Origin: Candidatus Poribacteria bacterium
GTDB lineage: Bacteria > Poribacteria > WGA-4E > WGA-3G
Assembly: GCA_963665235.2 (NCBI GenBank)
Contig: CAXXLX010000001.1
Span: forward strand, 1,184,001-1,248,000
DNA: 64,000 bases
Direction of reading: 5' to 3'
Every line of letters begins with the position of its first letter. The stretch's first letter is position 1. The position numbers and the translations under genes were made by a program. Positions 1 to 64,000 of this stretch are shown in pieces. Under the pieces are notes generated by a model that worked only from the letters and a program-made list of their open reading frames with translations, had not been told where the DNA came from and searched no databases.

Positions 1-1900
1 TGAGACTCCAGATACCGCCAACGGTGAAATCGCCTAACATCAAACCGATAGCAAACATGACGAGCTTCCGAGAAGCACGTGGACCCCCCATTCGCAGAAC
101 TCCCCACTTGATAACCGAACTCACAAGCATGCAACTCCACAAATACCGCATGCCCCAATCGCTTGAGACGACAAACCCAATCGGATGGAAGGGCCACCAG
201 AAAAAACGTGCCCGCATGAACATCAACAACGTTGAAAAAAGCAGCCCGAAAAGGATGCCACCGGTAGCATAAAAATTCGGTTCAGTCGGGTAATAGAGCC
301 AACGTTGAAGTCCGTTGAACGCGCGTCCCCCAAAACCGGTCGCCCAGCTACTCGTACCGCTCATATTCACAGCACCGTAGGTGTAAAAAAGATAGAGAAT
401 AACGCCGAAAACCATCACAGCAGCGAAGGCAGAAATCCCTAACAGCGCGAAAAATAAACGTCTTGAGTGAATCGTAGAACGTTCTGCAAGCTTGAACCCT
501 TCCAACTGATGCGGCATCGGGTGACTGGTATAACTCCGATTGAACCAGCGGTAAACCGTCAAGGCAACGAGGTTATTCACCCCCAATGCCCGTGTACCGA
601 AGCTGTCAATGAGAATATCATGGTTCGGCATATTCTCCATTGCATGCACAGGAAACCCCTGCTCAGCACGCATCCGCGTCAGCACAAGCACGATGATGAA
701 ATAGATTCCAAAAAACAGCGGTATCAAGTAGAAGGACATGCCGATACGCCTAGAGAAAATAAAGAGCAGGACAAACCCGCCAACAATTCCCCAGAGCGCG
801 GCTCTGTACGGTATCGGTTCGTCCGTATCTTCCCTTGTGCGGTGCCGTGCAATGCGGAACACCCCTCGGAAATGGCGCATGTTCAACACCAACACCGAAA
901 CGAAAATCCCGATAGCTGCACCGAAGCACTGCCGGTCAATGTACGGAAACCCTGGCAGATTAGACATCCCCGCCGCACTCGCGGCGACCAACTGTGCCTT
1001 GTAGAAAAAGAAGAAAAACCAGCTGGAAAACGAAAGGTCTAACGGCATCAACAGTCCAAGTCCAATGACGAACGGATAATAAGACATACTGATGCTTCCG
1101 ATGGCGTTCCACGGTTTTTCTGTGAACAGATGTCCAAACCCGCGCCATCCGCCGATACGTTTAACCGGAAGAGATGGAATTGTCGGATACAGAAAGCTGA
1201 AACCGTTCAGAATAGCAATGGATGCCGCAATGCCGAAACCGAGCCACATAATACGATTAGAAAAAAGCGATTTCGTGTTAGAGGTGACGTGAAACGCAAG
1301 CTGTGTAATCGGATAGGAGAGCCGTTCACGTTCTATCCACTGTTTCCGTAAAACGACGTTGAGACACAGCATCACTAGGACAAGCACCGTGATGAACGCC
1401 GTCCAGGATAGCAGCGGCACCATCCACCCGCCAATCACATCCAGCGTAGAGAGATTCGATTCACCTTTATAATACCCCGCCAGCACTTTTTGGTCATCAA
1501 TGAGAAGCCATTTCGGAAGGTAATCCCAAAAGAGCTGTTTCCATTCATTTTCGGGGGTTGCAAAGTAGAACGCATGTCCTATAGAGGTGACGAGAAGCGT
1601 CATCAAGGTGATAGATGGAAAAGCGCAGGCCGTGCTGAGCAGGACGTATATAGTCAGAAGCTCCGCATCAGCAAATAGGCGAACCCCAGTCGTACGCCAG
1701 ACAACAAGGTTAATTAGAGTGAATACGAAGACGACAAAGACGACGTTGTAAAACGGCACCGCATACGTGTTGAGCGCATAACCGACAAGCCCGACCTCCC
1801 CCGCGATTATCCAATAGAAATTAAACGGAATCAGTACAAGCGTAATGATTACAGATTTCCACGTAACACCATACGATTTCAGGGGAGTGTCCTGCCGCAT
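1..1900 (-). CDS. Polytopic membrane protein, DUF6785/DUF6784-like (putative transporter); 3' end runs off the window
   Basis: Not in the ORF track. Manual minus-strand reading from ATG at 1900 gives MRQDTPLKSYGVTWKSVIITLVLIPFNFYWIIAGE..., with later PHQLEGFKL and FFWWPFHPIG motifs that match the paralog at 60818-62770. Confidence 0.8.
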   Translation of the reverse strand, partial: MRQDTPLKSYGVTWKSVIITLVLIPFNFYWIIAGEVGLVGYALNTYAVPFYNVVFVVFVFTLINLVVWRTTGVRLFADAELLTIYVLLSTACAFPSITLMTLLVTSIGHAFYFATPENEWKQLFWDYLPKWLLIDDQKVLAGYYKGESNLSTLDVIGGWMVPLLSWTAFITVLVLVMLCLNVVLRKQWIERERLSYPITQLAFHVTSNTKSLFSNRIMWLGFGIAASIAILNGFSFLYPTIPSLPVKRIGGWRGFGHLFTEKPWNAIGSISMSYYPFVIGLGLLMPLDLSFSSWFFFFFYKAQLVAASAAGMSNLPGFPYIDRQCFGAAIGIFVSVLVLNMRHFRGVFRIARHRTREDTDEPIPYRAALWGIVGGFVLLFIFSRRIGMSFYLIPLFFGIYFIIVLVLTRMRAEQGFPVHAMENMPNHDILIDSFGTRALGVNNLVALTVYRWFNRSYTSHPMPHQLEGFKLAERSTIHSRRLFFALLGISAFAAVMVFGVILYLFYTYGAVNMSGTSSWATGFGGRAFNGLQRWLYYPTEPNFYATGGILFGLLFSTLLMFMRARFFWWPFHPIGFVVSSDWGMRYLWSCMLVSSVIKWGVLRMGGPRASRKLVMFAIGLMLGDFTVGGIWSL

Positions 1901-2031
1901 CCGCTTGCGTCCTTATGAAAAGGGTTATTTTTCTTGACATCTTCAGCATCTCATTAATAGGTATGATACCATATATCAACATGCTGTGCAAGTCTATTTC
2001 GTTAAGGATCTTGGGGTTTCCACCCCCCTCT

Positions 2032-2114
2032 TAGTCCCGTAGGGACGATATGTTTATAGGAGCGTGGGGTTTCCTTCGCCTGTCTTTAGTCCCGTAGGGA
2101 CGATATGTTTATAG
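2032..2114 (-). repeat. Two copies of palindromic REP-like repeat family 1, inverted relative to the 2609-3735 array
   Basis: TAGTCCCGTAGGGACGATATGTTTATAG at ~2032 and ~2087, the reverse complement (1 mismatch) of the array repeat. Confidence 0.85.
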
Positions 2115-2118
2115 GAAA

Positions 2119-2596
2119 TCAGGTTACGGATGGCGTATCGTCCTCAAAAACATATCTCTCATCGTCCTCAAAAACATATCTCTCATCATAGGGAATATTG
2201 AAACGTTTTAGAAACCTAATACCATTTCTAATTGAAAATGTCTCTTTATTGTAGCATAAACTTCCAGTTTGTGCTCTTTTTGTGTCTTCCGTTCTCCGTT
2301 TGATTTCTAACAACCGGTAATGATAGAATAATTAATAAAAATGGTATAAGATATTCCTCACGGAAGGTAAGCCGCGCATGGTGTTTTTCCTGATTTTTGA
2401 TATAATTCGCCACAGTATCAAGATGAGAATGCGAATAGGTGAATGCAGCAAAACCTGTCTGCCATTCAAACCTTCCCCGCAGCCATCCTTTTATATACTG
2501 TTGCAGTTCTTCTTTATGTTGTTTTGAAATGAGGGGTTGTCTACCTTTTACAGCGAAGATGATGTGTATGTAAAGTTGGGTGTAGGTGTTAGGCAT
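2119..2596 (-). pseudogene. tnpA: IS200/IS605-family Y1 (HUH) transposase TnpA / RAYT-like, inactivated
   Basis: MPNTYTQLYIHIIFAVKGR...FEWQTGFAAFTYS...YIKNQEKHH...FREEYL|RFLKRFNIPYDERYVF. The central ~50 aa with the HUH motif are missing (YIKG is joined to WLRG) and a MITE interrupts the 3' part. Confidence 0.85.
2220..2346. mobile_element. 127-bp MITE inserted in tnpA
   Basis: Terminal inverted repeats TACCATTTYTA and a TAA duplication at 2217-2219/2347-2349. Removing the element and one TAA restores the frame (EEYL-RFLKRF). Contains one GTAG-REP family-2 unit. Confidence 0.8.
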
Positions 2597-2608
2597 AATT
2601 TTTCCTCT

Positions 2609-3735
2609 CTATAAATATATCGTCCCTACGGGACTAAAGAGTGTGTGGGAACCTCCCGGCTTCTATAAATATATCGTCCCTACGGGACTATGCGGTTTTG
2701 GGGGTTGTGGTTTCTATAAATATATCGTCCCTACGGGACTAAAGAGAAAACGCAAAACGATTTCCTATAAATATATCGTCCCTACGGGACTATGCGGTTT
2801 TGGGGGTTGTGGTTTCTATAAATATATCGTCCCTACGGGACTAAAGAGTGTGTGGGAACCTCCCGGCTTCTATAAATATATCGTCCCTACGGGACTAATC
2901 ATGTGGCCGTTGGTTCTTCTATAAATATATCGTCCCTACGGGACTAAAGAGTGTGGGAACCTCCCGGCTTCTATAAATATATCGTCCCTACGGGACTAAT
3001 CATGTGGCCGTTGGTTCTTCTATAAATATATCGTCCCTACGGGACTAAAGAGTGTGTGGGAACCTCCCGGCTTCTATAAATATATCGTCCCTACGGGACT
3101 ATGCGGTTTTGGGGGTTGTGGTTTCTATAAATATATCGTCCCTACGGGACTAAAGAGTGTGTGGGAACCTCCCGGCTTCTATAAATATATCGTCCCTACG
3201 GGACTAATCATGTGGCCGTTGGTTCTTCTATAAATATATCGTCCCTACGGGACTAATCACGTGGCCGTTGGTTCTTCTATAAATATATCGTCCCTACGGG
3301 ACTAATCACGTGGCCGTTGGTTCTTCTATAAATATATCGTCCCTACGGGACTAAAGAGAAAACGCAAAACGATTTCCTATAAATATATCGTCCCTACGGG
3401 ACTAATCATGTGGCCGTTGGTTCTTCTATAAATATATCGTCCCTACGGGACTAAAGAGAAAACGCAAAACGATTTCCTATAAATATATCGTCCCTACGGG
3501 ACTAAAGAGTGTGTGGGAACCTCCCGGCTTCTATAAATATATCGTCCCTACGGGACTAATCACGTGGCCGTTGGTTCTTCTATAAATATATCGTCCCTAC
3601 GGGACTATGCGGTTTTGGGGGTTGTGGTTTCTATAAAGATATCGTCCCTACGGGACTAAAGAGAAAACGCAAAACGATTTCCTATAAATATATCGTCCCT
3701 ACGGGACTAAAGAGTGTGTGGGAACCTCCCGGCTT
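2609..3735 (+). repeat. Array of 22 copies of a 28-bp palindromic repeat separated by four recurring spacer types
   Basis: Repeat CTATAAATATATCGTCCCTACGGGACTA (hairpin GTCCC-TAC-GGGAC); 21-26-bp spacers are reused many times. Confidence 0.92.
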
Positions 3736-3800
3736 CTCTGACACGTTTCAGAGATGTTCTTAGAATCACAAACCTCTTGCCAATTGCTAATCGCCAATTG

Positions 3801-5315
3801 CTAATTGCCAATCGCCAATTGGCGTTGACGAATGTCAGCCCAAGGCCCAGTAATCGCAAGCGTAATGCCCGGGTGCTGAATATTGACAAAGAGCGTCCTG
3901 CCATCAGGGGAGAACGTTGCCCCCGCAAACTCCGATGTGTTCGCGGAATTGCGTGCAAATTGGTAGGTGTGTCCCTCAGGCGTTACCCCAACCAAGAACT
4001 GCTCCTTTGGCCCATCTTCACAGATAATGAGGTCGCCCCAGGGGGTAACCGTAAGATTATCAGCATTTTCAAGGAGCTTGCTGTCATCCGGTTCAATAAA
4101 AAGTTCAAGCGTGCCGGGCTTTTTTCCCTCTCGACTTGTGCCTTCATACGGGCTCGGAATGTATCGCCAGATTTGTCCTGCTTTTGCAACGCCGCCATTT
4201 GTGCATGCGAAATAGATTGAATCACCGCTGTACCACATACCTTCACCCCGTGCGAACTTCGCAGCCTGCTTACCATCAACCCCCTGTTTGCGCAGATCAT
4301 CTTTCGGTGCCTCTACATTTTCAATATCCACCCAGGCGACCGGCATCTTTTGCCCAATAGCAATAGGATTGTAGGTCCATGAGGTAGTTTTTTGTAAATT
4401 GTTCTTCCAATTCCGGGTATCCGCGTCCTTGATGTCTCGGATTTTCAAGGCTTGGAGGCGGCCCCCTTTGACAAGCTGCCCGGGTTCTTCAGGTATAAAT
4501 CGATAGATTAAGCCATCGTCCCTATCTTCGGTTTGATAAACAATACCGGTTCGTGCGTCCACAGCAATCGCCTCATGATTGAACCGTCCCATCGCCTTTA
4601 GCGGCACAGCTGGCACCAGCTCTTGCGTAGCAGAGACCGGCACCTCAAAATTGTAGCCGTGGTCCCGTTCAAACGTGTTCTCCATTTTTTGGACGTTCTC
4701 TTCACAGGTCACCCATGTCCTCCAGGGGGTCGGGCCTCCGGCACAATTGCGAATTGTTCCTACTAGGCTCAAGAAATGTTTCTCCAACGTTCCTGTTCGG
4801 GTATCATAAACAAGTGTCGTTGTGCCACCGAGGCAGGGCAATTCCTTAGAGCCCAGATCGTAAAATTTGTCGGTATCAACCCGCTGAATCCTCTCGTTGT
4901 TCCATCCGAACGGTCCCACGATTTTGTCAGTAGCCGTTAATTCGTGATTTCGGATTAGAATCGTTTTTCCATTAGGCCCTGAGAACGCTGCCATACCATC
5001 GTGTTTACCCGGCACCCAAAGCCCATCGTCCATCAGCTCGCCGACCCTAGAAAAAGCGTGACAATGAAACCCCTCTGGTAAGTCAAGGAGCTGATTTGGT
5101 GCTGGAACAAATTTATAGGGCGGCTCCGACTTCGGTTTGAAACCCGGCACCCGCCTGAGCAGCTTACGGCCAACGCCCGAAAACCCATAACCCACCGCTG
5201 CTGAAGCAGCAGCAACCGCGCCGTAACTCAGAAATTGCCGTCGAGATATATTAAATTTCACCGTTTCCGTTCTCCATTCCTCATTTTTTTTCTTCTGTAG
5301 GAGCGTGCTGTGCAC
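3801..5315 (-). CDS. phoX: PhoX-family alkaline phosphatase (DUF839), Tat-exported
   Basis: SRRQFL twin-arginine signal; NCAGGPTPW, TCEE, GRFNHEA, ADNLTVTPWGDLIICED and SEFAGATFSPDG motifs. The true start may be slightly downstream of 5315. Confidence 0.85.
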   Translation of the reverse strand: MHSTLLQKKKNEEWRTETVKFNISRRQFLSYGAVAAASAAVGYGFSGVGRKLLRRVPGFKPKSEPPYKFVPAPNQLLDLPEGFHCHAFSRVGELMDDGLWVPGKHDGMAAFSGPNGKTILIRNHELTATDKIVGPFGWNNERIQRVDTDKFYDLGSKELPCLGGTTTLVYDTRTGTLEKHFLSLVGTIRNCAGGPTPWRTWVTCEENVQKMENTFERDHGYNFEVPVSATQELVPAVPLKAMGRFNHEAIAVDARTGIVYQTEDRDDGLIYRFIPEEPGQLVKGGRLQALKIRDIKDADTRNWKNNLQKTTSWTYNPIAIGQKMPVAWVDIENVEAPKDDLRKQGVDGKQAAKFARGEGMWYSGDSIYFACTNGGVAKAGQIWRYIPSPYEGTSREGKKPGTLELFIEPDDSKLLENADNLTVTPWGDLIICEDGPKEQFLVGVTPEGHTYQFARNSANTSEFAGATFSPDGRTLFVNIQHPGITLAITGPWADIRQRQLAIGN

Positions 5316-5516
5316 GCGACATCTTCCGCAAAAATGTCAAAAACTAAATAGTCCTGACCGAAAATCAAAAACGTTTTGACAAAGTCCACCAATTTGTGTT
5401 AAAATTATACAAAACAAACTTAAGTATAACACAGATTGCATAAATATGCACAATCTTTCTTTGATAAAAAGCAGCAGCTACAAGGCGTGTGCTGTTAAAT
5501 AAGGAGAAACCGTGAA

Positions 5517-8069
5517 ATGGAGAATCACAGTTATGCCCCCGGAGAAATAGAACCGCGCTGGCAAACCGTGTGGCAAGAAAAGCAAGCATACACAGTCCCA
5601 AACGATATTGAGACGCTCAAGCAGAAACCGAAATATTATGTGCTCGGCATGTTCCCTTACACTTCAGGAGCTGGGCTCCACCTGGGGCACGCGAAAAACT
5701 ACATACCGACTGATGTGCTCGCCAATTTCAAGCGGATGCAGGGGTATCACGTGATGCACCCGATGGGATGGGATGCCTTCGGACTTCCGACCGAACGGAC
5801 AGCTGTCCATGAAAACGAACACCCAGCGCACATTACACAACGTAACACACAAACCTTTCTAAAGCAAATTCAACGAATCGGTTTCTCTTACGACTGGGCA
5901 CGCAAAATTGACACCTCTCTGCCTGAATATTATAAGTGGACGCAATGGATTTTCCTACGCCTTTATGAAAAAGACCTTGCATATATCGCCGATGTGCCTG
6001 TCAACTGGTGCCCCGCATTAGGCACTGTCCTCTCAAACGAAGAGGTACAGGACGGTAAATATGTCGAGACCGGTGACCCGGTCGAACGTCGCTCCATGCG
6101 TCAATGGATGCTAAAAATTACCGCCTATGCTGAACGTTTGCTGGAAGACCTAGACCTATTGGATTGGCCCGATGGACTTAAGGAGATGCAACGGCATTGG
6201 ATTGGGAAATCGGAGGGGGCAGACATCACCTTCAACGTCAAAGGGAGCGATGCAACGTTCACCGTTTTCACAACGCGCCCGGATACACTCTTCGGTGCAA
6301 CCTATTGTGTGCTTGCCCCGGAACACCCGCTCGTCTCCGAAATAACGCACCCCGACGCAGCAACGGCAGTTAGTACTTATGTTAAGGAGACTGTCAACAA
6401 ATCCGACCTCCAACGCACAGACCTCGCTACAGACAAAACGGGGGTTTTCACAGGGGCCTACGCTATTAATCCCTGTAACGGCGAAGAAATCCCGATTTGG
6501 GTCGCCGACTATGTCCTCATGACTTACGGCACAGGGGCAATCATGGCTGTCCCGGGACACGATGACCGCGACCACGAATTCGCCACAACCTTCGGCATTC
6601 CTATCGTTGAGGTTATCAGCGGCGGCGAAAACCCAATCGAAGCGGAAGCATTTATCGGCGACGGGGTGTGCACTAACAGCGGTTTTCTCAACGGACTCCG
6701 CGGCGACGCGGCAAAAGAGAAGATGATTACATGGCTCGAAAGCCAAGGAAAGGGGACACGGCAGGTCCAATACCGCCTCCGGGACTGGCTATTCTCACGG
6801 CAAAGGTATTGGGGTGAACCCTTTCCACTTGTGCATCTTGAAGATGGAACGATTGTCCAACTTACAGACGACCAACTGCCTGTAGAACTACCGCCCATTG
6901 ACACCTACAAACCGACAACGGATGGTAAACCGCCTCTGGCACGTGCCGATGAAACATGGTTGAAGGTGAAACTCCCAGACGGCCGAATTGCGACACGAGA
7001 GACCAATATCATGCCGCAGTGGGCGGGCTCCTGTTGGTATTATCTCCGTTTTCTGGATGCCCACAATACTGAGGCACCTTTTGACCCCGCGCTTGAACGT
7101 TACTGGATGCCGGTGGACCTTTACGTCGGCGGCGCGGAACACGCCGTGCTCCATCTGCTCTACGCACGTTTCTGGCATAAGGTGCTCCACGATTGCGGAT
7201 TAGTCTCCACAGTAGAACCGTTTCAGGGGTTGCTTCATCAAGGCATTATTCTCGCTGAATCCTACAAAGATGCTGCGGGCAAATACTATTACCCTCACGA
7301 AGTTGAGCAGGCCGCTGGTAAAACTGTAAGCAAAGCCGCTGGTGAACCGCTCCACGTTCAAATGGAAAAGATGTCTAAATCCCGTTTTAACGTCATCAAT
7401 CCGAACGAGGTCATTGATAAATACGGCGCGGATGCACTCCGACTCTATCTGCTGTTTATCGGCCCCGTCACAGCGAGTGCACCGTGGCAAGACGCGGGCA
7501 TAGAAGGGGTCTATCGTTTTCTACAGCGCGTCTGGCGGCTCGCCATCGATGAACAGAGCGGTGAACTTAGTACCAAGCTAACCGACGCAGCTGGCACATC
7601 GGAACCGGAGCTCTGGCGGGAACTCCATAAAACTATCAAACAGGTGACAGAGGACACGGAGTCCATCGACAAGATGAACACCGCAATTAGCCAAATGATG
7701 ATTTTTGTGAACGCTGCAACACAAAAAGAATCGCTGCCGAAGGAGACGTTGAAAACGTTCCTACATCTCCTCTCGCCCTATGCCCCGCACGTCGCACAAG
7801 AATTGTGGCATCGCCTCGGTGAAACGGAGCTCCTTGTGCACGCCGCATGGCCCGAATATGACAAAACGATACTTGAAAGTGCCACGGTAACCATTATCGT
7901 CCAAGTGAACGGCAAACTCCGAAGTCGGCTACAATTGTCCACAGATGCAACCGATGAAGAAATTGAGAAAGCCGCACTTGCTGACGAACGCGTGCAGCGG
8001 TTTACTGAAGGAAAAGAGCCACGAAAGGTTATCATTGTACCGAACCGTTTGATTAATATCGTTGTTTAG
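5517..8069 (+). CDS. leuS: Leucine--tRNA ligase
   Basis: MFPYTSGAGLHLGH (HIGH-like), KMSKS, FTTRPDTLFG editing domain, 850 aa. Confidence 0.97.
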   Translation: MENHSYAPGEIEPRWQTVWQEKQAYTVPNDIETLKQKPKYYVLGMFPYTSGAGLHLGHAKNYIPTDVLANFKRMQGYHVMHPMGWDAFGLPTERTAVHENEHPAHITQRNTQTFLKQIQRIGFSYDWARKIDTSLPEYYKWTQWIFLRLYEKDLAYIADVPVNWCPALGTVLSNEEVQDGKYVETGDPVERRSMRQWMLKITAYAERLLEDLDLLDWPDGLKEMQRHWIGKSEGADITFNVKGSDATFTVFTTRPDTLFGATYCVLAPEHPLVSEITHPDAATAVSTYVKETVNKSDLQRTDLATDKTGVFTGAYAINPCNGEEIPIWVADYVLMTYGTGAIMAVPGHDDRDHEFATTFGIPIVEVISGGENPIEAEAFIGDGVCTNSGFLNGLRGDAAKEKMITWLESQGKGTRQVQYRLRDWLFSRQRYWGEPFPLVHLEDGTIVQLTDDQLPVELPPIDTYKPTTDGKPPLARADETWLKVKLPDGRIATRETNIMPQWAGSCWYYLRFLDAHNTEAPFDPALERYWMPVDLYVGGAEHAVLHLLYARFWHKVLHDCGLVSTVEPFQGLLHQGIILAESYKDAAGKYYYPHEVEQAAGKTVSKAAGEPLHVQMEKMSKSRFNVINPNEVIDKYGADALRLYLLFIGPVTASAPWQDAGIEGVYRFLQRVWRLAIDEQSGELSTKLTDAAGTSEPELWRELHKTIKQVTEDTESIDKMNTAISQMMIFVNAATQKESLPKETLKTFLHLLSPYAPHVAQELWHRLGETELLVHAAWPEYDKTILESATVTIIVQVNGKLRSRLQLSTDATDEEIEKAALADERVQRFTEGKEPRKVIIVPNRLINIVV

Positions 8070-8146
8070 CGCACATTTTTTTTGAGGAGCGGGCTGCTTG
8101 CCCGAATACTTGTAGAACGGAAAAACATCCAAAGAAAGAGGCATCT

Positions 8147-9163
8147 ATGCGTATCGTAAGTGTGATTGGAGCGTTCATATTCATTTTCACAGCAATCGTG
8201 CCCGTGTTTGCAGCGGATAAATTGGTCTTTGCCATCCGTGAGCCGTTTCAACAGGAAGACGGTTTCCGAGCAACAACACGGACGCTTGAGAAAGGCAGAA
8301 GTACAAAAAAATGGTGGGAATTCTATCAGTACAACATCGGCACGATGAAGCCGGATGGCACAGATTTTCGCCGCCTCACCGAGGATGGCGTTTCGCGCAA
8401 ACCCAGACTCTCACCGGATGGAGAGCGAATCGCTTATATATCCGGCATGGACGAGGCAAAATCGCTATATGTCATGTGGGCAGACGGGACCGAGAAAAAG
8501 CGACTTCTCAAAAAACAGTTCGCTATCCACGATATCCGGTGGTCACCGCTAAGCAACGCCATCCTCGTTGTACTGGAGATTGACCGTGTGAAAGAACGGT
8601 TGGAAAATTGGGTGGTAACCGTCGATGGAAAAATAGAGCGGTGGCGAACGAAACAGTGGGCAGAAGGGTGGCTACATTGGGACCCGAAAGGCGAAAAGGT
8701 TAAAGAACCCCATAGAAGATTGCTTGAAGTGTTACCGAACGGAACACGCTGGCCCAAATGGTCACCTGACGCTAAATGGATTGCATTTACAACCGAGGGA
8801 CACCTCGCACTGGCAGCACCGGAAATTGTCAGTATGGGGCGAAGATGGTTCCTGCAACGCAACGAACCACCCTGTGAAAACATTGAGGAATGGTCACCGG
8901 ATGGCACACAACTCCTGTTTTATACATCAGGTGAAATCTGTGTCGCCACTATAGAGAACGGCAAATTCAAAAGCTATCTGAACCTCAGCCTTTACCGCGG
9001 ACGCGACGCAACATGGAGCCCAGATGGAAGCCAAATTGCATTTATCGGGAGCGACTCGAATGGACGACGCACCAGCGAAATCTTTATCTTAGATGTTGAA
9101 ACCGGTAAAATGCAGCAGATTACCTCAACAACTCACGATTACTTTGAACTACATTGGCGATAA
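8147..9163 (+). CDS. Secreted TolB-like (PD40) beta-propeller protein
   Basis: Signal peptide; repeated WSPDG-x-IAF motifs. Confidence 0.75.
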   Translation: MRIVSVIGAFIFIFTAIVPVFAADKLVFAIREPFQQEDGFRATTRTLEKGRSTKKWWEFYQYNIGTMKPDGTDFRRLTEDGVSRKPRLSPDGERIAYISGMDEAKSLYVMWADGTEKKRLLKKQFAIHDIRWSPLSNAILVVLEIDRVKERLENWVVTVDGKIERWRTKQWAEGWLHWDPKGEKVKEPHRRLLEVLPNGTRWPKWSPDAKWIAFTTEGHLALAAPEIVSMGRRWFLQRNEPPCENIEEWSPDGTQLLFYTSGEICVATIENGKFKSYLNLSLYRGRDATWSPDGSQIAFIGSDSNGRRTSEIFILDVETGKMQQITSTTHDYFELHWR

Positions 9164-9200
9164 AGCAAACCGATAACTAACTGAATTATTTTACTAACTT

Positions 9201-10898
9201 ATGACAAATTCTATATCTATGAAAAATGAAAAGCACGTTGATAGAAACGTTTCCATTATACCCTTAGGCGGCTTAGGCGAATTTGGACTCAACATGATGG
9301 TATATGAAACCGAAAATGACATCATTGTCATTGATACAGGTTTCATGCTGCCGAGCACAGACATGCCCGGAGTCGACCTGATATTTCCCGATATTCATTA
9401 CCTCGTTGAACGCAAAGATAAAATTCGCGGCATACTTCTAACCCACGGCCACGAAGACCACATCGGGGCTTTAGCCTATGTACTCCAGCAGTTAGACGTA
9501 CCTACATACGGCACACAGCTGACACTTGCAATCGCAAAGGGACGATTGAAAGAGTACGGCGTGCTAGACAAAGCACAGCTCAATACGATTGCCCCTGGGG
9601 ATACCGTAACATTGGGCGATTTTTCAGCCGAGTTCATCCACGTCACACATAGTATTCCCGATACAGTTGCAATTGCACTACGCACCCCTATCGGCATTAT
9701 CGTCCACACAGGCGATTTCAAGTTCGATGCAACCCCGATTGATGGAAAACTCACCGATATCCAGACGCTAGCGCGGCTCGGAGCCGAGGGCGTGCTGCTC
9801 CTACTCTCCGACAGCACAAACGCTAACTGGCCGGGGCAGACCCCCTCGGAACGGAGCATCTACGATAAGATAGACAATATCTTTCAAAAAACTGAGCACA
9901 GGCTGTTCCTCTGCACCTTCTCATCGAGTATACACCGGCTCCAGCAATTTATAGATTTAGCCGAAAAACATAGACGACTTGTCGCCGTCACCGGACGTTC
10001 TTTGATTAACAACATCCGAACCGCTTCTGAACTCGGTTACCTTAAGGTTAACCACGATTATCTAATTGACGCACGCGATGCTTCTATGTTCAAACCGCAT
10101 GAAGTCGTAATCTTATGCACAGGCAGCCAAGGCGAACCGCGGTCCGCCATGTCATTGATGGCACTCGATAACCACCCTTTTTTAAAGGTTGAACCGAACG
10201 ACACGGTCGTCATCTCCGCACGTATTATACCCGGCAACACAAAGTCTGTTGGCAATATCGTCAACCATCTGCTCAGACGCGGCGCAAGGATATTCCACCA
10301 AAACAACTCCGATGTTCACGTCTCTGGACACGGCGCAAGTGAAGACCTGAAACTTATGCTCAACCTCTTGCAACCCAAGTTCTTTATCCCGATACACGGT
10401 GAATATCAAAACCTTGTGAAGCACGCCGAACTTGCCGAGTCTGTCGGCATTTCAGAAACCAACATTAGAGTCGCTGAAGATGGAGAACTGATTAGGCTTA
10501 CCCCTGAATCGTGTGAGGTGTTTGAGCGGGGGGGACGTTCTGGCCGTGTCCTAGTTGATGGCAAACCGGACATTGAACTAGAGGATATTGTGCTGCGCGA
10601 CCGAATCCAACTTTCACAAGACGGCATGGTCATTCCTATTATCGTGCTCCACAGCGACGGCGGCGCAATTGCAACCGACCCAGAAATCGTTTCCCGCGGG
10701 TTTGTCTACATGGACGAAGCAGAAGACCTCGTCACGGAAGCAAAGGAAATCACCCGCCAAATTATTGAAAACCTAAGTGATGAACAGAAGCACGAAACAG
10801 AGACGGTACAGGAAGAAGTCCGAACCGGACTGCGCCGATTTTTCACGAAACGGATGCAGCGAAGACCGCTAGTCCTTCCTGTCGTTATGCGCGTTTAG
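9201..10898 (+). CDS. rnj: Ribonuclease J
   Basis: IIPLGGLGEFGLN, THGHEDHIG, HTGDFKFD, GSQGEP and HVSGH motifs. Start could be 9219. Confidence 0.95.
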   Translation: MTNSISMKNEKHVDRNVSIIPLGGLGEFGLNMMVYETENDIIVIDTGFMLPSTDMPGVDLIFPDIHYLVERKDKIRGILLTHGHEDHIGALAYVLQQLDVPTYGTQLTLAIAKGRLKEYGVLDKAQLNTIAPGDTVTLGDFSAEFIHVTHSIPDTVAIALRTPIGIIVHTGDFKFDATPIDGKLTDIQTLARLGAEGVLLLLSDSTNANWPGQTPSERSIYDKIDNIFQKTEHRLFLCTFSSSIHRLQQFIDLAEKHRRLVAVTGRSLINNIRTASELGYLKVNHDYLIDARDASMFKPHEVVILCTGSQGEPRSAMSLMALDNHPFLKVEPNDTVVISARIIPGNTKSVGNIVNHLLRRGARIFHQNNSDVHVSGHGASEDLKLMLNLLQPKFFIPIHGEYQNLVKHAELAESVGISETNIRVAEDGELIRLTPESCEVFERGGRSGRVLVDGKPDIELEDIVLRDRIQLSQDGMVIPIIVLHSDGGAIATDPEIVSRGFVYMDEAEDLVTEAKEITRQIIENLSDEQKHETETVQEEVRTGLRRFFTKRMQRRPLVLPVVMRV

Positions 10899-11073
10899 AA
10901 TTTAGGGTGTGCTCACTATTAGGACTTGCGCATTCCCCCCGCCCGCGGGGGATAAAAAGGGGTGGATTTAGAACGTTCAGAAGCAAAATTAATTACCGAG
11001 TAAACCATTTAGGGCTCACACAGTTTTGATTGCTGCGATAACCCCGCTTCTGTAGGAGCCCCCCGAACTACGG

Positions 11074-11997
11074 CTATGGTGTGGGAACTTCCCACACAAG
11101 CACAGAATGCTCTTCACCCCCGCTTGCAATTGCGCTGCCATCCGGCGAATACGCAATACTTCTCACAGAGCTTATGTGCCCCTTAAGAACGGTTTTCGGG
11201 TCGCCCGTGACAGCATCCACTAAACGCACCGCGCCATCTCTGCTGCCGACAGCGATTGTGCTACCATCCGGTGAATACATCACACTCCAAACGTAAAACT
11301 TATATTTCGCAAGTGTACTTTTGCGGCGTGCTGTAAAGGCATCCCATAACCGCACCGTGCCATCGGAACTGCCCGTAACGATTGTGCTACCATCAGGTGA
11401 AAAGGCAACCGAATTGACAACGTGCGTATGTCCTTTGAGTGATGTTTTGGATTGTCCCGTGGCAGTTTGCCATAGTACCACTAGCTCGTCTGAACTTGCT
11501 GTGGCAATTGTGCTGCCATCAGGTGAAAAGGCAATACTTCTAATAGACCCGGAATGCCCTTTGAGTGTAGCTCTTGGCTCCTCTGTGGCAACGTCCCAGA
11601 GTATTCCAATATTGTCCGCGCCGCCACTCGCCAACGTGCTGCCATCCGGTGAATACGCGAGTGCCCTGACATAGTCTCTATGTTCTGTAAGTGTTGCCTT
11701 TGGATGTCCTGCGGCACTATCCCAAAGCCATATCTCTTCATAACTTCCAGAAGCAATCGTTTCGCCATCTGGAGAATACGCCACACTCCAAACATATTCT
11801 GTATGTCCCGCAAGTAGACTCACTTCCTCACCGCTATGAACATCATAAACCCATGTGCCGATGTCGCCAGCAACGGCAAGTCGAGTGCCATCCGGAGAGA
11901 ACACAACATTGCCCGTTATACTACTTTTGCCAAGCCGAAATTTAGCACCCTCAGGTAAATCCGATTGCGGCGTGTCTTGACTAAGCTCTGTTTTCAT
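11074..11997 (-). CDS. WD40-repeat protein
   Basis: About six GH...SVAFSPDG...LWD repeats; LPEGAKFRLGK N-terminus. Confidence 0.92.
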   Translation of the reverse strand: MKTELSQDTPQSDLPEGAKFRLGKSSITGNVVFSPDGTRLAVAGDIGTWVYDVHSGEEVSLLAGHTEYVWSVAYSPDGETIASGSYEEIWLWDSAAGHPKATLTEHRDYVRALAYSPDGSTLASGGADNIGILWDVATEEPRATLKGHSGSIRSIAFSPDGSTIATASSDELVVLWQTATGQSKTSLKGHTHVVNSVAFSPDGSTIVTGSSDGTVRLWDAFTARRKSTLAKYKFYVWSVMYSPDGSTIAVGSRDGAVRLVDAVTGDPKTVLKGHISSVRSIAYSPDGSAIASGGEEHSVLVWEVPTP

Positions 11998-12080
11998 TAC
12001 ACATACCCTCTTTTTTAGTCTCTATATTAAAGAAGTATAACACAAAAGTAGGAATTTAAGCAAGGGGGGGGGTAAAGGTA

Positions 12081-12401
12081 GGGTGTGTAAAGTTTTTGGA
12101 CTATGATAGAGGGAAGGATGGAAGATTGGAAGATTGGAAGATTGGAAGATTGGAAGGGGGGAAGGATGGATTTCGCGCGTGTGTTGTCTGAATCGCGGAT
12201 TTATCGGATTTATCGGATTTTAAGATGCGTAACAATAGAAGGTTTGTGATTATGAGCTAGTGTGTTGTGTTTTCTATAAATATACCGCCCCGCTGGTGCT
12301 AGATTGTCTGGCACTTGTGCTTCTATAAATATACCGCCCCGCTGGTGCTAGCTTGTGTTGTGTTGCTGTCTCACGTTTAAGTACAAAAATTTTACACACC
12401 C
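12081..12401. mobile_element. ~320-bp MITE with 21-bp TIRs and a 9-bp target-site duplication
   Basis: Left end GGGTGTGTAAAGTTTTTGGAC, right end GTACAAAAATTTTACACACCC; GTAAAGGTA on both sides (12072-12080, 12402-12410). Contains (GGAAGATT)n and two CTATAAATATACCGCCCCGCTGGTGCTAG repeats. Confidence 0.85.
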
Positions 12402-12885
12402 GTAAAGGTATTTATTAAAAAATTCGCTTGACTTTTTTTCTGTATGTGGTAAACTAATTATGAGGCTTCTAATGAGACTTAACGAACGCGGTTGAAAAGG
12501 GTTTCCCGTGTTCACGGAGGATTCGTTGTCTCCTGACTTAGGTAAAACCCTGAATTCAGGAGGTTTACGAAATGGCACAAGATGTACACACAATGAAACG
12601 GCCTATAGGGAAACGGCCTATAGGGGCTTAGCTGATATTTTAGGCATTGCGCTTTCTTGCAGAAAGACGCAATGCCTGATTGCGCCTACACCTATTACTA
12701 CAGAAAACGCGAGTTTGAAAAAAGTTTTGACCTAGAGCGTTCTCTGGTAGTTTTAGCAAAAAACTGCACAAACTAGGAAGTATGTGCTACAATTATGCTG
12801 CTTTTTTCTCGGTGAAAAAGGTTTAGAGCAAACGGATATTTATTATCAAGCTCACGTAAATTAAAAACTAACGGTTATTATTTCC

Positions 12886-12914
12886 TTGCATTCCAAAGCG
12901 ACAACGTGTATAAT
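12886..12914 (+). promoter_or_regulatory. Sigma70-type promoter, probably the native leuC promoter
   Basis: TTGCAT-17 nt-TATAAT, followed by an orphaned AAGGA RBS at 12966-12970. Confidence 0.65.
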
Positions 12915-12977
12915 TAAATAAGGTGAACTCACAACACAAAACCTACGCCAAATTTGATTCTTCATAAGGACAGAAAA

Positions 12978-13175
12978 GTAAAGATCACCCTGCTAAAGCA
13001 TGGGTGCTTTGACATAGCGTAACCACACGTTCCCTGTCAAAGATTAAGTTCTTCACTACAGTCATATATCGGTATATCTGTGGTGGTGCACAACGGTGTT
13101 TCGGATGCTCCCCAAGTCCGATGTAAACGCTGATATACCGATCTGGATGGGGAAATACAAACTCTACGGAGAATT
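12978..13175 (+). ncRNA. Putative omegaRNA scaffold
   Basis: ~200-nt structured non-coding region directly upstream of a PLMP/RuvC gene, beginning at the left-end hairpin (includes CTTTGACA...TGTCAAAG pairing and a CGGATGCTCCCAAGTCCG stem). Boundaries approximate. Confidence 0.7.
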
Positions 13176-13182
13176 ACAAACT

Positions 13183-14211
13183 ATGTTTGTTCCTGTCGTT
13201 GACAAAAACCAAAATCCACTGATGCCAACAAAGCCTTCGCGGGCAAGGAAGTGGATACAAGAAAAGAAAGCGACACCCTTTTGGAAGAATGGCGTTTTTT
13301 GTGTGCGCCTTAACGCTGCTCCTTCGGATAGATACTTCCAAGAGATATGTGTAGGCGTAGACCCTGGCAGTAAGAAGGAAGGCTTTACCGTCAAAAGCGA
13401 GGCACATACCTACCTGAATGTGCAAGCAGACGCTCACAACAAGGTTGGAAAGAAAATCGAAAAGCGGCGGACGCTGCGGAGAGGCAGACGCACACGGAAA
13501 TGTCCGAATCGGAAAAAGAAGCATCACAACCTGTCGAACCGGAAGCGTATCCCCGCAGGCACACGTGCAAGATGGGATTGGAAACTTCGCATATTAGATT
13601 GGTTGTCTAACCTCTATCCTGTTACACACGTCTGTGTTGAGGACATTAAGGCGCAAACAAAACAGTATCAAAAGCAGTGGAATCAGGCTTTTAGTCCTTT
13701 GGAAGTCGGCAAGCACTGGTTCTATTCAGAGGTAGAAAAGCGATGGAAACTCCTGACATTACAAGGGTTTGAAACCAAAGAGATACGCGAGCGTCTGGGT
13801 CTCAACAAGTCGTCAAAGAAGTTAGCTGAAACCTTTGAGGCACATTGCGTTGATAGCTGGTGCTTGGCCTATCACACCGTTGGCGGTTTAGAGATACCCG
13901 ACAATACCGATATATTCTGTATCTCACCGATACCGATACGCAGGCGAGAACTCCACAGACAAAATCCGCAGAAAGGTGGCAATCGTCCGCGATATGGTGG
14001 CACCTTATTAGGCGATGGACTCGTTAAAAACACATTGATAAAGCACGACAAATATGGACTAACACGCCTTGCCGGTGTTAATGCTAAAGGACTATTCTCT
14101 GTCTATTCAAAAGATGGACACCGATTAACAACGGGTGCGAAACGCACAGATTTTCAAGTCCTAACACGCTTGAACTTTCAATATAGGAGCGGTGTTTCCT
14201 CCCCGTGCTAA
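13183..14211 (+). CDS. isrB: IsrB-like RNA-guided nickase (PLMP/RRXRR + split RuvC, no HNH), 342 aa
   Basis: NPLMPT, RuvC-I VGVDPG, Arg-rich bridge helix [12 protein letters not shown], RuvC-II VCVEDI, RuvC-III HCVDSW; no CxxC/HNH insert; GGAG RBS before ATG 13183. Confidence 0.88.
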
Positions 14212-14239
14212 AGCAACGGGGTCTCCACACCGAAGATTG

Positions 14240-15640
14240 ATGAAAAAAAACATGTACGAAAAAATATGGGACGCGCATATAGTGCGAGCATCCGCTACTG
14301 AAGTGCCAATCCTCTACATAGATACACACCTCGTTCACGAAGTGACATCCCCGCAAGCATTTGAAGGGTTGCGCCTCAACAACCGAAAAGTACGCCGACC
14401 CGACCTGACGTTCGCCACGATGGACCACAACGTCCCCACAACAGACAGAACGCTACCCATCACCGACCTAATTGCAGCGAAGCAGATGGAAACCCTCGCG
14501 CAAAACTGTGCCGAATTTGACATTCCGCTCTACGACATCAACAGTCCCGAACAGGGGATTGTTCACGTCATCGGGCCCGAATTGGGCATCACACAACCCG
14601 GAAAAACGATTGTGTGCGGTGATAGTCACACCTCAACCCACGGTGCGTTAGGCGCGCTTGCCTTCGGCATCGGCACAAGTGAAATTGAGCATGTCCTCGC
14701 CACACAATGTCTCTTGCAACATAAGTCAGAAACCTTTGATATCCAAATTGATGGAACACTCCCTTACGGCGTTACCGCAAAGGACATCATCCTCTCGATT
14801 ATCGGACATATCGGTATTGACGGCGGCAACGGTGCCGTGGTGGAATATACAGGTTCGGCTATCCGCGCCCTCAGCATTGAGGAACGGATGACCGTTTGTA
14901 ATATGTCAATTGAGGCAGGCGCGCGTGCTGGCATGATTGCCCCCGACGATACGACCTACGAATATCTCGCTGGTAGACGTTTCGCTCCGAAAGGCGAAGC
15001 GTTCGATACAGCCGTCGAACGTTGGAAACTGCTCCCGACCGATGAAGGCGCAAGCTATGACCGCACCCTGCAACTCAACGCAGCAGACATTGCACCGCAG
15101 GTGACATGGGGAACAAACCCCGGCATGGTAACCGATGTGACAGGACACGTGCCGAATCCAGCTGACATGACATCCCCCGATGAGAAGCGCGCCGCTGAAC
15201 ATGCTTTAGCTTACATGGACCTTCAGCCCGGCACCCCGATGACAGATATTCCTGTGGATAGGGTTTTCATCGGCAGTTGTACCAACTCCCGCATCAGCGA
15301 TTTACGAGCTGCTGCAGAAATCGCCAAGGGGCGGAAGGTGGTAGACACCGTCAGTGCAATGGTCGTCCCCGGTTCGCAGGCAGTCAAACGTCAAGCGGAG
15401 GCGGAGGGGCTCGATGAGATTTTCCGTGCTGCAGGATTTGAATGGCGCGAAGCCGGGTGTAGCATGTGCCTCGGCATGAATCCCGATATCCTGATGCCGG
15501 GTCAACGCTGCGCCAGTACATCCAACAGGAATTTTGAAGGTAGACAGGGTAAAGGCGGACGCACACACCTCGTCAGCCCACAGATGGCGGCTGCAACTGC
15601 GGTTACAGGCCGCTTTGTAGACATCCGAACGTTTGGATAG
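14240..15640 (+). CDS. leuC: 3-isopropylmalate dehydratase large subunit
   Basis: [51 protein letters not shown]. Start set at ATG 14240 ([10 protein letters not shown]). Confidence 0.97.
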
Positions 15641-15718
15641 GTCAAATAGGAGCTTGCAGGAGAGGGCAAAGAGTATACCAACAACGTCCTTGTTATCAAG
15701 GAAAATACGGAGGCAATA

Positions 15719-15925
15719 ATGGAATCTATCATCATTGAAAAAGTCAAAGAGCTTCCGCCAGAGCTCCAGGAAGAGGTCATTAATTTCATTGATTTCCTGC
15801 GAACGAAAAAAGGTTCAAAACGGGGAAAAAAACCAAACTTGGAATGGATTGGCGGATTAGAAACGTATCGTGACCAATGGACAGCTCTCGAACTTCAGCA
15901 GAAAGCGTCAGATTGGAGGGATTAG
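15719..15925 (+). CDS. DUF2281-like antitoxin
   Basis: LPPELQEEVINFIDFL motif, 68 aa, overlaps the start of the PIN gene. Confidence 0.8.
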   Translation: MESIIIEKVKELPPELQEEVINFIDFLRTKKGSKRGKKPNLEWIGGLETYRDQWTALELQQKASDWRD

Positions 15926-16317
15926 TGTACCTTGCAGATACCAATATTTTTCTTGAAGCCCTGTTGGGACAAGAGAAAAAGGACGATGTCCAATCATTCT
16001 TACAGAATATTGACTTGAGCGAAATCTTCATAACAGATTTGTCGCTTCATTCCATAGGCATTATTCTGTATCGGTTGAAGAATTCTGCTCTCTTTAGGAC
16101 GTTCTTAGAGGATATAATTGTTGATGGAGTTGGCATCCTTTCCTTGCCACCGGAAGATCTTAAAACGCTTGCCCTGACAGCCGATAAATTTAACCTTGAC
16201 TTTGACGATGCATATCAATACGCTGTCGCCGCGAAATATGAAATGCAACTCATCAGTTTCGATACGGATTTTGATCGAACCGAAAGGAAACGAAAGGAAC
16301 CTATTGAGGTGTTATGA
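15925..16317 (+). CDS. vapC: PIN-domain (VapC-like) toxin
   Basis: YLADTNIFLE...LDFDDAYQY...LISFDTDFD; GTG start overlaps the antitoxin TAG. Confidence 0.88.
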   Translation: MYLADTNIFLEALLGQEKKDDVQSFLQNIDLSEIFITDLSLHSIGIILYRLKNSALFRTFLEDIIVDGVGILSLPPEDLKTLALTADKFNLDFDDAYQYAVAAKYEMQLISFDTDFDRTERKRKEPIEVL

Positions 16318-16706
16318 TGAAAACTTGGCACGAAATATTAATCGCCGATCTTGCCGTCAACCGAGCTGAAGCAATTGACTATTTTGATATGTCACTGCAA
16401 GAATACCAAACTGATGGCGACACCCTCTTCCTTCTGAAAGGACTTCGCAATATTATAGAGGCACTAGGCGGAGTTTCCGAAATTGAAAAGCAAACCGGTA
16501 AGGAGACGGAAGGCCTTCTTAAGGTGCTGTCCAGCAACGACGCGCCAAGTCTTGATACGCTCAACACCCTGGCTAAGGCCCTGGGATGTCGGTTGTCTAT
16601 TGAACCGTTACCGGCTGCACATCCAGACCATGAAGTTAAGGACGAGAATCAGCTAATTGCACAGCGAACGACCGCGCATCCTAGTTTCGAAGTCGCTACC
16701 GACTAA
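16314..16706 (+). CDS. HTH addiction-module antidote-like regulator
   Basis: LRNIIEALGGVSEIEKQTG...PSLDTLNTLAKALGCRL resembles HI1420-type antitoxins. Confidence 0.7.
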   Translation: MMKTWHEILIADLAVNRAEAIDYFDMSLQEYQTDGDTLFLLKGLRNIIEALGGVSEIEKQTGKETEGLLKVLSSNDAPSLDTLNTLAKALGCRLSIEPLPAAHPDHEVKDENQLIAQRTTAHPSFEVATD

Positions 16707-16768
16707 GCTACGTGAGAGCAAAAAACTGACTGTGAATACGGCTATACGTTCACTAAGGAGAAAGAAAA

Positions 16769-17350
16769 ATGGAAGCATTCAAAGAACACGTCGGACTTGT
16801 CGTCCCACTGGATCGAATTAATGTTGACACAGACCAAATCATCCCGAAGCAATTCCTAAAACGGATCGAACGTACCGGCTTCGGCGAATTTCTATTTTAT
16901 GATTGGCGTTACCTTGAAAATGGCGACCCCAACCCGGAGTTTGTGCTAAACCACCCGCGTTACGCAGACGCGAGTATCTTAATTGCAGGCGTAAACTTCG
17001 GCTGTGGAAGCTCCCGCGAGCACGCGCCGTGGGCGTTACAGCAGTATGGTTTCAAAGCAATCCTCGCCCCCTCCTTCGCCGACATATTTCGTAACAATTG
17101 TTATAAGAACGGTATCCTGCCTATTGTTTTACCTGCGGACGTTATCACCGCGCTCAGCCATGCAGCGCGAGACATCGAAGGGTATCGGTTGATGGTAGAC
17201 CTGGAGGAACAATCGGTAACCTGTCCTGATGGCACCACGCACACCTTTGACATCGGCGATTTTGAGAAGTACTGCCTCCTAAACGGCCTCGATGAAATCG
17301 GGTGGACTTTGCAGTATGAAGCGGACATCGCCGCGTATGAAAACCGGTAG
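16769..17350 (+). CDS. leuD: 3-isopropylmalate dehydratase small subunit
   Basis: [35 protein letters not shown]. Confidence 0.97.
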
Positions 17351-17400
17351 TTTTGTTTTCGGGTCGAGGGGTGTGGTAAAATTACGATGGAGGTGAAAAA

Positions 17401-18582
17401 ATGGAATACCGTTCAAATATCTTATCAGACAAAATCACACTTAATTTTGATCGTGATGCCCAAGTGTCTGTCAAAGCCTTCATCGCACCGATTGAGCATA
17501 CGGTCTCCAATTTCCACGTCGACTGGGACGCATTGGCAAATCTACGCGTCACTGAACCAGAGAAGCGGTATCCCACATCAATTTTTCAGTCTTTTCTTCC
17601 ACCGGAACCGGTTTCAGTAGGCGAATGCTGGCAGATTGAAGAAGTGGGTGTTACGGAGTTGCTTCGGCAGCTGCATCCAAATCCGAAATTAATAGAAACA
17701 CACATTGATACCAATGATTCACGCGGGTTGTGGGGATGTCTCCGCGCATACAACGATAAATTTGCTGACATCACCTTTCGGATTCACGCAGCATTCGACT
17801 TTGAAGATGGGACGCTAACACCTTCACAGTTTAAAGGAAATCTGATAATTGACAGGCGTGAAAATAAAGTAACCTTCTTCAAAATGTACGTCCCTGAAGG
17901 CACAGTTAACCTCGATATCACTTGGAAAAAGGACAAAGAGCAGCTTTATAGAAGCACAGATGCAGGTCTATGTTCCCAAATGGAACTCCGTTCAGGAACA
18001 GAAGACGAAATGCAGAATGCTGACTTCACGGAAGCGATAACACAGAAAGAAGCGGAACGGGCACTGATACTTCGTTTCTACGAAATAGCGCAGATAAATT
18101 GGGTGCCCCCGGAGAAAGCAGTGGAATTGGCCGAGGAGCAGGTGAAGTTCATTCATGTTATCTCTATAGACGGACCATTACACGATGAATCTTGCTGAGG
18201 GAGTGGAAAAGGCTTGAGGGCAGTTGTCCTCTACTGGGATAGAATTATCGAATTTCTGAACGAAAACTTTATTAACACATGGGTTTCCAACGTTGAGTTA
18301 GAACGGACCCCTCGAAAGCAAACCTACATGGCGAAAAGACCTAAACGTAAATCCAAAACGTTTAATAGAACACATCCCTTAGCACAAGCCGTTATGAAAG
18401 GCTGGAAAAAAGATTCACCCGTAGATTGTTTAGTTATTTCCCCTGAATTTGATGTGATGGGAAAACTTCCACTTAATGATTTCTTTGATGACTGTTCGCA
18501 AAAGGATATTCCACAAGAGGATGCCTACCTTACCTTTCTCACGGAATCCTTAGAGGGTAAATTTCCGGGATTTGCCGAATGA
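17401..18582 (+). CDS. Selenoprotein N-like protein copy 1 (393 aa; Sec UGA at 18196-18198)
   Basis: ORFs 17401-18198 and 18214-18582 are in one frame, joined as DGPLHDESC-U-GSGKGLRAVVL...FLNENFINTW; SECIS-like hairpin at 18216-18231. Confidence 0.9.
18216..18231 (+). promoter_or_regulatory. Putative bacterial SECIS hairpin (copy 1)
   Basis: GAGGGC-AGTT-GTCCTC, stem starts after a 17-nt spacer 3' of the UGA. Confidence 0.7.
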
Positions 18583-18677
18583 CTGGCAAAAGTGCATCCG
18601 AAAACGTGTATAAGCGAATCATTGCTTCTTCTGATAGCAATGGTATCCTATACCAAAAAGGAAGTTCATAACGAAAA

Positions 18678-20673
18678 ATGCAAACTTTCGAGAATAAAAT
18701 TGCACTTAATCTTGACCGTGATGCACAAGTGTCTGTCACAGGCTTCATCGCACCGATTGAATATACCCAACGCAACTACCACGTGGATTGAGACGAATTG
18801 GCAAATTTGCAAGCTGCTGAACCAGAGAAGCAATATCCTACCTCCATTTTTCAAGCATTTCTGCCATCGGAACCGGTTTCAGTGGGTGAATACTGGCAAA
18901 TTGAAGAAGAAAGCGCGCTAACGCTGTTGCGACAACTCAATCCACGTCCACAACTATATTTGGAAATTGGTGGCGAGGATTCTTACGGTTTGTGGGCGTG
19001 CCTACGTGCCTACAATGATGCGTTTGCTGAAATTCTGTTCCGTATCCATGCAGAATTCGTTTTAGAAAAAGGTTGGTTTTCGCCATCGCAGTTTGCCGGA
19101 TCTATGATTATCGACCGGGTCGAAAAGAAAGTTGTCGACTTCAAGATGTACGTTCCGGATGCCACACTAAACTTCGATGTACGTTGGAGACTATTTGGAG
19201 ACGAACGCAGCGGAGCGGACATCGGCTTTTGCCCACAAATGGAACTCTGTGCTGGCGTACAAGACGTTTTGCAAGATGCTAAATTCACAGAAGCAATCAC
19301 CTACGAGGAAGCATTGCACGCACTGATGTTACGTTTTTACAAGTCGGCGCAAATTAACTGGGTATCGCTGGAAGAAGCGTTGGAATTGGCACCTGTATTA
19401 CAGAAACCGATCCACGCGATTTCATCAGGTGGACCGCTTGCGGACGAGTCGTGCTGAGGGAGTGGTAAAACCCTGAGAGCAGGTGCTCTCTCTGATGAGC
19501 AGAACATTGAATTCCTGAACGAAAATTTGATCAACACCTGGGTGGCAGGTGCTGAATTAGGGGGTGACCCCAGTTTGCGGGAACCGATTGCTAAGCGACG
19601 CGAACGCGAGGGAAAAACGTTTGACACAAGTCATCCATTAGCACAAGCAATTATAAAGGGGTGGAAAACCGGCTCCAAAAAGGGTTCACCTGTGGATTGT
19701 TTCGTCATCTCACCTAATTTTGAACTGATGGGCAGACAACTCGTCAACGAGCTCGGCGAAGACAGGGAACGTAGTGGCTGGAGGTATGATTACGAATATT
19801 ATCTTGCATTTCTCAAGGAAGCTTTGGCTGGAAAACAACCGGGTTTAGGAAACTTTGTCCTCACGGCTGAACATCCTTCGCAAGAGGTAGTGGATATTTT
19901 TCGGACACCAACGATTGGCAACTATCAGAATTATACTGTGGTCGTGATTGATGCCACAGCCTTTGAAAACGGCGGCACGTTAACCATTGACATTAAAATC
20001 GGCAGGGAAGAGGGTGAAGCAGCGTTCTATCTGTTCGATGGAGATACTGAACTCTCCACAGAACAAGAAAAACCGGAAGACAGGCTCACTTGGACATGGG
20101 GGGAACCCGGGGACACGCGTCAAATCACACATATTTTCGACCGAGGTCAATTTTTTAAGTTAGGTGTTACCGGACACTGGGCGAGAGACGAACCGTGTGT
20201 CAACGCTTTTCACGCAACAGTTTCCGTACAGGAAAATTCAAATGAAGGTACGCCTTCAACTCGGTTGCATGTTGCCCTAGACAGTGCACAATCGTCTTCA
20301 GAAATATTGGATATTTTTCGGGCACCGGGAAACGGTTATCAAGATTATACCGTTGTTAATATCGATACCACGGCGTTTAAAGACGGTGGCACGCTTGCTA
20401 TCTATGTTCATCTATGTTCAGGTCGGCAGTGCAGACGCAGCAGGGTCATTTGACCTCTTTGATAGCGACGCGGAGCTCCCGACAGAAGGTATCCCCGAAG
20501 CACTCGTTTCGGCCTGGGGCATTAAACCCAATACAGCGACAACAATCCGCCATCGTTTCGAGCAAGGTGAAGTTTTTAAACTCGGGGCCACCGGCGACTG
20601 GTTCAGTAAAAAAGGGGACATGAACGCTTTCTACCTAAAGATTTCTGTGGAGGAAAACGTAAGTGAACCCTAA
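18678..20673 (+). pseudogene. Selenoprotein N-like copy 2 with two C-terminal domains, disrupted
   Basis: ATG 18678; TGA at 18789 where paralogs have TGG (Trp); Sec UGA at 19455-19457; 10-bp tandem duplication TCTATGTTCA at 20401-20420 shifts the frame. Confidence 0.82.
19475..19490 (+). promoter_or_regulatory. Putative bacterial SECIS hairpin (copy 2)
   Basis: GAGAGC-AGGT-GCTCTC, a perfect stem at the same spacing. Confidence 0.75.
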
Positions 20674-21817
20674 AATCACGCTCAACCTTGACAGCAATGC
20701 AGAGGTGTCCATCAAAGGCTTCATTGCGCCGATTGAATACACACAATACAACTTCCACGTAGAGTGGGACGAATTGGCGAACTTTCGGGTCGCTGAACCG
20801 ATAAAGCAGTATCCTACATCCGTTTTTCAAGCGTTCCTCCCATCAGAGTCGGTTTCAGTCGGAGAATGCTGGCAGGTAGAAGAAGAAGGTGCGCTAACAC
20901 TCCTACAGCAGCTACATCGTCATCCACAATTTGAGCTGGATGTAGATTCAGGAGATTCCTACGGTTTGTGGGCATGTCTACGCGCCTACAATAATGAATT
21001 CGCTGAGATCCTGTTTCGTATCCACGCGGAATTTGTTTTAGAAAAAGGTTGGTTTGCCCCCTCACAGTTTGCCGGATATATGGTTATCGACCGGGGAGAA
21101 AAGAGAGTCGTCTCCTTTAAGATGTACGTTCCGGATGCCACACTAAACTTTGACACACGTTGGAATCGTGAAAACGGGAATACTTATGCGGATATCGGTT
21201 ACTGTCCTAAAATGGAACTCTGTACTGATACCCAACCTTACGATGTCAAATTTATCGCGTCAATCGAACAAGAACAAGCTGAACATGCACTTACATTGCG
21301 TTTTTACAAGGCACAGCAAATTAACTGGGTATCGCTTGAAGAAGCATTGAAAATTGCCCCTCTACAACAGAAACCCATTCATGCTATTTCAATAAACGGC
21401 CCCCTTGCAGACGAATCATGCTGAGGAAGTGGAAAGACCTTGAGGGCAGGTGTCCTCTCTGACGAGCAAAACATTGAATTCTTAAACAAAAATTTTATCA
21501 ACACCTGGGTAGAAAATGCTGAATTAGGACGTATTCCTAGTTTACGAGAACCGATTGCCAAAAGACGCGAACGTGAATCCAAGACGTTCGACACAACACA
21601 TCCCTTAGCCCAAGCCATCATGCAAGGGTGGAATCAAGGTTCACCAGTAGATTGTCTGGTTATCTCTCCTGAATTTGAAGTGCTGGGCACACAACAGGTG
21701 AATGAACTTGATAACGACGCGAAACGTAAGGGATTATTCTCGGATGAAACATATTATCTTGCATTTCTCAAGGAAGCTCTTAAGGGAAAATTCCCAGGAC
21801 TTAGTCAGAATACTTGA
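20663..21817 (+). CDS. Selenoprotein N-like protein copy 3 (384 aa; Sec UGA at 21422-21424)
   Basis: In-frame join NGPLADESC-U-GSGKTLRAGVL. Confidence 0.9.
21442..21457 (+). promoter_or_regulatory. Putative bacterial SECIS hairpin (copy 3)
   Basis: GAGGGC-AGGT-GTCCTC. Confidence 0.75.
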
Positions 21818-21852
21818 GACTCTTCATCATTTGAAAATAGAGGAAAATTAAA

Positions 21853-33047: not shown

Positions 33048-33593
33048 CTATTGCTGTTTTTTCTTTGAATACATCCACAAGGCTCTATCCAAGGTGCGCA
33101 TATCAACATTATTTCTTTCCGCAAGGGCTCGGCAAAAAGCCACGTACTCCTGCCAGAATGTGAATGAATAATTGAATGAATAATTGTAGTTATCCACACT
33201 GAGAGACCATATTGTACGAACATCTATAATTGGATACGGTGCTTCGTGAAAGAGGTGGAGAACCGCAGAGGCAGTTGGAAATCCAATACCCTTAAGCTGG
33301 GTTAAAATGTCCCACCTGACGCGTTCGTCTTGGCTTTTCAATGCATAGCCCGTAATTTCTCTTACGTAACCTTCACTGTTTTCAGCGATGAGACCAGCGC
33401 GACGCGGCGATTTCCATGTTGCAACTTCTTTAAGTAACTCTCGATCAAGATATCCTTGTTGTTGTACCGTGTCAACTATATCTCTATCTGTTAATTCCAT
33501 TTCACGTTGGAATTGTACTTCATTATTAGAACAATATTGTAAGTACTGATCTGCCCAATATGATATTTCAGATTCAGGAAAACGCAATTTCAT
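33048..33593 (-). CDS. HhH-GPD-like (DNA glycosylase fold) hypothetical protein
   Basis: LTQLKGIGFPTASAVLH...YPIIDVR...RTLDRALW. Confidence 0.65.
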   Translation of the reverse strand: MKLRFPESEISYWADQYLQYCSNNEVQFQREMELTDRDIVDTVQQQGYLDRELLKEVATWKSPRRAGLIAENSEGYVREITGYALKSQDERVRWDILTQLKGIGFPTASAVLHLFHEAPYPIIDVRTIWSLSVDNYNYSFNYSFTFWQEYVAFCRALAERNNVDMRTLDRALWMYSKKKQQ

Positions 33594-33694
33594 TATTATA
33601 CCTCCTTCCCAGCCCAAGCCCTAACGAGGCGAGCGCATTTTGTGTTTCAGTTTCGCAATCGATCCTCTTTCTCCGCAGAGAGCTAAATCCTTGC

Positions 33695-34867
33695 TTAAGC
33701 TTGATATACTTCTGCCGCAGCGCGCACAGCGGTCCCCGCCTCAACACGATGTCCGTATTCAATCAGAAGTTTCTCCATCGCGTTCAAAACGAGTAGGACA
33801 TTCTGCTCGTTGCATGCGTCGCCCATCAGACCGATACGCCATGCTTTTCCAGCAAAAATACCCAAACCGCCCCCAATTTCAATTCCGTAATCTTGAATGA
33901 GACGTTTCCGTATCGTAGCATCGTCAATACCGTCGGGAATACGCAACGTTGTCAGCATAGGCGCACGGTGGTCTTCCGCTGCGAGGGGTTGTAAACCGAT
34001 AGCAGACGCACCTGCTAACAACGCCTTCGCATTGTGTTCATGCCGTTCATAACGTGCCGATACGCCCTCCTCTAACACAACGCGGAGCCCCTCACGAAGC
34101 GCGTAAACAAGAGACATAGAGAGTGTATGATGATAACTTCGGGTGTCCCCGTACCAATATTTTTCAAGTAATGTCATATCCAAATAGAAGCTTTGAATCT
34201 TCGTTTTCCGTTTCCGAATCGCTTCTACCGCACGAGCACTGAAACTTACAGGTGAAAGCCCCGGCGGACACCCAAGACATTTTTGCGTACAACTATAGGC
34301 TATATCAATCCCCCGGGCATCCAAGTCAACAGGTTGACCGCCGAGCGATGTAACACAATCCGCGAGAAACAGAGCACCTGATTGGTGTGCAATCTCAATC
34401 AGCGGTTCCAAAGGTTGCAGAATGCCAGTAGAGGTCTCGACGTGAACAACAGCAACGAGTTTTGGCTTAATTTCCGCACAAGCCCCGGCAATTTGTTCCG
34501 GCGTAATGGCAGTCCCCCATTCGCTTTGGATAGGTGTAACATTCGCACCGCACCGTTCGGCAATATCCGCAATACGGCCGCCGAAATACCCATTAATCCC
34601 AACGAGCACATCATCCCCCGGTTCAATAACGTTGGTAATGGCTGCCTCCATGCCAGCAGTCCCTGTCCCGGAAACAGGTAACGTGAGCGGGTTTTGGGTA
34701 CCATAAACTTGCCGTAAGAGCGCGACAGTCTCATCCATCACCTGGACGAAATCCGCATCCAAATAACCGAGCATAGGCGTTGTCATCGCTTTCAGTACCC
34801 GCGGGTTCGCCGTACTGGGCCCAGGCCCGAGCAAAATACGCGGCGGCACTTTCAATTCATCATACAC
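33695..34867 (-). CDS. Alanine--glyoxylate / serine--pyruvate aminotransferase (class V)
   Basis: LLGPGPS, VHVETSTG, SCTQKCLGCPPG. Confidence 0.92.
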   Translation of the reverse strand: MYDELKVPPRILLGPGPSTANPRVLKAMTTPMLGYLDADFVQVMDETVALLRQVYGTQNPLTLPVSGTGTAGMEAAITNVIEPGDDVLVGINGYFGGRIADIAERCGANVTPIQSEWGTAITPEQIAGACAEIKPKLVAVVHVETSTGILQPLEPLIEIAHQSGALFLADCVTSLGGQPVDLDARGIDIAYSCTQKCLGCPPGLSPVSFSARAVEAIRKRKTKIQSFYLDMTLLEKYWYGDTRSYHHTLSMSLVYALREGLRVVLEEGVSARYERHEHNAKALLAGASAIGLQPLAAEDHRAPMLTTLRIPDGIDDATIRKRLIQDYGIEIGGGLGIFAGKAWRIGLMGDACNEQNVLLVLNAMEKLLIEYGHRVEAGTAVRAAAEVYQA

Positions 34868-35002
34868 TATTCTCGCCGTCTCCTTTTCTATTTACAAAAG
34901 CGCGAAATGTGTGAAGAGGGACAAGCAGAAAAACTTGTCCCTACAATAAAAAGTTTGCTCCCTGCTTGCAGGAGCAGGAAACAAACCTTGTAGTTCAATT
35001 GC

Positions 35003-38000
35003 CTATTCACTATCGTCCGCATCAACCCGCTGCGTGCTGATATTCTTAGACTTCATATAATTCAGAATCTGCTGCGCTTTACTAAGCGAATAGGTAATCG
35101 CTTTGTCAAGCTGCGGGTCGTTAGGAATAGACTCTTTGTACTTCTCAGGCAACTTTTTGAAGTAATACCACGCATCCGCGTAATACCTTTCATCCTCTTT
35201 ATCCGCAATGACTAAATACGCCTCGGCTATCTGAACGTAGGACAAATCACCATATTTAGTCGTCGGATATGCCGTAAGGATTGCCTGAAACTTGGTAATT
35301 GCCTCCCGAAGGATAGACTCCCTATTAGCAGGCCCACTCAGCTTGCCTTTGTCAAGCACACCACTTGCATGCTGATACTCATTATTCGCAAGCACGTTAG
35401 CCGTTTCATTAAGGTAGGCTTCAGCCGTCCCTTTGGACTCATCGCTGATACCGGGCGTGTTGAGCGCACGGCGATAGTTTTCAATCGCCTTCTGATACAG
35501 TGCAATTTGAGCCGGTTTCTCAAGCGATTCGTCCAACGCAGCATTGTAGTACTTATTGCCGATGTTGATTAAAGCCTCAGCAATGAGCGGACTGCTCGGA
35601 TACTCAGCGACAAGTGTTTCGTTCGTTTCAAGCAGCTTGTCATAGTATTCCTGCTGTTTCGCTGCATCCTCTACCGCCGCTGCCGACTCTGTCAGCAACT
35701 GGTAACAACTTGCAATAGCATAGAGCGACTCGGGTGCCTTTTCGTGGGTTTTATTGACACGGCGCACCTTCCCATACTCAACAATTGCCTTCTGATACTG
35801 CTCGGTGGCGAAGTAGCTCTCGCCAGCTTGATACTGCCAGAGGGCCGCATCTTTCGCTTGCGGGAAACGTCTCACCAAATCGTTGAAGAATCTAACCGAA
35901 CCATCAAAGTAAGCAATAGCTTGCGGAGACATCTCCTCATCAATACCTGCCTGCATACGACCCAAGTCGAAGTTCGCTGAGGCAAGATAGGTTAGTGCTG
36001 TCTCCACGTTCTTTGTTAAGTCTGCGGAAGCGGAAAATACACCCTGGTCGGCGTATTTGACAAATTCTGTCAGCGGTTCAAGCGACAGCGTCAACTCTTC
36101 ACGCCGCCTAACACCTGCACCCACAGAATAGTAAATCTGACCAGCCTGATAAAGGGAGTTCTGGACGTACGGAATAACCGTCTTTTTATCTGCCTTCTCC
36201 ACAGGGGCCGCAAGTTTACTCACTTCAAAAAACGCACTCGCTGCTTGATTACTTGCATCAATATACGGTTGAAGCTCCGTGCCATCGGTATTAGAAAAGA
36301 GGGAACGCGCTTTATCGGAATAGAGATAACCGAGATTGTACTGTACCTGCACCTTCCTCGAAACCGTTGCATTCGGATTAGCCTGCACTGTTTTTACTGC
36401 CTCAACCGCCTCCACAATTGCATCCTCTAAACGTCCTAATTTGACGTAGAGATCAGAACGACGGATACCCGCGTCAGCAACCATAGAAGCAATATTACTA
36501 TCCTGTTCCGTGCCGTAATTAGCAACCAAGGTTTGGAACGTTTCTAACGCATTATCCGGTTGGTTCAGCTTGTCTTGATAAAGGAGCCCAAGCCGATAGT
36601 AGGATTGCGCTTTAACAATCGCATTCTCAAGGAACTGAATCGCATTCTGGTAATTCTCCAAGGCCGCCGGGTACGCCTTGAGCTGTTCATCTTGCGTAAG
36701 TGCTATAGCAAAGTAGGAGCGGCCCTTCAGGTCAGCCTCCTCGGTATTTTCAATAATTTTTTGGTACGCCCTCACCGATGCAGCGTAATCCCCAACTTCA
36801 CCTTGCAGCTCCGCAAGTCGAGAATGGGCCTGGAAGACCAATTTCTTCCTATCAGCATCTTCTGTCTGAGCCTCAAGCGCAGCGACACTGTTAAATGCCT
36901 CAATGGCACCCTTGTTATCCTTAAGCCCCAATCTTGCCAAACCGAGCGTATAACCGGCACGAATGCGGTCATCCGGACTGTCTGTCATCAGAGAAATCTT
37001 CTCAGCCGCACTGACAGCATTTTGAAAAGCAAGCTGGGCAGACTCGGCATCACCCGCATCTTCCGCTTTCTGAGCTATTTGGTAATAGCAAACCGCCGCT
37101 TGATATTGCGCGTTTACAGCAATGTCGTTATCCGGGAAAGTCTCCACGAAAAGCAAATACGCAGCGAGAGCCTCCTCATAACGTTCTTTGCTATAATATG
37201 TATGCCCAATTTTCAGCAAGGAGCGCACACGCGCCTCTTCCGGCGAACGGGTATTATTAAAAATCGTCTGAAGACTTTCAACAACGGTCTCTATATCGTC
37301 CGCATTCGTGTTTTCAATAGCGGTCGCCCTAATCAAATCAATGTGACCGAGCGTCCGAAGCACCGCATCTTCGGCACTGTTAATATATTTCGTACTCGCT
37401 TCGTCTGCTGTCTGAAGCACAAGACCCCATTTAGCAGTATCCCCATGTTTTTGCGCAGCATCTCGGTAGACAAGCACTAAACCGTAATACGCCTCAATCA
37501 GATTCGGACTATCCGCATACTTTTCAAGCATCTGCTTAAAGGCCGCTTCCGACTTCTCTAAAAGGGAGGCATCCTCGGAGGAAGCATGGTAGTAGCAAAG
37601 CCCAACGAAGTAAAGCGCATCATCAGCATATTCACCCGTCGGATTGCCTTCCACAACCGCCTCATACTGCGCGGCTGCCTCTATAAACCGCTCCTCTGCT
37701 CGCAACAAATCAGCAAGTTTAATCTCTGCTAACGAACGGTTATCAGGCTTAAGGTTCGGTAAAATTGTATTGTAATAAGTAATCGCCTCCGCTTTGTTAC
37801 CCTGCGTCACATAACTGTTCGCAGTGAGCAGAAGCGCACGTTCGTAATACTCACTGTGGTCAGGTATCATCGTATACCGCTCGCGAGCATCATCCCAATT
37901 CCCAAGCATCTCATGTGAGAGTGCCTCATTCATCAGACACGCCTCAACTTGCGCAATGCGCTCCTTAAAGTCCTGATAGCGGCCCTCCTCAATACCCGGC

Positions 38001-39706
38001 AAGAAAGCCGCATCTGAAAACATTTCAATCGCAGCTTGATACGCCTGAATAGACTGCTGTAAGTAGTCCGTATTGAAATTTGTGCCATCATCGCCATCCT
38101 GATAACCTTCTGGCTTAGCAGCTTCATAGTAGGAACGTCCCTCAAAAAACTTGCCCATCAACTTGATGAGATGGAACTTCGGCAACGGACGATACTCCCA
38201 CAACTTGGCATACTCTTCAGCCGCTTCAATATACTGTTTAAACTCAGTCCGTTTGATATCCGCGAACCGGAGTTGAACTTCCGCAGCAAGAATATCCAGC
38301 TCGTTATCGTTTTTGTTCTTATTTATGAACTCATAAGCGACGCGCTCTAATTCTTCCTTGCGTCCGAGATCGTTCAACGTCCAAATCGCCCCATATAAGG
38401 CATGCGGTGCAACAGAATCCTCAGGAAATTCGTCAATCGTTTTCTGATACCACTGTAAAGCCAGCTCTAAGCTTGTCGTTGCAGCGTCCGTTTCACCCGC
38501 ATCTTGCTGGGCAGTTCCCAATTTATAATAGGACTCCCCAATCTGATAGGAGCTATACGGAACATAATCCGTCACATCGGCATGTTCGTTAAGCACACGT
38601 TCATACGCCGCAGCCGCCTCGTTCCATGCACCAAGCTGGAACTGACTATCCGCTATACCGATTTTGGCATCTGCTACAAAGTCGCTGTCCGGATACTCCG
38701 AAAGAAGTAGGTTATACGAAACGACAGCATTTTCATAGTCCTTCTGGTCATAATAGGTACGCCCGATATTAGACTGAATCTCCGCCTGGAGCGCCCGATC
38801 CGCTGTGTTTTGCAAGGCAAGCTCATAATTGATGCGTGCATTGTCATAGTCACCTAACCGAGAGTAAATCGACCCTAAATCAAAATAGGCAGCTGTGACA
38901 TACTGGCTTTCTGGAAATTGTGTGATGAAATTCGTATACCGCTCAATCGCTTCGTCTTCTCTATCGCGTAGCTGATTTATGCAGTAAGCCGCTTTATACA
39001 TCGCCTCCGCCTGCAACTCGGGATAGTTCTTAAATTCCTCGGTATTAATCTTATCGAATTCCTGATACGCTTGCGTATAATCGTTCTCATTCAGGAAAGA
39101 CTGGGCAATGAGATGCTGGGCATCATCCTTAAAATCGGAGTTCGGAAAACCATCGAGCACCTCTTTGAACGCAGAACGTGAAGATTCGTAGTTCTTCAGC
39201 TTATAGTTCAATTGCCCGATAGCATACCAAGCATTCTCCACCTGGATACTGTTCGGAAAATTTTCAATCAGTTGTGTAAATTTCGCCTCCGCAAGGTCAA
39301 ACTGCTCCGTACGATAGAGAATATGCCCCCAAAGATACGTCAAACCTTCCTGGTGTTTCGGGACAGTCGCCGTCGGTGCAACCTTCTCTATAAACTCAAT
39401 CGCGGTTTCGTAATGATTGACATCACCTGTCTGTTCAGCGAGCCGAGAGTAGGTAACCGCAATTTTAAAATTCGCGAGCGTTGGAAAATCCTTGTCAATA
39501 ACCTCTGTTTTCACGCCTCGCTTCGTTGATTCTTCAAGTGCCTCCTGGTACTTGGCTATCGCCCCTTCATAGTCCGCCTGACTAAAAAGATCTTCAGCAG
39601 ACCGGTACAACTCTTCAACTTTTTTGGAGCTGCCCATCATAAAAGGTGATAAAAGCGCAAGGACCAGGGCAAGCCCTCCAATGATTCCCAAAATGCGTGG
39701 GTTCAT
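35003..39706 (-). CDS. Giant membrane-anchored TPR protein (1567 aa)
   Basis: N-terminal hydrophobic anchor; many TPR-like repeats ending in FP/YP-x-S. Confidence 0.9.
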   Translation of the reverse strand: MNPRILGIIGGLALVLALLSPFMMGSSKKVEELYRSAEDLFSQADYEGAIAKYQEALEESTKRGVKTEVIDKDFPTLANFKIAVTYSRLAEQTGDVNHYETAIEFIEKVAPTATVPKHQEGLTYLWGHILYRTEQFDLAEAKFTQLIENFPNSIQVENAWYAIGQLNYKLKNYESSRSAFKEVLDGFPNSDFKDDAQHLIAQSFLNENDYTQAYQEFDKINTEEFKNYPELQAEAMYKAAYCINQLRDREDEAIERYTNFITQFPESQYVTAAYFDLGSIYSRLGDYDNARINYELALQNTADRALQAEIQSNIGRTYYDQKDYENAVVSYNLLLSEYPDSDFVADAKIGIADSQFQLGAWNEAAAAYERVLNEHADVTDYVPYSSYQIGESYYKLGTAQQDAGETDAATTSLELALQWYQKTIDEFPEDSVAPHALYGAIWTLNDLGRKEELERVAYEFINKNKNDNELDILAAEVQLRFADIKRTEFKQYIEAAEEYAKLWEYRPLPKFHLIKLMGKFFEGRSYYEAAKPEGYQDGDDGTNFNTDYLQQSIQAYQAAIEMFSDAAFLPGIEEGRYQDFKERIAQVEACLMNEALSHEMLGNWDDARERYTMIPDHSEYYERALLLTANSYVTQGNKAEAITYYNTILPNLKPDNRSLAEIKLADLLRAEERFIEAAAQYEAVVEGNPTGEYADDALYFVGLCYYHASSEDASLLEKSEAAFKQMLEKYADSPNLIEAYYGLVLVYRDAAQKHGDTAKWGLVLQTADEASTKYINSAEDAVLRTLGHIDLIRATAIENTNADDIETVVESLQTIFNNTRSPEEARVRSLLKIGHTYYSKERYEEALAAYLLFVETFPDNDIAVNAQYQAAVCYYQIAQKAEDAGDAESAQLAFQNAVSAAEKISLMTDSPDDRIRAGYTLGLARLGLKDNKGAIEAFNSVAALEAQTEDADRKKLVFQAHSRLAELQGEVGDYAASVRAYQKIIENTEEADLKGRSYFAIALTQDEQLKAYPAALENYQNAIQFLENAIVKAQSYYRLGLLYQDKLNQPDNALETFQTLVANYGTEQDSNIASMVADAGIRRSDLYVKLGRLEDAIVEAVEAVKTVQANPNATVSRKVQVQYNLGYLYSDKARSLFSNTDGTELQPYIDASNQAASAFFEVSKLAAPVEKADKKTVIPYVQNSLYQAGQIYYSVGAGVRRREELTLSLEPLTEFVKYADQGVFSASADLTKNVETALTYLASANFDLGRMQAGIDEEMSPQAIAYFDGSVRFFNDLVRRFPQAKDAALWQYQAGESYFATEQYQKAIVEYGKVRRVNKTHEKAPESLYAIASCYQLLTESAAAVEDAAKQQEYYDKLLETNETLVAEYPSSPLIAEALINIGNKYYNAALDESLEKPAQIALYQKAIENYRRALNTPGISDESKGTAEAYLNETANVLANNEYQHASGVLDKGKLSGPANRESILREAITKFQAILTAYPTTKYGDLSYVQIAEAYLVIADKEDERYYADAWYYFKKLPEKYKESIPNDPQLDKAITYSLSKAQQILNYMKSKNISTQRVDADDSE

Positions 39707-39787
39707 TACATCCTCCTTATAGATGTTAAAACGCGGAAAATAGCGTGGATAAAACGCCCTAATTCCGCAAAAAATGTCATAATTTAT

Positions 39788-40600
39788 TTAATCGGAACTT
39801 CTGAAATAGATAGTATTGATGAAATTTGTATACTGCTTAATTGCTTCGTTTAATCTATCGCGCAGCTGGTTTAGGCAGTAAGCCGCTTTATACATTGCCT
39901 CCGCTTGCAACTCCGGATAGTTCTTAAATTCCTCGGTATTAATCTTATCGAATTCTTGATACGCTTGCGTCCAATCGCCTTCATTCAGGAAAGATTGGGC
40001 AATGAGATGCTGAGCATCATCTTTAAAATCCGAATTCGGAAAACCATCGAGCACCTCTTTGAACGCAGAACGTGAAGATTCGTAGTTCTTCAGCTTATAG
40101 TTCAATTGCCCGATAGCATACCAAGCATTCTCCACCTGGATACTGTTCGGAAAATTTTCAATCAGTTGTGTAAACTTCGCCTCCGCAAGGTCAAACTGCT
40201 CCGTCCGATAGAGAATATGCCCCCAAAGATACGTCAAACCTTCCTGGTGTTTCGGGACAGTCGCCGTCGGTGCAACCTTCTCTATAAACTCAATCGCGGT
40301 TTCGTAATGATTGACATCACCTGTCTGTTCAGCGAGCCGAGAGTAGGTGACCGCGATTTTAAAATTGGCGAGCGTTTGGAAATCCTTGTCAATAATTTCT
40401 GTTTTCACACCCCACTTCGTCGATTCTTCAAGTGCCTCCTGGTACTTGACTATCGCCCCTTCATAGTCCGCTTGACTAAAAAGAGCTTCAGCAGACCGGT
40501 AAAACTCTTCAACCTTTTCGGAGCTGCCCATCATAAAAGGTGATAAAAGCGCAAGAACTAGGGCAAGCCCTCCAGCGATTCCCAAAATGCGTAGGTCCAT
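39788..40600 (-). CDS. Truncated near-identical duplicate of the TPR protein N-terminus (270 aa)
   Basis: About 260 aa almost identical to the start of 35003-39706; the tail derives from duplicated anti-sigma 3' sequence. Confidence 0.8.
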   Translation of the reverse strand: MDLRILGIAGGLALVLALLSPFMMGSSEKVEEFYRSAEALFSQADYEGAIVKYQEALEESTKWGVKTEIIDKDFQTLANFKIAVTYSRLAEQTGDVNHYETAIEFIEKVAPTATVPKHQEGLTYLWGHILYRTEQFDLAEAKFTQLIENFPNSIQVENAWYAIGQLNYKLKNYESSRSAFKEVLDGFPNSDFKDDAQHLIAQSFLNEGDWTQAYQEFDKINTEEFKNYPELQAEAMYKAAYCLNQLRDRLNEAIKQYTNFINTIYFRSSD

Positions 40601-40664
40601 TACATACTCCTTATCAACCGGTGCTAAATAGCACAGATAAAACGCCCTAATTCCGCAAAAAGTG

Positions 40665-41621
40665 TCATAACTTAATCGGAACTTCTGGAATAGCTAGTAT
40701 TTCTGATGGAACGTCCATCAATTTCTTAAAATTAAAAAACCGAGGCACACTGCGTCGCTTCCGTTGATACACCTCTGAAAATAGTGTGACTTGTGGTTCC
40801 AACGGAGATGCCGCGTACCTATTTTCTTGTAAAAGCGGTTTCTTATCTCCTATGTCCAAATCCATAGAACTTTTTGTGAGTTGAGACCCCACGCCGAGCT
40901 GCCAATTCGGCATTGCCAAATCAACACCACGATTCGTGCCTGTCTCTTGTTGCGTCGCAATGCCCCCCTTCTGGAGTACCCTCACAGCTTCGCCTGCTAA
41001 CGGCTCAATCAATATCCAATAACCTTCCTCCTGCGTATTCGCTGCAAGAGAAGGGGAACTAACCTCTGTCGGGGCCCTCCGCTTCGCGCTACTTTCGCTG
41101 TAACCTCGATTCCGTAACTTGGCTTCCACGCTGGTACCAGCAAGGACCGTCTCGCGCACGCTGCTTACATCCCGCGGATACGCCGAATCGGGGTGCCGCT
41201 CCTGTTTCAGTATAAAAGGCACCGTGATTACCGCAGCGAATGCCAATAAAAGAGCATAGCGAGGTAACGCATACCGACTGCCACGGAGATATCGGTCAAA
41301 GCGTTGATGACATTGTGTCAGCAACCCCCAGATACATCGTGCTATAGAGACTTTCAACCGGTGACTTAGCGGAATAGGGGGCATACGTTCAAGAGTTTGA
41401 TGCAATTCCACTTCAAATTGGTGGTAGTAACTCTCTGGCACCTCGGGGACAACATAGAAATCCAGGACAAGCTCACGCGTTTTTTTGAGGGTTGCCACTT
41501 CGTGTTCACACACCCGGCAAGAACGGACATGCGTTTCAACCCGTGCAGCTTCGCGGCTCGTAAGCACATCATCTATATAGTCAGACATAAGACGTTGTAT
41601 AGCATTACATTTCCGTTTCAT
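40665..41621 (-). CDS. Anti-sigma factor (zf-HC2 zinc finger + TM)
   Basis: C...MSDYID...HVRSCRVC; one TM helix; directly downstream of an ECF sigma gene. Confidence 0.85.
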   Translation of the reverse strand: MKRKCNAIQRLMSDYIDDVLTSREAARVETHVRSCRVCEHEVATLKKTRELVLDFYVVPEVPESYYHQFEVELHQTLERMPPIPLSHRLKVSIARCIWGLLTQCHQRFDRYLRGSRYALPRYALLLAFAAVITVPFILKQERHPDSAYPRDVSSVRETVLAGTSVEAKLRNRGYSESSAKRRAPTEVSSPSLAANTQEEGYWILIEPLAGEAVRVLQKGGIATQQETGTNRGVDLAMPNWQLGVGSQLTKSSMDLDIGDKKPLLQENRYAASPLEPQVTLFSEVYQRKRRSVPRFFNFKKLMDVPSEILAIPEVPIKL

Positions 41622-41635
41622 TTTAAAACCACCTA

Positions 41636-42223
41636 CTAAAATTCGGCATTAGCATCAACATACGGTTTCAACAACGTTCGGAGTTGTTTCCGGGCATAAT
41701 GCAAACGTGAACGAACTGTACCCTCAGCACAATCCAAAATGGATGCAATTTCCGAATGCGTCAACCCCTCCAATTCGTGGAGAATAACGACAATTCGATA
41801 CTTGAGGGGAAGGCTATTCACCGCCTTTGTAACCCAATACCGCAATTCTGCCTGTTCCGCCTGGACCGCTGGGTTATTCTTCATTTCCGCCTTTTGCAGA
41901 ACCGTCGGATCAAATTCAATCTCTTCCGTAGTCGCCAGCGGCGTTTCACGTCGCCGCTCACGTTTCTTCACAAAATTGAGTGCTTCATGAACAGCTATCC
42001 GATGCACCCACGTCTTAAACGCTGCCTCCCCACGAAACGTGTGAATAGACTGATACACCTTGATAAAGGTTTCTTGCATCACATCGTTAGCGTCCTCGTG
42101 ATTCTTCGTAATTTGCAACGCGAGGCGGTGCACCATCCGTTTATATTTTTCAATTAACGGGGCTAACGCTGTTTCATCTCCTTCACGGAGATGGTCAATG
42201 AGCAAGGCTTCAGTTCTTTCCAC
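41636..42223 (-). CDS. ECF RNA polymerase sigma factor
   Basis: DANDVMQETFIK, FKTWVHRIA, EIASILDCAEGTVRSRLHYAR. Confidence 0.93.
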   Translation of the reverse strand: MERTEALLIDHLREGDETALAPLIEKYKRMVHRLALQITKNHEDANDVMQETFIKVYQSIHTFRGEAAFKTWVHRIAVHEALNFVKKRERRRETPLATTEEIEFDPTVLQKAEMKNNPAVQAEQAELRYWVTKAVNSLPLKYRIVVILHELEGLTHSEIASILDCAEGTVRSRLHYARKQLRTLLKPYVDANAEF

Positions 42224-42410
42224 AAAAAATTTCTCCTTCGGTTTTACACTATATTAGACAACCCTATTTTAAAAACCGTTCATTTTTTTCAAAAATATTA
42301 TACCATAAATTAAGAATTACGTCTAAAAAAAAGAAAAATTCTTTGTAGAAACCATCTCCCAAGCGTGACTTTCTTATAGAATGAGTCCCTCCCGCCAATC
42401 AGATATCCAT

Positions 42411-42445
42411 AAAAAAAGGGCAGCGTATCCAAAGACACGCTGCCC
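42411..42445 (-). terminator. Rho-independent terminator after the Ig-like lipoprotein gene
   Basis: GGGCAGCGT...ACGCTGCCC stem followed by a T-run on the minus strand. Confidence 0.75.
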
Positions 42446-42467
42446 GGTAAGCGAAATAGTTGAAAAT

Positions 42468-43130
42468 TTACTCTTTAGCCTTCGTAGTAAACACGACACT
42501 GACATCGGCTTCGTTGCCAGAACCGTCTTTAACTTTACCTTTAACTTCGTACTCGGTTTCATTGCCGAGCTCTTGACCAGCAAGTCCTTTGAGGGTTACT
42601 TTAGTATCTTCGTAAGCAACTTCCCAACCCAGATCATCACCGTCGCTTGTAAGCATAACTGCTTCCGAGCCTGCGGAGACAGCTTCATCAAACGTGAGGA
42701 CTATCCCATCTGCAAAGATTTTTTCCGGGTCTTGGTTTTTCGCACCGTTTTCAGGGCTGCTACTGACGAGTTTGGGAGCAGTTTCATCTGCCGCGACGAC
42801 AGTGTAAGTGAGCGACGTGCCATCTGCACCGCCATTCGCCCACGTGACAGTCAGGGTGAGTGTGCCAACATCAAAGGGGCCATTCACAGTTCGATTTTTA
42901 CCGGAGCCCGTAACAGTACCCGCACTGACCTCTACTGCGCCCGGATCACTGCTAAACTTAAGTGCAATATTCGCGTTTGCTGCAAGTTCACTACCGGAGG
43001 CAGGGGTTGCGCTTTCAAACGCTGCATCCGTAGTCCCCGTGTCGTCATCATCGTCTCCGCCACAACCAATCATGTAAACAGAAAGGAGGGCTGCCATAAC
43101 TATAGCTAATGTTCTAAACAATACTTTCAT
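42468..43130 (-). CDS. Lipoprotein with bacterial Ig-like (Big_5-like) domains
   Basis: MIGC lipobox, Asp-rich linker, DETAPKLVSSSPENGA...LTFDEAV...VKDGSGN. Confidence 0.8.
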   Translation of the reverse strand: MKVLFRTLAIVMAALLSVYMIGCGGDDDDDTGTTDAAFESATPASGSELAANANIALKFSSDPGAVEVSAGTVTGSGKNRTVNGPFDVGTLTLTVTWANGGADGTSLTYTVVAADETAPKLVSSSPENGAKNQDPEKIFADGIVLTFDEAVSAGSEAVMLTSDGDDLGWEVAYEDTKVTLKGLAGQELGNETEYEVKGKVKDGSGNEADVSVVFTTKAKE

Positions 43131-43648
43131 GAGTAATTAACTCCTTATCCTTAATTAAGGTTTATCAGAATGTGTACCCATAAATCGGGCACAGAATTAA
43201 ATTCCAGGTCAAATTGATGGAGTTCCCGCGGCGTTGTTCGTAAATTTCAACAGCATAGATGGAAACCTGCCATCATGTGTCTATGTTCAGTCAAGCAATT
43301 TTCAAACTATTTCGTTTTTCGCCCTCCACAAAACGCGGATGGCTCAATTAGTCCTTTGAGAATAAACTTTCTTTTCTGGAGAACTATAGCCTTTTTATAC
43401 CATTGGATAGGCAATTTTCAGTTCTGAAAGTCGATGCCCAAATTCCATACCTTATTAAGTTTAACAAAATTTGCAAACTCTGTAAAGGCAAAAATACCGG
43501 TTTTCGCCATTAATTATACAAAATTTTACGAATTTTGTAAAGCAAAAACGCGATTTTAAATTAATTTATGATAAATTATCACAAAATTCAAATATTAGTC
43601 AAGTTAAAAATTGAAATTTTTCAAATCGGCACCCATTTTACTATCCCA

Positions 43649-44614
43649 TTATTGAGATTCAAAAAGTGCCATCTGTTCCGCAGCAGCCCCGGATGTTTGC
43701 GATTCAAGCGATTCAGGTTGCTTTAGCATAGTGACAACCTTGTCAAGCTCATCGGGTGAAAACGACAACGCGCCGGTTTTAATGAGTTGACGTGAACCCT
43801 CGCCGTATTCGCTGTTCGGTTGCCACTGACATACAAATACCGGTCGCTCTTGCAAGCGGGCATACCGCGCGGTATGCATCGTTCCTCCTGCCTTAGTCGT
43901 TTCAACGACAATCGTCGCCATAGATATCCCGCTGATAATCCGGTTACGCATCACCAAATTCGCGGGCGTTGGCGGTGTCGGAAAGGCATGTTCAGAAAAA
44001 AGACATCCGGTTTCATGGATTTTTACAGCCAGTTCTCTGTTTTCTGGCGGATAAATTGATGAAAAATCCACTGGCAAAACAGCAATTGTCGAGCCCGAGC
44101 CCGCTAATGCCCCGTGATGTGCATTCGTATCTATACCGTAAGCAAGCCCACTCACAATCGTAAATCCGGCTTCAGCTAAGCGAATCGCAAGGCCCAGGGC
44201 AACGTGAATGCCCGCCGCAGTCGGCTGTTTCGTCCCTACAATCGCAACGCACCGCTCGCCAATATCGGATAACTTTCCTATTCTGCATAGCACCGCAGGC
44301 GCGTCCGGCAAGGACTTGAGCAGCACCGGGTAATCAGCATCCTCTGGAAATAGAACGGTTATATCCTGTTTATTTAGGGCATCCAGCTTCGCCTGCAACG
44401 CGGCAAAATTCTGCTTGACCTTGAGTATCCGCGCAGCTAAAATCGGGTTAAAGGACGGTAAACGCGCAATTTCAAAGAGCTCCGCCTCAAATATACGGTC
44501 TATGCTACCGAAACGCGCCAACAAACGCCTAATCCGAACCGAACCGATACCCTCAACCGTCGCAAGCGCAAACCAGTATTCCCGATGTTTTTTCTCGTCC
44601 CCGTGTGATGACAT
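43649..44614 (-). CDS. dprA: DNA-processing protein DprA
   Basis: VAIVGT, IVSGLAYGID, RNRIISG. The start is chosen at ATG 44614 (uncertain). Confidence 0.9.
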   Translation of the reverse strand: MSSHGDEKKHREYWFALATVEGIGSVRIRRLLARFGSIDRIFEAELFEIARLPSFNPILAARILKVKQNFAALQAKLDALNKQDITVLFPEDADYPVLLKSLPDAPAVLCRIGKLSDIGERCVAIVGTKQPTAAGIHVALGLAIRLAEAGFTIVSGLAYGIDTNAHHGALAGSGSTIAVLPVDFSSIYPPENRELAVKIHETGCLFSEHAFPTPPTPANLVMRNRIISGISMATIVVETTKAGGTMHTARYARLQERPVFVCQWQPNSEYGEGSRQLIKTGALSFSPDELDKVVTMLKQPESLESQTSGAAAEQMALFESQ

Positions 44615-44844
44615 ACCTACCGCAAAAAATATTTCAACGCCAAATAACTTAAAAACAAGGTTTACAAAACGGTGTTGAATTAACTCGTAACCCTGCTTTA
44701 TCCTAATATTATCATAATATCCTTTAATTATAACACATTTTGAAAACTTTTGCAACTGAATTTGAAGAGTAAAAAAAACGGTTGACATTTTGTTACTATT
44801 AAAGGTATCCTGTTAAAGAAGCCCATTAAAACAGGAGGCGCGAA

Positions 44845-45621
44845 TTGGAAAAAAAACCTATAAACATCCTTGAAACACAGCAGTTGAGTCGACATTATGG
44901 CGGTGTCATCGCCCTATCAGAAGTTACGATGCGTGTCCACCCCGGCCAAATTTCCAGCTTAATTGGGCCCAACGGTGCTGGCAAAACAACCCTATTTAAC
45001 TGTGTTACCGGATTAGATAAACCCACAACGGGAATAACTAACTTTTTAGGAAAACAGATTACCGGACTACGGCCGGACGAGGTAACAAAGCTCGGTATTG
45101 CAAGAACATTTCAGAACATTCGGCTTTTCACAGAGCTTACAGTGCTCGACAACGTTAAAATCGGGAGACATGCACGCACAACGAGCACCTTCATCGGGGC
45201 AGTCTTTCATACGAAAAGACAGCAGCGCGAAGAGAACGAAATTACGGAATACGCGGAGGAGATGCTCCAATTTGTCGGACTAGCCGATGTTGGCAAGCAG
45301 GCAGCCGGAAATCTATCCTACGGAGACCAACGCCGCGTCGAAATTGCAAGAGCTTTAGCAACGAAACCTTTACTCATTCTCCTTGACGAACCTGCTGCTG
45401 GCATGAACCCACAGGAAACCCAAGAACTTATCTCCCTCATCTACACCATTCGCGAACGCGGAATCTCTGTCCTGCTTATCGAACACGATATGAAGGTCGT
45501 CATGCAAATCTCCGACTGGGTCACCGTGTTGGACCATGGCGAAAAAATCAGCGAAGGAAAACCCGTAGACGTACAAAACGATGAAAACGTCATCGCGGCA
45601 TACTTAGGAAAAACTGAATAA
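44845..45621 (+). CDS. livG: Branched-chain amino acid ABC transporter ATPase
   Basis: GPNGAGKTT, ARTFQNIRLF, LSYGDQRR, DEPAAG, IEHDM. Confidence 0.9.
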   Translation: MEKKPINILETQQLSRHYGGVIALSEVTMRVHPGQISSLIGPNGAGKTTLFNCVTGLDKPTTGITNFLGKQITGLRPDEVTKLGIARTFQNIRLFTELTVLDNVKIGRHARTTSTFIGAVFHTKRQQREENEITEYAEEMLQFVGLADVGKQAAGNLSYGDQRRVEIARALATKPLLILLDEPAAGMNPQETQELISLIYTIRERGISVLLIEHDMKVVMQISDWVTVLDHGEKISEGKPVDVQNDENVIAAYLGKTE

Positions 45622-46325
45622 TGCTTGAACTCAAAAATATTCACACCTACTACGGAAATATCCGAGCAGTCCGTGGAATTTCAATTGGGGTCGACGCGGG
45701 CGAAAAGGTTTGTATGATTGGCGCGAATGGCGCAGGCAAATCTACCACACTCATGACTATCTCCGGCGTTCACGTCCCCGTAGAGGGAACAATACATTTT
45801 GAAGGTGAGGATATTACCGCCACCTCCGCAGAGCAACGTGTAAACCTCGGAATTTCGCAAGTGCCCGAAGGGCGCCTGATTTTTCCCGATATGACCGTCC
45901 TCGAAAACCTTGAACTCGGTGCCTACATAAGAAAGGATACCGCAGGAATAAAAACCGACCTTGACAAAATTTTTGGGTATTTTCCAGTGCTCGCCGAACG
46001 GCGCAAACAGCGTGGCGGGAGCCTTAGCGGGGGAGAGCAGCAGATGTTAGCCATCGGCCGCGCACTGATGTCAAATCCGAGGCTCCTGCTCCTTGACGAA
46101 CCCTCCTTAGGCCTCGCCCCCCTTATTGTCAAACAGATTTTTGAAATCATTCAGCAAATTAACGAAGAGGGCACAACAATCCTATTGGTCGAACAGAACG
46201 CACAGCTCGCGCTAAATCTAACCGACAGAGGATATGTGCTCGAAACAGGTGAAGTCACAATTGAGGGTGCCTCCACTAACCTCTTAGCAGACGAACGGGT
46301 GCGCCAAGCCTATCTCGGAGAGTAA
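45621..46325 (+). CDS. livF: Branched-chain amino acid ABC transporter ATPase
   Basis: GANGAGKST, VPEGR, LSGGEQQM, DEPSLGLAP. Confidence 0.9.
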   Translation: MLELKNIHTYYGNIRAVRGISIGVDAGEKVCMIGANGAGKSTTLMTISGVHVPVEGTIHFEGEDITATSAEQRVNLGISQVPEGRLIFPDMTVLENLELGAYIRKDTAGIKTDLDKIFGYFPVLAERRKQRGGSLSGGEQQMLAIGRALMSNPRLLLLDEPSLGLAPLIVKQIFEIIQQINEEGTTILLVEQNAQLALNLTDRGYVLETGEVTIEGASTNLLADERVRQAYLGE

Positions 46326-46331
46326 TATCTA

Positions 46332-47234
46332 ATGTATCCAACACTGTTCAATTTCGGGGAAATCTTTTCATACCCGGTCGGTATCCATAGTTACGGGTTA
46401 ATGTTAGCCACCGCCTTCATTACGTGTTACACCCTATTGCAACGCGAATTGAACCGGAGAGGTTTTCAGGCAGATGCCGCCGGCTCGATAATCGCTGCTG
46501 CGATAATTGGGGGCGTAATTGGTGCGAAAATTTACTTCATCTTCCTTGATGGTAAAATAGAGATAGGCGAAATTTTCTCACCGGCCGGATTAGTCTGGTA
46601 TGGTGGCTTAATCGGGGGCAGCGCGGCAGTCGCATGGATAATTCACCGCTCACGCAACCCATTTTTATCCACTATTGATATCATCGGTCCCCTATTGTTA
46701 CTCGGATACGGTATCGGCCGCATTGGATGCCTACTCGCCGGAGATGGTGACTACGGCCCACCCTCCGATGTACCGTGGGCGATGGCATTTCCCAACGGAA
46801 CTGTACCCCCCGCCAGTCATCCTGAACTACTACACCTACAAGTTGCCCCGGATGTTAAGGTCCATCCCACACCAATCTATGAAACCCTGATGTCCTGCAC
46901 CTTCTTCGGTATTCTCTGGTCACAACGTCGTAAATTTGCGTCAGCTCCGGGGATGCTGTTTGGTGTGAGTCTTGTCATGATAGGGGTAGAACGATTTATT
47001 GCAGAATTTTGGCGGCTCACACCGCGTGTGTTTGCTGAAACCTCAAGCCTGTCGTGGGTGACCATGCCGCAAGTTGTCAGCCTGCTCCTATTCATTTTCG
47101 GCATGTTTTTTATCGTCCTGATATATAAGAGACCTAGGGCAGAGATAGGCGTTGAACCCTCCCCTGCTGTGCCCACTTCTTCCGAACCCGAGCAGGAGAG
47201 AGCGCGTCCCCGAAAACGGAGGCGACGTAGGTGA
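46332..47234 (+). CDS. lgt: Prolipoprotein diacylglyceryl transferase
   Basis: SYGLM, GLVWYGG, GRIGC, HPTPIYE, RFIAEFWR. Confidence 0.9.
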   Translation: MYPTLFNFGEIFSYPVGIHSYGLMLATAFITCYTLLQRELNRRGFQADAAGSIIAAAIIGGVIGAKIYFIFLDGKIEIGEIFSPAGLVWYGGLIGGSAAVAWIIHRSRNPFLSTIDIIGPLLLLGYGIGRIGCLLAGDGDYGPPSDVPWAMAFPNGTVPPASHPELLHLQVAPDVKVHPTPIYETLMSCTFFGILWSQRRKFASAPGMLFGVSLVMIGVERFIAEFWRLTPRVFAETSSLSWVTMPQVVSLLLFIFGMFFIVLIYKRPRAEIGVEPSPAVPTSSEPEQERARPRKRRRRR

Positions 47235-47256
47235 ACGTATACCGTCGCTCTGATTT

Positions 47257-47661
47257 TTATGGGTGCGGCGGTTTCTCATAATGTGCTCGCACAACCGTCT
47301 TAATACCGCCACGGATGTTAAAATTACCGACCACTTCTGCCGCACGCGGCTTGCACGCCTCCACAAAATCCTCAAGCACCTTATTTACAACGTGTTCATG
47401 AAAAATACCGACATCCCGATAGAAGAGGAAATACTCTTTCAACGACTTCAACTCAACACAGGCAAGGTCCGGAACGTAAGTAATACAGAGTGTTGCAAAG
47501 TCCGGCAGTCCTGTTTTGGGACAAACGCACGTAAACTCCAAATTGGTAATCTCAATTGTATAATCTCGATGGGTGTACTGATTTTCCCACGTCTCAATCG
47601 ACGGTGTATCAAGTTGACGGATATGGGTTTGTAAATCGTCATAACCGTTATGATGGCTCAT
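47257..47661 (-). CDS. queF: 7-cyano-7-deazaguanine (preQ0) reductase, type I
   Basis: EFTCVCPKTGLPDF, VELKSLK, FHE, RGGI. Confidence 0.93.
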   Translation of the reverse strand: MSHHNGYDDLQTHIRQLDTPSIETWENQYTHRDYTIEITNLEFTCVCPKTGLPDFATLCITYVPDLACVELKSLKEYFLFYRDVGIFHEHVVNKVLEDFVEACKPRAAEVVGNFNIRGGIKTVVRAHYEKPPHP

Positions 47662-47884
47662 GTCAAAAATCCTTCAGCGGTATATACAAAAATCGCGAAT
47701 CGTTCGTTCTTTTTTCAACATTATACCTTAAACGCTTTTTAAAACGCAACAATTTGACAAAAACTTCACCCCCCCTCGATAAAATTTGTCTTGATAATTC
47801 CTGCAACATCTGCTAACATGACACAAAAATAGGTGGTACCCCTGGCTACCACAGTGTTTGCCAAATTCAACGGAGGAGTTCACC

Positions 47885-48709
47885 ATGAAACTGACAGCAC
47901 ATCAAGTTAATTTTTTTAATACTTTTGGTTATCTTGCAATACCGGGCATGTTTTCACCGAACGAGATAGCGTGGATTACAGAAGAATTTGAAATTTCAAT
48001 TCAGGAATTCGGCGGTGGCAAAGACCACGATGGCACGAGTCGCACAATGTTCGGCGGGCCCATTGAACACCAACCCCGGCTTTGCACATTGCTTGATGAT
48101 GAACGTGTGAAGGGGCTCATCGGCGGTGTCCTCGGTGCCGATTTCAACTACGCCGGTGGCGATGGAAACTATTACACAGGAGATACAGGCTGGCACCCTG
48201 ATGGAAACTGGGGACGCCTCTTTGCATGTAAAGTTACATTTTATCTCGACCCGCTGACGCGCGAAACCGGGTGTTTGCGGATAATTCCTGGCAGTCAAAA
48301 CCCAGCACACTTCGTACGCGCCGAAAACATTGACCCAAATCAATCGCAAACCCTGTTTGGTATCCCCCCGAAAGATTTTCCAACAAGCATCGCACTGCAA
48401 AATACCCCCGGCGACGTGGTCATTTTCAATCATGATACCTACCACGCCGCGTTCGGTGGCGGAACACGCAGACGGATGTTCACGATGAATTGCACACAAC
48501 ATTGCACAACTGAGGCCGACCTGGAGACACTCTATCAATACCTGAGTGTCCACTCCGCTGGCGGGTATAACATTGAAACTGGCGCGGGGATGTTTTTTCC
48601 CACCATGGTGGATACCGCAGACGACACGCGGCGAATTCACCTCCAGCAATGCAGCGATATCCATGACGAATTATTCCCACAGTATGCAAGACGTTCCTTA
48701 GTCCCCTAG
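47885..48709 (+). CDS. Phytanoyl-CoA dioxygenase (PhyH)-family Fe/2OG oxygenase
   Basis: FFNTFGYL, WHPD, GCLRIIPGS, PGDVVIFN...YH; GGAGG RBS. Confidence 0.88.
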   Translation: MKLTAHQVNFFNTFGYLAIPGMFSPNEIAWITEEFEISIQEFGGGKDHDGTSRTMFGGPIEHQPRLCTLLDDERVKGLIGGVLGADFNYAGGDGNYYTGDTGWHPDGNWGRLFACKVTFYLDPLTRETGCLRIIPGSQNPAHFVRAENIDPNQSQTLFGIPPKDFPTSIALQNTPGDVVIFNHDTYHAAFGGGTRRRMFTMNCTQHCTTEADLETLYQYLSVHSAGGYNIETGAGMFFPTMVDTADDTRRIHLQQCSDIHDELFPQYARRSLVP

Positions 48710-48728
48710 GGACGATATGTTTATAGAA
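48699..48728 (-). repeat. Dispersed copy of REP-like family 1
   Basis: TAGTCCCCTAGGGACGATATGTTTATAGAA overlapping the PhyH stop codon, followed by a degenerate copy. Confidence 0.7.
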
Positions 48729-48782
48729 TCACACAACGCCCGCACACCTTAACCCAGTATAGGCGATATGTTTATGAAGCAG

Positions 48783-48811
48783 TTGACATCCGGTTAAAAA
48801 TGCGTTATACT
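48783..48811 (+). promoter_or_regulatory. Sigma70 promoter of sppA
   Basis: TTGACA-17 nt-TATACT. Confidence 0.65.
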
Positions 48812-48850
48812 TTAAAAATATGCAAATCCGCTCGAAAAAAGGACAACGCG

Positions 48851-51250
48851 TTGGGTATACGGAAACATTTTATTATTCTCTTTTTATGCAGCATGCTGCC
48901 AATTCTATCTACAGCAGCCTCGCCAAAGGTAGGAACCCGCCTCCCTTCAAACTCTGTCGCTATGAGTGACGATGCTTTAGCCACCTTTTTCAATCCGGCA
49001 GGATTGGGTACCAACCGTGCTTTAAACCTGTACTACCTGCGAACATATCGCAGCGACGATTCGGCAGGCGATGATGCGTTCTTTATTTCCGTACCGGGGG
49101 GTGGATTCAGCATGGAATTTGCTAATGCACCCGAAGATATAGACTTCACTCGTTACAGTCTATCCACGGGCCGGCACTTAGGGGGGGCTATGTACTGGGG
49201 CACCAACTACAGTTGGATTAACTCGGACGATGAAGCTTATGACCGATTTGGGTCACTCTCAGTCGGTTTGATGTATCGGCACCGCTATATCTCAATTGGC
49301 GCGATAGGGCGGGACCTCAATCGTCCAAGATTACTTAATCAAAAGGTGGGGCCGAGCTACGATATAGGCATCGCGCTCCGCCCGGGGACGTGGCGTGCAA
49401 CCCTCTCCGTGGATATGCAGAAAACGCGCGGCGTGGAGGACCTAATGCTACGTTACGGCGTTGAGGTCCGCCCAATTCGGGAGCTTATCTTGCGGGGCAC
49501 ATACAACAGCGATAACAGTTTCGACCTCCGATTTGGCATTAATATAGGGAATATGGGAATTGGTACAGCGAATTACTTCGATGAAAACAGAAACGCGGAC
49601 GCTGGAGTCGGTTATTTTCATTTCTCCACTGCGGGTTTAACCAAACCGTTCCCACGCAAAAAACTGTTTCTCGACGTAGGATTGCACCACCTTGATAAAG
49701 TCCTCCGAATTGCAAAATGGGATAAAGATGTCGTTGGGGTCTTAATCCGTATTGATGGCGGGGGATACGGCATGGCACGCCTGCAAGAGATGCGCGACGC
49801 ACTTGTGGAATTCAAGGCAAGCGGTAGAGTCGCTATCTGCTACCTCACCGGCTGCACCACGGGAGATTACATCGTTGCCTCCGTGTGTGATACTATCTTG
49901 ATGCACCCGGGTGCCGAGCTCCGTTTCATCGGATTGCGTTCAGAACGTACCTTTTATAAAGGAGGCTTGGACAAACTCGGTATCCAAGCTCATATAGAAC
50001 ACATAGGGGAATATAAGTCTGCCGCAGAACCGTTGACTCGCAGTGATATGTCTGAACCTAGTAGGGAGGGACTAAACGCACTCCTCGATGACCTATACGC
50101 TCAACTCACGGACCATATTGCAATAGGGCGCGGGTGGACACCACAAACCGTTGCACAGCGAATTGACCAAGGCCCTTTTACTGCTAAAACCGCCTTGAAG
50201 TTCGAGCTCGTCGATGAACTGCTTTATGAAGAAAAACTCAATGACATTGCCACTGAACTCACAGGCAAAAAAGTAGACCTCGTTGACATAAAAACCTACC
50301 TAAACAGTGGGGTTCATCCACAAGATTGGGAGGTACCGAAACCGAAAATTGCTATTATTGAGGCGGAGGGACTAATGGTAACAGGCGAAAGTTTTACCGA
50401 CCCTTTTACGGGTACAACAGTGATGGGGGCGGATACCATTGCCCGCGCAGTCAAGCAGGTGCGAGAGGATGAATCAATTAAGGCGGTTGTCTTACGAATT
50501 GAGAGTGAGGGCGGTTTGGTTATCGCCGCAAATATAATATGGCATGAACTCACGCGGCTTGCGGAAGTGAAACCGCTCATCGCCTCCATGGGGGATATCG
50601 CCGCCTCTGGTGGATATTACATCGCTGCCCCGGCAGATGTTATCGTCGCGGAACCTGGGACGATAACCGGGTCCATCGGTGTTATCGGTGGAAAGTATAG
50701 CCTGAAAGGCCTCTACGAAAAACTGGGTATCAACAAAGAAATTCTCAAGCGTGGGGCACATGCCGATTTTTACAGCGATTACAGCGACTACACACCCGCC
50801 GAACAAAAAATCGTTCAAACCCAAATTGCCGAAATTTATGACGATTTTCTCACGAAGGTCGACCTCGGAAGAACGCAACTTCTTACAAAGGCGGATGTCG
50901 ATAAAGTCGCACGGGGACGGGTTTGGACAGGAAAACAGGCACAGCAGAACGGTTTAGTCGACGAACTCGGCGGACTGAACCTTGCACTTGCAATTGCCCA
51001 GGACCGCGCAGGTTTGAAAAAAAAGACAGTCGAGTTAGTACGGCTTCCCAAACAACGTTGGTTATATCAGCTCTTGGGAGGATTTCGGCTCCTAACCAGC
51101 GGAAAGATAGGCATGTCGGCAAATAATTCCCAAGTGTGGGGACATCAACTCCTTAGGAAAACCGGAAGTTTAAAACTGCTAGACCGGATGAGAAAACACC
51201 GGTACTTTCTGATGATGCCTTATGATATACTAAACTTTGGACAATTTTAG
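48851..51250 (+). CDS. sppA: Signal peptide peptidase SppA (two S49 domains) with an N-terminal beta-barrel-like region
   Basis: GEYKSAAEP, AASGGYY, TITGSIGV, GRVWTG; N-terminus FFNPAGL plus alternating beta-strands. Start TTG 48851 chosen because ATG 48800 lies inside the promoter. Confidence 0.88.
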   Translation: MGIRKHFIILFLCSMLPILSTAASPKVGTRLPSNSVAMSDDALATFFNPAGLGTNRALNLYYLRTYRSDDSAGDDAFFISVPGGGFSMEFANAPEDIDFTRYSLSTGRHLGGAMYWGTNYSWINSDDEAYDRFGSLSVGLMYRHRYISIGAIGRDLNRPRLLNQKVGPSYDIGIALRPGTWRATLSVDMQKTRGVEDLMLRYGVEVRPIRELILRGTYNSDNSFDLRFGINIGNMGIGTANYFDENRNADAGVGYFHFSTAGLTKPFPRKKLFLDVGLHHLDKVLRIAKWDKDVVGVLIRIDGGGYGMARLQEMRDALVEFKASGRVAICYLTGCTTGDYIVASVCDTILMHPGAELRFIGLRSERTFYKGGLDKLGIQAHIEHIGEYKSAAEPLTRSDMSEPSREGLNALLDDLYAQLTDHIAIGRGWTPQTVAQRIDQGPFTAKTALKFELVDELLYEEKLNDIATELTGKKVDLVDIKTYLNSGVHPQDWEVPKPKIAIIEAEGLMVTGESFTDPFTGTTVMGADTIARAVKQVREDESIKAVVLRIESEGGLVIAANIIWHELTRLAEVKPLIASMGDIAASGGYYIAAPADVIVAEPGTITGSIGVIGGKYSLKGLYEKLGINKEILKRGAHADFYSDYSDYTPAEQKIVQTQIAEIYDDFLTKVDLGRTQLLTKADVDKVARGRVWTGKQAQQNGLVDELGGLNLALAIAQDRAGLKKKTVELVRLPKQRWLYQLLGGFRLLTSGKIGMSANNSQVWGHQLLRKTGSLKLLDRMRKHRYFLMMPYDILNFGQF

Positions 51251-51582
51251 GGATGGGTAACGTTCTTGTCAACGGATAGGTGGAAGGCTGGAAGGCTGAA
51301 AGATTAGATTTCGCGTGTGTTGTCTGAATCACGGAGGGCGCGGAAAGAAGAGAGGTTTGGGTAAAATCTCTTTGGCAATTTAGCAATTGGCGATTAGCAA
51401 TTAGCAAGAGAAGGAGGGTTTTGACGCGCGGCACAGATATGCTTAGAATCTGAAACTCTTGCTATAGGTTTCCAACGGTTTCCAATAGCCAACAGCTAAT
51501 ATTCTATAAACATACCGCTTTTAATTTATGAGAGCAGGTTTTCTGATAACCGATACCGCACACAGGTCCGAGGAAATATCTG

Positions 51583-52224
51583 ATGCAATACGCTACTGAA
51601 GACTATGCTATAGCTAGACAGAAAATGGTTCGGGACCAGCTCGAAAATCGGGGCATCCGTGACCGCGATGTCCTAGCTGTCATGCAAAGGATTGAACGGC
51701 ACCGCTTTGTCGGGCCGGAATTTCGCAAGTGTGCCTACCAGGATAGACCGCTTCCGATTGCGGGTGGGCAGACAATTTCACAACCGTATATGGTCGCATT
51801 AATGACAGAATTACTCGAATTAAAATACCGTTCAAAAGTCCTTGAAATCGGCACTGGATGTGGTTATCAAACCGCTGTATTAGCAGAACTTGTTGAAAAT
51901 GTATATTCCGTTGAAATTTTGCCTGAGCTTGCAAAAAATACTAAAGCGCGACTCTCCGCACTCAACTATCGGAATATCTATTTCAAGCAGGGCAATGGCC
52001 ACGATGGCTGGGTTGAACACGCGCCGTACGATGCAGTTCTCGTCACTGCTGCGCCGAAAACAATTCCGCCTCGGCTAACGCAACAGCTTGCCGAAGGGGG
52101 ACGCATGGTTGTTCCCGTCGGCTCACACTTACAAACCCTGTTTTTAATACGGAAAGTTGCTGGTAAAGTTGAGACTGAAGAAATCATAGGTGTCAGCTTT
52201 GTGCCGATGACAGGTAAACCGTAG
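51583..52224 (+). CDS. pcm: Protein-L-isoaspartate O-methyltransferase
   Basis: GQTISQPYMVA, VLEIGTGCGYQTA, APYD. Confidence 0.95.
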   Translation: MQYATEDYAIARQKMVRDQLENRGIRDRDVLAVMQRIERHRFVGPEFRKCAYQDRPLPIAGGQTISQPYMVALMTELLELKYRSKVLEIGTGCGYQTAVLAELVENVYSVEILPELAKNTKARLSALNYRNIYFKQGNGHDGWVEHAPYDAVLVTAAPKTIPPRLTQQLAEGGRMVVPVGSHLQTLFLIRKVAGKVETEEIIGVSFVPMTGKP

Positions 52225-52233
52225 GAGGAATAC

Positions 52234-53190
52234 ATGCCGAAATTCAGAAAGAGATGCTATTGCATACTGTTCATGTCCCTATTTTTGCCCCCTTGCGTTT
52301 TTGCTGCCTTTAATGACATCGGTGTAGGCGCGAGACCGCTCGGGGTCGGTGGCGCGTTCGTAGCCCTAGCTGATGATAGCAACGCTCCGCACTACAACCC
52401 CGCGGGCTTAGGTTATATTGATGAGATACAGGTCGGTGGGACTTATGCCCAACGCTTTAACGGACACGTCACCTATAATATGATTAGCGGTATTATCCCG
52501 CTTGGACGCGCGGGGACTATCGGCGCGGATATCGGCATTTTGACAGAAGTGTCCGAAATTTACCGAGAACAGCTGACGCGCTTCTCCTACGGAAACGCGC
52601 TCTTCGATAAACTTGCAATTGGGATAAATCTGAAACGTTTCGGAACCGCTTTTGATGAAACCAATGAATTTGTTAAGGAGAATGCCTATTTCGCTCGAAC
52701 CGCTGCGTCAGCACTTTCACTAGATATCGGGATACTTGCAAAACCGATGAAGGGATTACACCTCGGATTTTCGGCTGAGAATTTAGTTGATGCAAACCTC
52801 AGCATCTCCGAAGCATACACAGATTCTGTGCCACGGAACATACGCGCTGGGCTTGTATACAGCTTTGAATCTGTTGCTGAAATGAGCGCGCAAGGCGAAG
52901 CGGTCAGCCAACTTCTGAAGGGAAGCTTAGTGACTATTGAGGTGGCATTTCGGAACGATGACATTTATACACACACCGGTATAGAAACCTGGGTGAATAA
53001 AAATATCGCTATCCGCGGCGGTTATAGTATGACAAATAGGGGAAACCCAGCAACAACGCTTAGTTTCGGTGGAAGCCTCAAATTCGCAATTAGCAGTGCC
53101 GCCCTCCAACTTGACTACGGATTTCAACTACTGACTGGAGACCTTGAAGACAATACAACACAACGGTTTTCTGTCAATTTACTCTTTTAA
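52234..53190 (+). CDS. PorV/PorQ-like outer-membrane beta-barrel
   Basis: GVGARPLGVGGAFVALADD...YNPAGL; C-terminal Phe. Confidence 0.75.
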   Translation: MPKFRKRCYCILFMSLFLPPCVFAAFNDIGVGARPLGVGGAFVALADDSNAPHYNPAGLGYIDEIQVGGTYAQRFNGHVTYNMISGIIPLGRAGTIGADIGILTEVSEIYREQLTRFSYGNALFDKLAIGINLKRFGTAFDETNEFVKENAYFARTAASALSLDIGILAKPMKGLHLGFSAENLVDANLSISEAYTDSVPRNIRAGLVYSFESVAEMSAQGEAVSQLLKGSLVTIEVAFRNDDIYTHTGIETWVNKNIAIRGGYSMTNRGNPATTLSFGGSLKFAISSAALQLDYGFQLLTGDLEDNTTQRFSVNLLF

Positions 53191-53215
53191 AGAAAGAGGG
53201 AAGGAGTTATGCTGA

Positions 53216-54640
53216 ATGAAAAATATAGCGATTGCTTTTATATTTATCGGGAGCCTACTCATCGGAAGCATAGGATATGCTGCTGTGACATCTGTCGGAG
53301 AGATTAACGCCGTAGGCGAAACGCGAGGCATTGTCCCTAGCCACGCAACAGTGCCTTTGACTGTCACGCTTATAATCGACCGCTCCTTGGCAGAAATTGG
53401 TGAGGAGATTAAGACGATTGAAATCATAATGCCGCCCGGATTTTCTACCGAACCGTCCCATTTCAAAGGCATCTTTCGGGATGGCACTGCAATTGCTGCG
53501 AAGGCGGTTGTCTCCGGAGAAAGTGTGCTGCGCGTCGAACTGGAAAAAATAATCGACGATTACCGAAATTCTATATACGTAATCAATTTTGACTGTCGAA
53601 CATCAAGCACCGTTGCGGAGGCAGCGTTCAGGGTACGTCTCCGCAATAATGAGGACAATCCAATTGGTGAATTTATCCGTGAAGGCAACGCAGATGGAAA
53701 ACCTAATAACAATGACTTTACTTTGCAAGTGATTCCGAATATCCCGCCTTCGCCGGTTAAAGGATTTAATGTCGCCCCCGACCTAACAGGCGAAAATGAT
53801 GTAATTCTCCGCTGGCAAAAATCGGATGACGCGGATGTCACCGCTTATGCCATTTATCGTAATCAGGATAAATTACCTATCCTTACAGTCGAAAAACACC
53901 TGCTGACCACTGTTCGCGATGTAAACGTCAGCCCTGGCACACACACATATCAGATAACCGCTATCAGACAAACAATTCATCTCCAATCTGAGCGTTCGCC
54001 GATACAGACGGTGATTGTTCCTGAAGACACCGCACCACCGCAGCCGCCAGTGTTATTGGAAATTAATGTTTCCCGCGATGGGGTTGAACTTACATGGCCA
54101 GCTAGCAGCAGCCCGGATGTGACAAAATATCAAATCTCTTTCGCTGCATCAATAGGCACGCTTGAACCGCTGCCGAATGGCGAAATACTCGCGGAACCCC
54201 CGGAGCGTGGGCCCTCTGGCGAAATGCGTGCAGCTGAAAAAGTGTATAAATTTCTTGACCCGCGTCAGCTCGCTATAGGGAATTTTACTTATGCTATCGC
54301 TGCAATTGACGAAGCAGGCAACAGTGCCTCAATAACAGAGCGGCTCCGTATATTTGATAGACCTTATCCGAATCCGTTTACACCGCTCTCACCAAATCCA
54401 GATTTCAACACCGTTATTTTTCCCGCACGGGCAATAGATGATGCCGCCGGTGAATTCAAGGTGCTGCTCTTTAACCTCAAGGGTGCCCTCGTTAAAACCT
54501 TAACCGCACAATTGGGTGAAAACGAACTTAGATGGGACGGTAAAGATGAAAATGGGGAAATCGTTGAAAGTGGTGTTTATCTCTACCAATTGCAGGTTGG
54601 TGACAGTTTTAAGACAGGCACTGTTATCCTTGTCAAATAG
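53216..54640 (+). CDS. Secreted FN3-repeat protein with a C-terminal FlgD-Ig/T9SS-like sorting domain
   Basis: Signal peptide; DTAPPQPP...LTWPAS...AIDEAGN; YPNPFTP...WDGKDENGEIVESGVYLY. Confidence 0.8.
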   Translation: MKNIAIAFIFIGSLLIGSIGYAAVTSVGEINAVGETRGIVPSHATVPLTVTLIIDRSLAEIGEEIKTIEIIMPPGFSTEPSHFKGIFRDGTAIAAKAVVSGESVLRVELEKIIDDYRNSIYVINFDCRTSSTVAEAAFRVRLRNNEDNPIGEFIREGNADGKPNNNDFTLQVIPNIPPSPVKGFNVAPDLTGENDVILRWQKSDDADVTAYAIYRNQDKLPILTVEKHLLTTVRDVNVSPGTHTYQITAIRQTIHLQSERSPIQTVIVPEDTAPPQPPVLLEINVSRDGVELTWPASSSPDVTKYQISFAASIGTLEPLPNGEILAEPPERGPSGEMRAAEKVYKFLDPRQLAIGNFTYAIAAIDEAGNSASITERLRIFDRPYPNPFTPLSPNPDFNTVIFPARAIDDAAGEFKVLLFNLKGALVKTLTAQLGENELRWDGKDENGEIVESGVYLYQLQVGDSFKTGTVILVK

Positions 54641-54741
54641 GTCAGTGACACAGTAAAAAAAATGTTGACTTAATTTGAAATACAGAGTTATACTATAAGA
54701 AATAATGCCTTGCAAAGGAAAATTTTAAAAGGAGATAAAAA

Positions 54742-55767
54742 ATGAACAGATTTAAAGCATCTCGATTTTCATCAGTTCTCACACTACTCACGTTTGTTTG
54801 CAGTGTAGGCATCGCTTTGCCTGCTTTAGGCGAATGGATCAATTTACAAAAACGTGACCCGGCAATTCGGGATTACATGTCTATCACGTTTACAAGCAAG
54901 AAGACTGGTTGGGCAGTCGGTTCCGCATCGTTTGAAGATTTGGACAATCCCGGCTTCATCGGATACACCCTAGATAGTGGCAAAACCTGGGAGAAAGCGG
55001 ATATCAAAATCCAAACGGACCTCACCGAAATCTATTTTTTGGATGAGAAACACGGTTGGGCGGTCGGTGCCAAGGGCGCAATCGCTAGGACCACTAACGG
55101 AAAAGACTGGGAGGTACAAATCAGTAAGGTTGACAACTGGCTGAATAGCGTCCATTTTGTTAGCACCGATGTCGGTTACGCAGCAGGCGCGAACGAGACT
55201 ATCCTTGGTACGCAAAATGGGGGACGCTCTTGGAAAGTCCTTCAAGGCGGCACAATCAGCGAGGGTGTCGGGGACGAAGATACAACGTTGTATAATGCCA
55301 TTCAGTTTTTTGACGAAAAAACAGGATGGGTTGCGGGAATCCGTCTGAGTCCCACTACAAAAACGCAGAGCGCACTCATTCAGAAAACCACGGATGGTGG
55401 CAGAAAATGGGTTGTCCAAGAAACAGGAAAAGAGGATATCTTGGAAGACATTTTTTTCCTTGATGACAAGCAGGGCTGGGCAGTCGGCGAAAACGGAATT
55501 ATCCTATACACAAACAACGGCGGAGACACCTGGCGCGAGCAGACCAGTGGCACGGAGGAAAAACTTCGAAGTATTCAATTCGTAGATAAACACGTGGGTT
55601 GGGCCGTTGGCGGAGACTTCGGGGTCGGGGTTATTCTCAGTACCAGCAACGGCGGCAAAAAATGGGACGTTCAACAAATTGGGCAGCAAATCGTCAAAGT
55701 ATCCGCGCTTGACCAGAAGAATGCTTGGTTAGCAGGCGCAGACGGTGCCATTTTTAAACTAGAGTAG
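54742..55767 (+). CDS. YCF48/BNR-repeat beta-propeller protein
   Basis: Repeated F.D...GWAVG..G.I..T.DGG.TW units. Confidence 0.88.
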   Translation: MNRFKASRFSSVLTLLTFVCSVGIALPALGEWINLQKRDPAIRDYMSITFTSKKTGWAVGSASFEDLDNPGFIGYTLDSGKTWEKADIKIQTDLTEIYFLDEKHGWAVGAKGAIARTTNGKDWEVQISKVDNWLNSVHFVSTDVGYAAGANETILGTQNGGRSWKVLQGGTISEGVGDEDTTLYNAIQFFDEKTGWVAGIRLSPTTKTQSALIQKTTDGGRKWVVQETGKEDILEDIFFLDDKQGWAVGENGIILYTNNGGDTWREQTSGTEEKLRSIQFVDKHVGWAVGGDFGVGVILSTSNGGKKWDVQQIGQQIVKVSALDQKNAWLAGADGAIFKLE

Positions 55768-55879
55768 GCGCCCATTTGTCAGATGAACGTTAGGTTAAAT
55801 AACGAGAATACCCGAAGGTCTTAAAGTAGCAAATCCGGGCAAAGATGAACGCGCGGAAGCGCGGAAAAGGAGTAGAATT

Positions 55880-57055
55880 TTGGGAGATGTATCTATATTC
55901 GCCAAGCGCATGAGTCGCTTGGGAACTGAATCGGCTTTTGAGGTGCTCGCTAAAGCGAAAAGCTTAGAAGCACAAGGCAAAGATATTATTCATTTAGAAA
56001 TTGGGCAACCGGATTTTCCGACTCCAGCAAATATTTGCGAAGCTGCATTCCAAGCGATGAAAGATGGACATACCGGCTATTGCCCCTCGGCAGGAGTGCC
56101 AGAATTTCGAGAAGTTATTGCACAACATATTACGGAGACACGCGGGGTTGATATCCACCCAGCGGAGGTAACCGTTACGCCCGGGGCGAAACCTATTATT
56201 TTTTTCACAATAATCGCATTAATTGATGAGGGTGATGAGGTTATCTATCCGGACCCCGGATTCCCTGTCTATGAATCCGTTATCAATTTCATCGGCGGAA
56301 CTGCTGTCCCACTCCCGCTCCGTGAAGAGGTTGACTTCCGATTTCGAATTGATGACCTCACCGAAGCCATCACGGCACGCACAAAACTGCTTATCCTCAA
56401 CTCACCGCAGAACCCAACAGGTGGGACCCTCATGGAAACCGACCTCGTTGCTATCGCTGAACTCGCGGAAAAACATAACTTTTATATTCTAACGGACGAA
56501 GTTTACTCGCGGCTGCTCTATGAAGGAAACCATCAGAGTATCATCAGCCTTCCCGGAATGAAGGAACGGACCATTCTGATTGAGGGGCACTCTAAAACGT
56601 ATGCAATGACAGGTTGGCGACTCGGATACGGCATCGCTCCCCAGGAAATCGCTGATAAGATTACCCAATTGACTATTAACTCAAACTCCTGCACTGCAAC
56701 CTTTACACAAATCGCTGGAATAGAGGCACTGACGGGCCCGCAGACGTTTGTTAGAGAGATGGTCGTAGAATTTCGCAAACGGCGGGATGCAATTGTGAAC
56801 GGTCTCAATGCTATTGACGGTATTAGCTGTATCAAACCCCTCGGTTCGTTCTATGTTTTTCCCAACGTCACGGAGTTGCCGCTTTCTTGCGAGCTGCTTG
56901 CTGACTATCTGATGGATGAGGCTGAAGTTGCCTTGTTGCCCGGTACAGCTTTCGGCAAATATGGCGATGGTTATCTCCGTCTCTCTTACGCTAACTCATT
57001 GGAGAATATTGAGGAAGCACTACACCGAATGAAAACCGCAATCGCGAAACTATAG
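55880..57055 (+). CDS. Class I/II PLP aminotransferase (AspB-like)
   Basis: NSPQNPTG, DEVY, SKTYAMTGWRLGY. Confidence 0.92.
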   Translation: MGDVSIFAKRMSRLGTESAFEVLAKAKSLEAQGKDIIHLEIGQPDFPTPANICEAAFQAMKDGHTGYCPSAGVPEFREVIAQHITETRGVDIHPAEVTVTPGAKPIIFFTIIALIDEGDEVIYPDPGFPVYESVINFIGGTAVPLPLREEVDFRFRIDDLTEAITARTKLLILNSPQNPTGGTLMETDLVAIAELAEKHNFYILTDEVYSRLLYEGNHQSIISLPGMKERTILIEGHSKTYAMTGWRLGYGIAPQEIADKITQLTINSNSCTATFTQIAGIEALTGPQTFVREMVVEFRKRRDAIVNGLNAIDGISCIKPLGSFYVFPNVTELPLSCELLADYLMDEAEVALLPGTAFGKYGDGYLRLSYANSLENIEEALHRMKTAIAKL

Positions 57056-57081
57056 GCACAAATCGGAGGGCAGTTTCTCAC

Positions 57082-58035
57082 ATGTTTCGTAAAGCTACAG
57101 CGCGCATTCCTGCAAGTACAACGAATCTCGGTCCCGGATTTGATGTGCTCGGGCTAGCACTTAAACTCTACAGTACGATTACGTTGGAAACTACATCCAC
57201 CGACACCCAAGTTGTTATCAGTGGCGTAGACGCTGATAAGATACCGAGTACCCCGGAACATATTGCGTTTCAAGCAGTTGCCCACGTTTTCAAAGAGAGC
57301 GGGACGAAACTGAAGTTGGAAAACCTTAAGTTGAGCATAGAAAACGGGATTCCAGCGATTCGCGGTTTAGGCGGAAGTGGTACAGCAATTATCGGCGGGT
57401 TATTGACGGCTAATGTCTTGTGTGGTAACCCATTTTCTCGGTCAGAGCTTCTCAATTTTGCAACAGTCTTAGAGGGGCATCCGGACAATGTCGCTGCGTC
57501 CCTATATGGCGGTTTGGTCATTTCAGCACAGGAGGGTCCGCAAATCCACACTATCCAGTTAGAATGTCCGCCTGCCCTTCATGTCGTATTGGCTATTCCA
57601 GATTTTCCGCTATCTACCCAAGAGGCGCGCCGTATTTTACCGGAACAAATCAATTTTTCGGATGCAATTTACAATACGAGTCGAAGTGCACTGTTAATCG
57701 GTAGCATCGCCACTGGAAAATTGGAGATGCTACCGATAGCCATGAAAGATAGACTGCATCAACCCTATCGTAGCAAATTGATTCCGGGATTTGATGATGT
57801 CGTGACAGCTGCAACTGCTGCGGGGGCACTCAGCGTTGCCTTAAGTGGTGCTGGCCCGACTATTGCCGCTTACTGTTTAGAAAACATGAAAGCGGTGGGA
57901 AATCAGATGGCTAAGGCGTTCAAAAAACACAACGTTGCATGTCAAATTCGGACTCTGGGCATTGATAGGGACGGTGCAGTGGTCTTCGGTAAGGAAGGAG
58001 AAAGCGAGGTGTCGGAGAAACCCCATGCAATTTAG
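57082..58035 (+). CDS. thrB: Homoserine kinase
   Basis: PASTTNLGPGFD, RGLGGSG, EGHPDN, HQPYR, SGAGP. Confidence 0.95.
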   Translation: MFRKATARIPASTTNLGPGFDVLGLALKLYSTITLETTSTDTQVVISGVDADKIPSTPEHIAFQAVAHVFKESGTKLKLENLKLSIENGIPAIRGLGGSGTAIIGGLLTANVLCGNPFSRSELLNFATVLEGHPDNVAASLYGGLVISAQEGPQIHTIQLECPPALHVVLAIPDFPLSTQEARRILPEQINFSDAIYNTSRSALLIGSIATGKLEMLPIAMKDRLHQPYRSKLIPGFDDVVTAATAAGALSVALSGAGPTIAAYCLENMKAVGNQMAKAFKKHNVACQIRTLGIDRDGAVVFGKEGESEVSEKPHAI

Positions 58036-60801
58036 GTGAACGGCATCCTCAAGCGGAATAGGAAAATTATGTTAAATTTTTATTCAGAAAGCATTTCATT
58101 CCTCCTGAATCAATTCAACAGTGACCTCAAACAGGGCTTAAGTCTGGAGCAGGTAGAGAAATCAAGGGCACGTCACGGGAAAAACGAATTCGGTCCAAAA
58201 GAAAAGTGGCAGCAATTTAAAGTCCCATTTTGGAAACCGCTCTTTAATTGGAAATCGCTAATATTAGCTATTGCTGTAGCAGTTGTTTTTTACAACCTAA
58301 CGTCTATTTCAAAAAGCGCGCTTATCGCAGGCATCCTGATTTTTCAAGTGTGTTGGATATGCTTCGCCGCTTTCCGTATTCGACATCGGCGGAAATTACG
58401 TGAGATACAGCTCAGTGTTACGGTATCGGTTATTCGGCAGGGGAAGCAGGAAAAATGCTTGCCCGTCGATATTGTACCGGGAGACCTCATTTTTCTGAGG
58501 GCTGGTGATTACGTACCTGCGGATGCCAGAATCGTTGAGGCAGATGGACTTAGCGTTGATGAGTCTGCCCTATTCGGGAGTAGTGAGCCCACAGCAAAAA
58601 CGAGCAAGGAGATAACCGAAGTAGGCAGTCCAGCGAAGAAGCAAACCAACATGGTTTTTGGCGGAACTTATGTCGATACAGGATTTGGGAAAGCAATCGT
58701 CGTCAGAACTGGGAACAAACTTGAAATGTGGCGGGATTTGGCTAAGGCACGTTCTTTACCAACAGCTGGCACTATCGCAGAGACCCAAGTCAAATTATTC
58801 AGAGATACGCTCATTGTTACAGGCATTGTCATCGGTGTAATCGCCGCCGGCCTGTATTGGTGGAACGAATCGTCTCAGCAACAACTCACGTGGCAAGCAG
58901 TCCAATTCGGTTTAATTTTTGCCATCGCTGCCACCCCGAACGATGTCATGGTCCTGCTATACCTCATTTTTGACCAGAAAGCTGCCGTTTTGCTGAAAAA
59001 AGGAATCGTCCTCCGGCATCCACATTACTTGGAAAAATTGAATCGAATCAGCATCTTTTGTGCAAATGAAAAAGGAATTGAAAGTACAAAGGCCCTTGCT
59101 ATTTCCAACCTTTTCGTTGATGAACAGGTCGTGGAACGTTCTGTATGGGAAAACTGGTTGAATTTTCTTGAGACGCAACCCGCTGAAAAAAGACCGGAAG
59201 CGATTAACGATATTCCACACCACTTCCAAATTCCTCAAGACACTCCCGAACTGCTGTTGACCGCAGGCCTAGGTACGTCTGGCGAACAGTATCATGATAG
59301 AACCGATGCCGCCCAGTCCCATCAACGCATCATACAAAAAATAGGTGAACGCCTCGGTTATCAATTAGATGACCTTAAAGCGAATATGCCGCTAATAGCA
59401 GAATACCCGTGGACATCTAACTTCGGCTATGAGATGCATGTGTTCGAAACGGCGGAAAATGAATATCTCAATATTATCTTCGGGGATGCCCTGAATGTTC
59501 TTGAGGCATGCCAGTTCATCCTCATAGATGGTGAAACAGTACCGTTCGACTATGACCAATACGAGACATGTCTCGGAGTTTTAAGCGACATGCAACACGC
59601 CAACGCAAGTGTCTATGGTGTCGCATCGAATGCCTCAGATATCGCTTTGACACCGAGGGAGGTTCAAGGTACATCAACCCTCTTAGGGTTCATCGCGTTC
59701 TCACACAGCGATAACGAAGAGACGAGAGAAGTTGTCCGAGCAAGTCTAGATGCTGGGTTAAAAGTCATTCTGATAACCGAAAGTGATGAACAGACGACAA
59801 TCGATTTCGCAAGAGAATTAGGCATTATCCACACCCGAAGGGCGGTCAGCACGCGGGAAATACTCGCCCAACTCTCTACACAGGAATTTGACAAAGAGGT
59901 ACCGAATTGGGGCGCATATTCCCAACCTACACAGGAACAGCGCCGAAACATTGTTCTCGGTTTGAAACGCCACGGACATACGGTCGGGTTCCTCGGAGAA
60001 AGCACTGTTGACCAACGCGCTATGACATTGGCTGACCTAGCGTTTGCTAATATGACGCACGCATCACACCTTGCCCAGGACCACGCCGACTGTTTAATAT
60101 TAGAGAAGGGATTCCGAGCTATCAAGGATGGCCTATTTTATGCACGAGAAGCCTATCAAAACCTCGCCGGCTCCCTCAGATGGTGTTTTTCATGCACGCT
60201 CGCCCAATTGCTAACGGTTGTATTTGGACTGATTCTCTACCTAATATTCGGAGCCGAGAGACTCCCGTTGACGCTCACGCAGCTAATCTGGGTGCAATTT
60301 CTAACAACAGGACTTACTGCAATCGGGCTGGGTACTGAAAAAATATTTGCTGATGCGAAACAACACCGCCCAAGAAAAACGAACACGTTCCTGCCGAAAA
60401 CTGCTGTCTTCGATGTTGTTTGTCGAGGCCTTGTTATTAGTTTAATGACAATTACCCATTTCTTAGTACTCGCTGGGTCGGCTAGTCCGGAACAGGCACG
60501 CACTGCTGCTTGCACAACACTCATTTTTTCACAATTGGCAGCATACTTCCAATGTGTCCGATACCCATCGGAATCTCTCTTTAAAAGGATGTTTGCGAAT
60601 ATCTGGCTACTTGGCACCTTCAGCGTCGTTATAGGAATTCACATCGCCGCAATCTCTTTTGAGCCTATGAAGGCACTTTTGACCCTCACACTCCCTGAAG
60701 GCGAATGGATAATGACATGGCTGGTGACATCACTCTGCTGCTGCCTCTTACTGCTGTTACCTTTAAATTTGGCGATAAATCCGCGTCAAGATGGGCGTTA
60801 G
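58036..60801 (+). CDS. P-type (type II-like) cation ATPase homologue with degenerate catalytic motifs
   Basis: GLS...HGKNE, IVPGD, PADAR, VDESAL and TM layout are conserved, but the DKTGT position reads ANEKG. Start may be 58069. Confidence 0.85.
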   Translation: MNGILKRNRKIMLNFYSESISFLLNQFNSDLKQGLSLEQVEKSRARHGKNEFGPKEKWQQFKVPFWKPLFNWKSLILAIAVAVVFYNLTSISKSALIAGILIFQVCWICFAAFRIRHRRKLREIQLSVTVSVIRQGKQEKCLPVDIVPGDLIFLRAGDYVPADARIVEADGLSVDESALFGSSEPTAKTSKEITEVGSPAKKQTNMVFGGTYVDTGFGKAIVVRTGNKLEMWRDLAKARSLPTAGTIAETQVKLFRDTLIVTGIVIGVIAAGLYWWNESSQQQLTWQAVQFGLIFAIAATPNDVMVLLYLIFDQKAAVLLKKGIVLRHPHYLEKLNRISIFCANEKGIESTKALAISNLFVDEQVVERSVWENWLNFLETQPAEKRPEAINDIPHHFQIPQDTPELLLTAGLGTSGEQYHDRTDAAQSHQRIIQKIGERLGYQLDDLKANMPLIAEYPWTSNFGYEMHVFETAENEYLNIIFGDALNVLEACQFILIDGETVPFDYDQYETCLGVLSDMQHANASVYGVASNASDIALTPREVQGTSTLLGFIAFSHSDNEETREVVRASLDAGLKVILITESDEQTTIDFARELGIIHTRRAVSTREILAQLSTQEFDKEVPNWGAYSQPTQEQRRNIVLGLKRHGHTVGFLGESTVDQRAMTLADLAFANMTHASHLAQDHADCLILEKGFRAIKDGLFYAREAYQNLAGSLRWCFSCTLAQLLTVVFGLILYLIFGAERLPLTLTQLIWVQFLTTGLTAIGLGTEKIFADAKQHRPRKTNTFLPKTAVFDVVCRGLVISLMTITHFLVLAGSASPEQARTAACTTLIFSQLAAYFQCVRYPSESLFKRMFANIWLLGTFSVVIGIHIAAISFEPMKALLTLTLPEGEWIMTWLVTSLCCCLLLLLPLNLAINPRQDGR

Positions 60802-60817
60802 CACAGCAAGAGCCCCG

Positions 60818-62770
60818 CTAAACCCAGAAACCGTAGGTGGGAATACCGGCAACAATGCCTACAACTGTCCATAGACTCCCGACTGTGAATTCACCCAGGA
60901 TAAGCCCTAAGAAGAACGGGGCTAGTTTCCGATATTTTACGGGCCCACCATATTGAAGAATGAGCCACTTTATTAACCAGCTCACGAAAAGGCAACACCA
61001 AGTGACGTTCATTCCCCAGCTCGTAGAAATGGCAAAACCAGCAGGATGAAACGGCCACCATACAAATCGCATCCGAAATAGCTGTAGCACTGTTGTTAGC
61101 AGAAAACCTAGCCCCATAAACCCGCTTTCAGGAATAAGTGTATCGCCAGGCGTTTGCAGCCAACCCGCTAAGCGGCGGTAAGGCTCTATACCGAACGCAC
61201 TCAACGATGGCCAATAGGCGCGAATCTCCATCCCTAACCGATGCCCCCGGTCAATTAACGCCCAAAATCCGGCCAATGTGCCCAGCACAGCTGCTAACGT
61301 CAAGGCAAAAATTATCCGATGCATTGTCATACCTGTCCGTTCCATTATCTTAAAACCTTCTAACTGATGCGGCATTGGATGACTACGATAGGCACGGTTG
61401 ATGAACCAAAACATTGAGAACATGATGAGGTTACCGCGCCCTAGCCGACGCGTCCCTACCGTCCGTGTTAAAATTTCATCTGGACCGGAATAGTGTAAAT
61501 CGTGAACTGGGGTGCCTAACTCGGCGCGCATGCGCGTTACAGCGATAGAAATCATATAATAGAGAACGAAAAACGTTAGCATGATACCGATGCTCGCCCC
61601 ACCGTAGTAGCAAAAAAGCACTAGGAACACTAACACCGCGATGAGCCCAAGCACCGCTGCACGGTAGGACATCGGCTCATCGATATCTTCGCGTGCCGCC
61701 TCCCGCCTGAAAACTGAACGTCCCACTACAAGCAGATGCCGACGACTCGCCCAAATCGCTAAAACGCACAAGGCAAGATAGCCCCCGGAGGCCTGCTCAT
61801 TCATATACGGAAAGCGCGGAAGACTTCGAAAACCGAACGCAGCCCCTACGACACGCATTAGCCGCCAATACCAAAAGAAAAACCAGCACGAAAACGAAAG
61901 GTCTAACGGAATGAAAAAGCCGAGCCCAATTGCAAACGGATAAAATGAAAACGGAATTCTTCCCATTGCATTCCACGGACTCTCTGTGAATATCTGAACG
62001 CTCTGAATGCGGGTCCGAAACTCCGGTAAGATTGGATACAGAAAGTTCACACCGTTCCACAGTGCCAACCCCCCAGCAATACCGAAACCGAGCCACATTA
62101 ACCTGTTCTGAAAAAAACGGTTGTGCCGCGTCTCCGTAAGATGCACCGGGAGGTGAATAATAGGATAACTCAACTTCTCGTGCCCTATCCACTGTTTCCG
62201 GATAATTACATTAATGCAAAGCATGCCGAAAACCAACGCACTGATAAAGGCAAGCCACCACAGCACCGGAGTTGCCCAACCGAGCAGGGAGTCAAGGGTA
62301 TAGAGCGGTACGTCCCCCTCGTAATAGCCTTGTAGCAATCGGTTATCGCTAATTGTCAACCATTCTGGGAGAAAGGGTACAAAAAGCTGCTGCCATTCAT
62401 TTTCAGGGGTCGCAAACCGGAACGCATGCCCGAGCATCGGTACTAAAATTTCAAGCATATCGTGACCTGTAATACCGGACGCGATAGAAAGCATCAGGTA
62501 AACAACGACCAATTCACTCTGTACTAACGCCACCCTCGGGAGGAAACGGCGCAGTAATTGATTAATACCGATAACGACAAATAGGCTGAAAATGACGTTG
62601 AAAAAAAGCGAAATGGTAACAGGGTGCCCCGAATAACGGATAACCTCCATCTCAATGACCCAATAGCAGTTTATCGGAATCAGGAGGACAGCAATTAGGA
62701 TAGATTTAAACGTTACACCGTGGGCAGGAATTTGCGGGGATGCTGGCTGTGAACGGTTTTGAACTTCCAT
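60818..62770 (-). CDS. Polytopic membrane protein, DUF6785/DUF6784-like
   Basis: 650 aa, many TMs; E.LSYPI..LP, RMRAELG, HPMPHQLEGFK, FVWWPFHPAG, FFLGLILGE. Confidence 0.85.
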   Translation of the reverse strand: MEVQNRSQPASPQIPAHGVTFKSILIAVLLIPINCYWVIEMEVIRYSGHPVTISLFFNVIFSLFVVIGINQLLRRFLPRVALVQSELVVVYLMLSIASGITGHDMLEILVPMLGHAFRFATPENEWQQLFVPFLPEWLTISDNRLLQGYYEGDVPLYTLDSLLGWATPVLWWLAFISALVFGMLCINVIIRKQWIGHEKLSYPIIHLPVHLTETRHNRFFQNRLMWLGFGIAGGLALWNGVNFLYPILPEFRTRIQSVQIFTESPWNAMGRIPFSFYPFAIGLGFFIPLDLSFSCWFFFWYWRLMRVVGAAFGFRSLPRFPYMNEQASGGYLALCVLAIWASRRHLLVVGRSVFRREAAREDIDEPMSYRAAVLGLIAVLVFLVLFCYYGGASIGIMLTFFVLYYMISIAVTRMRAELGTPVHDLHYSGPDEILTRTVGTRRLGRGNLIMFSMFWFINRAYRSHPMPHQLEGFKIMERTGMTMHRIIFALTLAAVLGTLAGFWALIDRGHRLGMEIRAYWPSLSAFGIEPYRRLAGWLQTPGDTLIPESGFMGLGFLLTTVLQLFRMRFVWWPFHPAGFAISTSWGMNVTWCCLFVSWLIKWLILQYGGPVKYRKLAPFFLGLILGEFTVGSLWTVVGIVAGIPTYGFWV

Positions 62771-62857
62771 AGCTTATACGAAACAATCTGATAAAACAAA
62801 AATCTATGTTCAGTTTACCACAATAGACAAGATGTGTCAACAGATGTATAAAGTTTT

Positions 62858-63201
62858 GAGTGCGTAAAGTTTTTGTACCCCCGTTTGTAGTAGGGCGATT
62901 CATCGCCCGTCGTGTTGTCCAGTGTTGTGATGTGCGATGCGTTTTGCTACGAGAACCCGTGCTGCGACGGGCAATCAATTGCCCTACTACGAGCACAGTT
63001 GTGATGCACAATGCGTTTTGCTGTAGGCGTGGGGAACCGTTGGTTTCCCAAATACTAAGCATCAATAGATTAACTTGTACAGAAATTTTGCACACTCGTC
63101 AGAACTGCGTAGATGTTATCAAAAACCCTCTTTTTTCCGCGTTTTCTGTGTCCTCTGTGTTTTCCGCGATTCTGACAGTTGTACAAAAACTTTACACACC
63201 C
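62858..63201. mobile_element. Degenerate MITE related to 12081-12401
   Basis: Ends GAGTGCGTAAAGTTTTTGTAC / GTACAAAAACTTTACACACCC; internal GTAG...CTAC palindromic pair; no clean TSD. Confidence 0.6.
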
Positions 63202-63248
63202 AAAAAAGTAGGGGCAAGGCTATTTAGTTTTCGTTTACATACATTAAC

Positions 63249-63535
63249 TAGGACTTACGCATTCCCCTCCGCTCCTCTACTAGCGGGATATCGGTATTAG
63301 TCCCGTAGGGACGATATATTTATAGAAACACAAAACGCCTCACCCCTGCTTAGTCCCGTAGGGACGACATATTTATAGAATGAAAAAAAACGTTAATCTT
63401 ACGCAAATTTAGAACATAAGCTCAGTATTCGGGCAAACGGTTTCCCGCTCCTCTAGGGCTGGGTCCCCCAGCCCGCTAAGTCAACCTCTAAATCCCATTA
63501 TCTATGGACTTTAGCAACGCGCTGCGTAAGTCCTG
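63249..63535. mobile_element. MITE with AGGACTTACGCA TIRs carrying two REP family-1 copies
   Basis: TAGGACTTACGCA...TGCGTAAGTCCTG; REP1 at ~63298 and ~63351; a related left end occurs at ~10920. Confidence 0.65.
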
Positions 63536-63588
63536 TAATTATTCTATCATTACCGGTTGTTAGAAATGAAACGGAGAACGGAAGACCC

Positions 63589-64000
63589 AAACTATAAGTT
63601 TATGCTACAAGAAAGCGCACAAACTGGAAGTTTATGCTACAATAAAGCGCACAAACTGGAAGTTTATGCTACAAGAAAGCACACAAACTGGAAGTTTATG
63701 CTACAATAAAGCGCACAAACTGGAAGTTTATACTACAAGAAAGCGCACAAACTGGAAGTTTATGCTACAAGAAAGCGCACAAACTGGAAGTTTATGCTAC
63801 AATAAAGCGCACAAACTGGAAGTTTATACTACAATAAAGCGCACAAACTGGAAGTTTATACTACAATAAAGCGCACAAACTGGAAGTTTATACTACAATA
63901 AAGCGCACAAACTGGAAGTTTATGCTACAATAAAGCGCACAAACTGGAAGTTTATACTACAAGAAAGCGCACAAACTGGAAGTTTATGCTACAAGAAAGA
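63589..64000 (-). repeat. Tandem array of a 32-bp GTAG-REP family-2 unit (at least 12 full copies, runs off the window)
   Basis: Plus-strand unit (G/T)AAAGCGCACAAACTGGAAGTTTAT(G/A)CTACAA; minus strand reads GTAG + palindrome CATAAACT-TCC-AGTTTGTG. Confidence 0.9.

Follow-up and report, generated by a model that had tools for sequence, protein, structure and literature searches.

An IsrB transposon inserted at the leuC start codon probably brings a split replacement ribosome-binding site

Introduction

How could leuC be translated when a transposon separates its Shine-Dalgarno (SD) sequence from its start codon? This question is raised by a locus in a window of 64,000 nt of Candidatus Poribacteria DNA, in which the native SD AAGGA is followed by 7 nt and an IsrB/omegaRNA element and now lies 1.27 kb away from the ATG. 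The gene is intact and the sole leuC of the genome, the second match being a 29% aconitase-type protein. A first-pass annotation had seen no clear SD at the element end and had suggested that leuC expression may depend on re-initiation after isrB, RNA processing or precise excision. The features of the locus are listed in Table 1.

Table 1. Features of the leuC locus (positions within the window)
Feature	Position	Strand	Details and basis
Likely host sigma-70-type promoter	12886..12914	+	Weak -35, extended -10; sequence; -10 recurs before leuC of relatives
Predicted omegaRNA guide (leuC 5' leader, outside the element)	12958..12977	+	Position 5' of element; 20-nt length taken from Hirano 2022
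Native leuC SD AAGGA	12966..12970	+	Sequence; duplex of -4.5 kcal/mol with host anti-SD; kept in empty alleles
IS200/IS605 (ISC1-type) element, non-autonomous, 1,262 bp	12978..14239	+	No target duplication; copies, empty alleles
Transposon right end	12978..13010	+	Terminal GTAA, hairpin 12986-13006, DNA guide CTTT 13007-13010; sequence
OmegaRNA scaffold, HEARO-like	12978..13158	+	RF02033 model 1-211, E=0.0086, under gathering score; fold 12921-13185 z=-2.6
isrB, 342 aa	13183..14211	+	RuvC D60, E153, H221, D224 present; no HNH
Element-borne outward-facing SD AGGAG	14185..14189	+	Kept inside or outside isrB frame; tracks ATGA target
Left-end hairpin	14190..14232	+	Outer stem 14190-14195 with 14227-14232; inner hairpin, TAAA loop; DNA guide TCTC 14222-14225; fold z=-2.7, covariation
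7-nt spacer between hairpin and ATG	14233..14239	+	Sequence; 7-10 nt in relatives
leuC, 466 aa	14240..15640	+	First four bases ATGA = target word; TIGR00170 above cut-off; 87-92% identity to same-family orthologues

The element and its insertion in front of leuC

The position of the IsrB/omegaRNA element between the leuC SD and the ATG, as annotated at first, was confirmed by the sequence, by further copies and by empty alleles. BLAST of the genome set the element ends by one copy of 99.6% identity and five copies of about 94%, and ATGA adjoins all 12 copies displayed. The isrB product has PF14239 (RRXRR) as its sole domain match, fits the group of about 350 aa and aligns to DtIsrB (8DMB) over residues 3-294 (E=4.7e-36) without a large insert; its named homologues are Poribacteria. 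The HEARO match spans the whole model but is weak (25.3 bits compared to a gathering score of 83, E=0.0086). The element shows the subterminal hairpins, the fixed 4-nt target and the lack of target duplication of the ISC1 group and is an ordinary ISC1/IsrB member of IS200/IS605. By the TnpA pairing rule, a DNA guide in the transposon end pairs with the terminal or target word. Copies starting with GTCA bear CTTG in place of CTTT, as predicted by this rule; the DNA-guide concept for IS200/IS605 ends is described in the preprint text of Meers 2023. The genome has 13 PF01797 (Y1 transposase) matches, which are candidates for acting on this end in trans. The IS200/IS605 load is heavy genome-wide, with 23 RRXRR, 44 TnpB zinc-finger and the 13 Y1 matches. 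Several copies have a palindromic insert of 34-35 nt inside the left-end hairpin (G000:C1:3021517, 1659675, 533432; runs X4, X5).

A host promoter upstream of leuC and the element, also proposed in the first-pass annotation, is likely. By sequence reading it is TTGCAT-17-TATAAT, with only three of six -35 positions, yet with TG-TATAAT; it was absent from the output of a consensus promoter scan. The -10 region 'gtgtataatt' was found again before leuC in the relatives L005, L007, L012 and L017, and a similar one in L024. A simple scan of the + strand found no terminator within the element. In RNA runs X8, X10 and X11, contigs of related copies span omegaRNA and isrB, and one contig of 3.3 kb runs from the element end into other host DNA. 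No contig among those listed for these runs joins the element end to leuC; contigs carry neither strand nor level, and these were not counted as evidence. Downstream, three small genes (window positions 15719-16706; a DUF2281/VapB-like, a PIN toxin-like and an addiction-module antidote-like ORF) part leuC from leuD.

Empty leuC alleles were found on contigs of related strains. Their 3' junction falls precisely on the ATG, and 2-3 additional bases precede it: in one form 12974 is joined to 14240 with 6 other letters (runs X4, X5), in the other 12977 is joined to 14240 with 2 letters (run X5), giving SD-ATG spacers of 9-10 nt. Excision of IS200/IS605 elements by TnpA is precise; the exact rebuilt empty allele with its 7-nt spacer was present in 0 of 8 sequencing runs, in contigs that drop rare forms, and a scan of metagenome contigs for the empty junction pattern gave 0 matches. 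Of the empty allele reconstructed earlier, the exact 3' junction at the leuC ATG thus stood, and the form AAGGA-7 nt-ATG was not seen in these runs. The extra 2-3 bases beside the ATG in both alleles (window positions 12975-12977; X4, X5) would mismatch the guide seed; they are either the ancestral state or an escape of the target site.

The flank predicted to form the guide is the leuC 5' leader, as had been proposed, since the omegaRNA guide is drawn from the 5' flank of the element (preprint text of Meers 2023) and has a length of 20 nt (accessible text of Hirano 2022, PMC9581776). There is no perfect genome site for its last 11 bases plus ATGA. Because the guide is itself a ribosome-binding site, six sites match with one mismatch, compared to one for the control; these six (G000:C1:585551, 1925913, 2754340 and three others) resemble the starts of other genes.

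The left end places an SD, a hairpin and a short spacer before the ATG

Reading towards leuC, the left end consists of AGGAG, a hairpin of 43 nt, 7 nt and the ATG, which puts AGGAG 50 nt upstream of the ATG. The 3' end of the host 16S rRNA carries the canonical anti-SD. With it, the element AGGAG forms a duplex of -6.1 kcal/mol, the native AAGGA one of -4.5 kcal/mol and the bases beside the ATG one of only -0.3 kcal/mol. The earlier view of an end lacking a clear SD therefore applies to the bases beside the ATG and fails for the stretch before the hairpin. In the best predicted fold the element SD is free (85% unpaired), and the leuC AUG is predicted to be only 35% unpaired.

The outer stem was 99.6% paired over 42 aligned ends, with two-sided change at three of its six pairs, and the whole left-end structure scored higher than each of 500 shuffles and every slid control. 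Parsing succeeded for 76 of 80 further isrB loci, of which 63 had AGGAG or AGGAA before the stem and 9 were mis-set; the spacer measured 7-10 nt in 57 of the 60 ends with an ATG call. In the genome, the native spacing from GGAG to the start peaks at 7, a result that is partly circular, as the gene caller scores SDs. Among relatives the SD is kept even where the isrB stop precedes it. Since the 80 loci from the protein-based genome scan were all from Poribacteria or close genomes, distant ends were sampled only from viral and metagenome contigs, with the host unknown. The same SD-hairpin-ATG layout was present in many distant viral IsrB elements. In distant ends the SD lies 0 to 4 nt from the stem.

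In some ends (L059, L111, L924, L929, L948-L953) one side of the internal loop is replaced by the complement of the other, which results in a perfect hairpin and possibly arose from template switching. Two other layouts were rejected. An in-frame GTG at 14192 as start would be only 2 nt from the SD and is in frame only in copies with a 7-nt spacer. A TGATG/ATGA stop-start overlap with isrB does not apply, as the isrB stop is 28 nt earlier than the ATG.

Insertions favor ATGA at gene starts

The first-pass annotation had taken the start codon to be the TAM and had asked whether other copies also lie before ATGA starts. We paired 31 elements of the genome by hand from end searches. ATGA adjoins 30 of them, and 16 of these 30 sites are predicted start codons. 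The loop word of the end predicts ATGA, ATAA or GTGA, and flank and word switch together. Occupied ATGA sites were distributed as 16 start, 7 intergenic and 7 coding sites, compared to 1357, 7271 and 30225 genome-wide, which gives odds ratios for start sites of 12 against intergenic and 51 against coding sites; starts missed by the crude gene caller would inflate these ratios. The caller, which uses an SD score, was run on the emptied genome and predicted 3844 genes (79% coding), 1361 of which open with ATGA. In the set paired by hand, 17 of the 30 sites look like starts, compared to 7.8% of all ATGA.

Part of the start bias is expected because IscB-type elements prefer transcribed sites (preprint text of Meers 2023). 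TnpB elements can do without a host promoter and show the bias as well: a hand count of 44 TnpB-type ATGA ends in relatives gave 21 that open an ORF of at least 80 codons, compared to 20% for any ATGA.

The target itself is known. N/ATGA, with the slash marking the insertion point, has been published for ISC1 and IS605B (main text of PMC4810608). In Table 1 of that paper, the targets GT/GA and GT/GG are readable as /GTGA and /GTGG if the element begins with GT, and most of the ISC targets listed there would then begin with ATG or GTG.

Presence of the SD follows the target word

Ends were gathered by patterns or by a model that omits the SD, and SDs were scored within 9 nt before the stem; the parsers dropped or mis-set some ends. 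In this genome, 25 of 37 ATGA/ATGG ends had an SD, compared to 1 of 31 non-start ends, and the 12 misses belong to one AAAGG family below the threshold. Among the relatives (146 top-scoring loci, 141 parsed), an SD was found in 62/74 ATGA, 4/15 GTGA, 2/19 ATAA and 2/14 GTAA ends, and also in 34 of 44 antisense, TnpB-type ATGA ends. With a 14-nt window, ATAA (8/19) and GTAA (7/14) ends of the relatives scored as well, via AAGGA 5-7 nt further back; this genome gave no such rise.

The viral and metagenome set was reduced from 488 loci to 76 distinct ends, 51 of them with ATGA or ATAA. SDs were present in 13/25 ATGA vs. 3/26 ATAA ends (p=0.0025, a value that overstates, as copies and kin are not independent), in 10/25 vs. 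0/26 at -6.5 kcal/mol, and in 3/4 vs. 0/13 when only ends assigned to TnpA/TnpB by Pfam were counted. A control window 30 nt further upstream gave 0 for both words. A separate count by 80% clusters gave SDs in 19/29 vs. 1/17. The SD was lacking in 12 of the 25 distant ATGA ends and likewise in one TnpB family in G032. Results of a first general parser on viral loci (17/22 vs. 6/30) were discarded, its non-start class being mostly noise.

At locus L1017 an ATAA-type end sits just 5' of the native minE SD, which therefore still adjoins its ATG; an end that does not depend on an SD would be expected to insert in this way.

Solo ends remain in front of host genes

The 20 unpaired ends examined in this genome include 11 diverged solo ends, 10 of which open ORFs of at least 97 codons. 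Among them are the leaders of ddl and accB, both single-copy genes by genome search. Such a hairpin is absent from 29 relatives each for ddl, accB and a conserved 97-aa ORF, and many of these have an ordinary SD near the ATG (judged by eye; the script misplaced a few starts). In relatives (four, plus the top matches of others) we found 13 solo ATGA ends, some of which may be gene-less minis: 11 lie before long ORFs, 12 have the element-type SD and none has an SD beside the ATG. In another genus a remnant leads pheT in 4/30, minE in 4/30 and rpsA in 2/22 species, and these remnants match the end model wherever tested. These genes (ddl, accB, pheT, minE and rpsA) are known to be essential. At ddl, accB, pheT and rpsA the second transposon end is missing from the remnant.

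The minE insert has the native SD spacer on one side and the ATG on the other. All four carriers read AAAGCG where the native SD was AAGGAG, and they retain the SD and the outer stem of the element; the alignments were read by eye, one of the two remnant alignments being partly out of register. Decay of the native SD with the element SD kept is the strongest sign that the element SD may be in use.

In the three remnant carriers displayed for pheT (L964, L966, L974) the gene is no longer preceded by pheS, unlike in L967. Native rpsA leaders (L1026-L1045, genus g6; also G000:C1 near 1332000) consist of AAGGAGG, a predicted hairpin of about 40 nt, 8-10 nt and ATG in 20/22 species displayed; at rpsA, a split site with this geometry may already be native to the host. 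These leaders are not taken as derived from the element, as the three tested did not match the end model.

Discussion

We propose that the left end probably acts as a replacement split ribosome-binding site, which would bring the element SD to the host ATG. This reading is supported by the ATGA target, the start bias, the order of SD, stem, spacer and ATG, the covarying stem pairs, the dependence of SD presence on the target word, and the solo remnants. The element, with TnpA presumably supplied in trans, would insert directly 5' of an ATGA that is often a gene's start codon. The host promoter would yield a single transcript of guide, omegaRNA, isrB and leuC, in which the transposase hairpin would loop out 43 bases and let AGGAG land 7-10 bases from the host ATG, and ribosomes would start leuC from this split site. 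Start codons would be tolerated landing sites, and insertion there would also provide IsrB elements with a host promoter, on which they depend. Later the element body would decay, and SD and hairpin would stay as the gene leader. With such a site neither excision nor splicing is needed for leuC translation.

Somewhat less firmly, we lean towards a wider reading, in which ATGA-targeting IS200/IS605 elements (IsrB, TnpB and gene-less) have a means other than splicing of sparing the host genes in which they insert. The hairpin would serve as an mRNA loop-out that delivers an SD, the SD would be gained and lost with the target word, core genes (ddl, accB, pheT, rpsA, minE) would repeatedly have taken over the module as their sole ribosome-binding site, and translation-initiation regions would have been rewritten genome-wide. 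If true, this would explain why the start codon is a common target word of the transposons ancestral to Cas9 and Cas12 and how insertions before needed genes survive. One short sequence would do two jobs, recognition by the transposase on DNA and positioning of the ribosome on RNA. There would be many natural split ribosome-binding sites, with longer loop-outs than in the T4 cases, and a route for mobile DNA to replace translation signals rather than promoters.

The conservation of the hairpin needs no role in translation, since TnpA uses the hairpin. The SD could likewise be a by-product, with AGGAG kept for a DNA-level reason such as pairing with the TTCCT loop strand in transposition, the start bias resulting from ATGA as the commonest gene start together with survival and the need for a promoter, and the downstream genes being weakly translated without an SD. 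The internal-loop strand TTCCTC is indeed complementary to the SD, pairing between them is possible in 94.8% of cells, ATGA begins more than a third of the predicted genes, IscB elements prefer transcribed sites (Meers 2023, preprint text), and half of the distant ATGA ends have no SD. We nevertheless regard this explanation as unlikely. The helix between SD and loop strand shows no two-sided change and equals the shuffles, ATAA ends share the outer stem but lack the matching upstream complement to the loop strand, and the SD-to-stem distance varies in distant ends. In addition, start sites are favored 12-fold even over intergenic ones, and SD and stem outlast the element body in old remnants, whereas the native SD of minE has been lost.

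Re-initiation is very improbable as the main route. Ribosomes ending isrB at the stop at 14209-14211, within the hairpin loop, would restart on leuC; the distance to the ATG is short, both genes are on the same strand, and a terminating ribosome would melt the hairpin, which may add to the action of the split site at the leuC locus. However, the same module occurs where no ORF ends at this place, namely in gene-less minis, solo remnants and antisense TnpB elements, and the isrB stop shifts relative to the SD among relatives.

We give even less credit to a two-state switch, in which the formed outer stem leaves the SD free (on) and pairing of the SD with TTCCTC hides it (off), toggled by translation of isrB or by a ligand. 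Both folds are possible: the SD is predicted to be paired in 5/42 ends, and the SD-hidden fold is the best one predicted for the pheT remnants L964 and L965 and the minE remnant L994. These folds may be prediction errors, may present a competition that the 30S subunit resolves, or may reflect a switch. Against the latter, the alternative helix lacks compensatory change, the outer stem is predicted to dominate in 36/42 ends, and the downstream genes share no pathway.

There is hardly any probability that leuC is silent until precise DNA excision or RNA removal of the element: TnpA excision of IS200/IS605 is documented (preprint text of Meers 2023) and Y1 transposases are encoded in the genome, but no intron family was found in the window, none of the eight runs contained the exact junction left by excision (contigs drop rare forms), and the remnants at ddl, accB, pheT and rpsA cannot excise.

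The split site is thus our preferred reading, and the earlier interpretation of the locus is partly supported: the insertion, its target, the guide-forming flank and the likely promoter held, and a dependence of leuC on re-initiation, RNA processing or excision is not supported, as the same SD-hairpin-ATG module is present in TnpB elements, whose gene runs the other way, and in solo remnants without upstream ORF or transposon body, where these three routes are closed.

Comparison with known systems

The element shares with ISC1 (IsrB) and IS605B (Kapitonov, Makarova and Koonin 2016, PMC4810608) a RuvC-only Cas9 homologue, subterminal hairpins, a 5'-GT terminus, insertion 5' of ATGA without duplication, and ends in common with antisense tnpB elements. 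Unlike our reading, the main text of that paper, in which the terms 'start codon', 'Shine' and 'translation' do not occur, connects the target neither with gene starts nor with a replacement SD. The literature searched, which included this main text, a 2026 review and the preprint of Meers 2023, yielded no report of a replacement SD in IS200/IS605 ends, with most subscription papers and all supplements outside its scope. As far as this literature goes, the ATGA target is known and the replacement ribosome-binding site is new. The DtIsrB-omegaRNA complex (Hirano 2022, PMC9581776; PDB 8DMB) has a homologous protein, an NTGA-type TAM and a 5' guide. In contrast to our work, the accessible text describes a nuclease structure, and the SD mentioned there, which the PLMP domain contacts and which lies at the terminal hairpin of the omegaRNA, is by our reading that of isrB itself.

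In IS900 of the IS110 family (accessible text of PMC8141618) the target motif also covers an SD and a start codon, but the transposase is of another family, the host ribosome-binding site is used for the element's own hed ORF, and no replacement SD is described for the host gene. An IS900-type start-site element was rejected for our locus, as the only ORF is IsrB, with no IS110-family DEDD transposase, the target is ATGA, and several insertion sites lack an SD on their 5' side. IStrons (10.1101/2023.11.20.567912, PMC4227781; accessible texts) are likewise IS200/IS605-type elements that are harmless to the host gene at the RNA level. They splice out by a group I intron, whereas the RNA of the element at leuC is predicted to stay intact. 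Identity with an IStron was rejected: the element is filled by omegaRNA and isrB, Rfam gave no match at gathering score in the window, and HEARO was the only match at E up to 1 in 12800-14400.

The closest parallel in translation is given by the split ribosome-binding sites of T4 genes 38 and 25, in which, according to the accessible text of a review (PMC3014915), a stem between SD and AUG turns an over-long spacing into a working one. At leuC, the SD is too far from the AUG and a conserved stem between them is predicted to restore the spacing. The T4 sites differ in being phage-native and in shortening 22 to 5 and 27 to 11 nt, whereas the element end would shorten 50 to 7 nt, uses a transposase hairpin and is mobile.
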